Assembly: GCF_044324785.1 (NCBI RefSeq)
Contig: NZ_CP172127.1
Length of the DNA stretch: 64,000 nt
Strand: one strand, 5' to 3'
DNA from: Escherichia coli
GTDB taxonomy: Bacteria; Pseudomonadota; Gammaproteobacteria; Enterobacterales; Enterobacteriaceae
Below are positions 1-64,000 of this stretch, piece by piece. Numbering within the stretch: position 1 is the first letter of the stretch; the number at the start of each line of letters is the position of its first letter. The position numbers were made by a program, and so were the translations under genes. The notes under the pieces are model-generated. The model did no database searches, had not been told where the DNA came from, and worked only from the letters and a program-made list of their open reading frames with translations.

Positions 1-626
1 TGACGGCAGGCTTGATCCGGCGTCATTGTTGCCAAATCGCGCAATGGCGTCTCACGGAAAGGGCCACCAGACCCGGTAAGTAAAATGGACACCACGCCAT
101 TTTGCTCAAGGTCAGCGTATCCCAGATTATGCTGGATAGGTTGCGGTAAACTCTGAAAAATGGCGTTATGTTCGCTATCGACCGGTAACAATTGCGCTTT
201 GCTCTGCTTTACGGCGTCCATAAACAGACGTCCGCAAGTAACCAGTGATTCTTTATTGGCCAGCAAAATGGTTTTACCCGCGCGGATCGCAGCAAGCGTA
301 GGTAACAGCCCAGCAGCACCAACAATGGCTGCCATCACCTGATCAACCTCCTCAAGCGCTGCCATATCGCAAGCGGCTTGTTGCCCACTTAAGACTTCGG
401 TGCAGCTCCCCTGTTGCTGTAGCATCGTTTTAAGAAGTTTCGCACTCGCTTCATCGTCCATTACGGCATAGCGGGGAGAGAATTCCAGGCACTGTTCTAC
501 CATGCGAGTGACATTTTTGCCTGCCACCAGCGCAACTACGCGGAAGTGTTCGGGATTATGGCGCACCACGTCCAGCGTGCTGCAACCAATCGAGCCGGTC
601 GAGCCCAGAATGGTGAGTTGCTTCAT
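1..626 (-). CDS. dxr: 1-deoxy-D-xylulose 5-phosphate reductoisomerase, N-terminal part (3' end lies outside the window)
   Basis: Reverse complement of 601-626 reads ATG AAG CAA CTC ACC ATT CTG GGC (MKQLTILG), the Dxr N-terminus; no complete ORF in track because the gene runs off the window; position downstream of frr as in K-12. Confidence 0.85.
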
Positions 627-654
627 GAAACATCCAGAGTTGAGACAGAATAAA

Positions 655-705
655 AAGCAAAACGCCGCCAGCCGATCCGCAAGGATCTACTGAGCGGCGT
701 TTTTG
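655..705 (-). terminator. Hairpin terminator between frr and dxr
   Basis: Long stem acgccgc (662-668) / gcggcgt (694-700) with an inner gatcc/ggatc stem; on the minus strand it is followed by ttgctttttatt. Confidence 0.5.
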
Positions 706-717
706 TCGTTCAAGAAA

Positions 718-1275
718 TCAGAACTGCATCAGTTCTGCTTCTTTGTCTGCCAGCGCCGCTTCAATTTTCTTGATTGCAGCATCAGTCAGTTTCTGTACAT
801 CGTCCTGAGAACGGCGATCGTCGTCTTCGCTGATCTCTTTATCTTTCAACAGTGCTTTCACTTTGTCGTTCGCGTCACGACGCACGTTACGTACTGCAAC
901 ACGCGCTTGTTCTGCTTCACCACGAACGATTTTGGTCAGATCTTTACGACGTTCTTCCGTCAGCGGCGGCAGCGGAACACGGATGTCGCTACCCGCAGAG
1001 TTCGGGTTCAGGCCAAGATCGGACGCCATAATCGCTTTTTCAACGGCCGGAGACATTGAACGATCAAACACGTTGATTTTCAGAGTACGGGAATCTTCTA
1101 CCGTTACGCTTGCCAGCTGACGCAGCGGCGTCGGCGTGCCGTAATATTCCACGACAATGCCATCCAGCAGGCTGGGAGAAGCACGACCCGTGCGTATTTT
1201 GCTGATTTGGGTTTTGAACGCTTCTACGCATTTGTCCATGCGTACTTCAGCATCTTTTCTGATATCGCTAATCAC
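718..1275 (-). CDS. frr: ribosome recycling factor
   Basis: 185-aa [43 protein letters not shown]...; length and synteny match Frr. Confidence 0.97.
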
Positions 1276-1566
1276 GTTACGAATCCTTGAAAACTTGTCT
1301 CAGTCAGACCAGACAGTCACACACAGTGGAAGTGTGCTAAGTATAGCCCTGATTAAACATATTACGGGTAATCGTCTGGATTATTAGGCTATTTTATTTG
1401 CCATTTTGGCCCTGGGCAGTGCTCGCCATCCTCACGCACTTGTGTACGCTCCGGTTGCTGCGCGCTGGCCGTGACCAAACTGCCTGCAACAATAACGCCT
1501 TATAACCAGACTTACGCCCCCGCGATACTTACGCGGAATCTTACCCTTATTTATCCATCACGGGAA

Positions 1567-2292
1567 TTATTCCGTGATTAAAGTCCCTTCTTTTTCACCC
1601 ATTACCACACGGCGCAGCGCACCCGGTTTGTTCATGTTGAAAACACGAATCGGTAATTTATGGTCACGAGCCAGCGTGAAGGCCGCCAGGTCCATGACTT
1701 TCAGCTCTTTTTCGAGCACTTCGCTGTAAGTCAGTTGCTCGTACATGGTTGCGGTTGGATCTTTCGCCGGATCAGCGGTAAACACGCCGTCAACTTTGGT
1801 TGCTTTCAGCACCACATCGGCTTCAATTTCGATACCACGCAGGCAAGCTGCTGAGTCGGTGGTAAAGAACGGGTTACCTGTACCGGCGGAGAGGATCACC
1901 ACACGGTTGTTGCGCAACAGGCTGATAGCTTCTGCCCAGCTGTAGCTGTCGCACACGCCATTCAATGGAATAGCGGACATCAGACGAGCGTTCACATAGG
2001 CGCGGTGCAGTGCATCACGCATTGCCAGGCCGTTCATTACGGTCGCCAGCATCCCCATGTGGTCGCCCACAACGCGGTTCATACCCGCTTTCGCCAGACC
2101 AGCGCCACGGAACAGGTTACCCCCACCAATCACCACACCAACCTGAATACCCAGTTCAACCAGTTCTTTGATTTCCTGAGCCATGCGATCCAGTATGCTT
2201 GCATCAATACCGAAGCCTTCAGTGCCCTGCAGAGCTTCGCCACTCAACTTAAGCAGAATGCGTTTATAGACGGGTTTTGCATTGGTAGCCAT
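1567..2292 (-). CDS. pyrH: UMP kinase
   Basis: 241-aa [26 protein letters not shown]...; amino-acid kinase fold; synteny frr-pyrH-tsf. Confidence 0.97.
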
Positions 2293-2399
2293 GTTTCTTT
2301 CCTGAGACTGTCAACGATTGAAATGAATTAATACTAGCGACATTGTACGTCGCTTTTCAGCGCAGCCCCACAAGGGTTAGCTGAATTTACAAGATGGGC

Positions 2400-2428
2400 A
2401 CAAAAAGAAGCCGCCCTCAGGCGGCTCC
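2400..2428 (-). terminator. Rho-independent terminator after tsf
   Basis: agccgcc-ctca-ggcggct at 2409-2426; on the minus strand it is followed by ttcttttt. Confidence 0.7.
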
Positions 2429-2438
2429 TTTTCGATAA

Positions 2439-3290
2439 TTAAGACTGCTTGGACATCGCAGCAACTTCTGCTGCAAAGTCAGTCTCAACTTTCTCGATGC
2501 CTTCACCCACTTCGAAGCGGATGAAGCCAGTCACTTCAGCGTTATGCTCTTTCAGCAGCTGACCAACAGTTTTGCTTGGTTCCATAACGAACGGCTGACC
2601 GGTCAGAGAAACTTCGCCGGTGAATTTCTTCATGCGGCCTTCAACCATTTTCTCTGCGATTTCTTTCGGCTTACCAGACTGCATCGCGATATCCAGCTGT
2701 ACCTGGTATTCTTTTTCTACCACTTCAGCGGATACGTCTTCCGGTTTGATGAATTCTGGCTTGCTTGCAGCAACGTGCATAGCGATGTGTTTAACCAGCT
2801 CTTCGTCAGCGCCTTTAGCAGCAACCAGAACGCCGATACGCGCACCGTGCTGATAAGAACCCAGAACGTCGCCTTCCAGCGCAGCAACGCGGCGAATGTT
2901 GATGTTTTCACCAATTTTCGCTACCAGCGCAACACGTTCTTCTTCGAACTGTGCTTTCAGAACTTCAACGTCAGTGATTTTGCCAGCAACAGCTGCGTCC
3001 AGAACTTTGTCTGCGAACGCCTGGAAACCAGCGTCTTTTGCAACGAAGTCAGTCTGGCAGTTAACTTCCAGAATGATGCCGTAGTTGCCGTCGATTTTGG
3101 TTTTGATCACGCCGTCAGCAGCAACGTTGCCTGCTTTTTTCGCTGCTTTAATAGCACCGGACTTACGCATGTTTTCGATTGCCAGCTCGATGTCGCCGTT
3201 AGCTTCAGTCAGTGCTTTTTTGCAATCCATCATGCCTGCGCCAGTACGCTCACGCAGCTCTTTTACCAGGGATGCGGTAATTTCAGCCAT
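2439..3290 (-). CDS. tsf: elongation factor Ts
   Basis: 283-aa [48 protein letters not shown]... Confidence 0.97.
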
Positions 3291-3340
3291 TCTAAAATCC
3301 TCGGAGATGTGATCTGCCCGGCATTAAACCGCACAGATAT

Positions 3341-3374
3341 AAAAGTGAAAAAGGGGGCCATATGCAGGCCCCCT
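3341..3374 (-). terminator. Intergenic rpsB-tsf hairpin (attenuator-type partial terminator)
   Basis: gggggcc-atatgca-ggccccc at 3353-3373; on the minus strand it is followed by tttttcactttt; sits about 60 nt upstream of the tsf start. Confidence 0.6.
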
Positions 3375-3547
3375 AACCAAACGTGTACTACCTGGTCTAT
3401 AAGGGCTCTCCCCCTTCATATTTCGCGCCGCAGATGCGTTATCTTCGCTCGCTCATCCCGGTCACTTACTGATGTAAGCTCCCGGGAATTCTCGAGCTTG
3501 CCGCCTTTCTGCAACTCGAACTATTTTGGGGGAGTTATCAAGCCTTA

Positions 3548-4495
<948 letters not shown>

Positions 4496-4640
4496 TCAGA
4501 CGTTGAATTTTCTATTATAGAAAACCTTCAGTGGCACGTTTGGCGAAATTCAGAATGATTCTCAATTTGCCCGGGTGTGATACCATTGACGGCACTTACA
4601 TATATATTGTCGGTATCACCGACGCTGATGGACAGAATTA

Positions 4641-5435
4641 ATGGCTATCTCAATCAAGACCCCAGAAGATATCGAAAAAATGCGCGTCGCTGGCCGACTG
4701 GCTGCCGAAGTGCTGGAGATGATCGAACCGTATGTTAAACCGGGCGTCAGCACCGGCGAGCTGGATCGCATCTGTAATGATTACATTGTTAATGAACAAC
4801 ACGCGGTTTCTGCCTGCCTCGGCTATCACGGTTATCCGAAATCCGTCTGCATCTCTATTAATGAAGTGGTGTGCCACGGTATCCCGGACGACGCCAAGCT
4901 GCTGAAAGATGGCGATATCGTTAACATTGATGTCACCGTAATCAAAGATGGTTTCCACGGCGATACCTCGAAAATGTTTATCGTCGGTAAGCCGACCATC
5001 ATGGGCGAACGTCTGTGCCGCATCACGCAAGAAAGCCTGTACCTGGCGCTGCGCATGGTCAAACCTGGCATTAATCTGCGCGAAATCGGTGCGGCGATTC
5101 AGAAATTTGTTGAAGCAGAAGGTTTCTCCGTCGTTCGTGAATATTGTGGACACGGTATTGGTCGTGGCTTCCATGAAGAACCGCAGGTACTGCACTATGA
5201 CTCCCCTGAAACCAACGTCGTGCTGAAACCGGGGATGACCTTCACCATCGAGCCAATGGTCAACGCGGGTAAAAAAGAGATCCGCACCATGAAAGATGGC
5301 TGGACGGTAAAAACCAAAGATCGCAGCTTGTCTGCACAATATGAGCATACTATTGTGGTGACTGATAACGGCTGCGAAATTCTGACGCTACGCAAGGATG
5401 ACACCATCCCGGCGATAATCTCGCACGACGAATAA
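4641..5435 (+). CDS. map: methionine aminopeptidase
   Basis: 264-aa ORF MAISIKTPEDIEKMRVAGRLAAEVLEMIEPYVKPGV... Confidence 0.97.
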   Translation: MAISIKTPEDIEKMRVAGRLAAEVLEMIEPYVKPGVSTGELDRICNDYIVNEQHAVSACLGYHGYPKSVCISINEVVCHGIPDDAKLLKDGDIVNIDVTVIKDGFHGDTSKMFIVGKPTIMGERLCRITQESLYLALRMVKPGINLREIGAAIQKFVEAEGFSVVREYCGHGIGRGFHEEPQVLHYDSPETNVVLKPGMTFTIEPMVNAGKKEIRTMKDGWTVKTKDRSLSAQYEHTIVVTDNGCEILTLRKDDTIPAIISHDE

Positions 5436-5439
5436 GATG

Positions 5440-5465
5440 AAGCCGGCGAATGCCGGCTTTTTTAA
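5440..5465 (+). terminator. Rho-independent terminator after map
   Basis: Hairpin agccggc-gaa-tgccggct at 5441-5458 followed by a T run (cttttttaa). Confidence 0.75.
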
Positions 5466-5478
5466 TGCGATAATTTAA

Positions 5479-8169
<2,691 letters not shown>

Positions 8170-8199
8170 TGTGTTTACTGATATGAAAAGAGTTTAACA

Positions 8200-9024
8200 A
8201 TGCAGCAGTTACAGAACATTATTGAAACCGCTTTTGAACGCCGTGCCGAGATCACGCCAGCCAATGCAGACACCGTTACCCGCGAAGCGGTAAATCAGGT
8301 GATCGCCCTGCTGGATTCCGGCGCACTGCGTGTGGCGGAAAAAATTGACGGTCAGTGGGTGACGCATCAGTGGTTGAAAAAGGCGGTGCTGCTCTCTTTC
8401 CGTATTAATGATAATCAGGTGATCGAAGGGGCAGAAAGCCGCTACTTCGATAAAGTGCCGATGAAATTCGCCAACTACGATGAAGCGCGTTTCCAGAAAG
8501 AAGGCTTCCGCGTTGTACCACCAGCGGCGGTACGTCAGGGTGCGTTCATTGCCCGTAACACCGTGCTGATGCCGTCTTACGTCAACATCGGCGCATATGT
8601 TGATGAAGGCACCATGGTTGATACCTGGGCGACCGTCGGTTCCTGTGCGCAGATTGGTAAAAACGTCCATCTTTCCGGTGGCGTAGGTATCGGCGGCGTG
8701 CTGGAGCCATTACAGGCGAACCCGACCATTATTGAAGATAACTGCTTCATTGGCGCGCGTTCTGAAGTGGTTGAAGGCGTAATTGTCGAAGAAGGTTCCG
8801 TCATTTCCATGGGCGTATACATCGGTCAGAGCACCCGTATTTACGACCGTGAAACCGGCGAAATCCACTACGGTCGCGTTCCGGCGGGGTCTGTGGTTGT
8901 TTCAGGTAATCTGCCGTCGAAAGATGGCAAATACAGTCTTTACTGTGCGGTTATCGTTAAGAAAGTTGACGCGAAAACTCGCGGCAAAGTCGGCATTAAC
9001 GAACTGCTGCGTACCATCGACTAA
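8200..9024 (+). CDS. dapD: 2,3,4,5-tetrahydropyridine-2,6-dicarboxylate N-succinyltransferase
   Basis: 274-aa [51 protein letters not shown]... Confidence 0.97.
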
Positions 9025-9034
9025 AAATCAGTAC

Positions 9035-9064
9035 ACGGGCAGCATGACGCTGCCCGATTTTTTG
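9035..9064 (+). terminator. Rho-independent terminator after dapD
   Basis: Hairpin gggcagc-atgac-gctgccc at 9037-9055 followed by gattttttg. Confidence 0.7.
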
Positions 9065-9076
9065 CAGGGATGGATG

Positions 9077-9889
9077 ATGATCACACGCAGGCGTTTTTTA
9101 CAGGCAGCCGCCGCGACGTTAGCTGCCGGATCAAGCCTCAGCTATATGCATTATTGGGAACCTGGCTGGCTTGAAATAACCCATCACAGCATCAGCTTTT
9201 TTAAAGACAAAGCCCTACCTTTTAAAATTCTTTTTCTGGCAGATCTCCATTACTCCCGCTTTGTTCCGCTTACCTTGTTTTCAGACGCCATTAATCATGG
9301 AGTGGCACAAAAGCCCGATTTGATTCTGCTAGGCGGCGATTACGTATTGTTTGATATGCCGCTGAATTTTTCAGCCTTCAGTGACGTACTCTCTCCCCTT
9401 GCCAAATGTGCGCCGACATTTGCCTGTTACGGCAACCACGATCGCCCCGTGAGAACGGAGAAAAATCACTTAATTGGCGAGGCGTTAAAGACGGCGGGGA
9501 TCACGGTGTTATTTAACGAAGCCACGCTTATCTCCACTCAGAAGCAGCAATTTGAACTGGTTGGCGCAGGTGATTTATGGGCCGGGCAATGTAATCCACC
9601 CGGCGTAAATGACGCGAGTCTGCCACGGCTGATGCTGGCGCATAATCCCGACAGTAAAGAACGCCTGCGCGAAGAAAAATGGGATCTAATGCTTTGCGGT
9701 CATACTCACGGCGGGCAGCTCCACGTGCCGTTAATAGGCGAACCTTTTGCGCCTGTTGCCGATAAACGCTACGTCGCCGGGTTAAATGCCTTTGGCGAGC
9801 GGCAAATTTACACCACCCGCGGCGTGGGAAATTTGCATGGCTTGCGTCTGAACTGCCGCCCGGAAGTGACGATGCTGGAACTGATTTAA
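9077..9889 (+). CDS. yaeI: metallophosphoesterase (phosphodiesterase YaeI) with twin-arginine signal
   Basis: ORF track shows a 368-aa ORF starting at 8783 that overlaps dapD; the plausible start is ATG at 9077 (MITRRRFLQAAAATLAAGSS, a Tat-type RRxFLQ motif), giving 270 aa as in K-12; has GNHD and GHTHGG phosphoesterase motifs. Confidence 0.9.
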   Translation: MITRRRFLQAAAATLAAGSSLSYMHYWEPGWLEITHHSISFFKDKALPFKILFLADLHYSRFVPLTLFSDAINHGVAQKPDLILLGGDYVLFDMPLNFSAFSDVLSPLAKCAPTFACYGNHDRPVRTEKNHLIGEALKTAGITVLFNEATLISTQKQQFELVGAGDLWAGQCNPPGVNDASLPRLMLAHNPDSKERLREEKWDLMLCGHTHGGQLHVPLIGEPFAPVADKRYVAGLNAFGERQIYTTRGVGNLHGLRLNCRPEVTMLELI

Positions 9890-9903
9890 CTGGAGATTCA
9901 ATA

Positions 9904-10614
9904 ATGGATTATTTTCTCGGCGGCTATATGTTGCTACATTGCCTGCCCGTTGAGGGGCTTCATCCGCAACTTAAAGGTAAACCACTGCTAACGTGCAGTA
10001 CCTGTTTTAATGAAAGTCTGCTTTGTGCCTGGTCTTACGCGTGGTTAGGTTCCGATAAAGACTCTCCTTATGATGGCAATATGTCACTTTACGAACATCT
10101 GGAAGCCACTTTTTTGCTTACAGACGAAGACAGGGAACAGATCCGCATCCGGGCAAATGATTGGTTCAATGAGGATAAAGTTGGCTGGGAAAGTATATTC
10201 ATGGATAAATCGACCGCTATTGAATATAAACAAAGTTTCTTTCCCCATATCGAGAATTGCTACCTTCTTGCAATCTATATCAGAGAACCGAATGTACAAG
10301 AGTTCTCCCTTTATCCATCCCATGATGGTATTGCTGCAAGGCTTCTTCGCAGGCAGCCTGAACGAAATGAAATGGATGAAAAGTTATTAGGTTACGATAT
10401 TCTGGGTCTGGAAATCGGCGGGCAGTTCCATACATCTCACTGCCATCCATTGTATAACGAACTCCACCAGCGCTTCGGTCTCACCCTCAATCAACACGGA
10501 CTTTATAACGAAATCCCGGACTGGCAACCGGTCGTGGACTATATGAACGACGACGCCACGGGATGCGAACCCGTCCCCTGGGGTATCGCCACAATAAAGC
10601 AGGTAATTTTTTGA
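9904..10614 (+). CDS. hypothetical 236-aa acidic protein of unknown function, with an N-terminal Cys cluster; not part of the K-12 gene order as I recall it
   Basis: Intact 236-aa ORF MDYFLGGYMLLHCLPVEGLHPQLKGKPLLTCSTCFNESLLCAWSYAW...; ATG 15 nt after yaeI stop with a GGAG 8 nt upstream; occupies an 844-bp yaeI-yaeH spacer that I recall as about 160 bp in K-12; appears more AT-rich than its neighbours. Confidence 0.6.
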   Translation: MDYFLGGYMLLHCLPVEGLHPQLKGKPLLTCSTCFNESLLCAWSYAWLGSDKDSPYDGNMSLYEHLEATFLLTDEDREQIRIRANDWFNEDKVGWESIFMDKSTAIEYKQSFFPHIENCYLLAIYIREPNVQEFSLYPSHDGIAARLLRRQPERNEMDEKLLGYDILGLEIGGQFHTSHCHPLYNELHQRFGLTLNQHGLYNEIPDWQPVVDYMNDDATGCEPVPWGIATIKQVIF

Positions 10615-10733
10615 TTTTTACGCCATGATAGAAGTCTGGAAGAAAAAGGCTTTCTGCGATCACAGTCGAGCCGAGCGGGCCAGGCCAAATGCTAAAATAA
10701 GCACAATTTACTGACTCATTTTGAGGTAACGCT

Positions 10734-11120
10734 ATGTACGACAATCTGAAAAGTCTGGGTATTACCAATCCTGAAGAAATTGATCGTTACAGCCTCCGGC
10801 AGGAAGCCAACAACGATATTCTGAAAATCTATTTCCAGAAAGACAAAGGCGAGTTTTTTGCCAAGAGCGTGAAATTTAAATATCCGCGTCAGCGTAAAAC
10901 GGTCGTCGCCGATGGTGTGGGTCAGGGTTATAAAGAAGTGCAGGAGATTAGCCCTAATCTTCGCTATATCATTGATGAGTTAGATCAAATCTGCCAGCGT
11001 GACCGCAGCGAAGTTGATCTTAAGCGTAAGATCCTCGACGACTTACGTCACCTGGAGTCAGTAGTAACCAATAAGATCAGCGAGATTGAAGCCGATCTGG
11101 AAAAACTGACGCGTAAATAA
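10734..11120 (+). CDS. yaeH: UPF0325 family protein YaeH
   Basis: 128-aa [45 protein letters not shown]...; GAGG upstream of the ATG. Confidence 0.93.
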
Positions 11121-11131
11121 TGCCATTCTGT

Positions 11132-11166
11132 GGGCCGGGTAAAGTCTCACCCGGCTGTAATTTTGT
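11132..11166 (+). terminator. Hairpin terminator between convergent yaeH and cdaR
   Basis: Stem gccgggt (11134-11140) / acccggc (11149-11155), then ctgtaattttgt. Confidence 0.5.
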
Positions 11167-11173
11167 CATCGAC

Positions 11174-12331
11174 CTACCGCTCTTCATCCAGTTGTAACGC
11201 CACATACAGCAGCAATCTGTCATCAAAATTGCCCAAATCAAGCCCGGTCAGTTCCGATATACGATTAAGCCGATACTCCAGAGTATTACGATGAATAAAC
11301 AACGCCTTTGACGTTGCCAGCGGTTGCACATTGTGGCGAAACCACGCCGCCAGCGTTCGCCGCAGCAAGCCGTTATTGTCCATCGCTTTCAGCCGCGCCA
11401 GCGGTCGCGCCAGTTCGTTGGCCTGCCAGTCGCCACGCAAACTGTCGAGTAACACAGGCAACATCAGATCCTGATAAAAATAGCAGCGACTTTCAGGCAT
11501 TCGCTGTTTACCCACCACCATCGTCGTTTTCGCCGTACGATAGGATCGGGCAATACTGCCCGGTCCGGTAAAATAGTTGCCCAGCGAAACGCGAAAACGC
11601 AGCTGGCCGTACTCTTTCATGCGGGTAATGAGTTGTTCAACTCGCTTACGATGATCTTCTGCATCCCAGCGCCCAAAAGAGTTCAACGCCGGTTTCAACA
11701 CCACCATTTCGGTCAGCGAGACAATCGCCACCAGATTATTACGCTCAGGCGTAGTCAGCGCGTTTTGCAGTTGCTGTAACTCCGCCATTGCGCTGTCCAC
11801 GCCAAGCTGACCGCTGTCGACCTCAACAATAGCCACCACTCGCGGTTGATTGAGATCGATCCCCAGCCGTTGCGCCCATTCAGTAAGTGCGGGGGTATTC
11901 TCCTCAGCCTGAATCAGGTTCATCACCAGTTCTTCCCGCAAACGGCTATCCTGCGCCAACAGGTGCATCAACCGCGACTGTTCCAGCATCATTTCAGCCG
12001 TCATGCAGACCAGTTCGCCATATTTACGCAGGTTCTCTGGTTCACCAGTCAGGCCAATTACGCCGACAATTTCACCTTCCAGCCGTAACGGTAGATTAAT
12101 CCCTTGCCGCACACCGTGCAGATGACGTGCCACCGCGTCATCGATATCCACTACTCGTCCCTGTGAAAGTACCAGCAATGCACCTTCGTGCAATTCACCA
12201 ATACGCTCACGATCGCCGCTGCCGATAATTCGCCCGCGGGCATCCATTACGTTGATATTGGTATCGATGATGCGCATGGTACGTGCCACGATATCCTGCG
12301 CCATTTTGGTATCAAGATGCCAGCCAGCCAT
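11174..12331 (-). CDS. cdaR: carbohydrate diacid regulator (SdaR/CdaR family transcriptional activator)
   Basis: ORF track 391 aa; start placed at the internal Met (MAGWHLDTKMAQDIVARTMRIID...) giving 385 aa; C-terminal helix-turn-helix. Confidence 0.93.
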   Translation of the reverse strand: MAGWHLDTKMAQDIVARTMRIIDTNINVMDARGRIIGSGDRERIGELHEGALLVLSQGRVVDIDDAVARHLHGVRQGINLPLRLEGEIVGVIGLTGEPENLRKYGELVCMTAEMMLEQSRLMHLLAQDSRLREELVMNLIQAEENTPALTEWAQRLGIDLNQPRVVAIVEVDSGQLGVDSAMAELQQLQNALTTPERNNLVAIVSLTEMVVLKPALNSFGRWDAEDHRKRVEQLITRMKEYGQLRFRVSLGNYFTGPGSIARSYRTAKTTMVVGKQRMPESRCYFYQDLMLPVLLDSLRGDWQANELARPLARLKAMDNNGLLRRTLAAWFRHNVQPLATSKALFIHRNTLEYRLNRISELTGLDLGNFDDRLLLYVALQLDEER

Positions 12332-12449
12332 AAGTCCTCCGTTATGCACGGCTTAGCATAAGGAAGTACGTAACGTACGGCATTGTGCAAATGCCCAAAG
12401 GATGATGAAGATGTATGGAGTTGTGGCGAAGTTCACAGATTGTAAGGAG

Positions 12450-12478
12450 AACCCCTTCCCGTATTCAGGAAGGGGTTG
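12450..12478 (-). terminator. Hairpin terminator downstream of degP
   Basis: Stem ccccttcc (12453-12460) / ggaagggg (12468-12475); on the minus strand it is followed by a weak U-rich tract. Confidence 0.45.
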
Positions 12479-12485
12479 AGGGAGA

Positions 12486-13910
12486 TTACTGCATTAACAG
12501 GTAGATGGTGCTGTCGCCGCGCTGAATGTTCAGTGCCAGCACAGACGGTTTGCTGTCGAGAACTTTACGCAGTTCAGCGATATTTTTCACTGCCTGCTGG
12601 TTCGCGCCAATAATCACATCACCTTTTTTCAGGCCGATCTGCGCAGCCGGAGTGCCCGTTTTCACGTTGTTCACTACCACGCCCTGATCTTTGCCTTTGT
12701 TGCTCATCTCAGCGCCTTCAATGCCGTTGAAGATGGAGCTGGAATCAACCTGATTCTGGCTGCTCTGCTGCAGTTCCAGGTTCACGTTAACCTGCTTACC
12801 GTCGCGCAGTAAGCCCAGGGTCAGTTTGCTACCCACCGGCATAGTACCCACCTGAGCACGCAGCGCGGCAAAGCTGCTGATTGGCTTACCGTTCAGTGAG
12901 GTGATCACATCACCCGCTTTAATGCCCGCTTTTGCAGCGGAGGAGTTAGGCAGAACCTGGCTTACGAAAGCACCGCGCTGGGCGTCAACTTTCATCGCTT
13001 TCGCCAGTTCGGAGTTCAGCTCAGTCCCCATAATACCCAGCTCACCGCGTTTCACCTGGCCGTATTCCACCATCTGAGAGGTCAGGTTTTTCACCATGTT
13101 ACTCGGGATAGCAAAACCGATACCGATGTTGCCGCCGTCCGGTGCGAGGATCGCGGTGTTGATACCGATCAGTTCGCCGTTCAGGTTAACCAACGCACCA
13201 CCGGAGTTACCACGGTTGATCGCTGCATCGGTCTGGATGAAGTTTTCGTAGTTTTCAGCATTCAGGCCGCTACGCCCCAGCGCAGAGACAATCCCGGAAG
13301 TTACCGTCTCACCCAGACCAAACGGGTTACCAATTGCTACGGTGTAATCACCCACGCGCAGTGCATCAGAATCCGCCATCTTAATTGCGGTCAGATTTTT
13401 CGGGTTCTGGATCTGGATCAGCGCGATATCAGAGCGCGGATCTTTGCCAACCATCTTCGCGTCGAACTTACGACCATCGCTCAGCTGGACTTTAATCACC
13501 GTCGCGTTATCAACAACGTGGTTGTTGGTGACGACATAGCCTTTATCGGCATCAATGATGACGCCGGAACCCAGCGCCATGAATTTCTGTTGCTGGCCGC
13601 CGCCATTACCGCCCTGGCCCCCCTGGCAGAACGGAGAGCTCTGGAACGGAGAACCTTCCTGGCAGAACGGAGAATCATCACCGAAGAACTGCTGGAAATT
13701 ACGCGGCATACGCGGCGTATTAACGGTTGTGCTACCTTCTACGTTAATGCTGACCACTGAAGGCATCACCTTTTCGAGCATCGGTGCAAGGCTTGGCATC
13801 TGCTGGGCTGTCGTTGCTGAAGAAGTCTCAGCCGCCGTTGCAGAGAGCGGAGATAACGCCAAACCTAAACTCAGAGCCAGTGCACTCAGTGCTAATGTGG
13901 TTTTTTTCAT
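12486..13910 (-). CDS. degP: periplasmic serine endoprotease / chaperone DegP (HtrA)
   Basis: 474-aa ORF MKKTTLALSALALSLGLALSPLSATAAE...; signal peptide, trypsin-like GNSGGAL motif, two PDZ-like C-terminal regions. Confidence 0.97.
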   Translation of the reverse strand: MKKTTLALSALALSLGLALSPLSATAAETSSATTAQQMPSLAPMLEKVMPSVVSINVEGSTTVNTPRMPRNFQQFFGDDSPFCQEGSPFQSSPFCQGGQGGNGGGQQQKFMALGSGVIIDADKGYVVTNNHVVDNATVIKVQLSDGRKFDAKMVGKDPRSDIALIQIQNPKNLTAIKMADSDALRVGDYTVAIGNPFGLGETVTSGIVSALGRSGLNAENYENFIQTDAAINRGNSGGALVNLNGELIGINTAILAPDGGNIGIGFAIPSNMVKNLTSQMVEYGQVKRGELGIMGTELNSELAKAMKVDAQRGAFVSQVLPNSSAAKAGIKAGDVITSLNGKPISSFAALRAQVGTMPVGSKLTLGLLRDGKQVNVNLELQQSSQNQVDSSSIFNGIEGAEMSNKGKDQGVVVNNVKTGTPAAQIGLKKGDVIIGANQQAVKNIAELRKVLDSKPSVLALNIQRGDSTIYLLMQ

Positions 13911-13949
13911 GTATTTCAGTCTCGATTAACAGATAACGCAAAATTGCTG

Positions 13950-13990
13950 TGTTCTTCAGATTCGTTTTATAGCGCGAAGTTCCGAACTAA
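13950..13990 (-). promoter_or_regulatory. sigma-E type promoter of degP
   Basis: Minus-strand read gives GGAACTT-16 nt-TCTGA (plus-strand aagttcc at 13977-13983 and tcaga at 13956-13960), which fits the sigma-E consensus, about 40 nt upstream of the degP ATG. Confidence 0.65.
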
Positions 13991-14039
13991 AGTTTCTGCA
14001 AAAGGTAAAAATTTATTGTTCGTCTTTACAAAAGCCTGG

Positions 14040-15557
14040 TTATTGTTCTACGGCCATCAGACGTCGGTATTCATCCCAGGCATAGAGGTCGGTCATACCG
14101 CTGATATAATCCTGCAGCAGGCGGCAACGGTAATAATATTCCCATAGCGGAAACTCAGGAGAATCTGACGGTAATTTACTGACAGCCTCGACATAGGCCA
14201 GCCGATGGCGCGTCGAGAGTTTGTGGAATAAGCGCGATTCAATAGGGAAACGTTTCACCCGTTCTTTTTCTACCAGTTCAGTAAAGTCTGATAACGACAG
14301 GCTTAATAAAGGACGATAAATCTCTAATAATCCGCTAATGACCCGATAGCCCTGCAATTCAAGCTGCTCGACATCTGGATGGCTAAATACATGTTTTACA
14401 GCGACATTTTTATATAGCTTTAGAAGATCGCTGCATTCGCTGGCATCTTCCAATAATGCATGATTAAACGTTCCGGCGAAAATCGCAGGCAGATTATCAA
14501 TAAATCGTTGTGCCGCGTAGGGTACCAGTTTATTTAGGGTGTTTACCCGTAAATACATAAAAAACTGATCTTCCGTACTGCGGCTTAAAGTATTTGAGCG
14601 TGATTTTTCCCAGGCATTTTCAACCACCAGCGAAAAGAGCGAACCTTTCTCATGCTTGCCCCACGCTTCGTGCAAATGATGATAAAGCTGCTCAACGCTA
14701 AATATTCTTTTCTCTACCGCATCTTCAAGATCTGCCACACAATAGGAGATGTCGTCGGCAGCTTCCATAATCCACGTTAATGGAAAACGACTGTAAAGCG
14801 CCAAATTAAGTTCTTTACGCAACCGGGCAATATAGGCTTCTTCAGAAAGATAATAACCCGGCTTTTTCATTAAATAGTGATGTGTCTCAGGCGTTTCGCC
14901 ACGCCACCACGCCGGACGGGTATATTTTAAAATAACGCCAACCTGTGCCCAGGTGAGATTCATCCGCATCAATGTATGCACCAGACGAATGCCTTGTGCA
15001 TTCCCCTCAAAATGACATAAGTCCTGACGAATCTTGCGCCGCAGCTCGTTAAGCGGTTCTTCCCCGTCCCGTAAACGTAGTGCCGCCACGCTGCAGCGAT
15101 CGTCAGTCAGAGGCTGGCTTTCGGCATCTTCCGGGTGCAAACGTTGGCGAAACCAGTCATTTATCGCTGCTTCGCCAAAATGACCAAACGGCGGATTGCC
15201 GATATCGTGCATCAGGCATGACATCTCAACAATGCTTTCAAAAGGTCCGGTCAGTTCATCCAGGCCGTATGCTTCCAGCAATTTAAGCTCTTTCAGACGG
15301 CTTAAAATTTCTTTGGCGATGTAGCGCCCCACCTGCTGGACTTCCATTGAGTGGGTAAGACGCGTGCGCACGGCAGCATTGCGCTCCAGTGGAAAAACCT
15401 GGGTCTTTTGTTGCAGACGACGAATTGCCGGAGAGTTGATGATACGCCCGCGATCGCTCTCGAAGATCCGCAGAATCTCATGTTCGGTTTTAACGCCCTG
15501 CGGTGAACGGTAACGACGATGCCAGTTTATTTTTTTTCGGAAATCAATCTGTGCCAT
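14040..15557 (-). CDS. dgt: dGTP triphosphohydrolase
   Basis: 505-aa [60 protein letters not shown]...; HD-domain motif. Confidence 0.97.
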
Positions 15558-15640
15558 GTCCTCTCCCGCGTGAGAAATACGCTTCCCCGTAAGCGCATGG
15601 TAAACTATGCCTTCAAATCGGGCTTATCGCGAGTAAATCT

Positions 15641-16339
15641 ATGAAAATCGGCATCATTGGTGCAATGGAAGAAGAAGTTACGCTGCTGCGTGACAAAATC
15701 GAAAACCGTCAAACTATCAGTCTGGGCGGTTGCGAAATCTATACCGGCCAACTGAATGGAACCGAGGTTGCGCTTCTGAAATCGGGCATCGGTAAAGTCG
15801 CTGCGGCGCTGGGTGCCACTCTGCTGTTGGAACACTGCAAGCCAGATGTGATTATTAACACCGGTTCTGCCGGTGGCCTGGCACCAACGCTGAAAGTGGG
15901 CGATATCGTTGTCTCGGACGAAGCACGTTATCACGACGCGGATGTCACGGCATTTGGTTATGAATACGGTCAGTTACCAGGCTGCCCGGCTGGCTTCAAA
16001 GCTGACGATAAACTGATCGCTGCCGCTGAGGCCTGCATTGCCGAACTGAATCTTAACGCTGTACGTGGCCTGATTGTCAGCGGCGACGCTTTCATCAACG
16101 GTTCTGTTGGTCTGGCGAAAATCCGCCACAACTTCCCACAGGCCATTGCTGTAGAGATGGAAGCGACGGCAATCGCCCATGTCTGCCACAATTTCAACGT
16201 CCCGTTTGTTGTCGTACGCGCCATCTCCGACGTGGCCGATCAACAGTCTCATCTTAGCTTCGATGAGTTCCTGGCTGTTGCCGCTAAACAGTCCAGCCTG
16301 ATGGTTGAGTCACTGGTGCAGAAACTGGCACATGGCTAA
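15641..16339 (+). CDS. mtnN: 5'-methylthioadenosine/S-adenosylhomocysteine nucleosidase
   Basis: 232-aa [56 protein letters not shown]... Confidence 0.97.
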
Positions 16340-17132
16340 GTCACTGTTCAGGGCGCTGGTCGCCCTGTCTTTTCTTGCGCCACTGTGGCTCAACGCCGCG
16401 CCGCGCGTCATCACGCTTTCTCCCGCCAACACTGAACTTGCCTTTGCCGCCGGGATCACGCCGGTTGGGGTCAGCAGCTATTCCGACTATCCTCCACAAG
16501 CGCAAAAGATTGAGCAGGTTTCCACCTGGCAGGGGATGAATCTGGAACGCATTGTCGCGCTGAAACCCGATCTGGTGATTGCCTGGCGTGGAGGTAATGC
16601 CGAGCGGCAGGTTGACCAGCTGGCTTCTCTGGGAATAAAAGTGATGTGGGTCGATGCGACAAGCATTGAACAAATTGCCAATGCGTTACGTCAACTGGCC
16701 CCCTGGAGTCCGCAACCAGACAAGGCCGAACAAGCCGCGCAATCCCTGCTGGACCAGTACGCGCAATTGAAAGCGCAATATGCTGATAAACCTAAAAAAC
16801 GTGTTTTTCTGCAATTCGGCATTAATCCGCCATTTACCAGTGGAAAAGAGTCGATTCAAAACCAGGTACTCGAAGTTTGTGGCGGAGAAAACATCTTTAA
16901 AGACAGCCGGGTTCCCTGGCCGCAAGTTAGCCGCGAACAGGTGTTAGCACGCTCGCCACAGGCGATTGTCATTACAGGCGGACCGGACCAAATTCCTAAA
17001 ATCAAACAATACTGGGGTGAACAGCTCAAAATTCCCGTTATTCCTCTCACGAGTGACTGGTTTGAACGTGCAAGCCCACGTATTATCCTCGCTGCACAAC
17101 AGCTCTGTAATGCGCTTTCACAGGTAGATTAG
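16332..17132 (+). CDS. btuF: vitamin B12 periplasmic binding protein
   Basis: ORF track 275 aa; start at ATG 16332 ([38 protein letters not shown]...) gives 266 aa and overlaps the mtnN 3' end by 8 bp. Confidence 0.93.
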
Positions 17133-17169
17133 CGCCTGACCTTTTCAGGTGCTCAGTGGGGATTGAACA

Positions 17170-17793
17170 ATGCTCGTCTATTGGCTGGATATAGTCGGCA
17201 CAGCGGTATTTGCCATCTCCGGCGTTTTGTTAGCCGGAAAATTGCGTATGGACCCTTTTGGTGTTCTGGTATTGGGCGTAGTTACCGCAGTAGGCGGCGG
17301 AACAATTCGCGACATGGCGCTGGATCACGGCCCGGTATTTTGGGTGAAAGATCCCACCGATCTGGTCGTTGCAATGGTCACCAGCATGCTGACCATCGTG
17401 CTGGTGCGCCAGCCAAGACGCTTACCAAAATGGATGTTGCCGGTGCTGGACGCCGTTGGTCTGGCGGTGTTTGTCGGCATTGGCGTGAATAAAGCCTTTA
17501 ATGCGGAAGCCGGTCCGTTAATCGCGGTTTGTATGGGCGTCATTACTGGCGTTGGCGGCGGGATCATTCGTGATGTACTGGCCCGCGAGATCCCCATGAT
17601 TTTACGTACAGAAATCTACGCAACAGCCTGTATTATCGGCGGTATTGTCCACGCTACGGCTTATTACACATTTTCCGTACCACTGGAAACAGCCAGTATG
17701 ATGGGCATGGTCGTGACGCTATTGATTCGACTGGCGGCTATTCGTTGGCATCTTAAGCTACCGACGTTTGCGCTGGATGAGAATGGGCGTTGA
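17170..17793 (+). CDS. yadS: UPF0126 family inner membrane protein
   Basis: 207-aa hydrophobic ORF with two GGGxIRD repeats (MLVYWLDIVGTAVFAISGVLLAGK...). Confidence 0.93.
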   Translation: MLVYWLDIVGTAVFAISGVLLAGKLRMDPFGVLVLGVVTAVGGGTIRDMALDHGPVFWVKDPTDLVVAMVTSMLTIVLVRQPRRLPKWMLPVLDAVGLAVFVGIGVNKAFNAEAGPLIAVCMGVITGVGGGIIRDVLAREIPMILRTEIYATACIIGGIVHATAYYTFSVPLETASMMGMVVTLLIRLAAIRWHLKLPTFALDENGR

Positions 17794-17802
17794 AGAGAGA
17801 AG

Positions 17803-17829
17803 ATGTGCCGGATAGTTTATCCGGCACAT
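17803..17829. terminator. Perfect 12-bp stem hairpin between convergent yadS and erpA
   Basis: atgtgccggata (17803-17814) - gtt - tatccggcacat (17818-17829); no strong U tract on either strand. Confidence 0.45.
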
Positions 17830-17839
17830 GAACAACAGA

Positions 17840-18184
17840 TTAGATACTAAAGGAAGAACCGCAACCGCAGGTGCTTTTCGCGTTCGGGTTGGTCACGATG
17901 AAACGAGAACCTTCCAGACCTTCGGTATAGTCAACGGAACCGCCGACCAGATATTGCAGGCTCATCGGGTCAACCACCAGGCCAACGCCCTGTTTTTCGA
18001 TGGTCATATCGCCTTCGTTCACCTGATCATCAAAGGTGAAACCATACTGGAAGCCGCTGCAACCGCCACCGGTGATATACACGCGTAATTTCAGATTCGG
18101 GTTATCTTCGTCAGCGATCAGGCTTTTAACTTTGTTGGCTGCTGCGTCGGTAAACTCCAGCGGCAGTGCTACGTCATCACTCAT
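17840..18184 (-). CDS. erpA: iron-sulfur cluster insertion protein (A-type carrier)
   Basis: ORF track 125 aa; start at internal Met ([28 protein letters not shown]...) gives 114 aa; C-terminal CGCGSSF motif. Confidence 0.93.
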
Positions 18185-18265
18185 ATTTTGCTCCAAACGA
18201 CATCGGCAATTGGGCAAATTCTAACCCAATAATAATCGCCATTATCTAATACCCTGGTATTTCGT

Positions 18266-19705
<1,440 letters not shown>

Positions 19706-19911
19706 TCATACAAATAAGATGACGGCATTTTACTCGCACGTTCCATGAAAATCCTTTGCAAAGCGTAATGTTTCAAATGCACAAAACTTTTATACTCTAA
19801 GAAATCAGGATTGCACCAGTACAAGCAGCCTGATGTTTGACGAGTATTTAACTTGTTATGAATAACATAGAATAGCAGCCATTCACTTTTTCTACGAATC
19901 AGGAACCCTCC

Positions 19912-21192
19912 ATGAGTAAGTCTGAAAATCTTTACAGCGCAGCGCGCGAGCTGATCCCTGGCGGTGTGAACTCCCCTGTTCGCGCCTTTACTGGCGTGGG
20001 CGGCACTCCACTGTTTATCGAAAAAGCGGACGGCGCTTATCTGTACGATGTTGATGGCAAAGCCTATATCGATTATGTCGGTTCCTGGGGGCCGATGGTG
20101 CTGGGCCATAACCATCCGGCGATCCGCAATGCCGTGATTGAAGCCGCCGAGCGTGGTTTAAGCTTTGGTGCACCGACCGAAATGGAAGTGAAAATGGCGC
20201 AACTGGTGACCGAACTGGTCCCGACCATGGATATGGTGCGCATGGTGAACTCCGGCACTGAAGCGACCATGAGCGCCATCCGCCTGGCCCGTGGTTTTAC
20301 CGATCGCGACAAAATCATTAAATTTGAAGGTTGTTACCACGGTCACGCTGACTGCCTGCTGGTGAAAGCCGGTTCTGGCGCACTCACGTTAGGCCAGCCA
20401 AACTCGCCGGGCGTTCCGGCAGATTTCGCCAAACATACCTTAACCTGTACTTATAACGATCTGGCCTCTGTACGCGCCGCTTTCGAACAGTACCCGCAAG
20501 AGATTGCCTGTATTATCGTCGAGCCGGTGGCAGGCAATATGAACTGCGTTCCACCGCTGCCAGAGTTCCTGCCAGGTCTGCGTGCGCTGTGTGACGAATT
20601 TGGCGCGTTGCTGATCATCGATGAAGTGATGACCGGTTTCCGCGTAGCGCTAGCTGGCGCACAGGATTATTACGGCGTAGTACCAGATTTAACCTGCCTC
20701 GGCAAAATCATCGGCGGTGGAATGCCGGTAGGCGCATTCGGTGGTCGTCGTGATGTAATGGATGCGCTGGCCCCGACCGGTCCGGTCTATCAGGCGGGTA
20801 CGCTTTCCGGTAACCCGATTGCGATGGCAGCCGGTTTCGCCTGTCTGAATGAAGTCGCACAGCCGGGCGTTCACGAGACGCTGGATGAGCTGACAACACG
20901 TCTGGCAGAAGGTCTGCGGGAAGCGGCAGAAGAAGCCGGAATTCCGCTGGTGGTAAACCACGTTGGCGGCATGTTCGGTATTTTCTTTACCGACGCCGGG
21001 TCCGTGACGTGCTATCAGGATGTGATGGCCTGTGACGTGGAACGCTTTAAGCGTTTCTTCCATATGATGCTGGACGAAGGTGTTTACCTGGCACCGTCAG
21101 CGTTTGAAGCGGGCTTTATGTCTGTGGCGCACAGCATGGAAAATATCAATAACACCATCGATGCTGCACGTCGGGTGTTTGCGAAGTTGTGA
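19912..21192 (+). CDS. hemL: glutamate-1-semialdehyde 2,1-aminomutase
   Basis: 426-aa [53 protein letters not shown]... Confidence 0.97.
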
Positions 21193-21198
21193 TGATTT

Positions 21199-21221
21199 TG
21201 CCTCGCCCACCGGGCGAGGCA
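21199..21221. terminator. Hairpin between convergent hemL and fhuB
   Basis: gcctcgccc-accg-ggcgaggc at 21200-21220 with weak flanking T/A tracts; the spacer is only 34 bp. Confidence 0.5.
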
Positions 21222-21226
21222 TTCGA

Positions 21227-23209
21227 TTAACGGCTCTGCTTTCTCAACAAATAGATAAAATACGGCGCGCCGATAAAGGTCGACAGCAGCCCCGCTGGGA
21301 TCTGGAATGGAAACAGCACCATCCGCCCACACCAGTCAGCGAACACCAGCAGTAAACCACCCACCAGCGCCGAAATTACGATGTGCGGCATCGTCCGTCG
21401 AAAGCCCATCATCCGCGCAATATGCGGTGCCATTAAACCAACAAAACTCAACGGTCCAATGGTCATTGTCGCGGTCGCCGTCAGGCAAGCCGCTAACAGC
21501 AGCAGCGCAATTCGCGTCGGCGTCAGCGCCATTCCCACGGCTCGTGCGGTATCACCTCCCAGCGGTAAAATGGTCAGCCAGCGGCGGCACAGCGGGGTAA
21601 TCGCCAGCAAAATCACCATCACAATTCCCGTGCGCCAGACCTGCGCATCGGTCGCGTTGTAGGTCGAACCGGAAATCCAGGTCAGAACTTGCGCCATTCG
21701 CGGGTCACCACTTGCCTGCAACATCATCAAAAGCATGGTGAACGCGGTACTTAACGCCATCCCCGCCAGTAACATGCGGTGTGGGGAAAATCCACCGCGT
21801 CCGGCGGCGATCATAATGATCAACAGCGTCACTGCCGCCCCGAGACTTCCCGCGGGTAACAGCCAGCCAAAGGCATTACCCGGCACCAGAAACAGCATTA
21901 ATACCACGCCAAACGCCGCGCCGGAGCTAATCCCCAGCACTTCCGGGCTTGCCATCGGGTTGCCGGTCAGCCGCTGAATAATACAGCCCGCCACCGCCAG
22001 CATGACGCCCGCAAACAGCGCCGCCATAATTCGCGGCCAGCGCCAGGGCATCAAATCCTCGAGCAACGCCCCGCTCGCCCACGTCCAGCCGTGCGCATCA
22101 CGACCAAACGACAGCGCCACCACCACAGCCATCAACAGCAGCACGCCGCCCGCGAGGGCAAACGCCAGCACATGTTGGCGTTCAGCAGCGACACGATCGT
22201 TCACCTTCATATCCGGCGCGCTAATGCTGCGTAAACGCGGCAGCAGCCACAGCAGCAGCGGCGCACCGAGGAGCGCAGTGACCGAACCGGTAGAAACTTC
22301 CATCCACACGCGAGTCAGCCAGAGGATGATTTGATCAGAAAGCCACAGAATTAACGCCCCAATCAGCGACGCCAGCATCAATCGTGGCAACAAACGCCGC
22401 GCCCCCAGCATTTTTGCCAGCAGCGGCGCGAACAACCCGATAAAGCCGATAATCCCCACTGCATTCACCAGCAGCGCACTGATGACTATCGCCAGCGACA
22501 GCGCCGCCAGACGCGCCAGCGACAAGGCCAGACCGAGATTGCGCGCCACGCCATCATCAAGCCCCATCAGGGTTAACGGGCGAAGTAGCAATAATGTCAG
22601 CATCACGCCGCCCAGCAGCTGCGGCCATAAACGCTCAACGCCGCCCCAGTCGGTTTGCGTCAGCGTTCCGGTGCTCCACAGGAACATGCTTTGTAGCTGG
22701 TCGTGATGGAAGATAACCAGTAACTGATTGATTGCTCCGCAATAAAGGCTCACCACCAGCCCCGCGAGGATCAGCGTTACCGGCGACAGCCGTTTCCCCC
22801 ACGCGACGCCAAAGACAATTAAGCCAACAACGCAAGCCCCTGCCAGCGCAGCAAACTGGCTCGCCATAGCACCTGGGATCGCCCAGAGCGTAGTGACGGT
22901 AATCCCCAGTTGCGCGCCTGTTGCAACGCCCAACGTCGTCGGTTCCGCCAGCGGGTTACGCAGCACTTGCTGAAACAGCACACCCACCAGCCCCAGGCCC
23001 GCGCCCACCAGCAGCGAAATCGCCAGACGCGGCAACAAGCTGTAGTGAAAAATCATCTGCTCGATGACATCGATATCCGGCGACCAGGCAGCCTGCGCCC
23101 ACTGGCTACGCGGCAGCGCTTGCGAAAAGTTCATCCAGGTGAGCGCCGCTGCGACAATCACCAGCAGCGCCAGCAATAACGCCGGGAAAAGCGCAATTCG
23201 TTTACTCAC
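21227..23209 (-). CDS. fhuB: ferric hydroxamate ABC transporter permease
   Basis: 660-aa ORF MSKRIALFPALLLALLVIVAAALTWMNFSQALPRSQWAQ...; duplicated FecCD-type permease halves. Confidence 0.97.
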   Translation of the reverse strand: MSKRIALFPALLLALLVIVAAALTWMNFSQALPRSQWAQAAWSPDIDVIEQMIFHYSLLPRLAISLLVGAGLGLVGVLFQQVLRNPLAEPTTLGVATGAQLGITVTTLWAIPGAMASQFAALAGACVVGLIVFGVAWGKRLSPVTLILAGLVVSLYCGAINQLLVIFHHDQLQSMFLWSTGTLTQTDWGGVERLWPQLLGGVMLTLLLLRPLTLMGLDDGVARNLGLALSLARLAALSLAIVISALLVNAVGIIGFIGLFAPLLAKMLGARRLLPRLMLASLIGALILWLSDQIILWLTRVWMEVSTGSVTALLGAPLLLWLLPRLRSISAPDMKVNDRVAAERQHVLAFALAGGVLLLMAVVVALSFGRDAHGWTWASGALLEDLMPWRWPRIMAALFAGVMLAVAGCIIQRLTGNPMASPEVLGISSGAAFGVVLMLFLVPGNAFGWLLPAGSLGAAVTLLIIMIAAGRGGFSPHRMLLAGMALSTAFTMLLMMLQASGDPRMAQVLTWISGSTYNATDAQVWRTGIVMVILLAITPLCRRWLTILPLGGDTARAVGMALTPTRIALLLLAACLTATATMTIGPLSFVGLMAPHIARMMGFRRTMPHIVISALVGGLLLVFADWCGRMVLFPFQIPAGLLSTFIGAPYFIYLLRKQSR

Positions 23210-24096
23210 GCTTTACCTCCGATGGCGTTATCCAGAATACGCACAAAGTGCATTGCCGAAAGCGTCGCGCCATAGAACCAGACCGCCGGAACGCGCTGAA
23301 AACGTCCTGCACGGACAAACGGCATGGCCTGCCACAGCGGGGTTGCCATTAGCGCATCCATGTCTTTGCTGTTGTCGTGATCAAAACAGAGCACATCAAC
23401 GTCTTTATACGCCGCCAGACGATCGATACTGACGGCGGTACTGCCCCAGAAGTTGGTTTCCCCTTGCCAGGCATTTGGGATGCCGTACTCATCAAGAATT
23501 TCCTGGAACAAGCTGTTTGGACCGAAGACCAGCATATGGCGCGGATCGATAAGCGTCGTCAGCAATAACGGGCGTGCACCACGCTTCACAAAGCGGGGTT
23601 TCATGCTGCGGATAAAGTCTTCATATTGCGCTAAATGCGTTTCTGCTGCGCTTTGCAGGTTAAGTAAATCTGCCATTTCCGTCAGTGATTTACGCGCCAT
23701 CACCAGCGGCTGTTTGCCGTCGCTGAAGTTAAATCCGCGCCCCGGCGCAATGCGTGCCAGCATTTCTGGTGAAGGGCCATATCCTGCCGACCAGACCATA
23801 AACGACGGTTTCATTTCGGTCAGCAGTTCAAGGTTAGGTTCTGTACGCAAACCAACGTCAATCACTGAGTCCGGCAATGGCGGTTCGCTGACCCACAGGC
23901 GATAGTTGATGGTATCCGCCACGCCGTAAGGCACGATGCCGAGCGCCAGCAGTAATTCCACCGGCAACCACTCCAGCGCCACAATACGATTGGGATCAAT
24001 AGCCGCCGCGTGGGCGGTATTCATCTGCCATAACAACGGAGAAAGCGCCATCGCCGTTAACAGTCGGCGGCGCGAAATAAGAGGTAAGCCGCTCAT
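23206..24096 (-). CDS. fhuD: ferric hydroxamate periplasmic binding protein
   Basis: ORF track 297 aa beginning MMSGLPLISRRRLLTAMALSPLLWQ...; second Met taken as start (296 aa); overlaps fhuB by 4 bp. Confidence 0.95.
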   Translation of the reverse strand: MSGLPLISRRRLLTAMALSPLLWQMNTAHAAAIDPNRIVALEWLPVELLLALGIVPYGVADTINYRLWVSEPPLPDSVIDVGLRTEPNLELLTEMKPSFMVWSAGYGPSPEMLARIAPGRGFNFSDGKQPLVMARKSLTEMADLLNLQSAAETHLAQYEDFIRSMKPRFVKRGARPLLLTTLIDPRHMLVFGPNSLFQEILDEYGIPNAWQGETNFWGSTAVSIDRLAAYKDVDVLCFDHDNSKDMDALMATPLWQAMPFVRAGRFQRVPAVWFYGATLSAMHFVRILDNAIGGKA

Positions 24097-24893
24097 CAAT
24101 AAACAAAACTCACAGGTGCAGCACCCGCCGGATGCGGCAGAATACCCATCGGGATGCCATAAATCATTTCGAGGGTTTCGCCGCGCATAATTTCCGCAGG
24201 CGTTCCCTGAGCAATCATTTCACCGCCGCGCAGGGCGACCAGATAATCACAGTAACGCGCAGCCATATTGATATCGTGCAGCACGGCAATGACCGTCAGG
24301 CCACGCTCCTGACTTAAACGATGCACCAGCGCCAGCACATCAACCTGGTGGGCGATATCCAGCGCCGAGGTCGGTTCGTCGAGCAACAGACAACGGCTAT
24401 CCTGCGCCACCAGCATGGCGATCCACGCCCGCTGACGTTCGCCGCCAGAGAGACTATCGACCAGCCGATGCGCCAGCGGTTTTAAGCCAACCAGCGAGAT
24501 AGCTTCCTCGACCTTTTCGCGATCTGCCGCACCAAAGCGCCCCAGCGCGCCATGCCACGGGTAACGACCAATCGCCACCAGTTCACGCACCGTCATCCCT
24601 TCTGCCGGAGGAAGCTGCTGCGGCAAATAAGCCACTTTGCGGGCAAACGCTTTGCTGCTCCAGCTTTCCAGCGGTTGGGCATCAAGAAGAATCTCCCCTT
24701 CCGACGGCGGCTGGTGACGACCAAGCATTTTGAGCAGAGTGGATTTACCAGAACCGTTGTGACCAATCAAACCAGTCACTTTCCCGGCAGGAAAGGTTAA
24801 CGACAGCGGATGCAAAAGCGTGCGCCCTGGCACACGAAAGGAGATATTACGCAGTGCAAAAGTGGTATCGGAATGATTCGTGTATTCCTGCAT
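24096..24893 (-). CDS. fhuC: ferric hydroxamate ABC transporter ATP-binding protein
   Basis: ORF track 306 aa; start at internal ATG (MQEYTNHSDTTFALRNISFRVPGRTLLHPLSLTFPAGKVTGLIGHNGSGKST...) gives 265 aa; Walker A and LSGGERQR signature. Confidence 0.95.
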   Translation of the reverse strand: MQEYTNHSDTTFALRNISFRVPGRTLLHPLSLTFPAGKVTGLIGHNGSGKSTLLKMLGRHQPPSEGEILLDAQPLESWSSKAFARKVAYLPQQLPPAEGMTVRELVAIGRYPWHGALGRFGAADREKVEEAISLVGLKPLAHRLVDSLSGGERQRAWIAMLVAQDSRCLLLDEPTSALDIAHQVDVLALVHRLSQERGLTVIAVLHDINMAARYCDYLVALRGGEMIAQGTPAEIMRGETLEMIYGIPMGILPHPAGAAPVSFVY

Positions 24894-24943
24894 AACAGCC
24901 AACTTGTGAAGCGGGCACGGAAATCCGTGCCCCAAAGGAAAAA

Positions 24944-27133
24944 TTAGAAACGGAAGGTTGCGGTTGCAACGACCTGACGTTCTGCGCCCCAGAAGCAGCC
25001 ATAGGTCTGGAAGCAACTGGCAACATACTCACGATCGAGCAAATTGTTGACGTTCACAGCAAGGCTGGATCCCGCCATACCAAAGCGTGCCAGATCATAT
25101 TTTACAACAGCATCCATTACAGCTGCGCTACCCACTTTAAAAGTGTTCGCCGGATCACCATAGCTGGAACCAATAAAACGACCACCTGTTCCCAATGTTA
25201 AACCAGAAAGCGGCCCTTCATTGAAGGTATAATCCCCCCAGAGAGATGCCATATGCTCCGGTACTTGTTCTGGAGTTTTACCTTTGAGATTGGTGTCTTT
25301 GGTGTATTCCGCATCGGTGTAGGTATAAGAAGCCGTCAAGTTAATATTGGCATTTAACGCCGCTTTTGCTTCAAGTTCCACACCACGAGCGCGAATCTCA
25401 CCTGCCGGGACTTGCGCTAATGGGTTTGTTGGGTCTGCTGTCAGGTTATTTGTTTTCGTCAATTGATAGACTGCGCCCGTAACAACGACCGGCATATCAT
25501 TCGGAACATATTTTACGCCAGCTTCATACTGTTCACCTTTCGATGGCTTATAGGAAACGCGCGGGTTGCTCCACAGATCGAAAGCACTCGGTTCAAAGGA
25601 CTGGCTATAGCTAAAGTAAGGTGAAATACCATTATCGAATAAGTAATTTACACCACCGCGCCAGGTGAACTGATGATCATTGCGCTCAATATAACCTTCA
25701 GTCGGCGTATAAGAGTTTTCACGAACAGTGGTCGCTTGCTTAGACCAATCGTAGCGTCCCCCCAGAGTGAATACCCATTTATTCCATTCCGCCTGATCCT
25801 GAACATAAATACCTGTTTGTTTGCTTTCATTCATCTGGTATGGCTCTGCGCTACCAAATGCAAAGTATTCAGGATGGTATTTGTTATAAAGATCGATGGA
25901 TGGTGCAGATCCAAAGCTGGCATTGATATCATTGCGCATACGCATGAAGTCTACCCCTGTCAGCAAAGTATGCCCGACGTCACCTGTAGCAAACTTACTT
26001 TCAAGCTGGGTATCAACGCTAAAGTTTTGTAGACGCTCATTATCCACCACTGTCCCGCGGTTTAGGGTATGACCATCGCTGGCAATCCCTGTGCCATAAA
26101 CACTTTTCTGTGAGGTTTTCATTTCACTGAAACGCAGATTCTGACGCACGGTGAAGGTGTCATTAAAACCATGTTCAAAACTATATCCCACCATTTTCTG
26201 GTTACGGGAGTATGTATTATTCGATGCACCTTCATTGAAGTCAGTCGGTAGACGCTTACCATTAGGCAATGGCTCAACGGTCCCCTCTTTCGGCAACCAA
26301 CCGTAATAACCCGTTTCTGGTTCGTTCTGAAAATAGGACAGGAAAGTAAAATTGGTTTTGTCGTCTGGACGCCATGAGAATGATGGAGCAATGGTATAAC
26401 GCTGAGATTCAGAGTTTTTCTGCTGTTCGTTTGTTGAGCGTGCGAGGCCAGTCAAACGGTAGGAGAACTCACCGTTATCATCCAGCGCATCACTGAAATC
26501 GAATCCGGTCTGAAACAGATTATCCGTCCCCATTTTAAACTGAATTTCTTTCAGGGGTTCAGTTGTCGGACGCTTACTCACCATAGAAATAATCCCACCA
26601 GGATTACTTTTCCCATAGAGAACAGACGTCGGCCCGCGCATCAGTTCAACCCTCTCGAGCATGTAAGGATCAATCACAGCATCGTTATAAAAGTTGCCCT
26701 GAAGTTTTAGTCCATCAAGGTAATTATTTTGATTCAGACCAACAGATGAGAAACCACGAATGATAACAAAATCATATGTATTAGAAGCACCACGACTGCT
26801 AACCGTAACGCCAGGTGTATAACCTAATGCTTCTTTTACAGACTGAAATTGATGCATCTGCATCTCTTCATTTGTCACAACCGAAATAGACTGCGGCGTT
26901 TTTTCAATTGGTGTATCCGTTTTAGTCGCAGTAGCAGAGTGCTTCGCCGCAATAGTTGCAGCCGGTCCCCATGCGCTTTCTTGCGGCGCAGGTGCAGCGG
27001 TAACGGTGATAGTGTCTTCTTTCGGTTCAACCGCTGCCTGTGCATAAACAGACATGCCGCTAACCGCTGTGGCTACTACAACTGCGATTTTACGCAGTGA
27101 GTGTTTTGGCTGAGCAGTTTTGGAACGCGCCAT
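24944..27133 (-). CDS. fhuA: TonB-dependent ferrichrome outer-membrane receptor; allele 18 aa shorter than K-12 FhuA
   Basis: 729-aa ORF MARSKTAQPKHSLRKIAVVVATAVSGMSVYAQAAVEPKEDTITVTAAPAPQESAWGPAATIAA...; TonB-box-like DTITVTA, C-terminal VATATFRF; K-12 FhuA is 747 aa. Confidence 0.93.
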   Translation of the reverse strand: MARSKTAQPKHSLRKIAVVVATAVSGMSVYAQAAVEPKEDTITVTAAPAPQESAWGPAATIAAKHSATATKTDTPIEKTPQSISVVTNEEMQMHQFQSVKEALGYTPGVTVSSRGASNTYDFVIIRGFSSVGLNQNNYLDGLKLQGNFYNDAVIDPYMLERVELMRGPTSVLYGKSNPGGIISMVSKRPTTEPLKEIQFKMGTDNLFQTGFDFSDALDDNGEFSYRLTGLARSTNEQQKNSESQRYTIAPSFSWRPDDKTNFTFLSYFQNEPETGYYGWLPKEGTVEPLPNGKRLPTDFNEGASNNTYSRNQKMVGYSFEHGFNDTFTVRQNLRFSEMKTSQKSVYGTGIASDGHTLNRGTVVDNERLQNFSVDTQLESKFATGDVGHTLLTGVDFMRMRNDINASFGSAPSIDLYNKYHPEYFAFGSAEPYQMNESKQTGIYVQDQAEWNKWVFTLGGRYDWSKQATTVRENSYTPTEGYIERNDHQFTWRGGVNYLFDNGISPYFSYSQSFEPSAFDLWSNPRVSYKPSKGEQYEAGVKYVPNDMPVVVTGAVYQLTKTNNLTADPTNPLAQVPAGEIRARGVELEAKAALNANINLTASYTYTDAEYTKDTNLKGKTPEQVPEHMASLWGDYTFNEGPLSGLTLGTGGRFIGSSYGDPANTFKVGSAAVMDAVVKYDLARFGMAGSSLAVNVNNLLDREYVASCFQTYGCFWGAERQVVATATFRF

Positions 27134-27167
27134 TGGTATATCTCTGATGTAAAGTGAATGATAACGT

Positions 27168-27205
27168 AAACGAGAATGATTATTATAAAGATAAGATAAT
27201 ATTCG
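27168..27205 (-). promoter_or_regulatory. Putative Fur box in the fhuA promoter region
   Basis: Minus-strand sequence cttatctttataataatcattctc resembles the Fur consensus GATAATGATAATCATTATC; lies 35-70 nt upstream of the fhuA ATG. Confidence 0.55.
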
Positions 27206-27352
27206 AAACGCTGGCGGGTTCGCAAGCGGTACGCAATCTGAGCGTTCCTGAAGGGTTAATAAACAACCAGATGAAAAGAAAGGGTTAATACTTTGGGTGG
27301 GATGTTATTTTACCGGATGGCTACTCGCCATCCGGTATGTCACGCTTAGACG

Positions 27353-29878
27353 TTAATTACTACCAAACATATCCTTGATCCAACCAGCTACACCGTCGCT
27401 GTCTTTCTGCTCTTGCTGAGCAGGTTGCTGTTGCTGCGGCTGAGAAGACTGATCAAACGGATTGCCTGACGGTTGCTGCTGCATCTCACTCTGCTGGCAC
27501 AGCGATTGCGGATCGCTGGTCCAGACCGGCAAGACACGCATACCACCGCTGCAAACAAAGTTGCCGTCGTAGTCCACGCCCATATCTGCAATATCTTCTG
27601 GCGGAACAAGATTTAGCGGCGTTGGCGTCTGGTTAGCCAGATAACGCTGATAAATCGACATTGCCCCGCTGGCTCCATACAGTTTGGTCGGCTGGTTGTT
27701 ATCACGGCCGACCCAGGTGATGGTCACCGTGCTGCCGTCAATGCCCGCAAACCAGGTATCTACGTTGTTGTTGGTAGTCCCGGTTTTTCCCGCCAGATGC
27801 AGATTTGGATATTTCGCCCCAAGCTGACGCCCCGTACCACGTTGTACCACCTGCTGCATGGTCCATAGTGTCAGATACGCCGCCTGCGCCGGAACAGCGC
27901 GTTCTGCCTGCGGGAAGCTCTGATACAGCACCTTGCCATCTTCCGCGATTACCGAACGCAGCGCAGAAAGCGGAGCACGGTTACCGCCGCTGGCGATGGT
28001 CTGGAATGCCTGCGCCACTTCGATTGGCGTTAAGTTCAACGCCCCCAGCAGCATCGCCGGAACCGGATGCAGCTGATCTTTCGGTACGCCCAGTTTAATC
28101 CAGGTCTCCGTAACCGCAGGCAGCCCCAGCGCCATCCCCAGATTTACCGTCGGCACGTTCATCGAACGGGTCAACGCATCCACCAGCATCACTCTGCCGC
28201 TTTCGCTATAACGACGGTCATCGTTCTGCGGTGACCAGACCTGGCCATTTGGCTGACGCAGCGCGATTGGCGCATCCGCAATCCACGTATTCAGACGATA
28301 GATTTTCGGCTGGCTTAAAGCCGTCAGATAAGTCGCTGGTTTTGCAAGGGAACCAATCGAACGACGCGCCTGCATCGCACGGTTGTAGCCCGCAAACTGC
28401 GGCTCAGAACCACCGACCATCGCACGAACTTCACCGCTAAAGCGGTCAACAACCACAATCGCGGTTTCAAGATCGCTCAACTTACGCTGTTTCTTCAGTG
28501 CCGGAATGCCTTCCACGGCGGCTTTTTCTGCCGCGTCCTGGGCCACCGAGTCAAAGGTAGTGAAGATCTTCACGCCGGAGAGATCTTTTACCTTATCGCC
28601 TAATTTCGCCTGCAGCTCCTGACGCACCAGTTGCATAAAGGCTGGCTGAGGAGAGATCACCCCACCGCGCGGCTGAACACCCAGCGGACGTGCACTCAAC
28701 ATATCATAGAGTTCTTGATCAATAATCTGTTGCTGTTGCAGCAAACGTAGCACCAGGTTACGTCGCTCCAGCGCCAGTTTCGGGTTACGCCACGGGTTGT
28801 AGATGGACGCCCCTTTAACCATACCCACCAACAGCGCCTGCTGATCGAGGCTCAATTCTTCTACCGGACGACCAAAGTAATACAAGCTCGCCAGCGGGAA
28901 GCCGCGGATTTCGTTGTCGCCGCTCTGACCGAGATACACCTCGTTCATATACAGCTCAAGAATACGGTCTTTGCTGTAACGCGCGTCCATGATCAGCGCC
29001 ATGTAAGCTTCGTTCGCTTTACGCCAGTAAGAGCGCTCGCTGGAGAGGAACAGGTTTTTCACCAGCTGTTGCGTCAGCGTACTCGCACCCTGCACCGTGC
29101 GTCCGGCGGTCAGGTTTGCCAGCACCGCACGCCCAATTGAGTAGAGGCTGATCCCATCATGTTCGTAGAAATGACGGTCTTCTGTCGCCAGCAAAGTATC
29201 CACCAGCAAATCCGGGAAACCACTGCGCGGCACAAACAGACGCTGCTCACCGTTTGGCGAAGAGATCATGGTGATCAGACGCGGATCAAGACGGAAGAAA
29301 CCGAACTGACGGTTGTTCTCCATATTGACGATCGTCGCCAGATGATCGCCATCAAAGGTCAGACGTGCACGCACCTGCCCTTCTTTACTGTCCGGGAAAT
29401 CAAACGGACGGCGGATCATCTCAATGCTGTTGGCCTGCACGGTAAATTCGCCGGGACGGGTCATTTTCGACACCTGACGATACTGGGTCGCCTCCAGCAG
29501 CTTCACCATCTCGTTCTTGCTGATGGTCATGTCTGGCTCAAGGTTGACCATCCGGCCATAAACTGCCGCGGGCAGTTGCCAGACCTTACCATCAATACGG
29601 CTGCGAATTTTTTGATCGAGATAAACGCCGTAAATGGCGATCAGCACGGCAAAAACGATAGCCAGTTTTAGCAGCAGCCATAGCCAGCCGCGTTTGCCAC
29701 GAGGCTTACGCCCTTTGCCTTTGCCCTTACCTTTGCGCGGCATCGGTTCTTCATCCTCATAGTCATCATAATCGTCGTAATCATCGTCATCTTCGTAACG
29801 ACGACGGCTTACCTTTTGTTTGACCGGACGCGTCGGTTTCCCTTTGCGTCCAATTGGCTCGCGGTCATTCCCGGCCAT
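27353..29878 (-). CDS. mrcB: penicillin-binding protein 1B (bifunctional glycosyltransferase/transpeptidase)
   Basis: ORF track 846 aa; start at [20 protein letters not shown]... gives 844 aa; acidic [15 protein letters not shown] and basic [17 protein letters not shown]-terminal tracts. Confidence 0.96.
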
Positions 29879-29971
29879 GCTTTTTCTCCGCAATATTCAG
29901 GCGCAAAAGCCCGATTTTCTGTTCTTCTGTTGCAAGACAGAAGAAGATATCTCTCAAATTTACTTTGATCT

Positions 29972-32401
29972 TCACGAATACTTTTTCGTTCGTCGCGTTG
30001 GTGCTGTGTTTGCCGGGTCGTCCGGCCAGACATGTTTGGGATAACGCCCTTTCATCTCTTTTTGCACCTCACGGTACGCTCCTTTCCAGAAGGCGCTCAA
30101 ATCACGCGTGATTTGCAGCGGCCTTTGGGCAGGGGAAAGCAACTCCAGCACCAGCGGCACGCGCCCCTGAGCGATCGTCGGATTGGTGGCCTCACCAAAC
30201 ATCTCCTGCATTCTCACCGCCAGCGCGGGCGGGTTATCTTCATGATAACGAATGGCGATCCGGCTTCCCGTCGGCACAGTGTAATGCGCAGGCAATTCAC
30301 TATCCAGACGTTGCTGCATTCCCCAATCAAGTAATCCGCGTAGTGCCTGATAAATGTCGAGTGATTTCAGGCCGCGTAGTGAATGCACGCCGCTCATATG
30401 CGGCAGTAGCCACGTTTCCAGCGTCGCCAACAAACTCTCATCATCAACCGCTGGCCAGTCATATTCCGGCAACCACTTTGCGGCGCATAACAAACGCAAG
30501 CGTAGCTGTTCCGCTTCCGCCGTCCAGTTGAGCACGCTTAAACCTTTATCACGAATGCCGTTAAGCATCGCCTGATGCAACTCGTCTTCCGAGGGTTTCG
30601 CCAGCGGCTGCACTTTCACCGTCAACTGACCGATTTGCAGCCGACGCCAGGCTTTCAGCGTACCTTGCGCGTCATCCCACTCCACAGTGTCAGACTGCTG
30701 TACCAGCTGCGGACAGCGTTGTACTAACTCATCAATATCGACCGGCAGCGCCAGTAAAATCCGTGCATCCGGCGAGGCGCTGCCCTGCAATAATAACGGT
30801 GCGATCAACCATTCGTGGCGGCTTAGCGCATCGTCGGCATCGAGCATCGCCCCCATGCCGTTTGCCAGTTGATAGCGTCCATCTTGCCCACGGCGACGAG
30901 CAATGCGATCGGCATACGCCCCGGCAAGTAGCGGCGCGATAAGCGAACTGTCTGCCTCACCGCCGCGTACGTTTAAACGTTTTAACAGTTGCTGACTACG
31001 TTGCTGCCAGGCGGGTTGATTGCGCGAAAATGCCACGCCCAGGTCACAATTGCCCATCCGTGGCGGCTCTTCGAGAATAGCGGCAATTTTTGCCGCGGTA
31101 GCAGCTTCGTCGTCGCTCTTCGCGCTCACCAGCATTGCCGCTAAACGCGGATCGTTACCCAGCGCCGCCATTTTTTGCCCTTGCGCGCTTAGCCGTTCGC
31201 CATCCAGCGCTCCCAGCATCCGTAACAGGCGTTTCGCGGCCTGTAAATTCACTGCTGGCGGTTGATCCAGCCAGCTCATCTGCGCCGGATCGCTGCATCC
31301 CCATTGCAGTAATTCCATCAGCAAACCGGAAAGATCGCTTTGTAAGATCTCCGGTTCACTTTGCGCGGCAGCGCGTTCTGCTTGTTCTTTGGCGATTAAA
31401 TGCAGGCAGATACCCGGCTCCAGACGCCCGGCGCGCCCGGCACGCTGCGTCATGGATGCCTGACTAACGCGTTGAGTAATCAACCGCGTAAGCCCCGTGC
31501 GCGGATCAAAACGCGCCACACGCTCCTGGGCACAATCCACCACCAGACGAATACCTTCGATGGTTAAACTTGTTTCAGCAATATTGGTCGCCAGCACCAC
31601 TTTGCGCATTCCTTGCGGTGCCGGAAGGATCGCTTTTCGCTGATCGTTCAGCGACAACGCGCCATACAGCGGGCAGAGCAACACATCACTGCCGATGCGC
31701 GAAGCCAGTTGTTCCTGCACGCGCTGAATTTCTCCGACGCCAGGTAAAAATAACAGTAATGATCCGCTTTCCTGACGCAGCATTTCGGCGGTGGCTACCG
31801 CAACGGCTTCGTCAAAACGCTGATGCGCGGGCAGCGGTAAATAACGGCGTTCAACCGGAAACGAGCGCCCTTCTGAGATGACGACGGGCGCTTCTGGCAG
31901 CATTTGCTGCAAGCTGTCGTTGTCCAGCGTAGCCGACATAATCAGCAGTTTAAGGTCATCACGCAGACCTTGTTGCACATCGAGTAACAGCGCCAACGCC
32001 AAATCCGCCTGCAAGCTGCGCTCATGAAATTCATCAAGGATCACCAATCCAACACCGCTCAGTTCCGGGTCACGCTGGATCATGCGCGTCAGCACGCCTT
32101 CGGTAACCACTTCCAGGCGGGTATTCGGCCCGACGCAGTTTTGCGCACGCATCCGGTAGCCAACGGTATCGCCTGGCTTTTCGTTAAGCAGCTCCGCCAG
32201 TCGTTGCGCAACGTTACGCGCCGCCAAACGACGCGGCTCCAACAGGATAATTTTCCCGTTAATGCCGGGATGCGCCAGCAGTTGCAGCGGCAGCCAGGTT
32301 GATTTCCCGGCCCCGGTCGGCGCACTTAATAACACCTGCGATGCACAATCGAGAGCGGTAAGTAATTCAGGTAAGACGGCAGCAACGGGCAACGACGACA
32401 C
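29972..32401 (-). CDS. hrpB: ATP-dependent RNA helicase HrpB (DEAH box)
   Basis: ORF track 824 aa from ATG at 32446; K-12 length (809 aa) and a 73-bp spacer to thpR correspond to the GTG at 32399-32401; Walker A SAPTGAGKST and DEFHER motifs. Confidence 0.9.
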   Translation of the reverse strand: MSSLPVAAVLPELLTALDCASQVLLSAPTGAGKSTWLPLQLLAHPGINGKIILLEPRRLAARNVAQRLAELLNEKPGDTVGYRMRAQNCVGPNTRLEVVTEGVLTRMIQRDPELSGVGLVILDEFHERSLQADLALALLLDVQQGLRDDLKLLIMSATLDNDSLQQMLPEAPVVISEGRSFPVERRYLPLPAHQRFDEAVAVATAEMLRQESGSLLLFLPGVGEIQRVQEQLASRIGSDVLLCPLYGALSLNDQRKAILPAPQGMRKVVLATNIAETSLTIEGIRLVVDCAQERVARFDPRTGLTRLITQRVSQASMTQRAGRAGRLEPGICLHLIAKEQAERAAAQSEPEILQSDLSGLLMELLQWGCSDPAQMSWLDQPPAVNLQAAKRLLRMLGALDGERLSAQGQKMAALGNDPRLAAMLVSAKSDDEAATAAKIAAILEEPPRMGNCDLGVAFSRNQPAWQQRSQQLLKRLNVRGGEADSSLIAPLLAGAYADRIARRRGQDGRYQLANGMGAMLDADDALSRHEWLIAPLLLQGSASPDARILLALPVDIDELVQRCPQLVQQSDTVEWDDAQGTLKAWRRLQIGQLTVKVQPLAKPSEDELHQAMLNGIRDKGLSVLNWTAEAEQLRLRLLCAAKWLPEYDWPAVDDESLLATLETWLLPHMSGVHSLRGLKSLDIYQALRGLLDWGMQQRLDSELPAHYTVPTGSRIAIRYHEDNPPALAVRMQEMFGEATNPTIAQGRVPLVLELLSPAQRPLQITRDLSAFWKGAYREVQKEMKGRYPKHVWPDDPANTAPTRRTKKYS

Positions 32402-32474
32402 AAAACGCTCCAGAGGGTTAACATTCTTCGCGGCACATTGTAGCATCGCGGTAATTCATAACCGAGTGCCTCAC

Positions 32475-33724
<1,250 letters not shown>

Positions 33725-33901
33725 TAGAGTAAGTAACTGGTTAATTTACATTCTGGTCGCGTGCGCAAATACGCTTTTCCTCACACAGTTGTCAAGTGTT
33801 ACGTTTAGATAATTGCTATCCGGAAAAGCATCTGCTATTTATAGCGGCCTCATTTTTCCCCCGAACATGGGGATCGATAGTGCGTGTTAAGGAGAAGCAA
33901 C

Positions 33902-34357
33902 ATGCAAGAAGGGCAAAACCGTAAAACATCGTCCCTGAGTATTCTCGCCATCGCTGGGGTGGAACCATATCAGGAGAAGCCGGGCGAAGAGTATATGAAT
34001 GAAGCCCAGCTGGCGCACTTCCGTCGTATTCTGGAAGCATGGCGTAATCAACTCAGGGATGAAGTCGATCGCACCGTTACACATATGCAGGATGAAGCAG
34101 CCAACTTCCCGGACCCGGTAGACCGTGCAGCCCAGGAAGAAGAGTTCAGCCTCGAACTGCGTAACCGCGATCGCGAGCGTAAGCTGATCAAAAAGATCGA
34201 GAAGACGCTGAAAAAAGTGGAAGACGAAGATTTCGGCTACTGCGAGTCCTGCGGTGTTGAAATTGGTATTCGCCGTCTGGAAGCGCGCCCGACAGCCGAT
34301 CTGTGCATCGACTGCAAAACGCTGGCTGAAATTCGCGAAAAACAAATGGCTGGCTAA
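33902..34357 (+). CDS. dksA: RNA polymerase-binding transcription factor DksA
   Basis: ORF track 157 aa; start at [51 protein letters not shown] gives 151 aa; C4 zinc finger [25 protein letters not shown]. Confidence 0.96.
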
Positions 34358-34393
34358 TTACAGCCGTTCCATCACGTTTACCACAGGCGGGAA

Positions 34394-35320
34394 ATGCTCC
34401 CGCCTTATTTTTTGTTCAACGAGATGACAGACACACACTATATTGGCCGCTTTGCCCCCTCTCCTTCCGGCGAGCTTCATTTTGGTTCTCTGATTGCCGC
34501 GCTTGGCAGCTATTTACAGGCTCGCGCCCGGCAAGGTCGCTGGCTGGTACGCATTGAAGATATCGACCCGCCTCGTGAAGTTCCCGGTGCCGCAGAGACT
34601 ATCCTGCGCCAGCTGGAACATTACGGTCTGCACTGGGACGGCGACGTTCTCTGGCAATCGCAACGTCACGACGCCTATCGCGAAGCACTCGCCTGGTTAC
34701 ATGAGCAAGGACTAAGTTATTACTGCACCTGCACGCGCGCGCGTATTCAAAGCATTGGCGGTATTTACGACGGCCATTGCCGGGAATTGCATCATGGACC
34801 AGACAACGCCGCAGTACGTATCCGCCAGCAGCATCCGGTCACTCAATTTACTGACCAGCTGCGCGGCATTATTCACGCCGACGAAAAACTGGCGCGGGAA
34901 GATTTTATTATTCATCGCCGTGATGGTTTGTTTGCCTATAACCTGGCGGTGGTGGTGGATGATCACTTCCAGGGCGTGAGCGAAATTGTCCGCGGGGCAG
35001 ATTTGATCGAACCAACTGTGCGGCAAATCTCGCTGTACCAGCTTTTTGGCTGGCAAGTGCCAGATTACATTCATCTTCCGCTGGCGCTTAATCCACAAGG
35101 CGCTAAACTTTCCAAGCAGAATCATGCGCCTGCGTTGCCGAAAGGCGATCCGCGCCCGGTACTAATCGCGGCACTTCAATTTCTGGGTCAGCAGGCAGAA
35201 GCACACTGGCAGGATTTCAGCGTCGAGCAAATCCTTCAGTTAGCCGTCAAAAACTGGCGGCTTACCGCCGTGCCTGAGTCGGCAATTGTAAATTCAACAT
35301 TCTCAAATGCGTCATGCTGA
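34394..35320 (+). CDS. gluQ: glutamyl-Q tRNA(Asp) synthetase
   Basis: 308-aa ORF; class I aaRS HIGH-like motif in [15 protein letters not shown]; an alternative start at MTDTHY (34424) is possible. Confidence 0.9.
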
Positions 35321-35379
35321 GCTATGATTAGCCGCTATTTTTTTGTCCTGAATGATGTTTGACACTACCGAGGTGTACT

Positions 35380-36777
35380 ATTTTTACCCGAGTCGCTAAT
35401 TTTTGCCGCAAGGTGCTAAGCCGCGAGGAAAGCGAGGCTGAACAGGCAGTCGCCCGTCCACAGGTGACGGTGATCCCGCGTGAGCAGCATGCTATTTCCC
35501 GCAAAGATATCAGTGAAAATGCCCTGAAGGTAATGTACAGGCTCAATAAAGCGGGATACGAAGCCTGGCTGGTTGGCGGCGGCGTGCGCGACCTGTTACT
35601 TGGCAAAAAGCCAAAAGATTTTGACGTAACCACTAACGCCACGCCTGAGCAGGTACGTAAACTGTTCCGTAACTGCCGCCTGGTGGGTCGCCGTTTCCGT
35701 CTGGCTCATGTGATGTTTGGCCCGGAGATTATCGAAGTTGCGACCTTCCGTGGACACCACGAAGGTAACATCAGCGACCGCACGACCTCCCAACGCGGGC
35801 AAAACGGCATGTTGCTGCGCGACAACATTTTCGGCTCCATCGAAGAAGACGCCCAGCGCCGCGATTTCACTATCAACAGCCTGTATTACAGCGTGGCAGA
35901 TTTTACCGTCCGTGATTACGTTGGCGGCATGAAGGATCTGAAAGACGGCGTTATCCGTCTGATTGGTAACCCGGAAACGCGCTACCGTGAAGATCCGGTA
36001 CGGATGCTGCGCGCGGTACGTTTTGCCGCCAAATTGGGTATGCGTATCAGTCCTGAAACCGCAGAACCGATCCCTCGCCTGGCTACCCTGCTGAACGATA
36101 TCCCACCGGCACGCCTGTTTGAAGAATCTTTGAAACTGCTGCAAGCGGGCTACGGTTACGAAACCTATAAGCTGCTGTGTGAATATCATCTGTTCCAGCC
36201 GCTGTTCCCGACCATTACCCGCTACTTCACGGAAAATGGCGACAGCCCGATGGAGCGGATCATTGAACAGGTGCTGAAGAATACCGATACGCGTATCCAT
36301 AACGATATGCGCGTGAACCCGGCATTCCTGTTTGCCGCCATGTTCTGGTACCCACTGCTGGAGACGGCACAGAAGATCGCCCAGGAAAGCGGCCTGACCT
36401 ATCACGACGCTTTCGCGCTGGCGATGAACGACGTGCTGGACGAAGCCTGCCGTTCACTGGCAATCCCGAAACGTCTGACGACGTTAACCCGCGATATCTG
36501 GCAGTTGCAGTTGCGTATGTCCCGTCGTCAGGGTAAACGCGCATGGAAACTGCTGGAGCATCCTAAGTTCCGTGCGGCTTATGACCTGTTGGCCTTGCGA
36601 GCTGAAGTTGAACGTAACGCTGAATTGCAGCGTCTGGTGAAATGGTGGGGTGAGTTTCAGGTTTCCGCGCCACCAGATCAAAAAGGGATGCTTAACGAGT
36701 TGGATGAAGAGCCGTCACCGCGTCGCCGTACTCGTCGTCCACGCAAACGCGCACCGCGTCGTGAGGGTACCGCATGA
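35380..36777 (+). CDS. pcnB: poly(A) polymerase I, initiating at a non-canonical AUU codon
   Basis: ORF track opens at TTG 35359 ([15 protein letters not shown]...); the K-12 protein (465 aa) begins at the ATT at 35380-35382 ([13 protein letters not shown]...), the known non-canonical pcnB start; this position gives exactly 465 aa. Confidence 0.9.
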
Positions 36778-37253
36778 CAGTGGCGTATATTGCCATAGGC
36801 AGCAATCTGGCCTCTCCGCTGGAGCAGGTCAATGCTGCCCTGAAAGCATTAGGCGATATCCCTGAAAGCCACATTCTTGCCGTTTCTTCGTTTTACCGCA
36901 CTCCACCGCTGGGGCCGCAAGATCAACCTGACTACCTCAACGCCGCCGTGGCGCTTGAAACCTCCCTCGCCCCGGAAGAGTTACTCAACCATACACAGCG
37001 CATAGAGCTGCAACAGGGTCGTGTTCGTAAAGCGGAACGCTGGGGACCGCGTACGCTGGATCTCGACATCATGCTGTTTGGTAATGAAGTGATAAATACC
37101 GAACGTCTGACCGTTCCGCACTACGATATGAAAAATCGTGGCTTTATGTTGTGGCCGCTGTTTGAGATTGCGCCGGGACTGGTGTTTCCTGATGGAACAG
37201 TATTAGGAAATTTATTAAAAATAAATAAATTTCATGAATTAAACAAATGGTGA
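36774..37253 (+). CDS. folK: 2-amino-4-hydroxy-6-hydroxymethyldihydropteridine pyrophosphokinase (HPPK); C-terminus differs from the K-12 sequence as I recall it
   Basis: 159-aa [52 protein letters not shown]...; ATG overlaps the pcnB stop (ATGA); last 20 codons are very AT-rich. Confidence 0.93.
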
Positions 37254-37600
37254 TTTAATGATTTCATGAATATAAATAAATTCCGAAAAATAACCTTACC
37301 CATTGCAATTAATATATTCCCTAAGCTACAACCATAATTAATATTATATACCCCGCTAACACCTTCTACCTCACATACAATATTTCTTCCGCTTTGTACA
37401 TTAAGCTTTACTTAAAGATGAATTAAGTGGATATATAAATTTAAATATGCACAATATCCCACTTGGTGATGAACAGATGTTACATTCAGTAAATCTTCAC
37501 ATTCATCATTAACAAACCAATCTATTTTTCTCTATCGGGGTTCTTTGTCTGAAAGTACCCGATCGTAGTTAAACTCATGGAATATGATTCAAGGATTATT
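37254..37600 (+). promoter_or_regulatory. AT-rich upstream regulatory region of the fimbrial operon
   Basis: About 350 bp of strongly AT-rich sequence with direct repeats (ataaataaat and ttcatgaat each occur twice, 37221-37282), typical of H-NS-silenced chaperone-usher promoters; no specific promoter elements assigned. Confidence 0.4.
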
Positions 37601-38173
37601 ATGTCTAAAAAATTAGGTTTTGCCCTGTCTGGTCTAATGCTGGCAATGGTTGCAGGTACTGCTTCTGCTGATATGGACGGTGGTCAGATTAACATCAGTG
37701 GCTTGGTTAGCGATAACACCTGTGAAACAAAAGTTGATGGCGGCAAGCAAGATGGCCTGGTTCTTCTGCAAACTGCAACGGTTGCTGAAATTACCGCTGG
37801 TGTATCTGAAACTGCTGTCGGCGCCAAAGCGAAACCGTTTAGCATTACTGTAGACTGCAGCAAAGCGACTCCGGGAGGCCAACCGACTCTGACATTCGGT
37901 TCAGTCTTCTTTGGTAACAGTCGTGGCACTTTGAATAACGATATGTCCATCACCACCCCGTCATCTGGTGTGAATATCGCCCTGCACAACATTGACGGCA
38001 CCACGGTTAAACAAGTCAAAATTAATAATGCATCTGATGCTTACACTAAAGCATTAACCAATAATGTTGCAGTCTTTGACTTCAAAGCCTCCTATGTTCG
38101 TGAAGACAACTCAACACCAGCAACGGCTGGTTATGTAAGAACCAACACAGCTTACACCATCACCTACAATTAA
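37601..38173 (+). CDS. yadN: fimbrial major subunit (YadN-type pilin)
   Basis: ORF track 198 aa; start at ATG 37601 ([23 protein letters not shown], signal peptide) preceded by AAGGA; C-terminal beta-strand motif TAYTITYN. Confidence 0.85.
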
Positions 38174-38265
38174 GTTATTCGTTGGTGATTTAAATTACTA
38201 CAAGGGTGCGACACCTATTGTCGCCCCCTTGTCTTGAAAACAATTCATGTCATGGATGGTATATT

Positions 38266-38997
38266 TTGTTAAATAAAAAGAATATTGTCGCATTATGTGT
38301 TGTCAGTAGTATGGCATTTAGTATGCCTGTTATGGCCGATATTGTTATTTCCGGTACACGCGTCATTTATAAAAGTGATCAAAAAAGCGTTAGCGTACGC
38401 CTGGAGAATAAAGGCAATAGCCACCTGTTAGTACAAAGCTGGCTGGATACCGGTGACGATAACGCTGAGCCAGGAAGCATTAATGTACCATTTACGGCAA
38501 CACCTCCCGTTTCACGTATTGATGCTAAACGCGGTCAAACCATCAAATTGATGTATACCGGCAGTACCGTACTCCCCAGCGATAAAGAAAGCGTATTCTG
38601 GTTTAACGTGCTGGAAGTGCCCCCAAAACCAGATGCTACAAAAGTGGAGAATCAGAGCCTGTTACAACTGGCTTTCCGTACCCGTATCAAGCTGTTCTAT
38701 CGTCCGGCAGGATTAAACGGTAACCCGTCTGAAGCACCATTAGCCCTGAAATGGAAATGGGCTGAAGGGAAGTCTGGCCTGAGTGTATATAACCCAACAC
38801 CTTATTACGTCTCTTTCAACAGCGCAGAGTTAATCGCTGGCGGTAAGTCGAACCCGCTCAACGTAAAAATGATTGCACCGAAAAGCGAAGAGATTTTCAC
38901 CATAAGCGGTTCAGGCGGGAAAGCAACGTCAGGAAAGGTACATTTCTCAGCGATCAATGATTTTGGCGGCGCAATTGAAGGCGATGTCAATTTGTAA
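38266..38997 (+). CDS. yadV: periplasmic fimbrial chaperone (PapD-like, EcpD/YadV-type)
   Basis: ORF track starts at GTG 38206; a TTG at 38266 gives LLNKKNIVALCVVSSMAFSMPVMA signal followed by DIVISGTRVIYKSDQKSVSVRLENKG (PapD-like pilus chaperone N-domain); exact start uncertain. Confidence 0.8.
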   Translation: MLNKKNIVALCVVSSMAFSMPVMADIVISGTRVIYKSDQKSVSVRLENKGNSHLLVQSWLDTGDDNAEPGSINVPFTATPPVSRIDAKRGQTIKLMYTGSTVLPSDKESVFWFNVLEVPPKPDATKVENQSLLQLAFRTRIKLFYRPAGLNGNPSEAPLALKWKWAEGKSGLSVYNPTPYYVSFNSAELIAGGKSNPLNVKMIAPKSEEIFTISGSGGKATSGKVHFSAINDFGGAIEGDVNL

Positions 38998-39031
38998 GAC
39001 CAGGGACCTTATGCAGCAGGAAGCCAATGTA

Positions 39032-41632
39032 ATGAAAACAACGACATCGACTAAACGCCATAATCTTACGCGTATCGCAATGTATTGCTCAATTATGTAT
39101 AGCGGCGCTACCATCGGAGCCGAAAGCGTTGAGTATGACCCTACCTTTTTAATGGGTGGCAACGCTTCCAGTATTGATGTTAGCCGCTATAGCGATGGCA
39201 ACCCGACTTTGCCTGGTGTTTACGATGTTAGCATCTATGTTAACGAGCAACCTGTTGCTAACCTGGAGATCCCCTTTATCGCGATCCCCGAAAAAAAGAA
39301 TGCTCAAGCCTGTATTACCCTGAAAAATCTACTACAACTTCATATCAAGCCCCCCCCGGCAGACGAGGAAAATACTATCCTTCTTCCACGGGATGAAACG
39401 CTTGGCAACTGTCTTGACCTGTCGTTAGCCATACCTAAATCCTCAGTGAGCTATGACCCCTCTGAACAACGTCTGGATATCAATGTTCCCCAGGCGTGGG
39501 TGATGAAGAATTATCAAAACTATGTGGACCCATCACTTTGGGAAAATGGCATTAACGCGGCTACGCTGTCTTATAACATCAACGCTTATCGCAGTGAAAA
39601 TTCAAATTATACAAATGATAGCGTTTATACATCGTTCAATGGTGGCGTCAATTTAGGTGCCTGGCGTCTGCGTAGCAGCGGTAACTATAGCTGGAGAAAC
39701 GACGCGGGAAGCAATGTTGAGTTTATGAATCGCTACGTCCAGCGCGACATTACCGCTATTCGCTCGCAGCTCATTATGGGGGAATCCTACACCACAGGTG
39801 AAACGTTCGATTCCGTTAGTATCCGCGGCATTCGCTTATACAGCGATAGCCGAATGCTGCCGCCAGTATTGGCAAACTTCGCCCCAACAATTCGTGGTGT
39901 AGCGAATACCAACGCCAAAGTCAGCATTACCCAGGGTGGATACAAAATTTATGAAACCACTGTTCCACCGGGACCTTTTGTCATTGATGATCTCAGTCCG
40001 TCAGGGTATGGCAGCGATCTTATCGTAACCATTGAAGAAGCTGATGGCAGCAAGCGTACATTTTCTCAGCCATTTTCTTCAGTAATTCAAATGCTGCGCC
40101 CGGGTGTTTCTCGCTGGGATATCAGCGGCGGGCAAATTAATAAAGACGACTTGCATCATGAACCAAACTTACTACAAGCGACCTATTACCGTGGTTTAAG
40201 TAACCTGTTCACTGGCTATACTGGTTTTCAGGTCACAGATAATCATTATGCTGCAGGCTTACTTGGCATTGGGATGAATACTTCTGTCGGCGCAATTTCC
40301 TTCGATGTCACCCACTCCAGTGTCGATATACCGGATGATAAAAGGTACCAGGGGCAAAGCTATCGCATCTCCTGGAACAAATTTTTTGACCTGACAGATA
40401 CATCATTAAACATCGCGGCTTACCGCTACTCCACGCAGGACTATCTGGGCCTGAATGATGCATTAACACTTATTGATGAAGTTGAACATCCCACTCAGGA
40501 TCTTGATCCCAAAACTATGCGCAACTACGGGCGCATGAAAAACCAGTTCACCGTAAGCATTAACCAACCGCTACGCTTTGGGAAGGATGATTATGGCTCG
40601 TTCTATACCTCTGGAAGCTGGTCTGATTACTGGGGGGGCGGTAAGAGCCGTAGCAACTATTCGGTCGGCTACAGTAACAGCGCTTCATGGGGAAGCTACA
40701 GTATCAGCGCTCAACGATCCTGGGATGAGTACAGCCAAACAGAAAACAGTATTTACCTCAGCTTTTCGATACCTATCGAAAAACTGATGGGTACGGAGCA
40801 CCGTGATTCCGGTTTCCAAAGTATTGATACACAACTTAGTACCAATATGGATGGTAATAATCAGTTCAACATGAGCAGTAGCGGTTATAGCAACGATAAT
40901 CGCGTGAGCTATAGCGTGAACGCGGGTTATGGGATGAATAAAACCGGCAAAGATCTCAGCAACATCGGGGGTTATGCCAGCTATGAATCGCCATGGGGAA
41001 CGCTAGCTGGGTCAGTCTCTGCTACCAGCGATAATAACCGCCAGTACTCCGTTAATACAGATGGTGGATTTGTGTTGCACAGCGGAGGACTTACGTTCAG
41101 CAACGACAGTTTCAGTGATAATGACACCATTGCTCTGGTTAAAGCACCGGGTGCAAAAGGGGCGCGTATTAACTACGGCAACAATACCGTTGACCGTTGG
41201 GGATATGGCGTAACCAGTGCTCTTTCACCATACCAGGAAAACAAAATTGCTCTGGACACTGAAAACCTGGAAAACGACATCGAAATGAAGAGCACCAGTA
41301 CAGTTGCCGTACCACGCCAGGGCTCGGTTATCTTTGCTGGTTTTGAAACCAATCAGGGACAATCTGCGATTATGAATATCAAACGCAGTGACGGAAAAGG
41401 TATCCCCTTCGCCGCCGATATTCATGATGAAACAAATGCAATCATTGGCAACGTTGGGCAGGGCGGGCAGGCATTTGTTCGCGGTATTCAGCAGCAGGGC
41501 ACGATAAAAATCACCTGGCTGGAAGCCAGCATGCCCAAAACCTGTATTGCGCAGTACCAGCAACCCAATGTGACATCGGAGAAAATCCAGCAAACGATTA
41601 TTCTCAATAATATTCTTTGCCAGCTCCAATAA
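39032..41632 (+). CDS. htrE: outer-membrane fimbrial usher (HtrE/YadU-type)
   Basis: ORF track 891 aa from 38957; start at ATG 39032 (MKTTTSTKRHNLTRIAMYCSIMYSGATIGAESVEYDPTFLMG) follows the chaperone stop and has AGGAAG upstream; 866 aa. Confidence 0.88.
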   Translation: MKTTTSTKRHNLTRIAMYCSIMYSGATIGAESVEYDPTFLMGGNASSIDVSRYSDGNPTLPGVYDVSIYVNEQPVANLEIPFIAIPEKKNAQACITLKNLLQLHIKPPPADEENTILLPRDETLGNCLDLSLAIPKSSVSYDPSEQRLDINVPQAWVMKNYQNYVDPSLWENGINAATLSYNINAYRSENSNYTNDSVYTSFNGGVNLGAWRLRSSGNYSWRNDAGSNVEFMNRYVQRDITAIRSQLIMGESYTTGETFDSVSIRGIRLYSDSRMLPPVLANFAPTIRGVANTNAKVSITQGGYKIYETTVPPGPFVIDDLSPSGYGSDLIVTIEEADGSKRTFSQPFSSVIQMLRPGVSRWDISGGQINKDDLHHEPNLLQATYYRGLSNLFTGYTGFQVTDNHYAAGLLGIGMNTSVGAISFDVTHSSVDIPDDKRYQGQSYRISWNKFFDLTDTSLNIAAYRYSTQDYLGLNDALTLIDEVEHPTQDLDPKTMRNYGRMKNQFTVSINQPLRFGKDDYGSFYTSGSWSDYWGGGKSRSNYSVGYSNSASWGSYSISAQRSWDEYSQTENSIYLSFSIPIEKLMGTEHRDSGFQSIDTQLSTNMDGNNQFNMSSSGYSNDNRVSYSVNAGYGMNKTGKDLSNIGGYASYESPWGTLAGSVSATSDNNRQYSVNTDGGFVLHSGGLTFSNDSFSDNDTIALVKAPGAKGARINYGNNTVDRWGYGVTSALSPYQENKIALDTENLENDIEMKSTSTVAVPRQGSVIFAGFETNQGQSAIMNIKRSDGKGIPFAADIHDETNAIIGNVGQGGQAFVRGIQQQGTIKITWLEASMPKTCIAQYQQPNVTSEKIQQTIILNNILCQLQ

Positions 41633-41644
41633 TACGAAAGAGAG

Positions 41645-42211
41645 ATGACAATGATAAAAAACTCACGGTATAAAATAGTACTCCTGACAGGCATTTTTTT
41701 ACTGCCCGGCGCACTGGCACAAGATATTAATGTTGATTTTGTTGCCACAATCAAAGGCACGACATGTAATATCACTCTGGAAGGGACACGCGTCACCGCT
41801 GATGGAAATAATCAGTACACGCTACGGATATTAAATGTTGCTCTGGATAAAATCATAAACAAGATGCCAGAAGCACAAGCCGACTTTAAACTGGTCGCTA
41901 ATTGTGATGGTAACATAGGCAAGATTACGACATCGCTGGCAGGGAATCCTTCAGGAGAGTTACCCTATTTAATTTCTCCATTAACTTCAGATAATTCATC
42001 CACCACAGAATATATTGCTATGGGGATTAAACTTCGAAATACCTCTGACACTGAATTTATTCCCCCAGATGGTTCTAAAAAGATTTCCTGGGGAGAGGGA
42101 TTAACAAAACCGGAACTTGAGATGACGGTAGCACTTCGCGAAACCCGACCAGGTTCAGGAAGAGCAGGTAGTTTTAAAGCACTTGCGACATTCAATTTCA
42201 CCTATGAATAA
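41645..42211 (+). CDS. fimbrial minor subunit (YadM-like)
   Basis: 188-aa ORF MTMIKNSRYKIVLLTGIFLLPGALAQD...; signal peptide and pilin C-terminus ATFNFTYE; the start may instead be ATG 41651. Confidence 0.8.
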   Translation: MTMIKNSRYKIVLLTGIFLLPGALAQDINVDFVATIKGTTCNITLEGTRVTADGNNQYTLRILNVALDKIINKMPEAQADFKLVANCDGNIGKITTSLAGNPSGELPYLISPLTSDNSSTTEYIAMGIKLRNTSDTEFIPPDGSKKISWGEGLTKPELEMTVALRETRPGSGRAGSFKALATFNFTYE

Positions 42212-42224
42212 AAGGATAATAATA

Positions 42225-42824
42225 ATGCAGATGAAATCATTACATTATGGGATATTTGCAAGCATTACTCTGAGCTTATTATTATTCAGCACGTTTTCTA
42301 TAGCCATCACTGATAACATTGGCCTAAACGTTATGACCATTGTTGAAAACAGAACTTGTCAAAGCGAAATCAACAACCAGGGGTTGGTTAATCTTGGCAC
42401 TGTTGGAGTGGGATATTTTGCCAGTAATGTTAGTGCGGAAGATAATTATCCAGGCGGAAAAACCTTTACTGTGACAGTAAAAGATTGCCCCTCCGCTGGC
42501 ACAACATCAAGTCAGTTGCATATAGAATTTAAACCTGTCAGTGGTGTAATGGCCACTGGTAGCCAACAGATATTCGCCAATAATCATGTCGGCGGCGCAC
42601 AAAATGTAGGAATCGTTATTTTTAGCCAAAATAATCAGTCATCGGATACAGTGAATGTGCTGTCACCAACAGGGCAGTTTCGCACGGTCTGGCCTGTTGT
42701 CTCTGCGAATATGAATAATTCATCGTGGCAATTTTATACACGAATGCAGAAAATAGATCCGTTACTCCCGGTTGGTGCAGGATTTGTTACCAGTAACGTA
42801 TTAGTTGATATTTATTATCAATAA
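42225..42824 (+). CDS. fimbrial minor subunit (YadL/YadK-like)
   Basis: ORF track from 42183; start at ATG 42225 (MQMKSLHYGIFASITLSLLLFSTFSIA) preceded by AAAGGA; 199 aa. Confidence 0.78.
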   Translation: MQMKSLHYGIFASITLSLLLFSTFSIAITDNIGLNVMTIVENRTCQSEINNQGLVNLGTVGVGYFASNVSAEDNYPGGKTFTVTVKDCPSAGTTSSQLHIEFKPVSGVMATGSQQIFANNHVGGAQNVGIVIFSQNNQSSDTVNVLSPTGQFRTVWPVVSANMNNSSWQFYTRMQKIDPLLPVGAGFVTSNVLVDIYYQ

Positions 42825-42877
42825 TTATGCTAAGCATAATGCTTCTACAAATATTATTTTTTCAAAGGAGTGATAAG

Positions 42878-44128
42878 ATGAAGTCAGCGTTCCGATACTT
42901 TATTTTTTTATGGATTATCACAGCCAGCATTAATAATGTAAATGCTGGAAGTCTTACTTTTATGGTCGGTAACGATGCTGGCATAGGAAACACGCACGGC
43001 CCAACAGGCGATAAACTAATATCATTTGCCTATCCGGTTGGTGGAGTAAACAATATTGTATTTTATGATCCAACATCAGACACACCGACCGATGCAAAAA
43101 TAAAATTATATTGGAGTGAACTGGACACATCAAGTAGCGGTGGGACTGTATATTGTACTTCAAAAGATAATTCCAGCGGTGTGCCAATTACTGTCCGGCA
43201 TCAGATGGTTTACTCAGGAAAAATGGCAGATGGGCACAAATTATATGAAACCAATGTTACCGGTCTATATTATACGTTAATGCTCAATAAATTCTGGTCG
43301 TATGAACTTCTCTCAAGCTCTCCAGATATGTACGTTGGAGACGACGGCTGGCACACTGTACAATTTTATATTACGGGTAATTATATGCGAGGTCAATGTA
43401 ATACTAAAAATATACAAGCCGTCGGGGGCCTTGCTCACGATGCTACAGTGAAATTCTATACCGACAGAACTTTTAACCCTGCTCCAAATACTAACGTGCA
43501 ATTAAAACACACTGGTGATTATTTGTATTCATTCGAAAATGAAGGACCAGGGAATCCAAATGTAAAGTATTCTAAGAAACTATTCGTAGATTTTAAATTA
43601 ACAGACATCAAAATCCAACTGCCAACATGCTTTACGTCTATCCTTTTGGGTGAGAGCGTAACGCGATCAACCGTAAATCTCGGGGAATATACTGTTGGAC
43701 AGATCACCTCAGATTCTGCAACACCTGTTAATTTTCAGATTTCGCTACAAAATTGTGTTCGAATAAGTAGTATTAAAACAAAACTAAAATCTAATGTAGT
43801 AGGAGTGAATAATCCTCTGTTGCTTGGTAATACTTTGACAGGAACCGATGATGCAAAAGGTGCCGGAGTACTTATTGAAGGGTTACCCAATAGCAAAAAT
43901 TCACAAAATTTCACGCTTAAGCCAAATGATGAGACGTCAAGCTATAACGATGCTGAAGATGATCCTGGAGAAAACAATGGAATTTATAACCCAGATTATC
44001 CTAATGCCAACGGTCGTACTACAACCCAGGACCTGAAATTTCAGGCAACATTAAAACGCGATGGTAATGCAACTGTGAAACCCGGCGGATTTAAGGCTAC
44101 CAGTACATTCCAGGTCACCTACGAGTAA
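42878..44128 (+). CDS. yadC: fimbrial tip adhesin-like subunit (YadC-like)
   Basis: ORF track 433 aa from 42827; start at ATG 42878 (MKSAFRYFIFLWIITASINNVNA) preceded by AAGGAG; 416 aa with pilin-like C-terminus STFQVTYE. Confidence 0.8.
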   Translation: MKSAFRYFIFLWIITASINNVNAGSLTFMVGNDAGIGNTHGPTGDKLISFAYPVGGVNNIVFYDPTSDTPTDAKIKLYWSELDTSSSGGTVYCTSKDNSSGVPITVRHQMVYSGKMADGHKLYETNVTGLYYTLMLNKFWSYELLSSSPDMYVGDDGWHTVQFYITGNYMRGQCNTKNIQAVGGLAHDATVKFYTDRTFNPAPNTNVQLKHTGDYLYSFENEGPGNPNVKYSKKLFVDFKLTDIKIQLPTCFTSILLGESVTRSTVNLGEYTVGQITSDSATPVNFQISLQNCVRISSIKTKLKSNVVGVNNPLLLGNTLTGTDDAKGAGVLIEGLPNSKNSQNFTLKPNDETSSYNDAEDDPGENNGIYNPDYPNANGRTTTQDLKFQATLKRDGNATVKPGGFKATSTFQVTYE

Positions 44129-44140
44129 CAGGTTTAACCG

Positions 44141-44170
44141 CACCGCCATCATCTGGCGGTGCTGTAATTG
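44141..44170 (+). terminator. Hairpin terminator after the fimbrial operon
   Basis: caccgcc (44141-44147) / ggcggtg (44155-44161), then ctgtaattgat. Confidence 0.4.
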
Positions 44171-44241
44171 ATAAATCATTGCCCCCACCAATGTGACTGA
44201 TAAAATGCCAGACAGCACGACATTACTTATCAGGATACGTT

Positions 44242-45036
44242 ATGAAACCAACCACTATTGCTTCATTGCAGAAATGCAAGCAGGACAAAAAACGTTTCGC
44301 GACAATAACCGCTTACGACTATAGCTTCGCAAAACTGTTTGCCGATGAAGGGCTTAACGTGATGCTGGTCGGCGATTCACTGGGCATGACGGTTCAGGGG
44401 CATGACTCCACGCTACCGGTTACCGTTGCTGATATCGCCTACCACACTGCCGCCGTACGTCGCGGTGCGCCAAACTGCCTGCTGCTGGCTGACCTGCCGT
44501 TTATGGCGTATGCCACACCAGAACAAGCCTTTGAAAACGCCGCAACGGTTATGCGTGCCGGGGCCAACATGGTCAAAATTGAAGGCGGTGAGTGGCTGGT
44601 AGAAACCGTACAAATGCTGACCGAACGTGCCGTTCCTGTTTGTGGTCACTTAGGTTTAACCCCACAGTCAGTGAATATTTTCGGCGGCTACAAAGTCCAG
44701 GGGCGCGGCGATGAAGCGGGCGATCAACTGCTCAGCGATGCATTAGCATTAGAAGCGGCAGGCGCACAACTTCTGGTGCTGGAATGCGTACCGGTTGAAC
44801 TGGCAAAACGTATTACCGAAGCGCTGGCGATCCCGGTTATCGGTATTGGCGCAGGCAACGTTACCGATGGACAGATCCTCGTGATGCACGATGCGTTCGG
44901 CATTACTGGCGGTCATATCCCTAAATTTGCCAAAAATTTCCTCGCTGAAACGGGCGACATCCGCGCGGCTGTGCGGCAGTATATGGCTGAAGTGGAGTCC
45001 GGCGTTTATCCGGGCGAAGAACACAGTTTCCATTAA
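44242..45036 (+). CDS. panB: 3-methyl-2-oxobutanoate hydroxymethyltransferase
   Basis: 264-aa [63 protein letters not shown]... Confidence 0.97.
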
Positions 45037-45047
45037 GGAGTCACGTT

Positions 45048-45899
45048 GTGTTAATTATCGAAACCCTGCCGCTGCTGCGTCAGCAAATTCGCCGCCTGCG
45101 TATGGAAGGTAAGCGCGTGGCGCTGGTGCCAACCATGGGTAATCTGCACGATGGCCATATGAAGCTGGTTGACGAAGCCAAAGCCCGCGCCGATGTGGTC
45201 GTCGTCAGTATTTTCGTTAACCCAATGCAGTTTGACCGCCCGGAAGATCTGGCACGTTATCCACGGACCTTGCAGGAAGACTGCGAGAAGCTAAACAAAC
45301 GTAAAGTGGATTTGATTTTCGCGCCTTCGGTAAAAGAGATCTATCCGAACGGTACTGAAACCCACACCTATGTTGATGTTCCCGGTCTTTCTACCATGCT
45401 GGAAGGTGCCAGCCGTCCGGGACATTTTCGCGGCGTTTCGACTATCGTCAGCAAGCTGTTCAATCTGGTCCAGCCGGACATCGCCTGCTTCGGTGAAAAA
45501 GATTTTCAGCAACTGGCGCTAATCCGCAAAATGGTTGCTGATATGGGCTTTGATATTGAGATTGTCGGTGTGCCAATTATGCGCGCCAAAGATGGTCTGG
45601 CGCTGAGTTCCCGTAACGGTTATCTGACGGCGGAACAACGCAAAATTGCGCCTGGTCTGTACAAGGTTTTAAGTTCGATTGCCGACAAATTGCAGGCTGG
45701 CGAACGGGATCTTGATGAAATTATTACTATTGCCGGGCAAGAACTGAATGAAAAAGGCTTCCGCGCCGATGATATTCAGATTCGTGATGCCGACACATTG
45801 CTGGAAGTCTCTGAAAACAGCAAACGTGCCGTGATTCTGGTAGCCGCCTGGCTTGGCGATGCCCGCCTGATCGACAACAAAATGGTCGAACTGGCGTAG
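45048..45899 (+). CDS. panC: pantoate--beta-alanine ligase
   Basis: 283-aa ORF (GTG start, AAGGAG upstream) [41 protein letters not shown]... Confidence 0.97.
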
Positions 45900-45980
45900 T
45901 ACTTAACTGGCGCTACGGCTGATGGCGCCAGTTATTCATTGCCACGTCATCTGTAAGCAATTATTCATATCGTAGACAAC

Positions 45981-46250
45981 TTAGTTAGAGTTAATTAGCT
46001 TATCAATCTCTGCAAGAGATAAAGCTGTCACCTCTGCAACGTCTTCCCGAGACATCCCTTTATTCAGAAAACGTTGGGCGAATTCCTGTCTTACTTCCTG
46101 TCTTACTTCCTGTCTTACTTCCTGTCTTACTTCCTGTCTTACTTCCTGTCTTACTTCTTGATACGCTTCTTGATACGCCTTCTGAAATCCCTTCTCTTCA
46201 AACCACTGCGCTAACGTCTGCCTGGTTTCTCTCCGTGTCTTTATTTCCAT
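45981..46250 (-). CDS. standalone small protein homologous to the C-terminal tail of RpnC (RpnS / YpaA-like), with an (EVRQ)6 repeat
   Basis: 89-aa ORF MEIKTRRETRQTLAQWFEEKGFQKAYQEAYQEVRQEVRQEVRQEVRQEVRQEVRQEFAQRFLNKGMSREDVAEVTALSLAEIDKLINSN; AAGGGA 4 nt upstream of the ATG; nucleotide segment about 85% identical to the rpnC 3' end. Confidence 0.7.
   Translation of the reverse strand: MEIKTRRETRQTLAQWFEEKGFQKAYQEAYQEVRQEVRQEVRQEVRQEVRQEVRQEFAQRFLNKGMSREDVAEVTALSLAEIDKLINSN
46085..46180 (-). repeat. In-frame 12-bp tandem repeat array inside the small Rpn-tail gene
   Basis: 6 perfect copies of cctgtcttactt (46085-46156) plus 2 copies of cttgatacgcyt (46157-46180); encodes (EVRQ)6 and (EAYQ)2 on the minus strand. 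Confidence 0.95.
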
Positions 46251-46318
46251 ATGTTCCCTTAATTATCTGGTCAGTTAACAATAACAATTATCTGGCTATA
46301 ACTGATAATACAGACAAC

Positions 46319-46558
46319 TTAGTTAATCAGTTTATCAATCTCAGCAAGAGGTAAATTTGCCATCTCTGCAACGTCTTCCCGAGACATTCCTTTACTCAGA
46401 AGACGCTGGGCGAATTCCTGACTTACTTCCTGTGTTACTTCCTGTATTACCTCTTGTCTTACCTCTTGTCTTACCTCCTGTCTTCCTTCCTGTCTTCCTT
46501 CCTGTCTTCCTTCCTGTCTTCCCCTCTCTTCAAACCACTGCGCCAGCGTCATCATAGA
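46319..46558 (-). CDS. putative intragenic small ORF in frame with the rpnC C-terminus (RpnS-type candidate antitoxin)
   Basis: In-frame ATG-ATG at 46553-46558 (MMTLAQWFEERGRQEG...KLIN, 79 aa) preceded on the minus strand by acGGGAGGGGAGtct, a strong Shine-Dalgarno 3 nt upstream, inside the rpnC coding sequence. Confidence 0.45.
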   Translation of the reverse strand, partial: SMMTLAQWFEERGRQEGRQEGRQEGRQEVRQEVRQEVIQEVTQEVSQEFAQRLLSKGMSREDVAEMANLPLAEIDKLIN

Positions 46559-57518: not shown

Positions 57519-57623
57519 TCCCTGATACCTTTTTGTAGAAATATTGACCGTGCATCCGCGGTCAATGTTAGCTATTATGTTGCGCCCTTTTTTTACGGGT
57601 GTTAACAAAGGAGGTATCAACCC

Positions 57624-58490
57624 ATGGCCGAAAAAAAACAGTGGCATGAAACGCTACACGACCAGTTTGGGCAGTACTTTGCGGTAGATAACGTTCTGTA
57701 TCATGAAAAGACCGATCACCAGGATCTGATCATTTTTGAGAACGCCGCATTTGGCCGCGTAATGGCGCTGGATGGCGTAGTACAAACCACCGAGCGCGAC
57801 GAGTTTATCTATCATGAGATGATGACCCATGTTCCGCTACTGGCCCACGGTCACGCGAAACATGTGCTGATTATCGGCGGCGGCGACGGTGCCATGCTGC
57901 GTGAAGTAACCCGACATAAAAACGTTGAGTCAATCACGATGGTGGAAATCGATGCGGGTGTCGTGTCGTTCTGCCGTCAGTATCTACCCAACCATAACGC
58001 CGGTAGCTACGACGATCCGCGCTTTAAACTGGTGATCGACGATGGCGTCAATTTCGTTAATCAAACCAGCCAGACCTTTGATGTCATTATCTCCGACTGC
58101 ACCGATCCTATCGGTCCCGGCGAAAGTCTGTTCACCTCAGCATTTTATGAAGGATGCAAACGTTGCCTGAATCCTGGCGGTATCTTCGTCGCACAAAACG
58201 GCGTCTGCTTTTTACAGCAGGAAGAGGCTATCGACAGTCATCGCAAACTCAGCCATTACTTCAGCGATGTTGGCTTTTATCAGGCGGCGATCCCGACCTA
58301 TTACGGCGGCATCATGACCTTTGCATGGGCGACAGATAACGACGCCTTACGCCATCTCTCAACCGAAATTATTCAGGCGCGTTTTCTCGCCTCTGGCCTG
58401 AAATGCCGTTATTACAATCCGGCAGTCCATACGGCAGCTTTTGCCTTACCCCAGTATCTGCAAGACGCACTGGCTTCACAGCCGTCCTAA
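57624..58490 (+). CDS. speE: spermidine synthase
   Basis: 288-aa [64 protein letters not shown]... Confidence 0.97.
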
Positions 58491-58505
58491 GGAGAAGATA
58501 AGAAA

Positions 58506-59300
58506 TTGAAAAAACTGAAACTGCATGGCTTTAATAATCTGACCAAAAGTCTGAGTTTTTGTATTTACGATATCTGCTACGCCAAAACTGCCGAAGAACG
58601 CGATGGTTATATTGCTTATATCGATGAACTCTATAATGCCAACCGTCTGACCGAAATCCTGTCAGAAACCTGTTCCATTATCGGGGCCAATATTCTTAAC
58701 ATCGCCCGCCAGGATTACGAACCACAGGGTGCCAGCGTCACTATTCTGGTGAGTGAAGAACCGGTCGATCCGAAACTTATCGACAAAACAGAACACCCCG
58801 GTCCGCTGCCAGAAACGGTCGTTGCCCATCTCGATAAAAGTCATATTTGCGTACATACCTACCCGGAAAGTCATCCTGAAGGTGGTTTATGTACCTTCCG
58901 CGCCGATATTGAAGTCTCTACCTGCGGCGTGATTTCTCCGCTGAAGGCGCTGAATTACCTGATCCACCAGCTTGAGTCCGATATCGTAACCATTGATTAT
59001 CGCGTGCGCGGTTTTACTCGCGACATTAACGGTATGAAGCACTTTATCGACCATGAGATTAATTCGATTCAGAACTTTATGTCTGACGATATGAAGGCGC
59101 TGTATGACATGGTGGATGTGAACGTCTATCAGGAAAATATCTTCCATACCAAGATGTTGCTTAAAGAGTTCGACCTTAAGCACTACATGTTCCACACCAA
59201 ACCGGAAGATTTAACCGACAGCGAGCGCCAGGAAATTACCGCTGCGCTGTGGAAAGAAATGCGCGAGATTTATTACGGGCGCAATATGCCCGCTGTTTAA
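58506..59300 (+). CDS. speD: S-adenosylmethionine decarboxylase proenzyme
   Basis: 264-aa ORF starting at TTG 58506 with AAGGAG upstream: [40 protein letters not shown]... Confidence 0.96.
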
Positions 59301-59304
59301 CGGC

Positions 59305-59340
59305 TCTGGCGGAGCTCCCAGGCTCCGCCAGATTTATTTA
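59305..59340. terminator. Bidirectional terminator between convergent speD and yacL
   Basis: ctggcggagc (59306-59315) - tcccag - gctccgccag (59322-59331), followed by atttattta. Confidence 0.65.
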
Positions 59341-59700
59341 CTTCTGCTGCACGAAATTACGGTAAGCCGCCACCACCTGCAGAAAATCCTCAACGCCACA
59401 TAGCGACAGGCTTTCTTCATCGTAGTAGTTCATCCCCTCTTCCATTTCATCGCCAGCGAATTCCAGTTGATTGGCGCGAACCATCACTTCTTCGCCGTCC
59501 ATCCATAGCGTGTACTCATGCCCTGCCCGCTGCCAGGAACGTTCGCTACCTTTGAGCGTGCGCGCGGCGTCTTCCACTTCATCAAGCAAGGCCAGGTTTT
59601 CTTTCACCTCTTCGTTAAACCAGTGCCCGACCACTTCATGCCCCATGGACATACGCACCTTTACCACTCCGGTAATATCACGCAGAAATTCGTAATCCAT
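59338..59700 (-). CDS. yacL: UPF0231 family protein YacL
   Basis: ORF track 136 aa; start at [32 protein letters not shown] gives 120 aa. Confidence 0.9.
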
Positions 59701-59802
59701 AGTGTGTTCCTCTGCTCCCGGCAATGCGCCGAAATCGCATTGCGCCATTGATGTAATTATCGCAGCCTTAACGGAGAAAAACAGCGGAACGGCGATGGTT
59801 TA

Positions 59803-59841
59803 GAAATAAAAAATGCCCGGGAATCTCATTCACCGGGCATT
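59803..59841 (-). terminator. Rho-independent terminator after acnB
   Basis: atgcccgg (59813-59820) / ccgggcat (59833-59840); on the minus strand the hairpin is followed by attttttatttc. Confidence 0.7.
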
Positions 59842-59874
59842 GTGTCGTTTATGCGCAGCGCGTGCGCTTACTTA

Positions 59875-62472
59875 TTACACCGCAGTCTGGAAAATCACCC
59901 CATCGGCTTTTTCGGTGTACTGAGAAAGCTGGTTGAAGTTCAGATAACGATAAGTATCAACGGCAGTTTTATCTACTTGCGCAACGTAGGTCTGGTACTC
60001 TTCCGGCGTCGGTAGTTTGCCAATCAGCGCCGCAACAGCAGCCAGTTCCGCAGAAGCCAGGAAGACATTCGCGCCAGTACCCAGACGGTTCGGGAAGTTA
60101 CGGGTAGAGGTGGAAACCACCGTCGCACTGTCTGCTACACGCGCCTGGTTACCCATACACAGGGAACAGCCAGGGATCTCGATACGCGCACCACTCTTAC
60201 CGAAGACGCTGTAGTAGCCTTCTTCGGTCAACTGCGCGGCGTCCATACGGGTTGGCGGTGCCACCCACAGGCGGGTCGGCAACTGACCTTTGTGCGCATC
60301 CAGCAGTTTACCAGCGGCACGGAAGTGACCGATGTTAGTCATGCAAGAACCGATAAACACTTCGTCGATCTTCTCGCCCTGTACCGCAGACAGCGGACGA
60401 GCGTCGTCCGGGTCGTTCGGTGCACAGAGGATTGGCTCTTTAATATCCGCCAGATCGATGTCAATCACTGCCGCGTATTCCGCATCTGCATCGGCTTCCA
60501 GCAGCTCAGGATTCGCCAGCCATTTTTCCATGCCCTGAATACGGCGTTCCAGGGTACGACGATCGCCGTAACCTTCCGCGATCATCCACTTCAGCAGGAC
60601 GATGTTGGAGTTCAGGTATTCAATGATCGGTTCTTTGTTCAGCTTGATGGTACAACCGGCAGCAGAACGCTCGGCAGACGCATCGGTCAGCTCAAATGCC
60701 TGCTCAACTTTCAGATCCGGCAGACCTTCAATTTCCAGAATGCGGCCAGAGAAGATGTTTTTCTTACCTTTCTTCTCAACGGTCAGCAGACCTTGTTTGA
60801 TCGCATACAGCGGAATGGCGTGTACCAGATCGCGCAGGGTGATGCCCGGCTGCATTTTGCCTTTGAAGCGCACCAGAACGGATTCCGGCATATCCAGCGG
60901 CATTACGCCTGTTGCGGCTGCAAATGCCACCAGACCAGAACCCGCCGGGAAAGAGATACCGATCGGGAAACGGGTATGGGAGTCACCACCGGTACCGACG
61001 GTATCCGGCAGCAGCATACGGTTCAGCCAGGAGTGGATTACGCCGTCACCCGGACGCAGCGACACACCGCCACGGTTCATAATGAAGTCCGGCAGCGTGT
61101 GGTGTGTGTTTACGTCAACTGGCTTCGGATACGCCGCGGTGTGGCAGAAAGACTGCATCACCAGGTCAGCCGAGAAGCCCAGGCACGCCAGGTCTTTCAG
61201 TTCATCACGGGTCATCGGGCCAGTGGTGTCCTGAGAACCAACAGAAGTCATTTTCGGTTCGCAGTACGCGCCCGGACGAATGCCTTTCACACCGCAGGCA
61301 CGACCTACCATTTTCTGCGCCAGCGAGAAGCCGCGATCGCTCTCAGCGACATCTTTCGCCTGACGGAACACATCGCTGTGCGGCAGGCCAAGTGCTTCAC
61401 GCGCTTTGGTGGTCAGGCCACGCCCGATAATCAGCGGAATACGGCCGCCAGCACGCACTTCATCAATCAGCACGTCGGTTTTCAGTTCGAAGGTCGCCAG
61501 CAGTTCGCCGGTTTCGTGGTTACGCACTTCACCTTTGTACGGGTAAACGTCAATTACGTCGCCCATGTTCAGGTTAGAGACGTCCACTTCAATTGGCAGT
61601 GCACCCGCATCTTCCATCGTGTTAAAGAAGATGGGTGCAATTTTACCGCCGAGGCACAAACCACCGCCGCGTTTGTTCGGCACATGTGGAATATCATCAC
61701 CCATAAACCACAGTACGGAGTTCGTGGCGGATTTACGCGAAGACCCCGTACCCACAACGTCACCGACGTACGCCAGCGGGAAACCTTTCTGTTGCAGAGC
61801 TTCGATTTGCTTGATCGGACCAACAACGCCTGGCTGGTCTGGCTCAATACCTTCACGGGCGTTTTTCAGCATCGCCAGCGCGTGCAGTGGGATATCCGGG
61901 CGAGACCACGCATCCGGTGCCGGAGAAAGGTCATCGGTGTTGGTTTCGCCTGTGACTTTGAAGACGGTAACGGTCAGTTTTTCAGCCAGCGCCGGGCGAT
62001 TCAGGAACCATTCGGCATCCGCCCAGGACTGCATTACCTGCTTCGCATATTCGTTGCCTGCTTTGGCTTTCTCTTCTACGTCATAGAAGTTATCGAACAT
62101 CAGCAGCGTGTGAGAAAGTGCTTTGGCAGCAATCGGTGCCAGTTTGGCATCATCCAGCGCGTCGATCAGCGGATGAATGTTGTAACCACCCTGCATGGTA
62201 CCCAGCAGTTCGATGGCTTTTTCCGGAGTCAGCAGAGGGGATTTGGCTTCGCCTTTAGCGATAGCAGCCAGGAAGCCTGCTTTGACATAGGCGGCTTCAT
62301 CGACGCCAGGGGGAACACGGTTGGTTAATAGATCTAACAGGAATTCTTCTTCGCCCGCGGGCGGGTTTTTCAGCAGCTCTACAAGTGCGGCCATTTGGTT
62401 TGCATCCAGGGGTTTGGGCGCAATCCCCTCAGCGGCACGCTCAGCTACGTGCTTACGGTATTCTTCTAGCAC
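59875..62472 (-). CDS. acnB: aconitate hydratase B (bifunctional aconitase / 2-methylisocitrate dehydratase)
   Basis: ORF track 916 aa; K-12 length of 865 aa corresponds to the GTG at 62470-62472 ([30 protein letters not shown]...) with GAGGAG upstream. Confidence 0.96.
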
Positions 62473-62826
62473 GACGGTTCTCCTCGCTCTCATTGTCATA
62501 GTGCGGCAGGCGATTCTCTTCACGCTCCTGTGAGACAGCAGTTTGTAGGGTAAATGCCCAGTACCGCAACGGGCAGAATAGCAGGATTTTGACGATGTGT
62601 TAATCCGTTTACAAAAAAGCAACATAAAAAAGTGGCTGAATCGTTAAGGATGGTCTAGAGATTGTTTCCCTCCGTAAAAACTTCGTTAATTCGCATGGTG
62701 ATAATCACCTTTCTCAACGAATCCCAAGATTAGTCAAAATTTAAACTACCGCCTCTTTATACTCGGATTCTCAGCACCTGCGGGTGGCAGTTCGCCGACC
62801 ATTGCGATTTCCTTGAGATCCGAATT

Positions 62827-64000
62827 ATGAAAATGACTTTGCCGTTTAAACCCCATGTGCTGGCGCTAATTTGCAGTGCCGGGCTTTGTGCCGCCTCTGC
62901 CGGGCTATATATAAAAAGCCGCACAGTGGAAGCGCCTGTGGAAGCGCAATCGACACAACTGACTGTGTCTGACGCTGCCGCGGTTACGCTTCCTGCAACG
63001 GTTTCCGCGCCTCCCGTAACACCCGCCGTCGTCAAATCCGCATTCAGCACTGCGCAAATAGATCAATGGGTTGCACCTGTCGCGCTGTACCCCGACTCTC
63101 TGCTTTCACAAGTGTTAATGGCATCAACCTATCCGACAAACGTTGCGCAAGCAGTGCAATGGTCGCACGATAATCCACTTAAACAAGGCGATGCTGCTAT
63201 TCAGGCGGTATCTGACCAGCCGTGGGATGCAAGCGTCAAATCACTGGTGGCCTTTCCACAGTTGATGGCGTTGATGGGCGAAAACCCGCAATGGGTGCAA
63301 AACCTGGGCGATGCTTTTCTGGCGCAGCCGCAGGACGTGATGGACTCGGTACAGCGATTGCGGCAACTGGCGCAACAAACCGGCTCGCTGAAGTCATCAA
63401 CCGAACAGAAAGTTATTACCACAACGAAGAAAGCTATACCGGTAAAACAGACAGTCACGGCTCCCGTCATACCATCCAATACCGTTTCAACTGCCAACCC
63501 TGTCATTACAGAGCCTGCAACAACCGTCATTTCCATTGAGCCCGCCAATCCTGATGTGGTCTATATTCCCAACTACAACCCAACCGTGGTTTACGGGAAC
63601 TGGGCCAATACTGCGTATCCGCCGGTTTATCTGCCACCACCAGCCGGAGAACCGTTTGTTGACAGCTTTGTGCGCGGATTCGGCTATAGCATGGGCGTTG
63701 CTACCACGTACGCACTATTTAGCAGCATCGACTGGGACGATGACGATCATGACCATCATCATCATGACGATGATGATTATCATCACCACGATGGCGGTCA
63801 TCGTGACGGTAATGGCTGGCAACACAACGGCGACAACATCAATATCGACGTCAACAATTTCAACCGTATCACCGGTGAGCATCTTACTGATAAGAATATG
63901 GCATGGCGGCACAATCCAAACTACCGTAATGGTGTGCCCTATCATGATCAGGATATGGCAAAGCGGTTTCACCAAACCGATGTTAACGGCGGCATGAGCG
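62827..64000 (+). CDS. yacH: DUF3300 family protein YacH, N-terminal part (3' end outside the window)
   Basis: Own translation from ATG 62827: MKMTLPFKPHVLALICSAGLCAASAGLYIKSRTVEAPVEAQS...SIDWDDDDHDHHHHDDDDYHHHDGGHRDGNGWQHNG...; open to the window end, so absent from the complete-ORF track; signal peptide; divergent from acnB as in K-12. Confidence 0.8.
   Translation, partial: MKMTLPFKPHVLALICSAGLCAASAGLYIKSRTVEAPVEAQSTQLTVSDAAAVTLPATVSAPPVTPAVVKSAFSTAQIDQWVAPVALYPDSLLSQVLMASTYPTNVAQAVQWSHDNPLKQGDAAIQAVSDQPWDASVKSLVAFPQLMALMGENPQWVQNLGDAFLAQPQDVMDSVQRLRQLAQQTGSLKSSTEQKVITTTKKAIPVKQTVTAPVIPSNTVSTANPVITEPATTVISIEPANPDVVYIPNYNPTVVYGNWANTAYPPVYLPPPAGEPFVDSFVRGFGYSMGVATTYALFSSIDWDDDDHDHHHHDDDDYHHHDGGHRDGNGWQHNGDNINIDVNNFNRITGEHLTDKNMAWRHNPNYRNGVPYHDQDMAKRFHQTDVNGGMS

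Follow-up and report, generated by a model that had tools for sequence, protein, structure and literature searches.

An unannotated gene between yaeI and yaeH of Escherichia coli, its apparent loss from K-12 and O157:H7, and its uncatalogued protein family with a putative Cys/His centre

Introduction

In Escherichia coli K-12, the yaeI–yaeH spacer is the mapped location of a constitutive RpoD (sigma-70) promoter that serves yaeH (PMC3946193). The described protein families that come closest to the gene considered here are DUF4253 (Pfam PF14062 / InterPro IPR025349), which is reported to form a trefoil knot in AlphaFold predictions and to lack a crystal structure (PMC11184937), and the pair DUF2441 and DUF952, both of which have been placed in the ADP-ribosyltransferase clan (PMC7955679).

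In the window (the whole stretch of E. coli DNA that was analysed, 64,000 nucleotides in length), the yaeI–yaeH spacer measures 844 bp, with the yaeI stop codon ending at 9889 and yaeH starting at 10734, versus 161 bp in a K-12-like locus. The first-pass annotation, which was made from the sequence of the window, had given about 160 bp for K-12 and was right in this.

Results and Discussion

The gene and its surroundings

The window spacer contains an intact 236-aa ORF with an ATG start codon, read from the window sequence, which begins 14 nt after the yaeI stop codon (Table 1). The first-pass annotation had described this frame and a GGAG ribosome-binding site just after yaeI, and both are there; the boundary region around the GGAG is kept in E. 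albertii and in Escherichia sp. MOD1-EC7003. Its statement that the other spacings match K-12 to the base holds for glnD–dapD (30 nt) and cdaR–degP (154 nt), which are the same in the window and in the K-12-like locus, but not for dapD–yaeI (52 versus 53 nt) or yaeH–cdaR (53 versus 88 nt). Likewise, the GC content of the ORF (45.4%) is lower than that of yaeI, dapD, and glnD (51%–54%), as had been noted, but not lower than that of yaeH (43.9%).

Homologs, purifying selection, and a confident structural model together indicate that this is a real gene and not a chance reading frame. Records of the exact protein exist for 291 E. coli-labelled contigs of up to 5.68 Mb, and each of them calls it a "hypothetical protein"; ~400 E. 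coli contigs carry the gene. The ORF is missing from all 5,426 complete RefSeq E. coli genomes, also when a sensitive blastn search for divergent alleles is used, which bears out its description as an accessory gene absent from K-12 and answers the concern that all E. coli might carry it. Elsewhere, the window is 95%–99% identical to complete E. coli genomes, and it has no close relative among them.

Table 1. Features of the yaeI–yaeH region, in window coordinates
Feature	Position	Strand	Remarks
Terminator-like hairpin after dapD	9036-9056	+	Sequence scan
yaeI (metallophosphoesterase/phosphodiesterase), upstream gene	9077-9889	+	Pfam Metallophos on orthologs
Segment absent from K-12-type E. 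coli	9890-10583	+	11 nt there instead, after yaeI stop
GGAG ribosome-binding site	9892-9895	+	8 nt upstream of ATG, read directly in sequence
236-aa ORF	9904-10614	+	Unannotated ~230-aa family with a structurally isolated predicted fold; homologs and AlphaFold model
Codons T30-C31-S32-T33-C34-F35-N36	9991-10011	+	[ST]30, S32, and C34 family-wide; C31 in subfamily only
Codons H176-T-S-H179-C180-H181	10429-10446	+	H176 and C180 near-invariant; with C34, candidate metal/thiol centre
ORF 3' tail apparently kept as scar	10564-10614	+	O157-type, all 51 nt; K-12-type, last 31 nt (10584-10614)
Codons E222-P-V-P-W226	10567-10581	+	E222 and W226 near-invariant
Spacer 5' of yaeH, 119 nt	10615-10733	+	96%–100% conserved in all E. 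coli
yaeH (DUF3461), downstream gene	10734-11120	+	100% aa identity to K-12
Terminator-like hairpin after yaeH	11133-11156	+	Sequence scan

A family outside the catalogues

A word-index search finds homologs of the window protein with E-values down to 1e-164 (21 clusters at E ≤ 1e-3), and an exhaustive profile search extends the family to 727 clusters (50% identity) at E ≤ 1e-3, 434 of them at E ≤ 1e-10. The members found by the exhaustive search are almost all 220–250 aa long and are matched end to end. Word-index searches with the broad alignment, and also with the most distant member, added nothing further. The AlphaFold2 model of the ORF product is a single domain (pLDDT 90, pTM 0.89) that superposes on the independently built AlphaFold Database (AFDB) models of homologs with TM-scores of 0.85–0.94. 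Foldseek against AFDB50 yields 153 relatives, nearly all labelled "Uncharacterized"; those listed include proteins of Bacteroidota, Acinetobacter, Leptospira, Bacillus, Paenibacillus, Deinococcus, myxobacteria, and others, and four distant ones bear automatic labels (GyrI-like, DUF2441, DUF4261, and DUF4253). The AFDB "Uncharacterized protein" clusters that we assign to the family (e.g., A0A5B0KE84) both match the profile over their full length and share the fold.

The reference libraries are empty for this family. Pfam gives no match to the single protein, to profiles built from 22 and 118 sequences, or, apart from one marginal DUF952 hit, to any of the 118 members taken individually, and NCBIfam gives none to the family. 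The search of PHROGs returned nothing but noise at E > 0.1. In PADLOC, the window protein and three homologs match no family at E ≤ 1, and ten distant members give noise only. A sequence search of the PDB with two profiles also found no match. The first-pass annotation had recognised no motif in the protein, and these searches agree. The family and its predicted fold lie outside all catalogued families and solved structures. One AFDB protein labelled DUF4253 does match the model at a TM-score of 0.81; equally similar neighbours are labelled DUF4261, DUF2441, and GyrI-like, and the Pfam DUF4253 HMM matches neither the window protein nor any of the 118 members even at E ≤ 0.1. The DUF4253 label on this neighbour may reflect a marginal match. 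A superfamily link to DUF4253 is possible and might explain the isolation of the fold, though the Pfam model gives no ground for membership.

Conserved residues and a putative Cys/His centre

The product is an acidic protein (pI 4.8, 35 D+E versus 17 K+R) with no TM or signal-like stretch (maximum KD19 0.88), much as the first reading had it. That reading had also proposed a metal site in an N-terminal cluster, and the pattern H12-C13-x17-C31-S-T-C34-x6-C41 is literally present. Among the 22 closest sequences, C31-x2-C34 is conserved together with H176-x2-H179-C180-H181, but H12, C13, and C41 are not. The cluster survives as a candidate in part: C34 is kept family-wide and C31 within the closer subfamily (29 of 118 members). 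The near-invariant H176 and C180, which are the likely partners of C34, had gone unnoticed.

Conservation was counted over 118 aligned members at ~20%–35% overall identity, with one as low as 19% and three close enterobacterial alleles higher. In the N-terminal part, G7 is found in 113 of these, S32 in 104, and C34 in 109. Further on, G163 (117/118), D/E165 (118/118), and G168 (113/118) are followed by H176 (103/118) and C180 (113/118), with position 181 being N in 59 members and H in 44. N196 (113/118), G199 (111/118), L200 (108/118), E222 (109/118), and W226 (117/118) complete the set. The resulting signature, G7-Y8, [ST]30-x-S32-x-C34, G163, D/E165, G168, H176-x3-C180, N196, G199-L200, E222, W226, is complete in the window protein, and each of its residues is conserved in 87%–100% of the 118 members. 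C34 and C180 are jointly present in 109 members. The nine members in which one or both of these cysteines are missing speak against the reading that we prefer below.

Because Cys, His, Glu, and Asn residues stay invariant at such divergence, we infer a functional centre; the conservation of C34, H176, C180, N196, E222, and W226 across the family suggests a Cys/His metal or thiol centre. We favour a putative Cys-His-Cys metal site, whose ligands would lie near one another, over a thiol/His catalytic or redox pair.

Deep alleles and the case for a conflict gene

Set against its counterpart in Escherichia sp. MOD1-EC7003, to which it is 94% identical, the ORF shows 16 synonymous and 13 non-synonymous changes. 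Because dN/dS is 0.20 for this closest pair, the ORF is under purifying selection; between deeper alleles, dN/dS is ~0.05–0.19. The flanking genes of the window are close to those of E. albertii (GlnD is 97%, DapD 99%, and YaeH 100% identical; flank dS 0.28–0.77), whereas the ORF is only 58% identical, with a saturated dS (3.8) and a dN of 0.33. Six ORF allele lineages are 55%–69% identical in each pairing, regardless of the distance between their hosts. For instance, Pseudocitrobacter and a metagenome relative share 97% identity in GlnD and 90% in YaeI, but only 65% in the ORF. Most of the divergence falls in the first 160 codons (48%–59% identity), versus 68%–85% identity in the last 76. The adjacent yaeI is also a divergence peak, at 80% aa identity to K-12 and 73%–86% nucleotide identity in sliding windows. 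Such star-like divergence would be out of the ordinary in a housekeeping-type enzyme and suits a conflict gene better, which is a second observation that goes against our preferred reading.

The tree of the ORF does not agree with the flanks. Although the window ORF is 94% identical to that of MOD1-EC7003, the window yaeI is only 78% identical, and another E. coli, with flanks 2%–8% apart from those of the window, has an ORF that is nearly the same (two non-synonymous differences, dS 0). On account of these discrepancies, the yaeI–ORF block is best read as a mosaic of old haplotypes swapped by homologous recombination. Balancing or diversifying selection and import from unsampled relatives are candidate explanations for the persistence of such deep alleles, and the window strain either keeps the gene or has regained it by allelic recombination.

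It could be that the gene is a single-gene conflict element. Its product would then be either an orphan immunity protein that neutralises an interbacterial toxin or a protein that acts alone in anti-phage defence or counter-defence, and its old alleles would be kept at the one site by diversifying or balancing selection. The host-independent divergence of the alleles, strongest in the N-terminal 160 residues, would fit this, as would the presence/absence polymorphism of the ORF within both E. coli and E. albertii, the acidic, cytoplasmic product, and the patchy spread of the family (Bacteroidota, Acinetobacter, Paenibacillus, myxobacteria, and Leptospira). Some of the genomic neighbours also point this way. 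In Bacteroidota the neighbours are heterogeneous, and some are of defence type or toxin type. The Salinimicrobium homolog is flanked by a PDC-S35 TIR protein and a DUF2971/PDC-S31-like protein (by PADLOC), the Flagellimonas homolog has an AbiH-like gene adjacent to it, and other homologs adjoin MazF-like or DUF5615/PIN-like genes. McrBC is found near the homologs of two loci (L012 and L019), in one case at a distance of 1.4 kb, and two homolog copies lie inside mobilisable elements.

Against this, only three of 40 immediate neighbours match PADLOC or AbiH (at two loci, L029 and L032), a proportion that is suggestive in itself but comes from a small sample without a genome-wide background rate. 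Clustering of 616 neighbouring ORFs from 46 loci gave no recurrent partner gene beyond closely related genera, and no toxin, Rhs, VgrG, or other partner recurs near the gene in 47 genome and three metagenome loci. The scanned neighbours contain no toxin or Imm domain, with no cognate toxin adjacent and no immunity-gene array, and the ORF product itself has no Imm or SUKH match by profile or fold. By tblastn, no homolog was found in 50,697 phage records or in 72,556 plasmids, and none was found in the 2.9 million contigs of IMG/VR. The context is purely housekeeping in Enterobacteriaceae, where the gene sits after yaeI or dapD in the glnD–dapD region, and in Acinetobacter, where the homolog follows serS and overlaps the end of cysG by 4 nt. 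When Cys, His, Glu, and Asn residues stay near-invariant at an identity of only ~20%, a catalytic or ligand-binding site is a more usual cause than the surface of an immunity protein, and since dS is saturated, positive selection cannot be shown. We therefore regard a conflict element as unlikely. The first-pass guess of an immunity, anti-restriction, or defence function draws no support from PADLOC, PHROGs, Imm domains, toxin partners, or phages, but the allele divergence and the occasional defence-island neighbours still fit a conflict gene. A bolder version, on which we would place still less weight, is that the gene would be the first to be recognised in a new class of conflict factors that consist of one protein and act in immunity or defence. 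The fold would be unseen so far and possibly knotted, with a Cys-His-Cys metal centre; balancing or diversifying selection would long have kept deep alleles of the gene at one core-genome site across enterobacterial genera, and laboratory and pathogenic E. coli would have lost it.

A link to sulfur assimilation, considered in view of the cysG overlap in Acinetobacter and of cysDN/cysH-like genes near L012, was rejected, as it is absent in the related L019 and elsewhere.

Deletion scars in place of an empty site

The right end of the window spacer finds a match in every one of the 5,426 complete E. coli genomes. In the K-12-type arrangement, the yaeI stop codon is followed by 11 unrelated nucleotides, the last 31 nt of the ORF including its TGA, and the 119-nt spacer. 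The O157:H7-type genomes (n = 1,254) hold the last 51 nt of the ORF, from codon C221 on, in a decayed copy with six substitutions (88% identical); in the O157:H7-type example that was examined, yaeI is absent too. Because an empty pre-insertion site would not hold the gene's own 3' end, we read the K-12 and O157 spacers as the scars of deletions that had two or more different extents. None of the deletions reaches into the 119-nt segment on the right, the probable site of the yaeH promoter, and this right-hand limit may well have been set by selection on yaeH expression.

The slot dapD–yaeI–ORF–yaeH–cdaR–degP is filled in E. albertii, Pseudocitrobacter cyperus, Escherichia sp. MOD1-EC7003, and two metagenomic enterobacteria, and Enterobacter sp. 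kpr-6 has an ORF homolog in the slot with yaeI missing; in all, the slot is occupied in four enterobacterial genera. The repeats that flank the ORF are short and at chance level; no target-site duplication, inverted repeat, integrase, transposase, or tRNA was found at the ORF, and its neighbours are core genes.

These observations bear on the first-pass claim that the gene is recent foreign cargo, inserted into a K-12-like spacer in the lineage of the window. The low GC relative to the upstream genes, the absence from all complete E. coli, the far greater divergence of the yaeI–ORF block than of its flanks, and the near-identical ORF in E. coli backgrounds with flanks 2%–8% apart, which suggests recent transfer from strain to strain, would all seem to favour it. 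However, the scars largely refute an insertion, the filled slot in four genera is difficult to square with one, and the marks that an insertion might leave are missing. Given the slot, the scars, and the lack of such marks, any import would have been an allelic replacement by homologous recombination. We consider an insertion decidedly improbable, and the polarity of the earlier claim is reversed, with the scars keeping the 3' end of a gene whose slot is filled in relatives. The survey of the spacer across Escherichia that had been proposed does find presence/absence variation, and the "empty" sites hold the ORF tail. Cargo of an insertion sequence, an integron cassette, or a genomic islet was rejected on the same grounds, there being no repeats or mobility genes and an ORF tail at the "empty" sites.

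Finally, split or truncated copies occur in single strains, which is consistent with loss that is still continuing. The first-pass annotation had named pseudogene decay in relatives as a possible refutation; apart from these single-strain copies, each allele lineage examined is intact and full-length. A functionless relic heading for loss, as the repeated losses and the broken copies might suggest, is barely credible for a gene with an intact frame in each of those lineages, dN/dS of 0.05–0.2, and a family conserved across phyla with invariant residues.

Expression and the relation to yaeI

No terminator-like hairpin lies between yaeI, the ORF, and yaeH on this strand, and a scan for consensus promoters inside the yaeI–ORF block found none. 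The only Rfam match is sub-threshold and sroE-like, and it falls on the dapD terminator hairpin. As the next hairpin after that of dapD lies past yaeH, yaeI, the ORF, and possibly yaeH may form one transcript. Co-transcription of the ORF with yaeI seems likely from this arrangement, and yaeI is its probable operon partner.

One might go further and suppose that the product is an accessory factor of YaeI, such as a cytoplasmic chaperone, metallochaperone, or inhibitor made from the same mRNA as this metallophosphoesterase, which bears a Tat signal. The gap after yaeI is only 11–14 nt in the Escherichia, Pseudocitrobacter, and metagenome loci, with no intervening terminator; both genes are unusually divergent; the product has a putative Cys/His centre and YaeI is a metalloenzyme; and the window YaeI begins with an RRRFLQ twin-arginine-like motif. 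However, each gene is found without the other, yaeI without the ORF in K-12 and the ORF without yaeI in Enterobacter sp. kpr-6. Their histories differ, as the disparate identities to MOD1-EC7003 (94% versus 78%) attest, and outside Enterobacteriaceae no metallophosphoesterase recurs as a neighbour. We see very little likelihood in such a role.

The preferred reading and what it implies

On balance, we lean, with only modest confidence, toward a product that is a dispensable cytoplasmic protein with a Cys/His centre, either an enzyme or a ligand binder, whose family and fold have been undescribed so far. The ORF would be a functional, dispensable chromosomal gene and a long-standing resident of the dapD–(yaeI)–X–yaeH slot in Enterobacteriaceae. 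Most E. coli would have lost it through at least two different deletions, making the short K-12 spacer the derived state. The yaeI–ORF block of the window would be one of several deeply diverged haplotypes, which presumably pass from lineage to lineage when the conserved flanks recombine homologously, with no mobile element involved. Ancestral presence in the slot and repeated re-import of the gene cannot be fully separated.

The protein, probably translated from a yaeI–ORF transcript, is predicted to be a soluble, acidic, cytoplasmic, single-domain protein of ~27 kDa, from a family that is widespread, patchily distributed, and wholly unannotated, with a structurally isolated predicted fold. 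Its putative centre would be made up of Cys34, His176, and Cys180, supplemented in the enterobacterial branch by Cys31, His179, and His181; Asn196, Glu222, and Trp226 are near-invariant too, which does not imply that they are close by. The centre is most likely a site for Zn2+ or another transition metal, with a thiol/His catalytic or redox pair as the alternative, and the protein would use this centre to bind a ligand or to convert one.

The K-12 yaeI–yaeH intergenic region proves to be what is left of a gene that was lost, which corrects the reading of this reference locus in a minor but definite way. The family spans many phyla and hundreds of clusters, yet Pfam, NCBIfam, PHROGs, and PADLOC have no model for it, none of its structures has been solved, and no relative of its fold can be detected; this makes it well suited to work on structure and function. 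For a fixed housekeeping locus, allele divergence that is so deep and so independent of the host is an unusual signature in population-genetic terms. It points to a conflict function or to a recombination hot spot, either of which is testable in natural E. coli and E. albertii carriers versus K-12. Even if the function proves mundane, the locus would still be a useful case of gene loss mistaken for gene gain.

Comparison with known systems

The gene resembles the orphan immunity genes of polymorphic-toxin, CDI, or T6SS systems (SUKH/Imm) in having a small, acidic, cytoplasmic product and in its patchy distribution, presence/absence polymorphism, and extreme allele divergence at one chromosomal site. 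DUF4253 is uncharacterised like the ORF family and has no known function either, but its HMM matches no member of the family. The DUFs of the ADP-ribosyltransferase clan have several points of likeness, namely one AFDB neighbour of the product labelled DUF2441, a marginal match of DUF952 in one of the 118 members (1.4e-3), and conserved His, Tyr, and Glu residues in the C-terminal third of the family. Membership in this clan was nevertheless rejected, as neither an HMM nor an ART fold supports it.

Alcohol dehydrogenase and beta-carbonic anhydrase are enzymes with Cys-His-Cys zinc sites. They have no sequence or fold similarity to the ORF family, whose ligand geometry is putative; by analogy, C34, H176, and C180 together with the acidic E222 recall such sites, and the pattern is what might be expected of a catalytic metal site that leaves a coordination position free.

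The closest comparison is with the K-12 locus itself. The right-hand 150 nt of its yaeI–yaeH intergenic region are homologous to window positions 10584–10733 at 98% identity, and the first 31 nt of that stretch, which are non-coding in K-12, are here the last ten codons and the stop codon of a gene.

Divergence and Gene Loss between dapD and cdaR

yaeI forms a peak in the divergence of the window from K-12: it is 80% identical at the amino acid level and 73%–86% identical in nucleotides; for glnD, dapD, yaeH, cdaR, and degP, the amino acid identity is 99%–100%. Compared to Escherichia sp. MOD1-EC7003, which carries the closest diverged allele of the 236-aa ORF, yaeI is 78% identical and the adjacent ORF 94%, indicating that the two genes have differing histories. 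yaeI is wholly missing in Enterobacter sp. kpr-6, another carrier, and in the O157:H7 example (locus L010). In the latter, ~109 nt separate the dapD terminator from the decayed ORF tail, and this stretch matches none of the yaeI and ORF alleles compared. It could be left over from a further allele, or from some other gene or element that once occupied the site.

The yaeH–cdaR spacer is 53 nt in the window versus 88 nt in K-12-type genomes, and sliding identity across it falls to 0.72 when compared with K-12 and to 0.63 with MOD1-EC7003, making the spacer the second small indel or variable site of this locus. Broken copies of the gene also occur, in two pieces (183 aa and 74 aa) on one E. albertii contig and as a fragment of 80 aa in a single E. 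coli assembly; they are occasional pseudogenes, consistent with continuing gene loss.

An sroE-like Rfam match falls at the dapD terminator hairpin. The match is sub-threshold, at 23 bits where the gathering score is 51 (E 0.02), and almost certainly does not represent an sRNA gene.

We used window positions 30000–33000 (hrpB–thpR) to compare the lineage with 5,426 complete RefSeq E. coli genomes, and no close relative was found among them. A single genome, strain N3, is at the top (99.4% identity), followed by soil or sediment isolates at 98.9%; identity to most of the set is 95%–99%.

Features of the locus and of related loci
Feature	Sequence	Coordinates	Strand
sroE-like Rfam match, sub-threshold	window	9021-9065	-
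yaeI	window	9077-9889	
yaeH-cdaR convergent spacer	window	11121-11173	
O157:H7 dapD-yaeH spacer, stretch without match	L010	1392-1500	
Homologs, Acinetobacter spp.	L039, L041, L042, L045	around 8001	
Family member, Salinimicrobium sediminilitoris	L032	around 8001-8687	

Genomic Neighborhoods of the Family

In four Acinetobacter species the homolog keeps a serS–cysG housekeeping context, with serS upstream and the homolog's start sharing 4 nt with the stop of cysG (siroheme synthase); this conserved arrangement suggests translational coupling. Sulfate-assimilation genes lie upstream of the family member in locus L012 and are absent there in the related locus L019. Two distant homologs (loci L011 and L026) sit within apparent integrative or mobilisable elements, among genes for a relaxase, a NikA-like protein, HTH_17, and a tyrosine integrase; common to both is a neighboring, divergently transcribed gene for an unannotated membrane protein of 292–321 aa.

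Other members adjoin defence-type genes. An AbiH-like gene is adjacent in Flagellimonas (L029), and the Salinimicrobium member is directly flanked by a DUF2971/PDC-S31-like protein on one side and, on the other, by a TIR-domain protein (Pfam CAP12-PCTIR_TIR) that matches the PADLOC candidate system PDC-S35 at 259 bits.

Follow-up and report, generated by a model that had tools for sequence, protein, structure and literature searches.

The 64-kb stretch of Escherichia coli DNA analysed here (hereafter, the window) contains three intergenic spacers that are shorter than their counterparts in strain K-12. One separates the convergent genes hemL and fhuB, another lies between hrpB and mrcB, the gene coding for PBP1b, and the third separates the convergent genes cueO and gcd. 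The positions of these spacers, their flanking genes and the elements found within them are as follows (coordinates are those of the window):

19912-21192, + strand: hemL (426 aa), left flank of the first spacer, assigned from its ORF and homology
21193-21226, no strand: hemL/fhuB convergent spacer of 34 bp, hairpin allele without a BIME; the TGA of hemL ends at 21192 and fhuB ends at 21227
21199-21221, no strand: GC-rich hairpin GCCTCGCCC-ACC-GGGCGAGGC, with arms at 21200-21208 and 21212-21220, an ACC loop and a closing T-A pair
21227-23209, - strand: fhuB (660 aa), right flank of the first spacer, assigned from its ORF, homology and collinearity with strain ESC818
27353-29878, - strand: mrcB (PBP1b, 841 aa), with its ATG at 29878
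29879-29971, - strand: hrpB-mrcB spacer of 93 bp, empty-site allele without the HPG (probably BoxC) pair; the hrpB stop codon lies at 29972-29974
29879-29958, - strand: 80-nt core, from TTGAGAGAT to GCGGAGAAAAAGC and then the ATG, delimited in an alignment of 65 Enterobacteriaceae loci
29922-29945, - strand: hairpin 1, TTCTTCTGT-cttgca-ACAGAAGAA, inside the core, with a 9-bp stem
29959-29971, - strand: variable 13 nt from the hrpB stop to the conserved core, delimited in a four-way alignment of the window, E. whittamii, AH21 and K-12
29972-32401, - strand: hrpB, its start set by homology to the annotated 2,430-bp gene (the longest ORF reaches 32446)
55409-55454, no strand: cueO/gcd convergent spacer of 46 bp, third empty site; the K-12 counterpart has 201 bp and a BIME-1

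The HemL protein of the window was 98.8% identical to that of K-12, and the collinear strain ESC818 has this gene annotated as hemL. In K-12 MG1655 (NC_000913.3), the hemL/fhuB spacer has 157 bp (173445-173601; fhuB ends at 173444 and hemL at 173602), and that between hrpB and mrcB has 195 bp (164535-164729; hrpB ends at 164534 and mrcB starts at 164730). Direct measurement therefore gives a difference between K-12 and the window of 123 bp at hemL/fhuB and 102 bp at hrpB-mrcB. The first-pass annotation had assigned 34 and 93 bp to the two spacers of the window and about 157 and 195 bp to those of K-12; all four values proved exact, and equal lengths in the two strains are excluded (157 vs 34 bp, and 195 vs 93 bp).

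No complete E. coli genome showed more than 98.4% identity to the window over 24 kb (positions 12000-36000), and the per-kb identity to the best match, that of strain ESC818, lay between 89.8% and 99.9%. The DNA comes from a mosaic or rare E. coli lineage without a representative among complete genomes. That the strain is not K-12, as the first-pass annotation also stated, is confirmed by an fhuA allele only 69-75% identical to that of K-12 and by flanking genes that are 95-99% identical. This divergent fhuA receptor allele (24944-27133, - strand), whose DNA is 99.4-99.9% identical to that of ESC818, sits inside flanks that are 95-98% identical. An unnatural sequence had been suspected from the low DNA identity to K-12 (90-92%) relative to the protein identity (99.4%), and was rejected after a sliding-window comparison, since the divergent fhuA explains these values. 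MrcB has 841 residues, as compared with 844 in K-12, owing to the loss of one QQP unit from the Q-rich C-terminal tail (PQQQPQQQPAQQ becoming PQQQPAQQ); it also carries one I-to-V change. A segment at 9-10.5 kb of the window, missing from ESC818, was suspected to be an insertion sequence, which would have hinted at Shigella; this was discarded, as it corresponds to yaeI plus an unknown ORF. The ORF (9904-10614, + strand) lies between yaeI and yaeH, codes for 236 aa and contains no Pfam domain. None of the 5,426 complete E. coli genomes contained the approximately 675 bp that carry it. A few draft E. coli assemblies code for a protein of 99% identity in an identical gene context, within DNA only about 98% identical to that of the window, and relatives with 56-61% identity were present in E. 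albertii, Pseudocitrobacter and Enterobacter. The Rfam matches at the gathering threshold were all on the - strand and correspond to the CssrA sRNA (3353-3462), the t44 RNA upstream of rpsB (4301-4387) and the thermometer of the HtrA (degP) 5′-UTR (13905-13950), all of them expected for this region.

At hemL/fhuB, the window and K-12 coincide on the hemL side as far as one base past its stop codon and on the other side as far as the stop codon of fhuB, with nothing in common in between. A first alignment with MAFFT suggested a simple insertion in K-12, an interpretation that was abandoned because the sequences show full replacement. The 34-bp spacer of the window (TGATTTTGCCTCGCCCACCGGGCGAGGCATTCGA) contains a hairpin with a perfect 9-bp stem (10 bp counting the closing T-A pair) and a 3-nt loop, which lies 7 nt past the stop codon of hemL and 5 nt past that of fhuB. 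Folded as RNA, its predicted free energy was -25.3 kcal/mol for the + strand (z -4.9) and -20.6 kcal/mol for the - strand (z -3.9). No U-tract was present 3′ of the hairpin on either strand, the tails being AUUCGAUUAA (+) and AAAAUCAUCA (-), and a terminator scan of the hairpin returned no sites. Since there is no T-run on either strand, the hairpin is not a canonical intrinsic terminator.

The K-12 spacer was searched by blastn-short with consensus sequences for the y, z1 and z2 REP units. In order, it contains a y iREP (TGTCGGATGCGGCGTGAACGCCTTATCCGACCTAC) separated by a 15-nt linker from a z2 REP (GTAGGCCCGATAAGACGCGCCAGCGTCGCATCGGGCA), and finally a decayed third y. The match to the consensus was 94.6% over 37 nt for z2, 94.3% over 35 nt for y, and 86% over 21 nt for the decayed y. 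At an independent K-12 locus, cueO-gcd, the same consensus sequences matched at 100% (z1) and 97% (y), which supports the use of these sequences. The REP foot, a conserved GTAG/CTAC tetranucleotide present on the imperfect y and z palindromes of 30-40 nt (PMC3333891), was visible in the hemL/fhuB cluster of K-12, and a megablast search located this segment at a median of nine other, unannotated places per genome. The cluster thus has what defines REP/BIME elements: y and z palindromes with their feet, y and z2 in inverse orientation, dispersion in the genome in high copy number and an extragenic location. The combination of y and z2 units corresponds to BIME-2, whose units occur in tandem in a copy number that varies among strains (PMC3333891).

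The situation between hrpB and mrcB was different in kind. Alignment showed a clean 102-bp insertion in K-12, located immediately past the hrpB stop codon, at the hrpB-proximal end of the variable 13-nt stretch. The insert is an inverted G-rich pair in which GGGAGAGGGCCGGGGTGAGGG (HPG2) and GGGAGAGGGTTAGGGTGAGGG (HPG1) are both present as exact matches; the first arm reads TTTTCTCCCTCTCCCTGTGGGAGAGGGCCGGGGTGAGGGCATCAGCGCGCAC, and the second arm, inverted, is the one carrying GGGAGAGGGTTAGGGTGAGGG. HPG1 and HPG2 have been described as conserved motifs, putative G-quadruplex-hairpin-duplex switches, in which the HPG core is preceded by a complementary C-rich hairpin arm; two of them were placed between hrpB and mrcB of K-12, at 164569 (+) and 164608 (-) (PMC5100583). 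A single long hairpin of -74 kcal/mol (z -8.0) is predicted for the pair. The identity of this insert as a REP was ruled out: it lacks the GTAG foot and the y and z sequences, the REP consensus gave no match in K-12 164535-164729, and the HPG arms alone matched there. To judge from its size and copy number, the pair probably belongs to the BoxC repeat family. The HPG arms are about 50-55 bp long, and this intergenic element has a low copy number, with a median of 11 places per genome and a maximum of 26 (counts of 11-26 in strains other than K-12). These values are compatible with a BoxC unit of 56 bp (51-59) that is present in about 22-33 copies in K-12 (33 copies in one account and 22-32 in another; PMC5172473, PMC2267715). 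Neither spacer of the window matched an Rfam family at the gathering threshold; more permissive matches were due only to chance, as in the case of eukaryotic miRNA hairpins matching the long palindrome of K-12.

A third hrpB-mrcB allele, 132 bp long, was found in E. coli AH21 (locus L082, 248-379). It equals the K-12 form minus 63 bp; the deletion runs between two CCCTCTCCCT direct repeats and leaves a single hybrid hairpin. In addition, a 95%-identical copy of the HPG2/HPG1 pair (107 bp) was located between phnD and phnE in E. coli 2020N21-110-24 (locus L083, 601-708). This copy suggests that the HPG2/HPG1 composite has moved, or has been copied, recently.

The first-pass annotation had guessed, from length alone, that REP elements were absent from both spacers of the window. 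This holds for hemL/fhuB, where the extra DNA of K-12 is a REP cluster, albeit one that replaces a hairpin; it does not hold for hrpB-mrcB, where the extra DNA is the HPG2/HPG1 pair and contains no REP. Of the check it had proposed, alignment with K-12 together with REP annotation, the alignment revealed the replacement at one site and the insertion at the other; the RefSeq records of MG1655 and W3110 have no repeat features annotated.

The rest of the window was inspected for the same elements. Neither REP nor HPG sequences were found anywhere in its 64 kb, using both the consensus sequences and the REPs of K-12 and E. whittamii as queries. An initial search with a fixed-loop REP consensus gave no matches, but it was blind to y-type REPs, which have a shorter loop, and was replaced by blastn-short. 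For the HPG cores, the pattern CCCTCTCCC-N4-GGGAGAGGG had no match in the window with up to two mismatches allowed, and a blastn-short search with either HPG arm did not produce matches there either. The homologous 70 kb of K-12 hold exactly three repeat loci, namely hemL/fhuB, hrpB-mrcB and cueO/gcd. In the last of these, the 201-bp spacer of K-12 includes a consensus BIME-1 (z1 plus y), while the 46 bp of the window contain only a hairpin, GCCCGGA-TCTC-TCCGGGC.

The frequency of each allele was determined in 5,426 complete E. coli genomes, a collection that is rich in clinical clones and does not represent a natural population. At hemL/fhuB the short allele of the window was present in 3,703 genomes (68%) and the K-12 allele in 1,701, so that the K-12 form is the minority one (31%). 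At hrpB-mrcB the short allele was found in 1,881 genomes (35%) and the K-12 allele, here in the majority, in 3,248 (60%); about 5% of the genomes had neither form, the 132-bp allele of AH21 being among these. The empty form of cueO/gcd was present in 2,376 genomes (44%). K-12 has the long form at both hemL/fhuB and hrpB-mrcB, and ESC818, like the window, has the short form at each of these sites; O157:H7 strains appeared among the genomes that are short at hemL/fhuB and among those that are long at hrpB-mrcB.

The direction of these changes was analysed in species-representative genomes, which were scanned with FhuC and provided at least 80 loci; E. albertii, E. fergusonii, E. marmotae and S. 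enterica subsp. enterica are not among the loci listed. The hrpB-mrcB spacer of E. whittamii has 93 bp and differs from that of the window at three bases, indicating that the K-12 form is an insertion. The hemL/fhuB spacers of Intestinirhabdus alba and three Citrobacter species measure 35-36 bp, can be aligned end to end with that of the window, and keep the stem GCCTCGCC...GGCGAGGC. The presence of this hairpin at the same place in Citrobacter and Intestinirhabdus identifies the hairpin allele as the older one. The hemL/fhuB spacer of E. whittamii, in turn, has 440 bp (locus L002, 11168-11607) and consists of 4.5 tandem y-z2 units of BIME-2, whose junctions coincide with those of K-12. The first 105 bp of this BIME were about 90% identical to that of K-12; the flanks were 93-95% identical between E. 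coli and E. whittamii, and reached 97-99% within E. coli irrespective of the allele present. The identity of about 90% and the shared junctions point to a single, old replacement, both alleles being approximately as old as the split of the two species. The coexistence of the alleles in Escherichia could be explained either by persistence or by ancient exchange. The direction of change at this site is not entirely clear-cut: the nearest outgroup among the loci listed, E. whittamii, carries the BIME, and recombination within Escherichia might in principle have restored the hairpin allele. A smaller possibility is that the hairpin and BIME alleles constitute a trans-species polymorphism maintained since before E. 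coli and E. whittamii separated.

Among the listed loci that have both flanking genes, the hemL/fhuB spacer ranged from 33 to 533 bp, with two more of about 1.84 kb, and the hrpB-mrcB spacer from 79 to 664 bp. Both sites have been filled independently in different genera, either by REP pairs or by HPG-like units, present singly or in several copies. At hrpB-mrcB, every one of these insertions was located between the hrpB stop codon and the 80-nt core that precedes mrcB.

This core was present in all 65 Enterobacteriaceae loci examined, with large parts that were invariant. Its layout is TTGAGAGAT-ATCTTCTTCTGTC-loop-GACAGAAGAA-...-GAAAATCGGGCTTTTGCGCCTGAATATTGCGGAGAAAAAGC-ATG, and it includes the -35 box (TTGAGA) of a proposed mrcB promoter and the Shine-Dalgarno sequence. 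The promoter, recognized by sigma-70 and with the sequence TTGAGA-17-TGTAAC, was assigned to the region between hrpB and mrcB in a SELEX study (PMC3946193). Its -10 box falls in the loop of hairpin 1, is not conserved outside Escherichia and reads TGCAAC in the window. In hairpin 1, 96% of the alignment cells of the 65 loci can pair, five of the pairs show compensatory changes and one of them takes six pair types. None of 500 shuffled alignments reached the score of the hairpin, and slid controls gave just 48-60%. About 9.5% of the cells are G-U pairs; as these would be A-C mismatches on the opposite strand, they point to an RNA that is transcribed in the direction from hrpB to mrcB. RNAalifold also predicted pairing of an invariant UCUUCU with the Shine-Dalgarno region (GGAGA), neither side of which varies. 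No Rfam family matched the core. The core may be a leader of mrcB or a structure of the hrpB 3′ end. It is conceivable, if improbable, that it is an undescribed cis-regulatory leader for PBP1b synthesis, perhaps modulated by the upstream repeats, including the G-quadruplex-capable pair of K-12.

Taken together, the two short spacers are very probably alleles without insertion, at sites that in K-12 hold dispersed palindromic repeats. At hemL/fhuB, an old spacer of 34 bp with a hairpin would have been wholly replaced, in K-12-type genomes, by 157 bp of BIME-2-type REP DNA. At hrpB-mrcB, the 102-bp inverted HPG2/HPG1 pair would have been inserted straight after the hrpB stop codon, and the 132-bp allele would have arisen later from the K-12 form by the 63-bp deletion. 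We infer that the repeats came by the usual REP/RAYT-type or recombinational routes. Those next to mrcB would land, and be tolerated, only upstream of the core because the latter is functionally constrained. The hairpin of the hemL/fhuB spacer, for its part, may act as a 3′-end stabiliser, or as a weak terminator, for both converging mRNAs.

The differences might have arisen in the opposite direction, the E. coli ancestor having had the repeats and the lineage of the window having lost them precisely through secondary deletions. The BIME allele that E. whittamii carries at hemL/fhuB would fit with this, as would the 132-bp form, which is a genuine internal deletion of an HPG pair (63 bp between direct repeats). 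A deletion, however, cannot create a 34-bp hairpin sequence that has orthologues in Citrobacter and Intestinirhabdus and shares nothing with the BIME allele; moreover, the 93 bp of the window have the length found in E. whittamii, with three different bases and no scar. We therefore consider such deletions very unlikely. The chance that the short spacers are artefacts, produced when palindromic repeats collapsed during sequencing or assembly, is close to nil. Long GC-rich palindromes, such as that of -74 kcal/mol in K-12, are indeed difficult to sequence, but the finding of the same short alleles in 3,703 complete genomes at hemL/fhuB and 1,881 at hrpB-mrcB, together with 2,376 at cueO/gcd, already refutes this explanation, and the best collinear genome, that of ESC818, is short at both hemL/fhuB and hrpB-mrcB.

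A different question is whether the alleles are kept by selection, in which case the repeats would alter expression and the short forms would be adaptive and not neutral empty sites. At hemL/fhuB, this would be the case if, for example, the BIME-2 bound gyrase or stabilised mRNA; at mrcB, the example would be a G-quadruplex/hairpin switch placed upstream of the promoter. The hemL/fhuB alleles seem as old as the split between E. coli and E. whittamii (a BIME identity of about 90% vs 93-95% for the flanks), all allele combinations are seen at intermediate frequency, the HPG element immediately precedes the -35 box of the proposed mrcB promoter, and functions have been published for BIMEs, as has the proposal of a switch for the HPG motifs (PMC5100583). 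On the other hand, the haphazard and independent filling of the sites in many genera resembles junk that is tolerated in a permissive spot, and recombination can also keep old alleles. Maintenance by selection appears unlikely.

The presence or absence of BIME and BoxC/HPG elements in different E. coli strains is ordinary and has been known since the 1990s, and the biological weight of the differences reported here is small. They show, nevertheless, that K-12 is not the strain best suited as a reference for intergenic lengths, and they correct the assumption that some 100 bp of extra DNA in K-12 have to be REP sequences. The hemL/fhuB, hrpB-mrcB and cueO/gcd spacers provide three cheap markers for strain typing. 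In addition, REP and HPG/BoxC elements have landed repeatedly, in many genera, just past a stop codon that is followed by a constrained promoter or leader.

As regards known systems, polymorphism of REP/BIME elements in E. coli intergenic regions, both in presence or absence and in copy number, has been reported (Bachellier et al. 1997, Genetics 145:551, as referred to in PMC3333891). The hemL/fhuB locus is similar to the BIME-2 case, with a y-z2-y cluster at the 3′ ends of convergent genes in K-12 and a repeat-free allele in the window; the copy number also differs by lineage (1.5 units in K-12 and 4.5 in E. whittamii). The BIME-1 of K-12 at cueO/gcd follows the same pattern of presence and absence relative to the window. 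The hemL/fhuB spacer of the window itself has no REP and holds a single, unrelated hairpin, which the BIME replaced and did not join. This stable GC-rich stem-loop between convergent genes resembles intrinsic terminators and 3′-end stabilisers, although it differs from a canonical rho-independent terminator in having no U-tract. Finally, the inverted arrangement of HPG2 (+) and HPG1 (-) at hrpB-mrcB of K-12 is the same as that described at ygfF-gcvP, alx-sstT and lldD-trmL (PMC5100583).

Follow-up and report, generated by a model that had tools for sequence, protein, structure and literature searches.

A minority fhuA allele class with a Salmonella-like core in an otherwise ordinary Escherichia coli fhuACDB locus

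Introduction

The allele class of the outer-membrane receptor FhuA sets the entry of the phages T1, T5 and phi80, of SO1-like and ES18-like phages, and of colicin M, microcin J25 and albomycin. A 64,000-nucleotide stretch of DNA from an Escherichia coli chromosome (contig NZ_CP172127.1), referred to here as the window, contains a fhuA gene whose product is shorter than that of strain K-12, next to transporter genes of ordinary appearance. How did this receptor come to differ from its K-12 counterpart, and does the length difference describe the change adequately? The original prediction, made from the sequence of the window, regarded the gene as an allele 18 aa shorter than that of K-12 and ascribed it to a process limited to the receptor, either diversifying selection or recombination. 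We conclude with considerable confidence that the window is E. coli chromosome and that its fhuA belongs to E3, a known minority class of alleles, whose core was placed in the locus by recombination; the assignment to E3 follows the published feature description of this cluster and not a match to a listed E3 strain. The allele class and its pattern are already published. The locus is a clean textbook case of receptor-confined allelic replacement, and it adds little to the published work.

Results

The fhuA gene and its neighbors

The fhuA gene is located at positions 24944..27133 on the minus strand of the window. It is an intact open reading frame with an ATG start, 729 codons and a stop, encodes a ferrichrome TonB-dependent outer-membrane transporter, and is flanked by mrcB and fhuCDB. 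The K-12 MG1655 gene comprises 2244 nt and encodes 747 aa, of which 559 (75%) are identical in the alignment with the window protein. The open reading frame and the alignment thus confirm the predicted lengths of 729 and 747 aa. The NCBIfam equivalog model NF007465, "ferrichrome porin FhuA", matches residues 1-729 of the window protein over profile positions 1-726 of 726 with 1409.2 bits (cut-off 803). FoxA is the next family; its score of 592 bits does not reach the cut-off of 1300 set for that family. Over their whole length, residues 34-729 align with the solved chains 8A60, 8A8C and 1BY3 (E-value 0), and this alignment gives the protein the architecture of an N-terminal plug and a 22-strand beta-barrel. 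The domains PF07715 and PF00593 are present in its close homologues. Public databases already list an identical protein under E. coli FhuA, with occurrences on at least 1000 contigs.

The genes lie in the order hemL-fhuB-fhuD-fhuC-fhuA-mrcB-hrpB, as in K-12, and fhuA is the first gene of fhuACDB. The genes encoding the inner-membrane hydroxamate ABC transporter, fhuC, fhuD and fhuB (21227..24893, minus strand), are typical of E. coli. As had been predicted, they have the K-12 lengths: fhuC (24096-24893), fhuD (23206-24096) and fhuB (21227-23209), all on the minus strand, align with K-12 without gaps and with 90-100% identity per 100-nt bin. Exactly the same three lengths are found in the best-matching annotated E. 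coli genome. The FhuC protein (265 aa) is 100% identical to that of K-12. The upstream flank, mrcB (27353..29878, minus strand), is also typical of E. coli, with 2.8% nucleotide divergence from K-12 and a protein that is ~100% identical.

A divergent block inside fhuA

Divergence from K-12 steps from 0-3% to ~29% at fhuA nt 168/190 and falls back at nt 2127/2130. These steps delimit a divergent allelic block, the E3-class core, at 25004..26966 on the minus strand (fhuA nt 168-2130, codons ~57-710). It takes in the greater part of the plug and, in the barrel, everything from strand 1 to a point within loop L11. Mismatches to K-12 were counted at 561 of the 1911 aligned block positions (29.4%), at none of the 167 positions of the fhuA 5′ end, and at 2.7-2.8% of the positions in mrcB and fhuCD. 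The synonymous sites of the block are saturated (pS 0.77) and its dN is 0.19, compared with a dS of 0.07-0.12 in the flanks. Outside the block, the remainder of fhuA and its neighboring genes match K-12 at 96-100% identity. The difference between the window and K-12 is far beyond chance.

Both junctions lie within the gene. The conserved 5′ end of fhuA (26967..27133, minus strand; nt 1-167), which contains the signal peptide, the TonB box and the start of the plug, includes the upstream junction and has 0 mismatches to K-12. The first 63 residues of the two proteins are identical, including EDTITVTA, where EDTITV marks the TonB-box region known from K-12 FhuA. The downstream junction lies in the conserved 3′ end (24944..25003, minus strand), which consists of the last 19 codons and the stop and encodes the end of L11 and strand 22. 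No mismatch to K-12 is present within the reading frame 3′ of nt 2130, and the last 19 residues are identical. Across the family, the conservation of the fhuA ends is only modest (p = 0.17-0.23, against 0.25-0.37 for the core), and dedicated recombination anchor sequences at the ends are therefore not claimed.

Surface loops and ligand contacts

The difference of 18 aa is the net result of six indel sites (−17, −2, −6, +5, +1 and +1). The predicted net length was right, but it understated the change, which comprises these six sites in a protein that is 75% identical. Every indel falls in one of the extracellular loops L4-L7 or in a strand immediately next to L5 or L6. The loops were assigned from the strand pattern of an AlphaFold2 model from residue 246 on, which agrees with the published K-12 loop bounds; the model itself, built from a 73-sequence alignment, is poor (pLDDT 54.5, residues 1-252 below 50, plug unmodelled). 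The K-12 bounds used were mature residues 318-339 for L4, 394-419 for L5 and Glu501-Ser516 for EL7.

Loop L4 (26069..26083; this and the following loops are on the minus strand) is truncated by 17 residues, with ASD--GH replacing the K-12 sequence CSDPANAYSKQCAALAPADKGH. Cys318 is changed to Ala, Tyr325 and Cys329 are absent, and the Cys318-Cys329 disulfide is gone. Loop L5 (25844..25891) is rewritten and shortened, with 2 residues lost in the loop and 6 in the next strand, and is identical to K-12 in 6 of 18 columns. Loop L6 (25688..25723) is longer by 5 residues (TEGYI). Loop L7 (25544..25591) is rewritten, gains 2 residues and retains 3 identical columns out of 16. At the tip of loop L8 (25415..25435), DPTNPLA replaces the K-12 sequence DPEGSFF (D552-F558), with the loss of Phe557 and Phe558. 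L3 and L10, both gapless, are identical to K-12 at 30 of 31 and 14 of 15 positions, respectively. The TonB box, the plug apices, L3, L10 and L11 are kept. Identity to K-12 amounts to 100% in the signal peptide, 80% in the periplasmic turns and 60% in the loops. The mapping thus places the indels at L4-L7, so that the differences are not limited to the signal peptide or the periplasmic turns, and the protein is not near-identical to that of K-12. The ferrichrome contacts reported in the 1998 crystal structures are R81, G99, Q100, F115, Y116, Y244, W246, Y313, Y315 and F391. Eight of these ten residues are the same as in K-12, and the two changes are Q100L and Y315T.

Distribution within E. coli

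The block was divided into a 5′, a middle and a 3′ third, and each was queried separately in 5426 complete E. coli genomes. Each third was present with at least 95% identity in 562 genomes (10.4%), with equal counts for the three, and no partial mosaics of the block were found among the 5426 genomes. A further 85 genomes fell into a band of 80-90% identity. Since none of them has the block thirds at 95% identity or more, they are probably partial alignments to the conserved parts of other classes.

The carriers of the block belong to several lineages and include strain HS, APEC O78, an ST38 isolate, O169:H41 and non-B4 ST410. HS and APEC O78 show zero differences in the core and differ by 1.4-2% in the flanks. 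In both of them the block spans nt 190-2127. Compared with this HS/APEC O78 block, that of the window differs at 32 of 1938 nt and in 4 residues; by codon, 32 of the differences from HS are synonymous and 4 are non-synonymous. The window has additional Salmonella-like sites at nt 168, 171 and 2130, and its block is ~22 nt longer at the 5′ side and 3 nt longer at the 3′ side. The window allele belongs to a 99.8% sub-lineage of the class together with the ST38 isolate. The diversity of the class inside E. coli is 1.65-2.8%.

Relationship to Salmonella and other genera

The best protein match of the window FhuA is the FhuA of Salmonella enterica, which is also 729 aa long and is 95% identical. 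Identity to the proteins of K-12, E. whittamii and other Escherichia is 73-75%. In average-linkage clustering the window FhuA shares a class with S. enterica. The nucleotide sequences of the two blocks are only 76-84% identical per 150-nt bin, with a dN of 0.029 and saturated synonymous sites. The NG86 pS between the window and Salmonella is higher in the block (0.815) than in the flanking genes (0.55).

FhuA falls into at least three large classes that are dispersed over the genera, while mrcB and fhuC track taxonomy. The mosaic of conserved flanks and diverged core is also seen between S. enterica and S. arizonae and in pairs within Citrobacter, Kluyvera and Trabulsiella, where the junctions lie near nt 100-250 and nt 2080-2170. 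The other Escherichia sampled, E. whittamii and two Escherichia sp., have the K-12 class with flank-like divergence. The third-position distance of the core was compared with that of fhuC in 80 enterobacterial loci, and no inter-genus pair had a core markedly closer than its flanks, as a recent donor would. The window core differs from its class relatives of other genera at 0.49-0.56 of third positions, which is the level found between classes. No close donor at the nucleotide level was present among the best 80 loci, which were drawn from 100,044 species representatives.

The composition of the block also differs from that of its surroundings. Its GC content is 43-47%, compared with 53-63% in the flanks, and the GC3 of the core is 0.42, compared with 0.58-0.70 in the flanks, 0.55 in the core of K-12, 0.57 in S. 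enterica and 0.50-0.68 in the relatives with the closest proteins. In the set of 74 loci analysed, GC3 is lowest in the E. coli E3 cores. The GC3 of K-12-class cores tracks the host, whereas that of the window-class core lies below its host. This low GC3 is anomalous, and simple long residence in E. coli does not account for it.

Discussion

Origin of the allele

The window allele is not a K-12 gene with a deleted loop; nearly the whole coding core, plug and barrel together with the loops, has been replaced. We propose that homologous recombination put a ~1.96-kb core of a deeply diverged FhuA lineage into the ordinary mrcB-fhuACDB locus. The crossovers would have taken place in the conserved ends of fhuA, before nt 168-190 on the 5′ side and after nt 2127-2130 on the 3′ side. 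The lineage of the core is also represented in S. enterica serovars such as Typhimurium, and the core appears to move between E. coli lineages as a single cassette.

The shorter protein could instead be read as the product of a K-12-type fhuA with an in-frame deletion of 18 codons, selected for example by T1 or T5, and some point mutations. The largest indel does remove 17 residues from L4, the classical phage-binding "gating loop", but the six indel sites include gains as well as losses, and 1.96 kb of sequence with plug and membrane strands is ~29% diverged between flanks without comparable divergence. Moreover, the protein has much more in common with Salmonella FhuA (95% identity) than with K-12 FhuA (75%). 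The saturated synonymous divergence already refutes the deletion, to which we attach practically no weight. It is also highly improbable that the gene is a decaying or non-functional receptor gene whose loss of function was selected by phages. Receptor-loss variants exist: the annotation of one E3-type fhuA records a frameshift, and the K-12-class fhuA of Escherichia sp. MOD1-EC7003 contains an in-frame stop. However, the fhuA reading frame in the window is unbroken over its full length, its product reaches 1409 bits with the FhuA equivalog model and is present on at least 1000 contigs, and both the dN of 0.029 against saturated dS to Salmonella and the 32 versus 4 codon differences to HS speak against decay. 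The pseudogene reading was rejected on account of the intact reading frame and the purifying selection. An origin of the window outside E. coli was also rejected.

The source of the core is a separate matter. A recent horizontal transfer from S. enterica or another sampled genus would agree with the top protein match, at 95% identity and an equal length of 729 aa, and with Wang et al. 2018 (10.1101/320069), who took the shortness of the protein branches as a sign that exchange was recent and followed speciation. At the nucleotide level the signs of such a transfer are missing: the per-bin identity to S. enterica is only 76-84%, pS in the block exceeds that of the flanks, third positions differ from all class relatives of other genera as much as between classes, and in no sampled inter-genus pair is the core clearly closer than the flanks. 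The class has also already diversified by 1.65-2.8% in E. coli. A recent transfer from Salmonella was rejected on the nucleotide identity and the lack of a core closer than its flanks, and we hold recent transfer from any sampled genus to be very unlikely. An import from an unsampled enterobacterial lineage of lower GC, old enough to have diversified in E. coli and not ameliorated, is possible, although we rather doubt it. It would fit the core GC3 of 0.42, the lowest of the 74 loci, the deviation of the window-class core from its host where K-12-class cores track theirs, and the K-12 class with flank-like divergence in E. whittamii and the two Escherichia sp. On the other side, no donor appeared in the 80 best loci from the 100,044 species representatives, and the low GC3 could have arisen in situ if the minority allele undergoes little recombination. 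Such an import is a variant of the preferred explanation, from which it differs only in the source of the allele; the counterpart is a vertically inherited polymorphism of the Escherichia-Salmonella ancestor.

Returning to the recombinational replacement by an E3 core, we tentatively suggest, at somewhat less than even confidence, that the sharing between E3 and the Salmonella cluster S2 is not due to recent exchange. The core in E. coli, with synonymous sites that are saturated relative to all sampled relatives, would represent an ancient lineage of foreign composition that persists as an indivisible 1.96-kb cassette in ~10% of E. coli, either a trans-species balanced polymorphism that drifted AT-ward or the contribution of an undiscovered low-GC donor. 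In the balanced-polymorphism version, the minority allele would drift AT-ward because it recombines rarely. If true, the reading as an old lineage contradicts the recent post-speciation exchange suggested in the literature.

Function and selection

The window FhuA is most likely still a working ferrichrome/TonB transporter, because the TonB box, the plug apices, L3, L10, L11 and eight of the ten contacts are kept and the class is under purifying selection. Given Q100L and Y315T, its substrate affinity may be altered. The outer surface is changed in L4, L5, L6, L7 and L8, and the docking of K-12-specific ligands is therefore predicted to be lost. The features of a K-12-type phage and microcin receptor, namely the L8 tip D552-F558 and a full-length L4 with the disulfide and Tyr325, are absent. 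Judged by these sequence features, the protein should no longer serve as a receptor for the ligands that dock at L4, L5 and L8, which are T1, T5, phi80, SO1-like phages and microcin J25. Salmonella-type FhuA was reportedly found by Killmann and co-workers in 1998 to be resistant to T1, T5 and phi80. Of the 27 hydrogen bonds formed by the T5 receptor-binding protein pb5, 23 go to EL4, EL5 and EL8, and deletion of the L8 tip D552-F558 makes K-12 resistant to T5 and SO1-like phages. For microcin J25, natural resistance in Salmonella has been put down to its divergent FhuA, and natural resistance in E. coli has been linked to "fhuA sequence divergence". The window protein may be a target for phages that are adapted to FhuA of the Salmonella type; according to a paper citing Casjens 2005, Salmonella FhuA is the receptor of phage ES18.

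Selection within the allele class is purifying, with a dN of 0.029 relative to Salmonella and 32 versus 4 codon differences to HS. Therefore, any diversifying selection acts on the choice among old alleles and not through ongoing point mutation. Of the two processes originally predicted for the receptor, recombination is borne out by the jump from 0-3% to ~29% inside fhuA between typical mrcB and fhuCDB, while diversifying selection does not hold within the class. Long-term frequency-dependent selection by phages and bacteriocins, acting on old alleles, is the best explanation for a class of ~10% that coexists with the K-12 class and for the coexistence of these classes in other genera, as far as the pattern alone can indicate. 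About one in ten E. coli, in ST38, ST410, APEC O78 and commensal HS backgrounds, has the Salmonella-like E3 surface. The frequency of E3 matters for predicting host range in phage therapy, for antibiotics that depend on FhuA, such as albomycin, and for vaccines based on FhuA.

Comparison with known FhuA alleles

The cluster E3 described by Wang, Chen, Hu, Zhu, White and Koster (2018, Infect Immun 86:e00573-18; preprint 10.1101/320069) differs from E1 (K-12) by a shorter L4 and L5 and a longer L6 and L7. The four loops correspond to their Indel 3, Indel 4, Indel 5 and Indel 6, respectively, and E3 groups with Salmonella S2 and not with other E. coli FhuA. The fhuA of the window shares with E3 the shorter L4 and L5, the longer L6 and L7, the lack of insertions in L3 and L10, the grouping with S2 and the conserved fhuCDB genes beside the receptor gene. 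Feng et al. 2019 (PMC6715731) described WP_000124383.1 as an alternative FhuA allele swapped by recombination in ST410. HS and APEC O78, which carry this protein, share the block of the window, whose allele belongs to a sub-lineage of the class with a longer block. The Typhimurium-type FhuA of S. enterica (S2) resembles the window protein in its 729 aa, its 95% identity, its loop architecture and its locus, but differs in nucleotide sequence (76-84%), at saturated synonymous sites and in GC3 (0.57 versus 0.42). On account of these differences it is regarded as a relative distant in time and not as a recent donor. K-12 FhuA (E1; 1BY3, 2FCP, 8A8C) has in common with the window FhuA the fold family, the locus, the signal peptide, the TonB box, L3, L10 and L11 and most of the ferrichrome contacts. 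It differs in overall sequence (75% identity), in L4-L8, in the disulfide and at residues 100 and 315. Chen et al. 2022 (PMC12175518) reported "mosaic evolution" of fhuA, ompC, ompF, ompA and lamB of E. coli. The fhuA of the window is similar to these genes in the conflict between gene and species trees, the small number of loop types and the confinement of recombination to the gene. Their model stresses local recombination of short hypervariable regions, whereas the E3 core of the window is one unit of ~1.96 kb.

The fhuA locus

The fhuA gene is located at positions 24944–27133 of the window on the minus strand and comprises an ATG-started open reading frame of 729 codons, versus 747 aa for the product of K-12 MG1655 fhuA. 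The order of the genes hemL, fhuB, fhuD, fhuC, fhuA, mrcB and hrpB is collinear with K-12. The genes fhuB (21227–23209), fhuD (23206–24096) and fhuC (24096–24893) were aligned to K-12 with no gaps, and the product of fhuC shares 100% identity with its K-12 counterpart. Thus, the original prediction of an fhuA allele 18 aa shorter than in K-12, adjacent to conserved fhuC, fhuD and fhuB genes of K-12 length, is correct; only the minus strand has to be added. The window protein scores 1409 bits against the NCBIfam FhuA equivalog profile (cut-off 803), and its alignment with solved structures of FhuA runs from end to end. Public databases already list the exact sequence as FhuA of E. coli, from at least 1000 contigs; outside E. 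coli, the best relative is Salmonella enterica FhuA, which also has 729 aa and is 95% identical. The 90%-identity protein cluster of the window FhuA (P0001) also lists 265-aa FhuC proteins, an evident clustering artefact of the database.

Further length differences to K-12 were observed around the locus. The hrpB–mrcB intergenic region (about 29900–30000) is shorter by about 100 nt and the fhuB–hemL region (about 21194–21226) by about 120 nt, probably because REP-type repeats are absent. Near its 3′ end (about 27411–27502), mrcB differs in length from K-12 by 9 nt, in frame.

Distribution of the differences in the FhuA protein

The window and K-12 proteins have 559 of 747 residues in common. 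In our protein alignment the difference of 18 aa is the net result of six indel sites: deletions of 17, 2 and 6 residues at mature positions 321–337, 406–407 and 420–425, an insertion of 5 residues after position 469, and single-residue insertions at about positions 504 and 512. To assign the loops, we used the pattern of strands in an AlphaFold model, from residue 246 onwards only and with low overall model confidence; the resulting limits agree with the published K-12 loop boundaries. Every indel lies within one of the extracellular loops L4 to L7 or in a strand immediately next to L5 or L6. The differences are therefore neither restricted to the signal peptide and periplasmic turns nor compatible with near-identity to K-12.

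The signal peptide is 100% identical to K-12, followed by the plug (82%), the periplasmic turns (80%), the barrel strands (74%) and the extracellular loops taken together (60%). Within the loops, L3 (30/31 residues identical), L10 (14/15) and L11 (18/19) are nearly unchanged. Only 4 of 22 residues are identical in L4, where 17 residues are deleted, 6 of 18 in the shortened L5, 2 of 9 in L6, which has gained 5 residues, and 3 of 16 in L7, which has gained 2. The L8 tip retains 2 of 7 residues, DPEGSFF being replaced by DPTNPLA. In L4, Ala stands in place of Cys318 and Cys329 is deleted, so that the disulfide loop is lost; Tyr325 is deleted as well. Eight of the ten residues that contact ferrichrome in the 1998 crystal structures are kept, the changes being Q100 to Leu and Y315 to Thr.

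A sharply delimited divergent block

In a 100-nt sliding comparison, most of mrcB is 96–100% identical to K-12, and so are the promoter region and roughly the first 170 nt of fhuA. Identity then falls abruptly to 52–84%, with 32% in the bin across the L4 deletion, and abruptly regains 96–100% about 60 nt ahead of the stop codon, a level kept through fhuCDB. At base resolution the divergent block, or core, extends from nt 168 to nt 2130 of fhuA (window 26966 down to 25004, minus strand). In the E. coli strains HS and APEC O78, whose fhuA belongs to the same allele class, the block spans nt 190 to nt 2127; the three additional sites of the window (nt 168, 171 and 2130) agree with the Salmonella sequence. 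The block differs from K-12 at 561 of 1911 positions (29.4%), compared with 0/167 (0%) in the 5′ end of fhuA (nt 1–167), 69/2461 (2.8%) in mrcB and 47/1770 (2.7%) in the fhuA 3′ end together with fhuCD. Nei–Gojobori estimates against K-12 gave a saturated pS of 0.77 and a dN of 0.19 for the block, a dS of 0.12 and a dN of about 0.001 for mrcB, and a dS of 0.07 and a dN of about 0.002 for fhuC. Recombination confined to the receptor, as proposed originally, is supported: the divergence begins and ends inside fhuA, between K-12-like flanks.

The window contains another sharply divergent allele block of a surface structure, the fimbrial genes yadN/yadV (about 37565–39414), which are only 70.6% identical to K-12 with neighbours at 96–99%. 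An allele replacement of yadC has also been noted in ST410 (Feng et al. 2019, PMC6715731).

The middle of the fhuA block is present at 95% identity or more in 562 of 5426 complete E. coli genomes (10.4%; megablast). Its 5′ and 3′ thirds, queried separately, gave 562 genomes each, and no partial mosaics were found among the 5426 genomes. These equal counts indicate that the block travels as a single unit. Its carriers include HS, APEC O78, an isolate labelled ST38, an O169:H41 strain and most ST410 strains (Feng et al. 2019). The cores of HS and APEC O78 are identical, although their flanks differ by 1.4–2%, and the window differs from HS by 1.65% in the core and 2.8–4.7% in the flanks; the core has thus moved between backgrounds. 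Of the codons that differ between window and HS, 32 are synonymous and 4 non-synonymous, which implies purifying selection within the allele class.

FhuA classes in other genera and the origin of the core

For comparison across genera, the genomes of bacterial species were scanned, one per species. Over the best 80 loci, FhuA is between 64% and 99% identical to that of the window, while the flanking MrcB and FhuC are ~80–100% identical and follow taxonomy. FhuA clusters into three large and several small classes, each scattered over genera: four were found in Citrobacter, three each in Kosakonia and Buttiauxella, and two each in Kluyvera, Trabulsiella, Salmonella and Escherichia. The K-12 class occurs in E. 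whittamii, two other Escherichia species and S. enterica subsp. arizonae; S. enterica subsp. enterica in the sample has the class of the window. Pairs from the same genus with different classes repeat the anatomy of the window, with flanks mostly 83–100% and cores roughly 50–80% identical, lower in bins across indels, and junctions near nt 100–250 and nt 2080–2170. Such swapped cores are seen between species or subspecies of Salmonella, Citrobacter, Kluyvera and Trabulsiella (locus pairs L003/L026, L008/L037, L012/L079 and L014/L084). One record, titled Chryseobacterium sp. 18061 (L070), shows a typical enterobacterial mrcB–fhuACDB locus, whose MrcB and FhuC are 85% and 94% identical to those of the window, respectively; the assembly looks mislabelled or contaminated.

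The block shares 76–84% nucleotide identity per 150-nt bin with Salmonella, which resembles the E. coli–Salmonella identity of the flanks, whereas the identity between K-12 and Salmonella falls to 62–83%. Against Salmonella the pS of the core is saturated (0.815) with a dN of only 0.029; the synonymous divergence of mrcB and fhuC is 0.55. Third-position differences between the window core and class relatives from other genera amount to 0.49–0.56, no lower than between classes, and among the sampled enterobacterial loci no pair from different genera was found in which the core is clearly closer than the flanks. These data exclude a recent transfer from any of the sampled genera. In its composition, the core is foreign. 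Its GC content is 43–47% against 53–63% in the surroundings, and its GC3 of 0.42, compared with 0.58–0.70 in the window flanks (fhuC, mrcB, fhuB), 0.55 in the K-12 core and 0.57 in the Salmonella core, is the lowest among 74 enterobacterial fhuA loci analysed. In K-12-class cores, GC3 tracks that of the host. A nucleotide-level donor was not found among the sampled loci. The core may represent either an old polymorphism, with AT-ward drift of the minority allele, or an import from an unsampled lineage of lower GC.

Likely function and ligands

The window FhuA is probably a working ferrichrome transporter, given that its TonB box, plug apices, L3 and L11 are conserved and that the allele is of high frequency and under strong purifying selection. 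Judged from its sequence, the surface used by K-12-specific ligands is altered. Killmann et al. reportedly found in 1998 that two of the gating-loop subdomains that bind phages are missing from S. Typhimurium FhuA, and that this receptor gives no sensitivity to T1, T5 and phi80. In the T5 receptor-binding protein pb5, 23 of 27 hydrogen bonds go to the FhuA loops EL4, EL5 and EL8, and T5 and SO1-like phages no longer infect once the L8 tip (D552–F558) is deleted. The specificity of T1 and phi80 involves L4, L5 and L8 (summarised in Wang et al. 2018, 10.1101/320069). In Salmonella serovars, natural resistance to microcin J25 has been ascribed to differences in the FhuA sequence, and in E. coli isolates such resistance is associated with "fhuA sequence divergence". 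For phage ES18, Salmonella FhuA is reported to serve as the receptor.

Receptor-loss variants are present in both the K-12 class and the class of the window: a K-12-class fhuA with an in-frame stop in Escherichia sp. MOD1-EC7003 (L031:3501–5741), and an E3-type gene (see below) of only 1517 nt, with a frameshift according to its annotation, in E. coli Br_112_kylling (L089:3068–4584).

Comparison with published alleles

Wang et al. 2018 described an fhuA tree in conflict with the species tree and the fhuCDB trees, with four FhuA clusters in E. coli (E1–E4) and two in Salmonella (S1, S2), E3 clustering with S2. The signature described for E3, with L4 and L5 shorter and L6 and L7 longer than in E1 (K-12), is exactly that of the window allele. 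Feng et al. 2019 reported allelic replacement of fhuA via recombination in ST410 and an alternative allele, WP_000124383.1, less than 74% identical to the other type at the nucleotide level; this is the FhuA protein of HS and APEC O78. Later work counts fhuA with the outer-membrane protein genes of E. coli that undergo "mosaic evolution" (PMC12175518). The window fhuA is thus a member of a published allele class, and the finding is already known. The additions made here are modest: the exact junctions in the window, the 10.4% frequency of an indivisible block, the same mosaic in several further genera, and the saturated synonymous divergence with low GC3, which speak against a "recent exchange" reading for E3/S2.

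Follow-up and report, generated by a model that had tools for sequence, protein, structure and literature searches.

[quoted passage not shown] In infC, which encodes initiation factor 3 (IF3), an AUU start codon is reported to limit expression (PMC5499595, PMC4447247, bioRxiv 10.1101/063800), and the gene is autoregulated in that its own product discriminates against AUU (PMC5499595). The other gene, pcnB, encodes poly(A) polymerase I (PAP I), which is described as toxic in excess (PMC2939334, PMC3561954). PMC2939334 and PMC3561954 credit Binns and Masters (2002, Mol Microbiol 44:1287) with the finding that AUU initiation limits PAP I synthesis, and the K-12 work, on a start sequence identical to that studied here, is reported to include direct proof of initiation at the AUU and a rise in expression upon its change to AUG. 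AUU initiation of pcnB is likewise treated as established in PMC5499595, PMC4245954, PMC4447247 and bioRxiv 10.1101/063800; the claim of the original prediction that AUU initiation is the documented means of keeping PAP I levels low agrees with these citations. A rare ATT start that attenuates expression, as in pcnB, is also described for ebpA of Enterococcus faecalis (PMC4447247), but ebpA encodes an unrelated pilus tip protein in a Gram-positive host, and its annotated ATG lies 120 bp 3' of the ATT. The AUU start of pcnB is already known and is curated in K-12, in EcoCyc-style annotation and by PGAP, and the mechanism is not new.

In this study, the start of pcnB was analysed in a 64,000-nucleotide stretch of E. 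coli DNA (GCF_044324785.1, NZ_CP172127.1), which is referred to as the window and whose positions are counted from its first letter. With a probability of roughly 95%, translation of pcnB in the window starts at an AUU codon that is positioned by a Shine-Dalgarno (SD) sequence, yielding a PAP I of 465 residues. The comparative sequence data presented below strengthen the published conclusion without changing it.

The pcnB start region in the window is identical to that of K-12

Between 33.0 and 38.2 kb, the plus strand of the window carries sfsA, dksA, gluQ, pcnB, folK and a yadN-type fimbrial gene. K-12 pcnB (b0143, NP_414685.4) has the same start region, length and synteny (dksA-gluQ-pcnB-folK-yadN) as the window. 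In MG1655 (NC_000913.3), pcnB occupies 157729..159126 (1398 nt, 465 aa) and gluQ 159186..160112, leaving the same 59-nt spacer as in the window. The two PcnB proteins are identical at 464 of 465 residues, the sole difference being the conservative substitution of I131 for the K-12 V131, and the start sites do not differ at all: over the surrounding 161 nt, the window shows 100% identity to both MG1655 and E300010, its best-matching strain, and the curated MG1655 CDS begins at the identical ATT. Thus, the window carries exactly the sequence used in the published work. The comparison with the curated K-12 annotation that had been proposed as a check bears out the ATT as the pcnB start, as well as the predicted 465-aa product and 59-bp gluQ-pcnB spacer. 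The coordinates and counts given with that prediction, TTG at 35359 and ATT at 35380-35382, were all correct on direct reading of the sequence.

The protein belongs to the NCBIfam equivalog NF008634, to which it scores 996.4 bits against a cut-off of 702, with residues 1-464 aligned to profile positions 1-468 of 469. Its Pfam architecture consists of a PolyA_pol head (PF01743), an RNA-binding domain (PF12627) and an Arg-rich C terminus (PF12626), according to precomputed matches of P0007, a cluster representative with 100% identity to the K-12 query at 100% query coverage. The PAP I structures in the Protein Data Bank (PDB IDs: 3AQK-3AQN) match residues 28-442. Going by the 99.8% identity to the characterised K-12 enzyme, the PcnB of the window would be expected to add poly(A) in a template-independent manner. 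The features of the locus are collected in Table 1.

Table 1. Features around the pcnB start in the window, with the start models present in public sequence collections
Feature	Position	Strand	Basis	Start model	Contigs in public collections
TAAACT, -10 element of the sigma-S promoter pS2	35104..35109	+	sequence present; PMC2939334		
Sigma-70 promoter-like TTCTCA-17-TATGAT across the gluQ stop	35300..35328	+	consensus scan only, 9/12 matches		
gluQ-pcnB intergenic spacer / 5' leader, 59 nt	35321..35379	+	gluQ TGA at 35318-35320, ATT at 35380		
Upstream in-frame TTG, opens mechanical 472-aa ORF, very probably not the true start	35359..35361	+	without SD, poorly conserved	472 aa	at least 1000
Shine-Dalgarno GAGGTG, followed by a TACT spacer (4 nt) before ATT	35370..35375	+	invariance, duplex energy		
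pcnB initiation codon ATT (AUU)	35380..35382	+	sequence, MG1655 identity, conservation, literature	465 aa	at least 1000
Codons 1-13, conserved N-terminal peptide and nucleotide-constrained initiation region	35380..35418	+	81 loci		
pcnB CDS, 465 aa, poly(A) polymerase I	35380..36777	+	K-12 identity, NF008634, PDB		
GTG codon 12, first canonical start 3' of ATT, used in many automated annotations	35413..35415	+		454 aa	at least 1000
ATG codon 52, 1989 Liu & Parkinson start; possible minor isoform from pS1	35533..35535	+		414 aa	39
ATGA, pcnB stop overlapping folK start	36774..36777	+	ORF list; same 4-nt overlap in MG1655 and E300010		

The ATT codon is preceded by a well-placed Shine-Dalgarno sequence

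The mechanical open reading frame runs from the TTG at 35359 to 36777 (472 aa). The in-frame ATT lies seven codons 3' of the TTG, and translation from this codon to the stop gives 465 residues beginning conceptually with IFTRVANF. The duplex with the anti-SD sequence calculated for the ATT has an energy of -7.2 kcal/mol, which ranks within the top 1.2% when the positions of the surrounding 4 kb are compared. The locus therefore contains an in-frame AUU with an SD sequence at functional spacing, as in the AUU class of starts. By this calculation the pcnB SD sequence is rated fairly good, which contrasts with the ribosome binding site of pcnB being characterised, in paraphrase, as 'poor' in PMC3561954.

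The ATT codon is invariant in Enterobacteriaceae

For comparison, pcnB loci were taken from 80 species-level Enterobacteriaceae genomes, together with one extra E. coli locus, giving a set of 81. The 80 species have protein identities to the query of 87-99%, and their coding sequences a median nucleotide identity to E. coli of 80%. An ATT is present at the position of codon 1 in all 81 loci. PcnB contains 14 columns in which isoleucine is invariant (79 species), and codon 1 is the only one of these served by a single codon, whereas the 13 internal columns use two or three synonymous codons. Codon 1 thus behaves as a start codon and not as an ordinary isoleucine codon. The GAGGTG at positions -10 to -5 is invariant in 81/81 loci as well, whereas each of the spacer bases at -4 to -1 is variable.

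Further upstream, the codon at -7 is TTG in only 27 of the 81 loci and ATG in two. No ATG, GTG or TTG occurs between the nearest upstream in-frame stop and the ATT in 43 of the 81 loci, and in nine an in-frame stop lies just 5-8 codons 5' of the ATT. Codons -1 and -4 to -7 vary freely and non-synonymously, stop codons are seen at -5 to -7, and substitution is independent of frame. This pattern indicates that the frame upstream of the ATT is not kept as coding sequence. Downstream, the amino acids of codons 2-13 are invariant in all 81 loci. Codons 2-11 contain five variable nucleotides, all of them at third positions and synonymous, a test that rests on just five sites since codons 1-13 are so highly conserved in the Enterobacteriaceae set. 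These substitutions place the beginning of the coding signature at codon 2, before the first canonical start.

Within the species, a 501-nt probe had a match of 95-100% identity in 5424 of the 5426 complete E. coli genomes. The 63-nt stretch centred on the ATT is identical in 5416 of the 5424, and one of the eight variant genomes, when opened, showed a C-to-T exchange at position -2. A version of the 63-mer in which ATT was replaced by ATG had no exact match among the 5424 genomes.

The most distant homologues start with ATG or GTG

The scan of the genome collection and a word-indexed protein search did not reach below about 86% identity. A distant set was therefore assembled from sequences that represent clusters at 50% identity and from the contigs carrying them; it comprises 10 distant loci only. 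The arrangement GAGGTG-N4-ATT is kept in a homologue of 67% identity (CP043324.1), in one of 62% identity from a genome of 1.08 Mb (LR217737.1) and in another of 62% identity (JBHLXE010000108.1), which is annotated from a GTG 20 codons 3' of the ATT. In a metagenomic homologue of 55% identity, the aligned codon is likewise ATT, and a GAGGA precedes it by about 9 nt. Homologues of 45-54% identity start with ATG or GTG, in contrast to infC. Some of these start directly before a similar basic-hydrophobic motif (MIRKLIKVF, MLIIKKLFKKIF, VNTIITFIKKLL, MLQFLKKVF), and others lack the motif. The N-terminal stretch of the distant homologues has diverged in nucleotides, while the peptide remains similarly basic and hydrophobic with conservative replacements. 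The peptide right after the ATT therefore resembles an N-terminal motif found family-wide, which argues against a start at GTG codon 12. The ATT start itself is apparently not universal but confined to the closer E. coli relatives.

The gluQ-pcnB-folK neighbourhood is kept, and pcnB is followed by folK (HPPK) in the distant loci too. Two of the distant genes have unusual structures. In the 5.0-Mb genome CP043324.1, pcnB is called as two pieces of 316 and 150 aa with the GAGGTG-N4-ATT region intact, and the split call stems from a frameshift or pseudogene, or else from an error in sequencing. In the 62%-identity PcnB of JBHLXE010000108.1, the linker that joins the N-terminal motif to the catalytic head carries a Lys/Ser/Asn-rich insertion of about 70-80 residues; for Yersinia PAP I, PMC12140428 describes an N-terminal region that is expanded and disordered. 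The distant pcnB genes that start with ATG or GTG have mostly a weak or no recognisable SD sequence, with AGGAC 12 nt upstream in locus L089 and none in loci L091 and L092, the exception being locus L090, where GGGAG stands 3 nt before the start. Lineages may thus differ in the way in which they keep PAP I translation low.

The beginning of pcnB is constrained at the nucleotide level

Synonymous diversity in pcnB is lowest at codons 1-13, where it amounts to 0.135, compared to 0.56 for the gene on average (rank 1 among 345 windows of codons, 80 species). Invariant codons within 35380-35418 are TTT, CGA (Arg; 81 loci), GTC, AAT, TGC and GTG. Such values indicate that the constraint on the nucleotides of codons 1-13 goes beyond the needs of the protein.

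A structured leader or riboswitch-like element at the pcnB start was considered and rejected, because the region 35321-35440 folds no better than shuffled sequences (z = +1.1, with 175 of 200 shuffles folding equally well or better) and an Rfam search of 34300-37300 returned no family at E <= 1. The notion that the 5' synonymous constraint is unique to pcnB was likewise rejected, since the effect at dksA in the same loci is stronger: the first 12 informative codons of dksA (33902-33940) have a synonymous diversity of 0.005 compared to a gene mean of 0.38 (60 species), which points to an element conserved in nucleotide sequence where dksA begins. The 5' end of gluQ is without constraint (0.65, gene mean 0.69), and folK shows a mild effect only.

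The simplest reading of the constraint at pcnB is selection on the sequence of the initiation region. The conservation of codons 1-13 together with the SD sequence could also reflect a new cis-regulatory element that overlaps the region of AUU initiation, in the form of a binding site for a protein or sRNA or of a context that AUU initiation requires or that modulates it, but this is doubtful. If such an element were real, it would make PAP I synthesis conditionally regulated and not merely weak.

A second region of low synonymous diversity (0.27-0.30) comprises codons 33-50 (35478-35532), just 5' of ATG codon 52, in the approximate area to which the internal sigma-S promoter pS1 and the SD sequence of Liu and Parkinson have been assigned.

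Alternative start codons

Three other codons come into question as starts. An additional, shorter PAP I from ATG codon 52, translated from pS1 transcripts, would be compatible with a main start at the AUU, and of the alternatives it survives best, although it too is unlikely. According to PMC2939334, pS1 is active in vitro and, under special conditions, in vivo, and antibodies against PAP I detect two bands in Western blots; moreover, codons 33-50 have the next-lowest synonymous diversity in pcnB. On the other hand, the ATG is present at codon 52 in only 23 of 79 species, with leucine codons in the others, and the SD-like motif AAGG (-3.9 kcal/mol) directly abuts the ATG, leaving no spacing. 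[quoted passage not shown]

The second alternative holds that GTG codon 12 is the main start, giving a protein of 454 aa, and that the stretch from ATT to GTG is a conserved untranslated leader. This GTG is invariant in 81/81 loci, the corresponding model is very common in databases, and the extreme nucleotide conservation of 35380-35415 could in principle represent an RNA or DNA element instead of coding sequence; taken alone, the sequence leaves room for some initiation at this codon. As a main start it is nevertheless very improbable. The GTG has no SD sequence (+0.5 kcal/mol), and the stretch before it has neither a stable RNA fold nor an Rfam family, as described above. What does vary within codons 2-11 is synonymous at all five sites, the distant homologues keep the N-terminal peptide despite divergence of the nucleotides, and in still more distant ones a canonical ATG or GTG precedes the stretch. 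The AUU is also where the published experiments put the start, according to PMC2939334 and PMC3561954.

The remaining alternative, in which translation starts at the upstream TTG to give 472 aa and the ATT encodes just another internal isoleucine, can point to the TTG being the first canonical start of the open frame and to the at least 1000 contigs with the 472-aa model, but it is the least probable of all in view of the absence of an SD sequence for the TTG (+0.4 kcal/mol), its replacement by other codons in most loci and the absence of any canonical start 5' of the ATT in 43/81, the lack of a coding signature at codons -7 to -4 and -1 with stop codons at -5 to -7, the position of the invariant GAGGTG, which would fall inside the CDS and be wrongly placed for the TTG, and the absence at the ATT of the ATT/ATC variation found at all 13 internal invariant-isoleucine codons.

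Start models in databases

The start at the AUU is only one of at least four in annotated sequences of this locus (472, 465, 454 and 414 aa), of which the 414-aa model is rare. Among 134 PcnB sequences retrieved from databases, 55 begin at the ATT (MFTRVANF), 58 downstream and 21 upstream. The downstream group comprises 35 sequences that begin at GTG codon 12 (454-aa type) and 19, from other genera, that begin at an ATG at codon 19, whereas 17 of the upstream group carry a +7-aa extension, MTLPRC(T/A)I, as from the TTG. It had been expected that automated callers tend to pick the upstream TTG or a downstream ATG. Naive callers do miss the ATT and some of them take the TTG, but the usual downstream choice is GTG codon 12 and not an ATG. 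In both PGAP-annotated RefSeq records that were opened (n = 2), pcnB starts at the ATT, consistent with the NF008634 equivalog spanning residues 1-464. Annotations that are not curated can thus give a wrong N terminus for constructs, N-terminal tags and proteomic databases.

The neighbouring gluQ also differs in its annotated start, which is ATG 34394 (308 aa) in curated K-12 and ATG 34424 (298 aa) in the PGAP annotation of E300010. Only 66 of 78 species have an ATG at the codon that aligns with 34424.

Promoters and coupling to folK

A major promoter of pcnB, pB, is described upstream of the ATT (PMC2939334), and the sigma-70 promoter-like sequence across the gluQ stop is a candidate for it. 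For the sigma-S promoter pS2, the same source reports the -10 element TAAACT and transcription beginning at -263 to -265 relative to the ATT. A distance of 264 nt from 35380 leads to 35116, 7 nt after the TAAACT hexamer, and the published layout of pS2 therefore fits the window. At the other end of the gene, translation of folK may be coupled to that of the weakly initiated pcnB via the ATGA overlap. The aligned folK start is ATG in 38 of 78 species and GTG in 31.

Discussion

An AUU codon at initiation is read by the initiator tRNA, and the product therefore begins with fMet and not with isoleucine. The ATT had been described as encoding the I of IFTRVANF, which is correct for the codon and for the conceptual translation, whereas the product itself starts with fMet-FTRVANF.

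IF3 destabilises mismatched initiation complexes, resulting in a low yield of protein per mRNA. At pcnB, the 30S subunit would be placed by the GAGGUG SD sequence 4 nt 5' of the AUU, where the initiator fMet-tRNA would pair imperfectly owing to the mismatch at the third position. Proofreading by IF3 would then disfavour these AUU complexes, so that only a small fraction of ribosome loadings would yield protein, and PAP I, toxic in excess, would be held to a few tens of copies per cell. From general initiation biochemistry, IF3 is the presumed discriminating factor for pcnB specifically. In infC this factor acts on the start codon of its own gene; we know of no such feedback loop for pcnB.

The original prediction had named N-terminal proteomics as a check on the start. 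A literature search returned no usable paper on start-site ribosome profiling or N-terminal proteomics for E. coli pcnB. An 'initial propeptide sequence' is mentioned for PAP I in PMC12140428, and with possible processing of a propeptide the mature N terminus need not report the initiation codon, so that N-terminal proteomics may not be decisive.

Because PAP I is toxic in excess and governs RNA decay and the copy number of plasmids that are regulated by antisense sRNAs, among them ColE1, R1 and the virulence plasmids of Shigella and Yersinia, its weak AUU start is a real dosage-control device.

Follow-up and report, generated by a model that had tools for sequence, protein, structure and literature searches.

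The last 18 codons of folK in the 64-kb stretch of Escherichia coli DNA analysed here (the window) probably mark the left-hand end of a hypervariable chaperone-usher segment that is old and recombining; these codons would have diverged in a near-neutral, AT-biased way, with homologous recombination shuffling the modules of the locus. On this explanation, the C-terminus of FolK in the window is one common allele in a multi-allelic system and not a private rearrangement. As part of the same explanation, the C-terminal residues that they encode are likely to form an appendage that lies beyond the catalytic HPPK domain and is dispensable to the cell. The observations behind it are a sharp boundary at codon 142, a series of tail alleles, a rise in synonymous divergence towards the locus, mosaic breakpoints, the dispensability of the last 3-8 residues and the synteny of the folK-panB site. 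The features concerned are as follows.

35359-36777, + strand: pcnB, a flanking housekeeping gene with raised synonymous divergence (ORF; annotation of the identical stretch in N3)
36774-37253, + strand: the whole folK ORF, translated as the 159-aa FolK
36774-37196, + strand: folK codons 1-141, encoding the conserved HPPK body up to FPDG (Pfam PF01288, PDB matches, dN/dS)
36929-37055, + strand: mosaic patch in the folK body with ~20% nucleotide divergence from most alleles, nearly all synonymous (block identities)
37197-37253, + strand: the hypervariable tail of folK, comprising codons 142-159 (37197-37250) and the TGA stop codon (37251-37253) (GC content, alleles, dN/dS)
37221-37239, + strand: repeat copy 1, ATAAATAAAT + TTCATGAAT, within the tail
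37254-37600, + strand: AT-rich intergenic region between folK and yadN, regulatory for the fimbrial operon (GC 0.30)
37262-37281, + strand: repeat copy 2, TTTCATGAAT + ATAAATAAAT, with the two words swapped, past the stop codon
37268-37289, + strand: conserved 22-nt element GAATATAAATAWWTTCYGAAAA, beginning 14 nt past the folK stop (alignment of allele families)
37601-38173, + strand: major fimbrial subunit, YadN-like, of S1-ZIM type (Pfam Fimbrial, PF00419)
38206-44128, + strand: remainder of the chaperone-usher operon (PapD_N/PapD_C, Usher/PapC_N/PapC_C; ORFs)
38206-38997 and 38957-41632, + strand: chaperone and usher, respectively (ORFs, Pfam)
41645-42211 and 42183-42824, + strand: two further subunits (ORFs)
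42827-44128, + strand: adhesin-like gene (ORF)
44129-45036, + strand: right-hand boundary, comprising the last ~70 nt before panB and panB itself (alignment with genera where panB directly follows folK)
44242-45036, + strand: panB (ORF)

FolK of the window belongs to the HPPK family by a full-length match to PF01288, covering residues 5-134 and profile positions 1-116 of 116 (E = 8.5e-39; 133 bits against a gathering cut-off of 25.7). Its best PDB matches are the E. coli HPPK chains (E ~1e-95). Residues D96, D98, R83, R93, H116 and R122 (Met1 numbering) are invariant in a 36-sequence alignment that includes the window protein, and the catalytic and ligand residues, i.e. the two Mg-binding Asp and the phosphate-binding Arg and His, are all located before residue 141. 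Within E. coli, the folK body is under strong constraint, with a dN of 0.006-0.036, a dS of 0.19-0.70 and a dN/dS of ~0.02-0.05. HPPK is essential and has long been studied as a target for antibacterials; to our knowledge, nearly all structural work on it has used the K-12 sequence.

The first-pass annotation of this DNA had stated that K-12 FolK ends in ...ELVFPDGEMLRQILHTRAFDKLNKW and had noted that the window protein ends differently. Both statements are correct: the K-12 ending is found in the PDB HPPK chains as well as in K-12 strain MC1061, and the two C-termini are not identical. The AT-rich, divergent end it had described is real as well, but spans 18 codons (142-159) and not 20. The tail has a GC content of 0.17, compared to 0.54 for codons 1-141, 0.30 for the 347-nt intergenic region and 0.51 for the whole window. 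It is AT-rich at every codon position (GC1/2/3 = 0.22/0.17/0.11), and eight of its 18 residues are F, Y, M, I, N or K.

The Pfam HPPK domain, ending at residue 134, does not extend to the tail, and PDB matches to distant HPPKs stop at about residues 133-141. After P139, W159 is the sole invariant residue in the 36-sequence alignment. In the work on Francisella tularensis HPPK (PMC2994781), Arg127 (in its own numbering) is the last of the listed substrate contacts, and helix 4 is described as the end point of monofunctional HPPKs. By the Pfam envelope, the alignment and this contact list, the tail is not part of the conserved domain and probably does not contact substrate. An AF2 model gives it a short helix (144-150) and a low-confidence end. 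In three complete genomes of sequenced isolates, an IS1 or IS10-like element removes or replaces the last 3-8 FolK residues, and in one of these isolates an IS1 insertion changes NKW into VMTPTY. Each genome with a match in the megablast survey has folK in a single place. The last 3-8 residues of FolK are dispensable; what the viability of the IS-carrying strains shows is tolerance to the loss of these residues and not to that of the whole 18-residue tail. Positive selection on the tail was considered and finds no support, since FolK is a cytoplasmic enzyme, its last residues are dispensable and dN/dS is at most ~1.

Next, the tails of other strains and species were compared. At least 10 tail versions occur in Escherichia: seven among nine E. 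coli genomes, with further ones in E. coli SCPM and E69, E. albertii, E. whittamii and Escherichia sp. MOD1. The window-type tail is found in ~450 of 5,426 complete E. coli genomes, next to 2,988 with the K-12 family tail, ~554-607 with that of ST131, 560 with that of Nissle/THO-006 and ~398-437 with that of O157. EAEC 042 is one strain with the window allele. Among the nine E. coli alleles, residues 1-141 are 95.5% identical, compared to only 38% for the tail. The tails align without gaps and give a 159-aa protein in all but one case (O157, with one extra residue); L144, L148 and a near-terminal Trp are kept throughout. Between allele families, the tail has a dN of 0.4-1.4 and a dS of ~1; with 18 codons only, these estimates are noisy and saturated, so that an older and a faster divergence of the tail are inseparable. 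In 21 other enterobacterial species, in which panB directly follows folK, the body is 86% and the tail 54% identical, and the tails have a GC content of 0.47-0.67 and carry the consensus AEKPAxW within ...LxxLNAEKPAxW. The deviant, AT-richer tails occur in taxa with a fimbrial operon 3' of folK. Together they form a graded series from the ancestral type (GC 0.5-0.67) over MOD1, P. vendiensis, E. albertii, O157 and K-12 to the window allele, with GC spanning 0.17-0.46 among the E. coli alleles. The LNKW ending, which had been thought to be kept, holds for one allele superfamily (K-12, window, ST131), while other alleles end in QPAIWY, QPEIW or LPRW; nor is it a required end, given the IS1 replacement described above.

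The boundary of the variable region is sharp. The megablast match to the window folK stops at query base 422, i.e. window position 37195 in the Gly141 codon of FPDG, in ~4,300 of 5,424 genomes. In 60-nt blocks compared with other alleles, identity is 88-98% before the tail and 38-60% across it, with the drop at 37174-37233. Synonymous divergence climbs towards the locus, from 0.02-0.04 in dksA to 0.19-0.70 in the folK body and ~1 in the tail. Of the other flanking genes, sfsA has a dS of 0.03-0.10, gluQ of 0.10-0.26 and pcnB of 0.07-0.28 relative to other E. coli, the latter with a dN of at most 0.003. Such raised synonymous divergence in core genes, decaying with distance, is the pattern of hitch-hiking, although it is patchy in gluQ. 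Since synonymous divergence is already high in the folK body, pcnB and gluQ, the edge at codon 142 is partly the point at which protein constraint ends.

The flank is also mosaic, as locus comparisons by segment alignment (nine loci) reveal. The patch at 36929-37055 is only 77-85% identical to K-12, ST131, S1-ZIM, THO-006 and O157 but 93-97% to AR434, although the FolK proteins barely differ across it. Compared with S1-ZIM, the window has 31 differing sites in 36929-37178, followed by none for at least 112 nt (Poisson P ~2e-4). Compared with N3, it is without difference from 35614 to 37635, and divergence begins at 37636, inside yadN. The window is therefore N3-like up to 37635 and S1-ZIM-like thereafter, and the AR434-like patch at 36934-37053, the change against S1-ZIM that falls after 37178 and before the tail, and the switch at 37636 against N3 mark recombination breakpoints. 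The best match to 37196-38173 in the genome collection is at most 98.4% identical. As the first-pass annotation had proposed, folK 3' ends were compared with the yad locus type; how tail and fimbrial types are linked was assessed in a dozen genomes and from BLAST coverage statistics. The tail and the intergenic DNA that follows it move together and are inherited as one recombination module. Together with the match stop at 37195 and the drop in block identity, this co-inheritance supports its view that the variable fimbrial segment begins inside the 3' end of folK.

Downstream, the intergenic region is identical to N3 and 92-100% identical to S1-ZIM. No Rfam match was obtained at permissive thresholds in 36700-37700, and a terminator scan found none after folK, the sole terminator-like site being located inside the coding region (37121-37141). 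The yadN-like subunit gene is 98-100% identical to S1-ZIM, and 38206-44128 shares 97% identity with the annotated locus of S1-ZIM. With a major subunit, a PapD-like chaperone and an usher in series, the operon is of the chaperone-usher type. At least six fimbrial operon types occur between folK and panB, with yadN identity down to 25-60% between types, i.e. several deeply divergent allelic gene sets occupy one site within the species. On the right-hand side, panB and the ~70 nt of DNA proximal to it are conserved between the E. coli types and other genera, while the first ~50 nt of the ancestral folK-panB spacer are unrecognisable on both sides of the operon.

These results would fit the following history. 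In the ancestral state, panB would have been located ~120 nt after folK, with FolK ending in the GC-rich ...LxxLNAEKPAxW of the 21 other enterobacterial species. The fimbrial operon would then have been inserted into this folK-panB junction, the direction of change being deduced from the comparison. In lineages with the operon, the last 18 codons of folK may have drifted almost neutrally, with the same AT bias as the adjacent regulatory DNA, because the appendage lies outside the catalytic HPPK domain and would be dispensable to the cell. Homologous recombination would shuffle the tail-plus-intergenic modules and the fimbrial gene sets among strains, with crossovers on the left in the conserved folK body and on the right in the conserved signal-peptide region of yadN or in the panB promoter. 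The divergence thus appears to have arisen largely on homologous sequence and not by overwriting.

Overwriting by non-homologous DNA, in which the junction of an operon or cassette fell inside folK and foreign AT-rich DNA supplied an in-frame C-terminus, is the reading closest to the 'rewritten' C-terminus of the first-pass annotation. It agrees with a tail GC that is continuous with, and even below, that of the intergenic region, and with the loss of the first part of the ancestral spacer from recognition at both operon sides. Moreover, nothing of the ancestral AEKPA motif is left in the superfamily of K-12, window, ST131 and Nissle tails, whose members share ...F-x-x-L-x-K-W and the post-stop 22-nt element, so a one-off replacement in the ancestor of this superfamily could still have taken place. 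However, the alleles are gap-free and of one length apart from O157 (160 aa), L144 and L148 are in register, Trp is present at 159, and composition and sequence grade from the ancestral tail to the window allele. Such a shared length and hydrophobic register would rarely be expected from unrelated DNA. Overwriting is hence unlikely, and the C-terminus is better described as divergent than as replaced by unrelated fimbrial DNA. Plain relaxed constraint, with an HPPK C-terminus that is free everywhere and a link to yad by mere proximity, would explain why the tail lies outside the Pfam domain and, in every comparison, is less conserved than the rest of FolK. It is largely refuted by the tail identities, as the 21 operon-free species keep a consensus at 54% whereas nine alleles of a single species reach 38%. 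The AT-richer tails in operon-bearing taxa, the dS gradient and the mosaic breakpoints also speak against it, which makes it a very improbable account.

The swapped direct repeat reported earlier is present, with ATAAATAAAT at 37221 and 37272 and (A)TTTCATGAAT at 37229/37230 and 37261/37262, each word occurring just twice in the 64-kb window. It could be taken as the mark of a rearrangement from which the C-terminus arose, be it a duplication, an inversion-like shuffle or the footprint of a mobile element: a pair of words of 10-11 nt occurs twice within 60 nt, the second time in swapped order, and in Markov-1 simulations of 100-nt stretches with the composition of 37196-37600, 0.3-0.7% of the runs gave an 11-mer repeat or two families of repeats of at least 9 nt. 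With the composition of the 100 nt itself, however, this rises to ~6%, and because the repeat was singled out after reading 64 kb, it is marginally beyond chance at most. The ATAAATAAAT half of copy 2 overlaps with the 22-nt element. Found once in the window against 0.01 expected, this element has 19 of 22 positions invariant in seven allele families, amid intergenic DNA that is 35-60% identical, and lies at an equal offset in eight loci, being absent from O157, 2CC and all outgroups. Copy 1 is present in the window/S1-ZIM and ST131 tails and absent from those of K-12, AR434 and THO-006; the second ATAAATAAAT sits in the element of families that lack the first copy. The TTTCATGAAT half of copy 2 is restricted to the window/N3/S1-ZIM allele, and ST131 has copy 1 without it. 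In a target-site duplication, an element would be flanked by identical direct repeats with their order preserved; here the words are swapped and 32-51 nt apart, and no mobile-element sequence was found between or beside the copies. On the chance estimates and the conserved element, the repeat was rejected as a footprint of recombination or transposition and does not mark the junction; a rearrangement as the origin of the C-terminus is hardly credible.

A further reading extends the preferred explanation and does not exclude it. The AT-rich or curved tail might be selected as the upstream edge of the H-NS/promoter region of yadN, with the C-terminus of FolK following passively. As described by Panyukov and Ozoline (2013, PMC3661553), K-12 has a yadN/folK promoter island at 156927-157305 (379 bp) that is H-NS-bound in all cited ChIP studies. 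It extends into the last ~53 nt of folK, with its end at 157305 lying 4 nt from the tail start at 157309. The same paper proposes that such regions become progressively richer in AT, in agreement with the AT bias of the tail. In ExPEC, yad is H-NS-repressed, H-NS is found on the yad region of CFT073, and variation from strain to strain has been reported (PMC13245861); folK has no occurrence in the searched text of that study. In the window allele, H-NS would be expected to cover the tail. Dual use of the DNA would also agree with a tail more AT-rich than the intergenic region, with the inheritance of both as a single module, with the lack of an intrinsic terminator between folK and yadN, and with TAAATAAATT, which occurs in both repeat copies and matches the H-NS consensus TCGATAAATT (from PMC3661553) at 8 of 10 positions. 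Against it, AT-richness is equally expected from mutation bias on unconstrained DNA, and the GC range of 0.17-0.46 among E. coli tails indicates that no particular composition is required. Promoter-like sites are not enriched either, with one site in a simple sigma-70 scan of 37100-37700 versus 3.0 +/- 1.8 in shuffles, whereas promoter islands are defined by PlatProm. Dual use is thus possible but rather doubtful. The same degree of doubt applies to its consequence that the tail allele co-determines the strength of yad silencing and possibly, as a terminator is undetectable, read-through from folK into yadN.

Taken as the edge of a recombining fimbrial segment, the tail has some practical implications. 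With at least six allele families and ~45% of the complete E. coli genomes outside the K-12 tail family, natural E. coli HPPK C-termini are diverse and their last residues can be lost, which matters for construct design and typing. For annotation, FolK forms of 159, 160, 162 and a truncated 151 aa are all real. The tail and the 22-nt element may serve as simple markers of the type of yad regulatory region. In addition, the locus offers a countable example of how far the divergence of a variable, H-NS-silenced adhesin locus reaches into a core gene, with its edge where protein constraint ends.

Literature searches that combined folK with yadN, or with panB and fimbrial terms, returned no paper on this junction except the promoter-island list, and none describing for folK such a spill-over of divergence into the protein. 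The study of promoter islands (PMC3661553) deals with a single strain and with transcription signals, and allelic diversity and the effect on the FolK protein are outside its subject. The operon resembles the Yad fimbriae (yadN-ecpD/yadV-htrE-yadMLKC) in its folK-panB site, gene order and Pfam families, but instead of the seven-gene yad operon of K-12 and ExPEC, the window has a six-gene S1-ZIM/042-like variant. Fused HPPK-DHPS enzymes such as that of F. tularensis (PMC2994781) show that sequence such as a linker can follow helix 4 without a change in the active site, in line with a tolerant C-terminus. In the fused enzymes this extra sequence acts as a tether, whereas the FolK appendage is not known to have a role.

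The classic case of hitch-hiking divergence next to a hypervariable surface-antigen locus is gnd beside the rfb O-antigen cluster of E. coli and Salmonella. Like gnd, folK is a core metabolic gene by a recombining, multi-allelic surface locus, with excess synonymous divergence, a mosaic structure and decay with distance. Unlike in gnd, the spill-over alters the protein, in an 18-residue C-terminal segment, and has a sharp edge where protein constraint ends. The folK tail is a new example of hitch-hiking divergence beside a hypervariable locus, and its spill-over is real and fairly ordinary.

The divergent stretch of the window FolK comprises codons 142-159 (37197-37250), here called the tail. 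At a GC content of 0.17 it is poorer in G and C than codons 1-141 (the body, 0.54) or the spacer downstream of folK (0.30), and every codon position is AT-enriched (GC 0.22/0.17/0.11). F, Y, M, I, N and K account for 8 of the 18 residues, G, A, R and P for only one. The first-pass annotation gave the K-12 protein as ending in ...ELVFPDGEMLRQILHTRAFDKLNKW, which PDB chains and strain MC1061 show to be correct; the window ending differs. Just ahead of the tail, Glu135 is changed to Gly (GGA for GAG, 37176-37178), among the fetched E. coli alleles only in the window and strain N3. The gene order, at what is the E. coli yad site, is as follows:

Upstream of pcnB, + strand: dksA and gluQ (gluQ at 34394-35320)
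35359-36777, + strand: pcnB
36774-37253, + strand: folK
37254-37600: AT-rich spacer of 347 nt between folK and the fimbrial operon
37601-38173: major fimbrial subunit, first gene of the chaperone-usher operon
38206-38997: chaperone of the fimbrial operon
38957-41632: usher of the fimbrial operon
Ending at 44128: two subunits and an adhesin-like gene of the fimbrial operon
44242-45036: panB, past the fimbrial operon, with panC next

For about 4,300 of the 5,424 folK-matching genomes, the alignment stops at query base 422 (37195), within the codon for Gly141 in FPDG. The tail difference is thus polymorphic across the whole population and sharply bounded, and the main inference of the earlier annotation, that the variable segment starts inside the folK 3' end, holds, with the edge at codon 142. 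Seven tails occur among nine fetched E. coli genomes, and the types counted by megablast cover all but about 400 of 5,426 genomes.

FolK tail versions in E. coli, with megablast counts of tail types among 5,426 genomes
K-12: EMLRQILHTRAFDKLNKW; K-12 family, 2,988 genomes
AR434: ETLREVLHTRAFDKLSKW
Window, N3 and S1-ZIM: one common version of 18 residues; window type, ~450 genomes, EAEC 042 among them
ST131: separate version of 18 residues; ST131 type, ~554-607 genomes
THO-006 and Nissle: LSLVEALQAKGFNELDKW; Nissle type, 560 genomes
O157:H7: ETLREILTSLAVLQPAIWY; O157 type, ~398-437 genomes
2017-02-2CC (2CC): ETLQVILTKLNTIQPEIW; 2CC type, 1 genome

More versions are found in E. coli SCPM-O-B-8794 and E69, E. 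albertii, E. whittamii and Escherichia sp. MOD1. FolK of O157:H7 has 160 residues because the gene ends in TGG TAT TAG (sequence stretch L007, 9478-9483); O157:H16 Santai has TGG TAA at this place (L090, 1420-1428) and an additional spacer insertion of ~70 nt. The 2CC tail is that of the E. whittamii representative (L008, L011), and the 2CC flanks are unusually divergent (pcnB dS 0.28), which points to import from another species or to a species assignment that is borderline. A 524-nt contig (L014) in a Terrisporobacter mayombei (Firmicutes) assembly, encoding a FolK fragment with 92% identity to that of E. coli, is most likely contamination.

In 21 species (Citrobacter, Salmonella, Enterobacter, Klebsiella, Leclercia, Kluyvera and others), panB starts ~120 nt past the folK stop and FolK ends in the GC-rich consensus xxLxxxLxxL(N/G)AEKPAxW; this adjacency and this tail probably represent the ancestral state. 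Deviant tails, AT-richer within Escherichia, occur in taxa where a fimbrial operon follows folK: Escherichia species, Pseudocitrobacter vendiensis, Citrobacter werkmanii and Superficieibacter. E. coli and the other genera share a conserved stretch of ~70 nt directly 5' of panB, so the variable segment begins at folK codon 142 and stops ~70 nt short of panB.

The C-terminal residues had been described as replaced. The window tail does differ from that of K-12, but the tails align without gaps, keep L144, L148 and the Trp at 159 in register, have 159 residues in all but one case (O157, one extra), and grade in sequence and GC content from the ancestral type, by way of MOD1, E. albertii, O157 and K-12, to the window allele. 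These features make it likelier that homologous folK ends diverged or were exchanged than that the frame ran on into unrelated DNA. They also weigh against a single older replacement, which we consider improbable, at the origin of the superfamily formed by the K-12, window, ST131 and Nissle tails, although these have lost the AEKPA motif and share ...FxxLxKW and a 22-nt element. Plain relaxed constraint was rejected: identity among the nine E. coli alleles is 95.5% over residues 1-141 and 38% in the tail, versus 86% and 54% in the 21 operon-less species, so tail diversity within one species exceeds that among many genera.

Tails of different allele families are separated by dN 0.4-1.4 and dS ~1, while the folK body within E. 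coli has dN 0.006-0.036. dS climbs toward the locus (sfsA 0.03-0.10, dksA 0.02-0.04, gluQ 0.10-0.26, pcnB 0.07-0.28, folK body 0.19-0.70). This flank divergence does not rise smoothly but in patches, as gluQ (0.21 versus K-12 and AR434, ~0.10 versus other strains) adjoins dksA at 0.02-0.04. A body patch of 120 nt (36934-37053; also delimited as 36929-37055) diverges by ~20% from most alleles, nearly all synonymously, and is 93-97% identical to AR434, with the protein barely changed. The dS rise and this near-silent patch indicate that the codon-142 edge marks the end of purifying selection on the protein, superimposed on a real recombination junction. Window and S1-ZIM have 31 differences in 36929-37178, then none over at least 112 nt (P ~2e-4). 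Tail and spacer are common to N3, S1-ZIM and the window, while the folK body differs in S1-ZIM and the fimbrial genes in N3; they behave as a single module. The window is identical to N3 over 35614-37635 (pcnB, folK, spacer) and 98-100% identical to the six-gene operon of S1-ZIM (strain S1-ZIM-01-A) from 37636 on (97% across 18.9 kb for the whole locus), the switch from N3-like to S1-ZIM/042-like operon falling within the yadN signal-peptide region. Among the complete genomes of the collection, the best match to 37196-38173 is 98.4% and none has the exact combination. The window itself is a recombinant mosaic.

Several features suggest why the enzyme tolerates a variable tail. The full Pfam HPPK match covers residues 5-134, PDB matches to distant HPPKs end around residues 133-141, W159 is the only invariant column beyond P139, and the AlphaFold model has a short helix (144-150) and a low-confidence end. 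In the F. tularensis homologue, listed substrate contacts reach Arg127 at furthest, and monofunctional HPPKs are said to stop after helix 4 (PMC2994781). IS1 or IS10-like insertions lie within the last 3-9 folK codons of three complete E. coli genomes (L091, 1480-1620; L092, 1480-1640; L093, 100-300): IS1 changes ...FDKLNKW to ...FDKLVMTPTY in 23CRST024 and ...LQPAIWY to ...LQTCR in LB858871, and an IS10-like element cuts FolK off past residue 151 in F8111-1SC3. The products have 162, 158 and 151 residues and lack the terminal Trp. As folK is essential in E. coli and a search with the window gene found a single folK place in every matching genome, the conserved Trp is dispensable for viability. 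IS1 copies also break a yadC-like adhesin gene in AR434 (L006, 16633-18165) and the yadN region in strain MDK6L1; IS1 appears to insert often into the AT-rich yad locus.

The swapped repeat, two words in the tail (copy 1) recurring in opposite order past the folK stop (copy 2), is present as first described. Its chance expectation varies with the null model, from 0.3-0.7% under spacer composition to ~6% under that of the 100 nt itself. As a junction footprint it was rejected: ATAAATAAAT of copy 2 sits inside a conserved 22-nt element, GAATATAAATAWWTTCYGAAAA, copy 1 is missing from families with this element but another tail, and ST131 has no TTTCATGAAT of copy 2. The element (37268-37289) is of more interest than the repeat. 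In all yad-proper families it begins 14 nt past the folK stop. Its sequence includes a TATAAA box and a TTCNGAA palindrome, and 19 of its 22 positions do not vary across seven spacer families whose surrounding spacer is 35-60% identical; O157, 2CC and all outgroups lack it.

In K-12, the spacer between yadN and folK is listed as a 379-bp promoter island from 156927, H-NS-bound in all cited ChIP studies (PMC3661553), and the tail start (157309) lies 4 nt from its end if those coordinates match K-12 records. Since H-NS also represses yad in ExPEC strains (PMC13245861), the tail DNA resembles the silenced regulatory region in character; that it is selected as part of this region is a speculative reading, which we think unlikely. 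The stretch from the folK stop to yadN (37254-37600) yielded no site resembling an intrinsic terminator, so pcnB-folK transcripts may run into the fimbrial leader.

A multi-allelic FolK C-terminus beside yad was not found described in the searchable literature. The folK tail adds to the known cases of hitch-hiking divergence next to a hypervariable surface-structure locus; unusually, the visible result is an essential enzyme whose C-terminus is multi-allelic.

Follow-up and report, generated by a model that had tools for sequence, protein, structure and literature searches.

The folK-yadN control region of a diverged Yad fimbrial allele in Escherichia coli: composition, mosaic structure and candidate regulatory features

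The AT-rich DNA analyzed here is the folK-yadN intergenic control region of the Yad chaperone-usher fimbrial operon of Escherichia coli, present as a strongly diverged allele, one of several in the species. It lies within a stretch of 64,000 nt, referred to below as the window. The account that explains the whole best, and which we hold to be very likely, is that of a yad control region with a weak sigma-70 promoter silenced by H-NS, whose distal half would serve as a loading site for Rho. As such, it represents a further natural allele of a control region that is already known and brings little new biology; the modest additions to the published work are confined to the idea of a Rho-dependent terminator and to the modular recombination of the locus. 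The repeat and the A-tracts that had drawn attention to this DNA are real, albeit of little functional weight.

Yad fimbriae function in adhesion and biofilm formation, and a 2026 study adds a contribution to bloodstream infection (PMC13245861). The control region is the place where their silencing by H-NS gets lifted. Its alleles differ by up to 45–63% and recombine independently of the structural genes, so that the results obtained with K-12 or CFT073 may not transfer to every strain.

Locus identity and mosaic structure

The position of the yad operon followed from Pfam domains and from synteny with 118UI, N3, K-12 and Sakai, and what had initially been annotated as a fimbrial upstream regulatory region was thereby identified as the folK-yadN spacer. 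On its 5′ side, folK (HPPK; 36774–37253, plus strand) was recognized by PF01288 (E 8.5e-39), with the stop codon ending at 37253, and on its 3′ side the gene for a yadN-type major fimbrial subunit of 190 aa (37601–38173, plus strand) was recognized by PF00419 (E 2.8e-10) and shared 99% identity with its 118UI counterpart. The spacer between the two genes spans 37254–37600 (347 bp), with yadN starting at 37601, while the interval 37221–37600 of the initial annotation takes in the final 33 nt of folK. The remaining part of the operon (38206–44128, plus strand) encodes a chaperone, an usher, two minor subunits and an adhesin-like subunit of 433 aa (Pfam PapD_N/C, Usher, PapC_N/C and Fimbrial; synteny with 118UI). 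The operon has six genes, with folK as the 5′ neighbor, panB and then panC on the 3′ side, and dksA, gluQ and pcnB further upstream; the neighborhood comprises mrcB, hrpB, thpR, sfsA, dksA, gluQRS, pcnB, folK, the yad genes, panB and panC. In K-12, the order at the same position is folK, yadN-yadV-htrE-yadMLKC, panB.

The yadN start codon and its Shine-Dalgarno sequence AAGGA (37591–37603, plus strand) belong to a conserved block, and the same starts are annotated in 118UI, N3 and K-12. Another in-frame ATG is present eight codons 5′ of the annotated start, in the conserved ATGGAAT block (37577–37600), and in K-12 the same upstream ATG (equivalent to 37577) begins a mini-ORF of four codons instead. 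The small ORFs of 21–23 aa in the spacer had no support and were taken as chance, and an Rfam scan of 36700–38300 with E up to 1 gave no match. Directly after the yadN stop codon, a G+C-rich stem-loop was seen at 38200–38232, with a 13-bp stem containing one mismatch, lacking a U-run and having an MFE of −27.7 kcal/mol in its 89-nt context (z −3.6). It resembles the stem-loops located behind the major pilin genes of other chaperone-usher operons. In one contig scan, the conserved 23-mer at the 5′ end of yadN matched a single contig, which belonged to E. coli.

Seven alleles (the present one, 118UI, 360D-1, ST131, CFT073, K-12 and Sakai) were aligned. The intergenic identity of the present allele was 100% to N3, 97% to 118UI, 82–84% to ST131 over the full length and 55–57% to K-12 and CFT073, and a related allele was found in 1,074 of 5,426 genomes at a coverage of at least 80%. 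The sequence can be followed in K-12 and Sakai up to 37195, within folK, beyond which no similarity is seen until close to the 3′ terminus of the adhesin gene or until panB. The final approximately 19 codons of folK (37196–37253) are allele-specific and AT-rich: FolK ends with 19 allele-specific residues in the window and with ...GEMLRQILHTRAFDKLNKW in K-12, and CFT073 and O157 Sakai have yet other C-termini. The exchange of fimbrial alleles thus extends into the essential gene folK.

The relation to N3 and 118UI shows the mosaic nature of the locus. The backbone was 99–100% identical to N3 up to approximately 37635 (100% over 37196–37601), with zero mismatches within 36700–37635, and from 37637 onward the sequence matched 118UI at approximately 99%. 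The last mismatch distinguishing it from 118UI is at 37586 and the first mismatch specific to N3 is at 37658, which places the crossover in the interval 37587–37657, N3-identical on its left and of 118UI type on its right. This interval consists of the ribosome-binding site and the signal-peptide codons, which are nearly invariant among the alleles. N3 itself, deposited as NZ_CP031609.1, has a different yad cassette of seven genes. As judged from these alignments, the locus is a recombinant in which an N3-type control region has been joined to structural genes of 118UI type, and such a breakpoint implies that the control region and the structural genes are exchanged as separate modules. The folK gene of 118UI had 30 differences from the window within 250 bp (36929–37178), far above the level in the flanking genes, which suggests a further recombination patch within folK. 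The adhesin-like gene was also more divergent at 42600–43500, where its identity to 118UI drops to 82–94% from the approximately 99% seen in the other parts of the operon, in line with published reports of a variable YadC lectin domain.

Base composition, H-NS silencing and the candidate promoter

The claim that about 350 bp in front of the pilin gene are strongly AT-rich and carry repeated A/T tracts proved correct. The G+C content of 37221–37600 is 0.289 compared to 0.511 in the whole window, and only 0.08% of the 380-bp segments are as low; the minimum for a segment of this size in the 64 kb is 0.284, at 37201–37580. The AT-rich DNA starts at approximately 37196, inside the 3′ end of folK, so that the tract 37196–37600, with the lowest G+C content of the window (about 29%), comprises the folK tail together with the 347-bp spacer, and it is this tract that we infer to be the target of H-NS silencing. 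It contains 49 TpA steps and 19 AnTm tracts in 405 bp, compared to 7.1 ± 3.3 across the window (top 0.55%), 11 of the 19 being located in 37208–37291. The H-NS motif TCGATAAATT was matched at 8 of 10 positions at four sites (37209, 37222, 37273 and 37432; span 37209–37441), compared to 1.38 ± 1.22 in shuffles, so that the excess over what the base composition gives is not significant (p 0.06).

An A-tract curvature signal, which had been proposed as a check of H-NS silencing, was absent: AA/TT periodicity had no power at 10–11 bp (p 0.43–0.81), showing that the tracts are not in helical phase, and a wedge model predicted an average bend of 5.0 degrees per turn, compared to 5.9 for the window as a whole, with 87% of segments equal or higher, the absolute values being approximate. 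Recruitment of H-NS mainly through the intrinsic curvature of phased A-tracts, as the initial annotation implied, is therefore improbable for this region, despite an A-tract density that is among the highest of the window; the sole strong bend predicted by this approximate model is centered at about 37613, already inside yadN. That bend, the fifth highest of the window, is formed by A6...T4 in ATGTCTAAAAAATTAGGTTTTGC and falls in the most conserved part of yadN (37601–37630). The lack of curvature is, however, a poor test for refuting silencing by H-NS, because AT-richness by itself is accepted as sufficient for H-NS binding.

The evidence for silencing comes from orthologous alleles. In K-12, the folK-yadN spacer is listed as the H-NS-associated 'promoter island' 156927_379 (Panyukov & Ozoline; PMC3661553), and H-NS occupies yadN according to three ChIP data sets, while SlyA over-expression increased yadN 2.4-fold (PMC5797941). 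In CFT073, for which H-NS ChIP is also available, a lux fusion carrying approximately 200 bp of the DNA in front of yadN rose more than 100-fold in an hns mutant, which was complemented, and in EC958/ST131 yad was up in an hns mutant at both the transcript (qRT-PCR) and the protein level (PMC13245861). The same study of ExPEC EC958/ST131 and CFT073 demonstrated experimentally the induction of yad by serum (Ellison et al., 2026; PMC13245861), and it cites Larsonneur et al. (2016) for the involvement of ArcA and temperature in yad regulation in K-12. Silencing by H-NS, which the initial annotation read from the sequence pattern, has thus been published for the orthologous alleles of K-12, CFT073 and EC958/ST131, and for the present allele it follows from orthology as a strong inference rather than a demonstration, since the identity is 82–84% to ST131 and only 55–57% to K-12 and CFT073, these two being the source of the reporter and ChIP evidence.

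A promoter search in the spacer produced weak candidates. A simple consensus scan gave 2 promoter-like sites compared to 4.5 in shuffles, and the PWM candidates were weak as well. Among them is a putative sigma-70 promoter at 37428–37455 (plus strand) consisting of a −35 element TGGATA, a 16-nt spacer and a −10 element CACAAT, with a score of 5.5 bits and a position shared among alleles. CACAAT (37450–37455) was the sole −10 candidate present in the top lists of all six non-O157 alleles, and in each of the four alleles for which the distance was taken (the present one, ST131, CFT073 and K-12) it precedes the ATG by 151–156 nt, falling inside the approximately 200-bp fragment of the CFT073 reporter. 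The weakness of the candidate fits a cryptic operon. A palindrome, ACTTAA-N7-TTAAGT (37410–37428), seen in the sequence adjoining the −35 element, is a candidate regulator site, and ACTTAA...TGAATTAAGT is preserved in K-12 despite an intergenic identity of 55%. The conserved blocks bear a weak likeness to the consensus sequences of ArcA, OmpR and RcsB (for example, TGTTACATTCAGTAAA at 37478) and are regarded as leads only.

According to the mechanism proposed here, H-NS bound to the DNA of 29% G+C that extends from the end of folK to the beginning of yadN would hold the weak sigma-70 promoter silent. This promoter would be located within the proximal 200 bp or so, with the candidate −35 element at 37428 and the −10 element at 37450. 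Expression would be achieved via counter-silencing by environmental cues rather than by a stochastic DNA switch, and the cues may be those published for other alleles, i.e., SlyA, ArcA/anaerobiosis, low temperature and serum.

The AT-rich DNA might instead be the mere edge of a recombining, horizontally exchanged fimbrial cassette, whose composition and repeats hitch-hike without any role beyond that of a basal promoter. The allelic divergence extending from inside folK to near panB, the chimeric structure made of N3-type and 118UI-type segments and the low G+C content throughout the yad operon are all in line with such a passive origin, but measurements on other alleles gave an H-NS-dependent effect exceeding 100-fold, and a G+C content of 0.26–0.32, the distal bias of C over G and several short blocks have been kept at an identity of 37–57%. 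Since these features persist across alleles so far diverged, they argue for constraint, and a merely passive cassette edge has little likelihood compared to a control region silenced by H-NS.

Direct repeats and the question of phase variation

The swapped direct repeat described in the initial annotation does exist: its units are ATAAATAAATT, present at 37221 and again at 37272, and TTTCATGAAT, present at 37230 and again at 37262, with the order reversed between the two copies. Copy 1 (ATAAATAAATT followed by TCATGAAT; 37221–37239, plus strand) lies within the coding sequence of folK and is not conserved in CFT073 and K-12, and copy 2 (TTTCATGAAT followed by ATAAATAAATT; 37262–37282, plus strand) holds the conserved core GAATATAAATA (37268–37278). 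Judged against 1000 dinucleotide shuffles, the longest direct repeat of 11 nt was unremarkable (p 0.105), and the numbers of repeated 8-mers (16 compared to 5.5 ± 3.2, p 0.005) and 10-mers (4 compared to 0.5, p 0.024) were modestly above expectation.

The core GAATATAAATA was invariant across five diverged alleles and kept in all alleles outside O157, which makes this 11-mer a candidate site. The TTTCATG part of copy 2 was found only in the allele shared by the window and 118UI, its counterpart being AGTG or CGTG in 360D-1, ST131 and CFT073 and TTGC in K-12. Two TTCATGAA palindromes 32 bp apart within the repeat could be read as a paired site for a dimeric regulator or as a nucleation pair for H-NS. 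The excess of repeated 8-mers and 10-mers, the perfect symmetry of TTCATGAA, the fit of ATAAATAAATT to the H-NS motif at 8 of 10 positions and the invariance of the core in copy 2 are compatible with this reading; however, copy 1 is part of the folK codons (KFHE) and under coding constraint, it is missing from K-12 and CFT073, the repeat being confined to the window/118UI allele, and yadN begins over 300 bp downstream of the whole arrangement, which places the latter beyond the approximately 200-bp CFT073 fragment that was sufficient for H-NS-dependent control. A paired site is for these reasons improbable. Because of its confinement to the window/118UI allele and the location of copy 1 in folK codons, the swapped repeat is unlikely to be functional as a unit and probably represents low-complexity sequence or a recent small change.

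The suggestion that the promoter is possibly phase-variable found no support, and tests for an invertible element, for Dam/Lrp control and for slipped-strand repeats all failed, in agreement with the statement that Yad fimbriae are not phase-variable (PMC13245861). Many fimbrial operons do vary in phase, and a switch in the form of a fimS-like invertible promoter, a pap-like Dam/Lrp element or a slipped-strand repeat could point to imperfect inverted repeats, the best of which pairs 21 nt at 37333 and 37429 with 81% complementarity, and to (AAAT)3 at 37219. But the longest exact inverted repeat of the control region, 10 nt, was reached by 72% of dinucleotide shuffles and is thus at the level of chance, and no recombinase gene was present among the neighboring genes (Pfam and synteny with annotated genomes), so that the initial observation of neither invertible-element repeats nor a recombinase was correct. 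No genes for PapI- or PapB-type regulators were found in or near the operon, and the only GATC site, at 37561, is not conserved, reading GATT in 118UI. There was no long simple repeat, the longest runs being A6 and T5, and (AAAT)3 occurs only inside the folK coding sequence.

A search for inverted copies across sequenced genomes was equally negative: in all 1,476 E. coli genomes with a match the region occupied a single place, with no piece on the opposite strand. The same kind of search with fimS as a positive control revealed inverted copies, e.g., in H84 (two pieces that together cover 61%, and one additional place), and approximately 311 of 4,773 genomes had no full-length match; this control was partly blurred by the paralogy of fimB and fimE (median of two places per genome), with the signature of the inverted switch still visible. 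Taken together with the published statement on Yad, this largely refutes the phase switch already, and we consider it extremely improbable.

The C-rich distal half and comparison with known systems

The distal half of the spacer has a peculiar composition. The stretch 37271–37390 (plus strand) contains 26.7% C and 3.3% G, the latter being the minimum for the window, and within 37313–37390 there are 24 C and 2 G (top 0.24%). The first 150 nt after folK had a C/G ratio of 2.2–4.4 in all seven alleles compared, with the identity down to 37–57%, and the RNA of 147 nt after folK is essentially unstructured (MFE −5.1 kcal/mol, z −0.02). Composition of the rut kind, i.e., C-rich, G-poor and unstructured over at least about 80 nt after the stop codon, is thus present, and a search of the folK-yadN spacer for intrinsic terminators was negative. 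In the literature examined, neither Term-seq nor bicyclomycin data pointed to termination behind folK. The strongest C-over-G stretch on the plus strand of the window is located elsewhere, at 46461–46538 downstream of panC, with 34 C and 5 G in 78 nt.

The stretch 37271–37390 is a candidate rut site for the pcnB-folK transcript, and possibly constitutes a Rho-dependent terminator, predicted from the sequence, which would insulate yad; the richness in C could also have another cause. Once transcribed behind pcnB-folK, the distal half would probably act as a Rho loading site, ending the pcnB-folK transcript and blocking its read-through into yad, and conservation of the rut-like composition suggests a role for Rho in the insulation or silencing of the operon. 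A broader proposal, which we put forward tentatively and at somewhat less than even chances, is that 37271–37390 is a conserved Rho-dependent terminator and insulator, which stops the essential pcnB-folK transcript and, jointly with H-NS, keeps read-through away from yad, and that cues weakening H-NS or Rho, such as serum and temperature, could contribute to switching yad on by way of read-through. Since strains exchange whole control regions separately from the structural genes, this regulation would differ from strain to strain.

Among the well-studied fimbrial switches, fimS is similar in its AT-richness, its length of a few hundred bp and its location before the major pilin gene of a chaperone-usher operon, and the regulation of fim is also influenced by H-NS. 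In contrast to fimS, the present region has no flanking inverted repeats above chance and no recombinase of the FimB/FimE type, and it was found in one orientation in 1,476 genomes. With pap it shares a long AT-rich regulatory region before the pilin gene. The pap switch needs two GATC sites approximately 100 bp apart together with PapI and PapB, while a single non-conserved GATC and no PapI/PapB genes are present here.

The distal half can be compared with the Rho-dependent terminators lambda tR1 and trp t′, which it resembles in having approximately 80–120 nt of C-rich, G-poor and unstructured sequence right after a stop codon with no intrinsic terminator. It differs from the classic rut sites in a moderate absolute C content of 27–31%, caused by the DNA being mostly A+T.

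The closest counterparts are the yad promoters themselves. Those of ExPEC EC958/ST131 and CFT073 are orthologous, with an identity of 82–84% for ST131 and only 57% for CFT073, whose allele was used in the lux reporter; the cut-off of 80% usher identity applied by Ellison et al. (2026; PMC13245861) may have left diverged yad operons uncounted. The K-12 yad promoter differs from the present one in an intergenic identity of 55%, in the −35 region, where the window has a 10-bp deletion relative to K-12, in the C-terminus of FolK and in an operon of seven genes instead of six. On the other hand, this cryptic, H-NS-repressed promoter occupies the same position between folK and yadN, with panB behind the operon, in a spacer of similar length (369 bp in K-12 and 347 bp in the window) and G+C content (0.27 and 0.30, respectively). 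Its distal half is likewise C-rich and G-poor, and the two alleles share the blocks GAATATAAATA, ACTTAA..TGAATTAAGT and GCACAATA as well as the ribosome-binding site and the signal-peptide codons.

Follow-up and report, generated by a model that had tools for sequence, protein, structure and literature searches.

Fimbriae of the chaperone-usher pathway are assembled from subunits that are exported through Sec, capped by a chaperone and polymerised by an usher. In the Fim and Pap systems, short pilins (FimF/FimG and PapK/PapE/PapF) order the subunits between the adhesin and the rod through their donor strands and grooves, and to our knowledge no natural fusion placing the donor strand of one adaptor on the body of its neighbour has been described for either system. 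The Yad operons of Escherichia coli K-12, CFT073 and EC958 (yadN-yadV/ecpD-htrE-yadM-yadL-yadK-yadC) comprise seven genes and have an AT-rich upstream region and a two-domain YadC-type adhesin with a variable lectin domain. Yad is the same system as Sta, found at the same locus (PMC3559732). Salmonella Sta (staABCDEFG) and the folK-panB operon of Citrobacter sp. FP75 occupy the orthologous locus and belong to the same usher clade, with separate StaE/YadL and StaF/YadK genes and, in Citrobacter, a duplicated major pilin gene. The yad operon of O157:H7 Sakai (ECs_0139-0145) lies at the same site and represents another deeply diverged class, likewise with seven genes and separate L and K. In enteroaggregative E. 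coli (EAEC) 042 (usher EC042_0139; EC042_RS00735-00760), the usher was classed as Yad, gamma-4, by usher phylogeny (Wurpel et al., 2013).

Here we describe the operon at this site in a stretch of 64,000 nucleotides of E. coli DNA (contig NZ_CP172127.1), which is referred to below as the window. It shares site, gene order, orientation, protein families, AT-rich upstream region and adhesin type with the K-12, CFT073 and EC958 operons, but it has six genes rather than seven, with an L'-'K hybrid replacing yadL and yadK, and a single major pilin gene, unlike Citrobacter. Its likeness to the Fim and Pap adaptors is one of analogy, as the window pilins do not belong to those families at the sequence level. 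The operon is very probably a complete Yad/Sta-type (gamma-4) operon that came to have six genes through an in-frame deletion between yadL and yadK, leaving one hybrid adaptor.

Organization of the Operon

Between folK (36774-37253) and panB (44242-45036), the open reading frame listing, Pfam and NCBIfam identify six intact genes, all on the + strand:

37197..37253, + strand: end of folK (last 18 codons and stop), varying with the yad allele class; left border of the polymorphic block
37254..37600, + strand: upstream non-coding region, AT-rich (about 35% GC); presumed promoter and probable H-NS-silenced control region (composition, alignment)
37601..38173, + strand: major pilin, YadN/StaA type, 190 aa (Pfam PF00419; 78% to K-12 YadN)
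38200..38230, + strand: stem-loop CAAGGGUGCGACA...UGUCGCCCCCUUG between the pilin and chaperone genes (folding energy)
38266..38997, + strand: PapD-like periplasmic chaperone, YadV/EcpD type, 243 aa from TTG 38266, the frame being open from 38206 (Pfam, NCBIfam)
39032..41632, + strand: outer-membrane usher, HtrE type, 866 aa (Pfam, NCBIfam)
41651..42211, + strand: minor pilin, YadM/StaD type, 186 aa, or 188 aa from ATG 41645 (Pfam PF00419)
42225-42824, + strand: 199-aa pilin, the hybrid gene (ORF listing, Pfam PF00419)
42878-44128, + strand: two-domain YadC-like adhesin, 416 aa (Pfam PF00419 in the C-terminal part; NCBIfam)

The distance from the folK stop to the panB start is 6,988 nt in the window and 7,651 nt in K-12, a shortfall of 663 nt that approximates one gene plus one spacer, and there is therefore no space for a seventh ORF or a frameshifted remnant. 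The distal intergenic gaps measure only 13 nt (YadM-type gene to hybrid) and 53 nt (hybrid to adhesin), and independent annotations of complete genomes and of other public assemblies show the identical six-gene layout. These data bear out the initial annotation of a six-gene yad-type chaperone-usher operon at folK-panB, and neither of the outcomes that it named as refuting it was obtained: no seventh ORF emerges from correcting a frameshift, and the operon is not that of K-12, to whose proteins those of this operon are only 47-78% identical. By BLASTP, identities are 78% for YadN, 76% for YadV, 75-76% for HtrE, 56% for YadM, 54% for YadK and 47-50% for YadC, and the products of the flanking genes are 98-100% identical to those of K-12.

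The sequence features of a classical chaperone-usher operon of the gamma clade are present, namely a PapD-like chaperone, a PapC_N/Usher/PapC_C usher, and PF00419 pilins with a two-domain adhesin, four proteins in the operon containing PF00419. The folK-panB location and an HtrE-orthologous usher, which define Yad/Sta, are also present, and the seven-gene order N-V-E-M-L-K-C is not. Because the literature assigns the family by locus and usher, the six-gene operon is a variant within Yad/Sta and is not excluded from it by its gene number. The NCBI names YadK homologues StaF, and the StaA, StaD and StaE models match the window proteins weakly.

Shine-Dalgarno sites precede all genes of the operon. 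The chaperone contains PF00345 (E 5e-43) and PF02753 (E 4e-19), scores 417 bits against the NF007398 cut-off of 285, and is 76% identical to YadV. Its sole in-frame ATG (38311) would leave a signal peptide of 9 residues, and TTG 38266 lies 7 nt past GGATGG; this start agrees with the non-ATG start and length of about 243 aa proposed initially and with public gene calls of 243 or 244 aa. The usher contains PapC_N (PF13954), Usher (PF00577, 526 bits) and PapC_C (PF13953), matches the NCBIfam equivalog NF007337 with 1587 bits (cut-off 830), and shares about 75% identity with the HtrE proteins of K-12 and EC958. The YadM-type pilin is 51-57% identical to YadM alleles, and the ATG giving 186 aa has the better Shine-Dalgarno spacing. 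Of the gene sizes first given, 190, 243, 866, 199 and 416 aa stand, and 186 aa is preferred over 188 aa for the YadM-type pilin.

The sequence at the left border follows the allele class. The folK tail, where GC falls to 0.36, is the same in strain N3, differs at 1 of 18 residues in 042, is distinct in the K-12/ATCC 8739 class and distinct again in O157 Sakai. The upstream region is 100% identical to that of N3, 96-98% to 042 and 56-60% to K-12. Consensus scans did not exceed expectation either for promoters (23 matches vs 18.2 +/- 3.9 in shuffled sequence) or for terminators (11 vs 6.7 +/- 2.9). The segment 38170-38270 folds with a minimum free energy of -28.9 kcal/mol (z = -3.56), and because its hairpin has no U tract it is not a classical terminator; by analogy with other fimbrial operons, it probably stabilises the mRNA or acts as an attenuator downstream of the gene for the major subunit.

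The Hybrid yadL-yadK Gene

The 199-aa pilin gene can be divided into three parts, all on the + strand:

42225..42347, + strand: 5' part, codons 1-41, signal peptide and N-terminal donor strand, apparently from yadL (identity, shuffle z)
42345..42359, + strand: putative fusion junction, codons 41-45, E-N-R-T-C (alignment around the Thr-Cys motif)
42360..42824, + strand: 3' part, codons 46-199, pilin body with acceptor groove, apparently from yadK, StaF type (identity, NCBIfam)

Codons 1-45 are 40-51% identical to YadL N-termini (shuffle z 12.6-18.6) vs 21-30% to YadK (z 2-5.5), with up to 23 of 45 residues shared with YadL and 11 of 18 in the mature donor strand (z 9.2). The likeness is weak for the more distant YadL of O157 Sakai and Citrobacter (z 0.9-3.4). 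The mature N-terminus extends 18 residues to the first Cys in both the hybrid and YadL, compared with about 15 in YadK/StaF of many genera, and the 13-nt spacer upstream resembles the K-12 yadM-yadL spacer (11 nt). From codon ~45 to 199 the relationship is reversed, with 55-60% identity to YadK bodies vs 21-26% to YadL, and the 53-nt spacer downstream resembles the K-12 yadK-yadC spacer (49 nt).

Profile models give the same picture. The hybrid matches the YadK/StaF model NF011794 over its full length (253 bits, cut-off 132), although its first 45 residues are unlike any YadK/StaF N-terminus, and it falls below the YadL/StaE cut-offs (NF011795, 47 bits vs 392; NF011797, 46 vs 206), with the N-terminal region alone matching. 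An HMM built from YadL aligns from hybrid residue 1, and a YadK HMM from residue 15, with low confidence to about residue 35. Among 1.8 billion representative proteins searched, the examined matches starting at hybrid residue 1 were only YadL proteins or truncated hybrid copies. Thr-Cys is the sole motif common to the N-terminal regions of YadL and YadK; upstream of it the hybrid reads T-I-V-E, as YadL T-T-V-E, and from it onwards T-C-Q-S-E-I-N-N-Q-G, as YadK T-C-K/Q-S-G-I-S-N-Q-G. Both halves are about 50% diverged from all known YadL and YadK, so that the junction is placed to within about 5 codons rather than at a nucleotide-level breakpoint. An AlphaFold2 model of the subunit, from an alignment of 11 sequences, had a pLDDT of 34.

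Genome and protein searches found no extant seven-gene parent of the window/042 allele class. Four sequences considered as parental YadL fragments (P0050, P0076, P0086 and P0092; 90-97% identical to hybrid residues 1 to ~43) proved to be frameshifted or truncated hybrid copies, and H89, considered as a seven-gene parent (99% identical to the YadM-type gene, followed by a break), is a six-gene allele in which IS1 replaces the hybrid gene. No published account of a yadL-yadK fusion was found.

Origin of the Six-Gene Form

An in-frame deletion of about 630 nt would fuse the beginning of yadL with the 3' part of yadK. From yadL would come the signal peptide and the N-terminal extension with the donor strand, through the conserved Thr-Cys, and from yadK the pilin body, such that the product would be a single adaptor subunit with a YadL donor strand on a YadK body. 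The initial annotation had suggested that one minor subunit is missing or fused and that recombination between the paralogous yadL and yadK might be responsible; alignment to yad alleles supports both suggestions, since the mosaic of YadL-type N-terminus and YadK-type body matches the expected deletion product. Separate yadL and yadK genes occur at this site in K-12, N3, ATCC 8739, XJ34, STLEFF_47, STEC367, O157 Sakai, EC958 and Citrobacter sp. FP75, and NCBIfam treats StaE and StaF of Salmonella as two families. Because the comparison E. coli alleles, Citrobacter and Salmonella keep L and K apart, the six-gene form is derived, most simply through one in-frame yadL-yadK deletion. A scan of genome contigs with a YadK alignment returned 6 loci, with Citrobacter as the one informative outgroup and the Salmonella Sta loci not recovered.

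It is very improbable that yadL was instead lost cleanly, with the 5' end of yadK diverging or being patched by gene conversion, so that the likeness to YadL is convergent or stems from a second event. In favour of this history, signal peptides and donor strands have few residues and a biased composition, and a similar K-L-YG motif is present in the Citrobacter YadK signal peptide; the sequences also do not discriminate between one deletion and a loss of yadL accompanied by a separate conversion of the yadK 5' end. However, the agreement with YadL noted above (23/45 residues, z up to 18.6) includes the mature donor strand, the length of that strand is YadL-like and the upstream spacer yadM-yadL-like, and a single deletion accounts for all of these features in one event.

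We regard it as very improbable that the six-gene layout is ancestral and that a hybrid-like gene was duplicated, one copy keeping the N-terminus (yadL) and the other the body (yadK). In its favour, the window allele branches off deepest with respect to K-12-like alleles, its usher being 74-75% identical to theirs compared with 84-98% among them, and the searches returned no seven-gene relative of its class. However, the more distant O157 Sakai (usher ~60%) and Citrobacter (~57%) carry separate L and K, as does Salmonella with StaE and StaF, and symmetric divergence after duplication does not predict a complementary mosaic of an L-only N-terminus and a K-only body.

Least probable of all are the readings that the operon is a remnant in decay or that the missing gene reflects an error of sequencing or assembly: Yad is cryptic in K-12 under laboratory conditions (cited in PMC3559732, PMC13245861) and IS1 replaces the hybrid gene in some carriers, but strong purifying selection on hybrid, usher and chaperone (dN/dS 0.04-0.08) and a Shine-Dalgarno site at every gene argue against decay, and a seventh ORF hidden by a frameshift is refuted by the lack of unassigned DNA and the recurrence of the layout in other assemblies.

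Distribution, Selection and Cassette Exchange

Of 5,426 complete E. coli genomes, 458 carry the window allele, and 042, the reference strain of phylogroup D, is among them. The ORFs are intact in most of the 458, and the exact window proteins are already public. The six-gene layout is thus a common, already sequenced allele classed as Yad and is not peculiar to the source strain; the allele is known, its novelty is low and the locus is otherwise ordinary. The 042 operon shares its allele class, layout and hybrid and is 98-100% identical at the nucleotide level outside the lectin domain, whereas folK, panB and panC in the flanks are more diverged between the two (dS 0.13-0.33) than the operon is. 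Relative to 042, dN/dS is 0.08 for the pilin, 0.08 for the chaperone, 0.07 for the usher and 0.04 for the hybrid (0.03 for the hybrid body, 42360..42824, at dS 0.18), and because of these values and the intact ORFs the operon appears functional.

The window is 100% identical to N3 up to ~37640 and again for ~120 nt from ~44180; beyond that stretch identity is 95-98% over 44300-44800 and then 100%. Between these flanks N3 holds a seven-gene allele. The operon therefore moves among lineages as a cassette through homologous recombination; one crossover falls within folK or the conserved 5' end of the pilin gene, and the other immediately upstream of panB. Judged by sequence divergence, the folK-panB site hosts at least three deeply diverged allele classes, the window belonging to that of 042; the usher and adhesin of O157 Sakai are 58% and 25% identical, respectively, to those of the window.

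The Adhesin

Two regions are distinguished in the adhesin:

42878..43612, + strand: signal peptide and N-terminal lectin (receptor-binding) domain, residues 1 to ~245, hypervariable (comparison with 042)
43613..44128, + strand: C-terminal pilin domain, residues ~246-416, anchoring the adhesin to the next subunit (Pfam PF00419)

The whole protein scores 691 bits against the NCBIfam NF007268 cut-off of 382. It differs from the 042 adhesin at 41 amino acids, all at residues 9-245, with a lectin-domain dN/dS of ~0.96, and the pilin domain shows zero non-synonymous differences. This pattern suggests that the lectin domain is under relaxed or diversifying selection, and the confinement of all differences to that domain is consistent with the earlier proposal that changes in the adhesin are functionally meaningful. 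Over 42600-43700, the best complete RefSeq E. coli genome is at most 91.8% identical. A sequence search against PDB chains gave zero matches at E up to 1. The AlphaFold2 model, with a pLDDT of only 73, resembles the two-domain tip adhesins LpfD, CupB6, FocH, FimH and PapG, and the fold of its pilin domain resembles FimA/FimF/FimG-type pilins.

Assembly and Expression

The assembly steps of the fibre are predicted from the established chaperone-usher pathway. After export via Sec, the YadV-like chaperone would cap the subunits by donor-strand complementation, and donor-strand exchange at the HtrE-like usher would incorporate the two-domain adhesin at the start, the hybrid and the YadM-like adaptor next, and the YadN-like rod last. 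H-NS probably silences expression through the upstream region, because this region has 35% GC and H-NS repression has been demonstrated for other yad alleles (PMC13245861).

There is a small chance that the hybrid is a naturally re-wired adaptor, either a self-complementary homopolymer or proof of loose donor-strand/groove specificity. If the tip follows the gene order C-K-L-M-N, as in Fim and Pap, the YadK groove would have the YadL donor strand as its cognate partner. Copies of the hybrid would then complement one another and could form a homopolymeric tip fibrillum whose length varies, altering how far the adhesin reaches and how it behaves mechanically. Alternatively, the persistence of the hybrid under strong purifying selection would mean that donor-strand/groove specificity among Yad adaptors is loose enough for one unequal crossover to remove an adaptor. 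In both cases, the window allele would be a natural experiment on the determinants of subunit order in chaperone-usher pili.

Concluding Remarks

The basic reading of the locus is unchanged, in that both the type of operon and the allele were already known. A 2026 survey with a cut-off of 80% concluded that Yad is mostly missing from phylogroups D and E, and PMC13245861 calls Yad at 80% usher identity. Compared with HtrE of EC958, ushers of the window/042 class are 75% identical and those of the O157 class 60%, both under this cut-off. Screens based on K-12 or EC958 would score such diverged folK-panB allele classes as absent, producing false absences in surveys. Likewise, where GWAS and adhesiome studies report yadL as present or absent, the difference may in part be one of allele class and not gene loss.

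Finally, the locus illustrates cassette-type allelic replacement between near-identical backgrounds, as in the window and N3, and diversification confined to a receptor-binding domain. A hybrid adaptor kept by selection would yield testable predictions on the order of subunits and the specificity of their donor strands in a fimbria that has been little studied.

Gene Content and Family Identity

Six open reading frames (ORFs) lie on the + strand between folK (36774-37253) and panB (44242), within the order dksA, gluQ, pcnB, folK, six ORFs, panB, panC. This is the neighborhood of the K-12 yad operon in reversed orientation.

Genes of the operon, with Pfam domains and BLASTP identity to K-12 proteins
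190-aa pilin, + strand: Fimbrial (PF00419); 78% to YadN
Start at 38266, + strand, chaperone: PapD_N and PapD_C; 76% to YadV
39032-41632, + strand, 866-aa usher: PapC_N, Usher and PapC_C; 76% to HtrE
186- or 188-aa pilin, + strand: Fimbrial (PF00419); 56% to YadM (186-aa form)
42225-42824, + strand, 199-aa pilin (the hybrid): Fimbrial (PF00419); 54% to YadK, over the body
416-aa adhesin, + strand: Fimbrial (PF00419) in the C-terminal part; 47% to YadC
Flanking PcnB, PanB and PanC: 98.5-99.8% to the same K-12 proteins

The usher, chaperone, 199-aa protein, and adhesin score above the curated cut-offs of the NCBIfam Yad-type models, and the adhesin reaches 691 bits against its dedicated sub-model, NF007268. 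Together with the gene-by-gene identity to K-12, this supports the initial annotation of a yad-type chaperone-usher operon; it is an ordinary operon of this type and a known allele. The chaperone ORF lacks a usable ATG, and TTG 38266, 7 nt past GGATGG, gives the 243 aa and non-ATG start proposed earlier (public gene calls have 243 or 244 aa). The spacers between the distal genes are only 13 and 53 nt long and both carry a Shine-Dalgarno site; the folK-to-panB interval measures 6,988 nt versus 7,651 nt in K-12. A hidden seventh gene is therefore excluded, and the description of six genes was correct. In addition, the major pilin and chaperone genes are separated by a stable hairpin with a 13-bp stem (38200-38230, z = -3.56) that lacks a U tract and may act in mRNA processing, stability, or attenuation to set the pilin-to-machinery ratio.

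The Fifth Gene as a yadL'-'yadK Chimera

The initial annotation had left open whether one minor subunit was missing or fused, and proposed a check for loss of yadL or yadK by recombination between paralogues. Alignment gives a positive answer: the fifth gene is chimeric (yadL'-'yadK), with a YadL-type N-terminus on a YadK-type body. In global alignment, the first ~45 residues resemble YadL and the remainder YadK. When compared with six seven-gene alleles, residues 1-45 share 40-51% identity with YadL (scores 77-111) and 21-30% with YadK (scores 20-39); for residues 46-199 the figures are 55-60% with YadK (scores 420-478) and 21-26% with YadL. In composition-preserving shuffles, the N-terminus gives z = 12.6-18.6 against class-1 YadL versus 2.0-5.5 against YadK, and the mature donor strand alone gives 8.3-9.2 versus 2.0-3.1. 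There are 18 residues between the predicted signal-peptide cleavage and the first Cys, a YadL-like spacing, whereas YadK/StaF proteins from many genera have ~15 residues and a D-x-D-L-x-A-x-V pattern. An exhaustive HMMER search covered 1.84 billion representatives; those examined among the matches beginning at hybrid residue 1 were either YadL proteins or truncated forms of the hybrid.

The junction falls at codons 41-45 (42345-42359), at a Thr-Cys motif shared by both paralogues. The upstream spacer (13 nt) is close to that of K-12 yadM-yadL (11 nt) and the downstream spacer (53 nt) to that of yadK-yadC (49 nt); the 663 nt absent relative to K-12 come close to the combined length of the remaining yadL sequence, the 26-nt spacer, and the first part of yadK.

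Polarity and Age of the Fusion

All other alleles inspected keep yadL and yadK apart. These include K-12, N3, ATCC 8739, XJ34, STLEFF_47, STEC367, and EC958, the far more distant allele of O157 Sakai (usher about 60% identical), and the one found between folK and panB in Citrobacter sp. FP75. Yad and Salmonella Sta are regarded as one ancestral locus (PMC3559732), and Salmonella StaE and StaF are distinct families. The six-gene state is therefore derived. The most economical route is one in-frame deletion or one unequal crossover joining the two neighboring paralogues. A seven-gene parent for the allele class was not found, including in the search of 1.84 billion representatives. Both halves of the hybrid are ~50% diverged from known relatives, which indicates that the event is old and places the breakpoint beyond mapping at nucleotide resolution. 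The Citrobacter sp. FP75 operon has eight genes, its major-pilin gene being present as a tandem pair (195 and 194 aa; locus L011, 2721-4358), so that subunit number at the folK-panB locus shifts in both directions.

Cassette Exchange and Flanking Polymorphism

By its flanks, the window is nearest to N3 among complete genomes: the upstream flank shows 99.5% identity to that strain and at most 98.5% to other complete genomes among the matches listed. Identity to N3 runs to ~37640, in the stretch of the pilin gene that encodes the conserved signal peptide, and returns for ~120 nt from ~44180, followed by 95-98% over 44300-44800 and then 100%; between ~37640 and ~44180, N3 carries a seven-gene allele. 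The pair is a clean example of cassette replacement: one crossover lies within the conserved 5' end of the pilin gene and the other shortly before panB. The folK tail and upstream region of N3 are of the six-gene type, 100% identical to the window, with a seven-gene operon body.

Compared with enteroaggregative strain 042, the operon is 98-100% identical, and dS for pilin, chaperone, and usher (0.03-0.06) is below that of the flanking housekeeping genes (36774-37253, 44242-45899), namely folK (0.33), panB (0.27), and panC (0.13). Old polymorphism linked to the yad alleles seems to persist in the flanks. FolK is an essential enzyme, and its last 18 residues (37197-37250) differ by yad allele class: K-12 has EMLRQILHTRAFDKLNKW, O157 Sakai has ETLREILTSLAVLQPAIWY, and the window and N3 share a third version, from which 042 differs at one residue. 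The polymorphic block therefore extends into folK.

Farther downstream, the rpnC/yadD region (45981-47275, - strand) is split into ORFs of 89 and 318 aa and has strong local GC skew. Both contain perfect or near-perfect 12-nt tandem repeats encoding QEVR/QEGR (46083-46157, 6.2 copies; 46415-46520, 8.8 copies); copy number is strain-dependent, and the ORFs of related loci range over 71-89 and 310-318 aa.

Selection, Assembly, and Regulation

Nei-Gojobori estimates against 042 give dN/dS of 0.08 for pilin and chaperone, 0.07 for usher, and 0.04 for the hybrid (dS 0.15; 18 synonymous versus 3 non-synonymous changes), the last of which argues for upkeep of the hybrid gene by selection. The adhesin departs from this: all 41 amino-acid differences fall within residues 9-245, where dN/dS is 0.96, versus 0 in the pilin domain (Fisher p = 3e-4). 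By its AlphaFold2 model (pLDDT 73), the protein matches two-domain tip adhesins, namely LpfD, CupB6, FocH, FimH, and PapG, and the C-terminal half matches FimA/F/G-type pilins. For the variable stretch, no complete RefSeq genome exceeds 91.8% identity; the exact protein is already public on many contigs, and one draft genome differs from the window at a single position across 17 kb.

By analogy with the general chaperone-usher pathway, subunits would leave the cytoplasm by Sec export and be capped by the chaperone through donor-strand complementation; donor-strand exchange at the usher would then add the adhesin first, next the hybrid and YadM-type adaptor, and last the YadN-type rod. The 350 nt upstream of the operon are 35% GC, and H-NS represses yad in K-12 and ExPEC (PMC13245861), so that H-NS silencing is likely here as well.

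Population Spread and Significance

The whole six-gene allele occurs in 458 of 5,426 complete E. coli genomes at 97.5-97.8% identity. It is the allele of 042, four of whose six proteins share RefSeq accessions with other carriers; in Wurpel et al., 042 appears as a phylogroup D strain whose Yad operon is intact (usher EC042_0139). The operon is thus already sequenced, annotated, and classed as Yad. About 14 complete-genome carriers match only the YadM-type gene in a distal-gene query, and in the one inspected, MSB1_3B, IS1 replaces the hybrid and the 5' end of the adhesin gene (locus L004, 7630-8327).

At a cut-off of 80% identity, the reported Yad-positive share was 5% in phylogroup D and 0% in phylogroup E (PMC13245861). 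However, 042 (phylogroup D) and Sakai have complete yad-type operons at the same site, and relative to EC958 HtrE the window usher is 75% identical and that of O157 Sakai 60%. Because these values are below the cut-off, the reported absence is probably an allele-class artefact.

Finally, a literature search found no published description of either the fusion or the six-gene layout. That the 199-aa gene arose by fusion is a modest finding that seems not to have been described before; its main value lies in annotation and in offering a natural test of donor-strand specificity.
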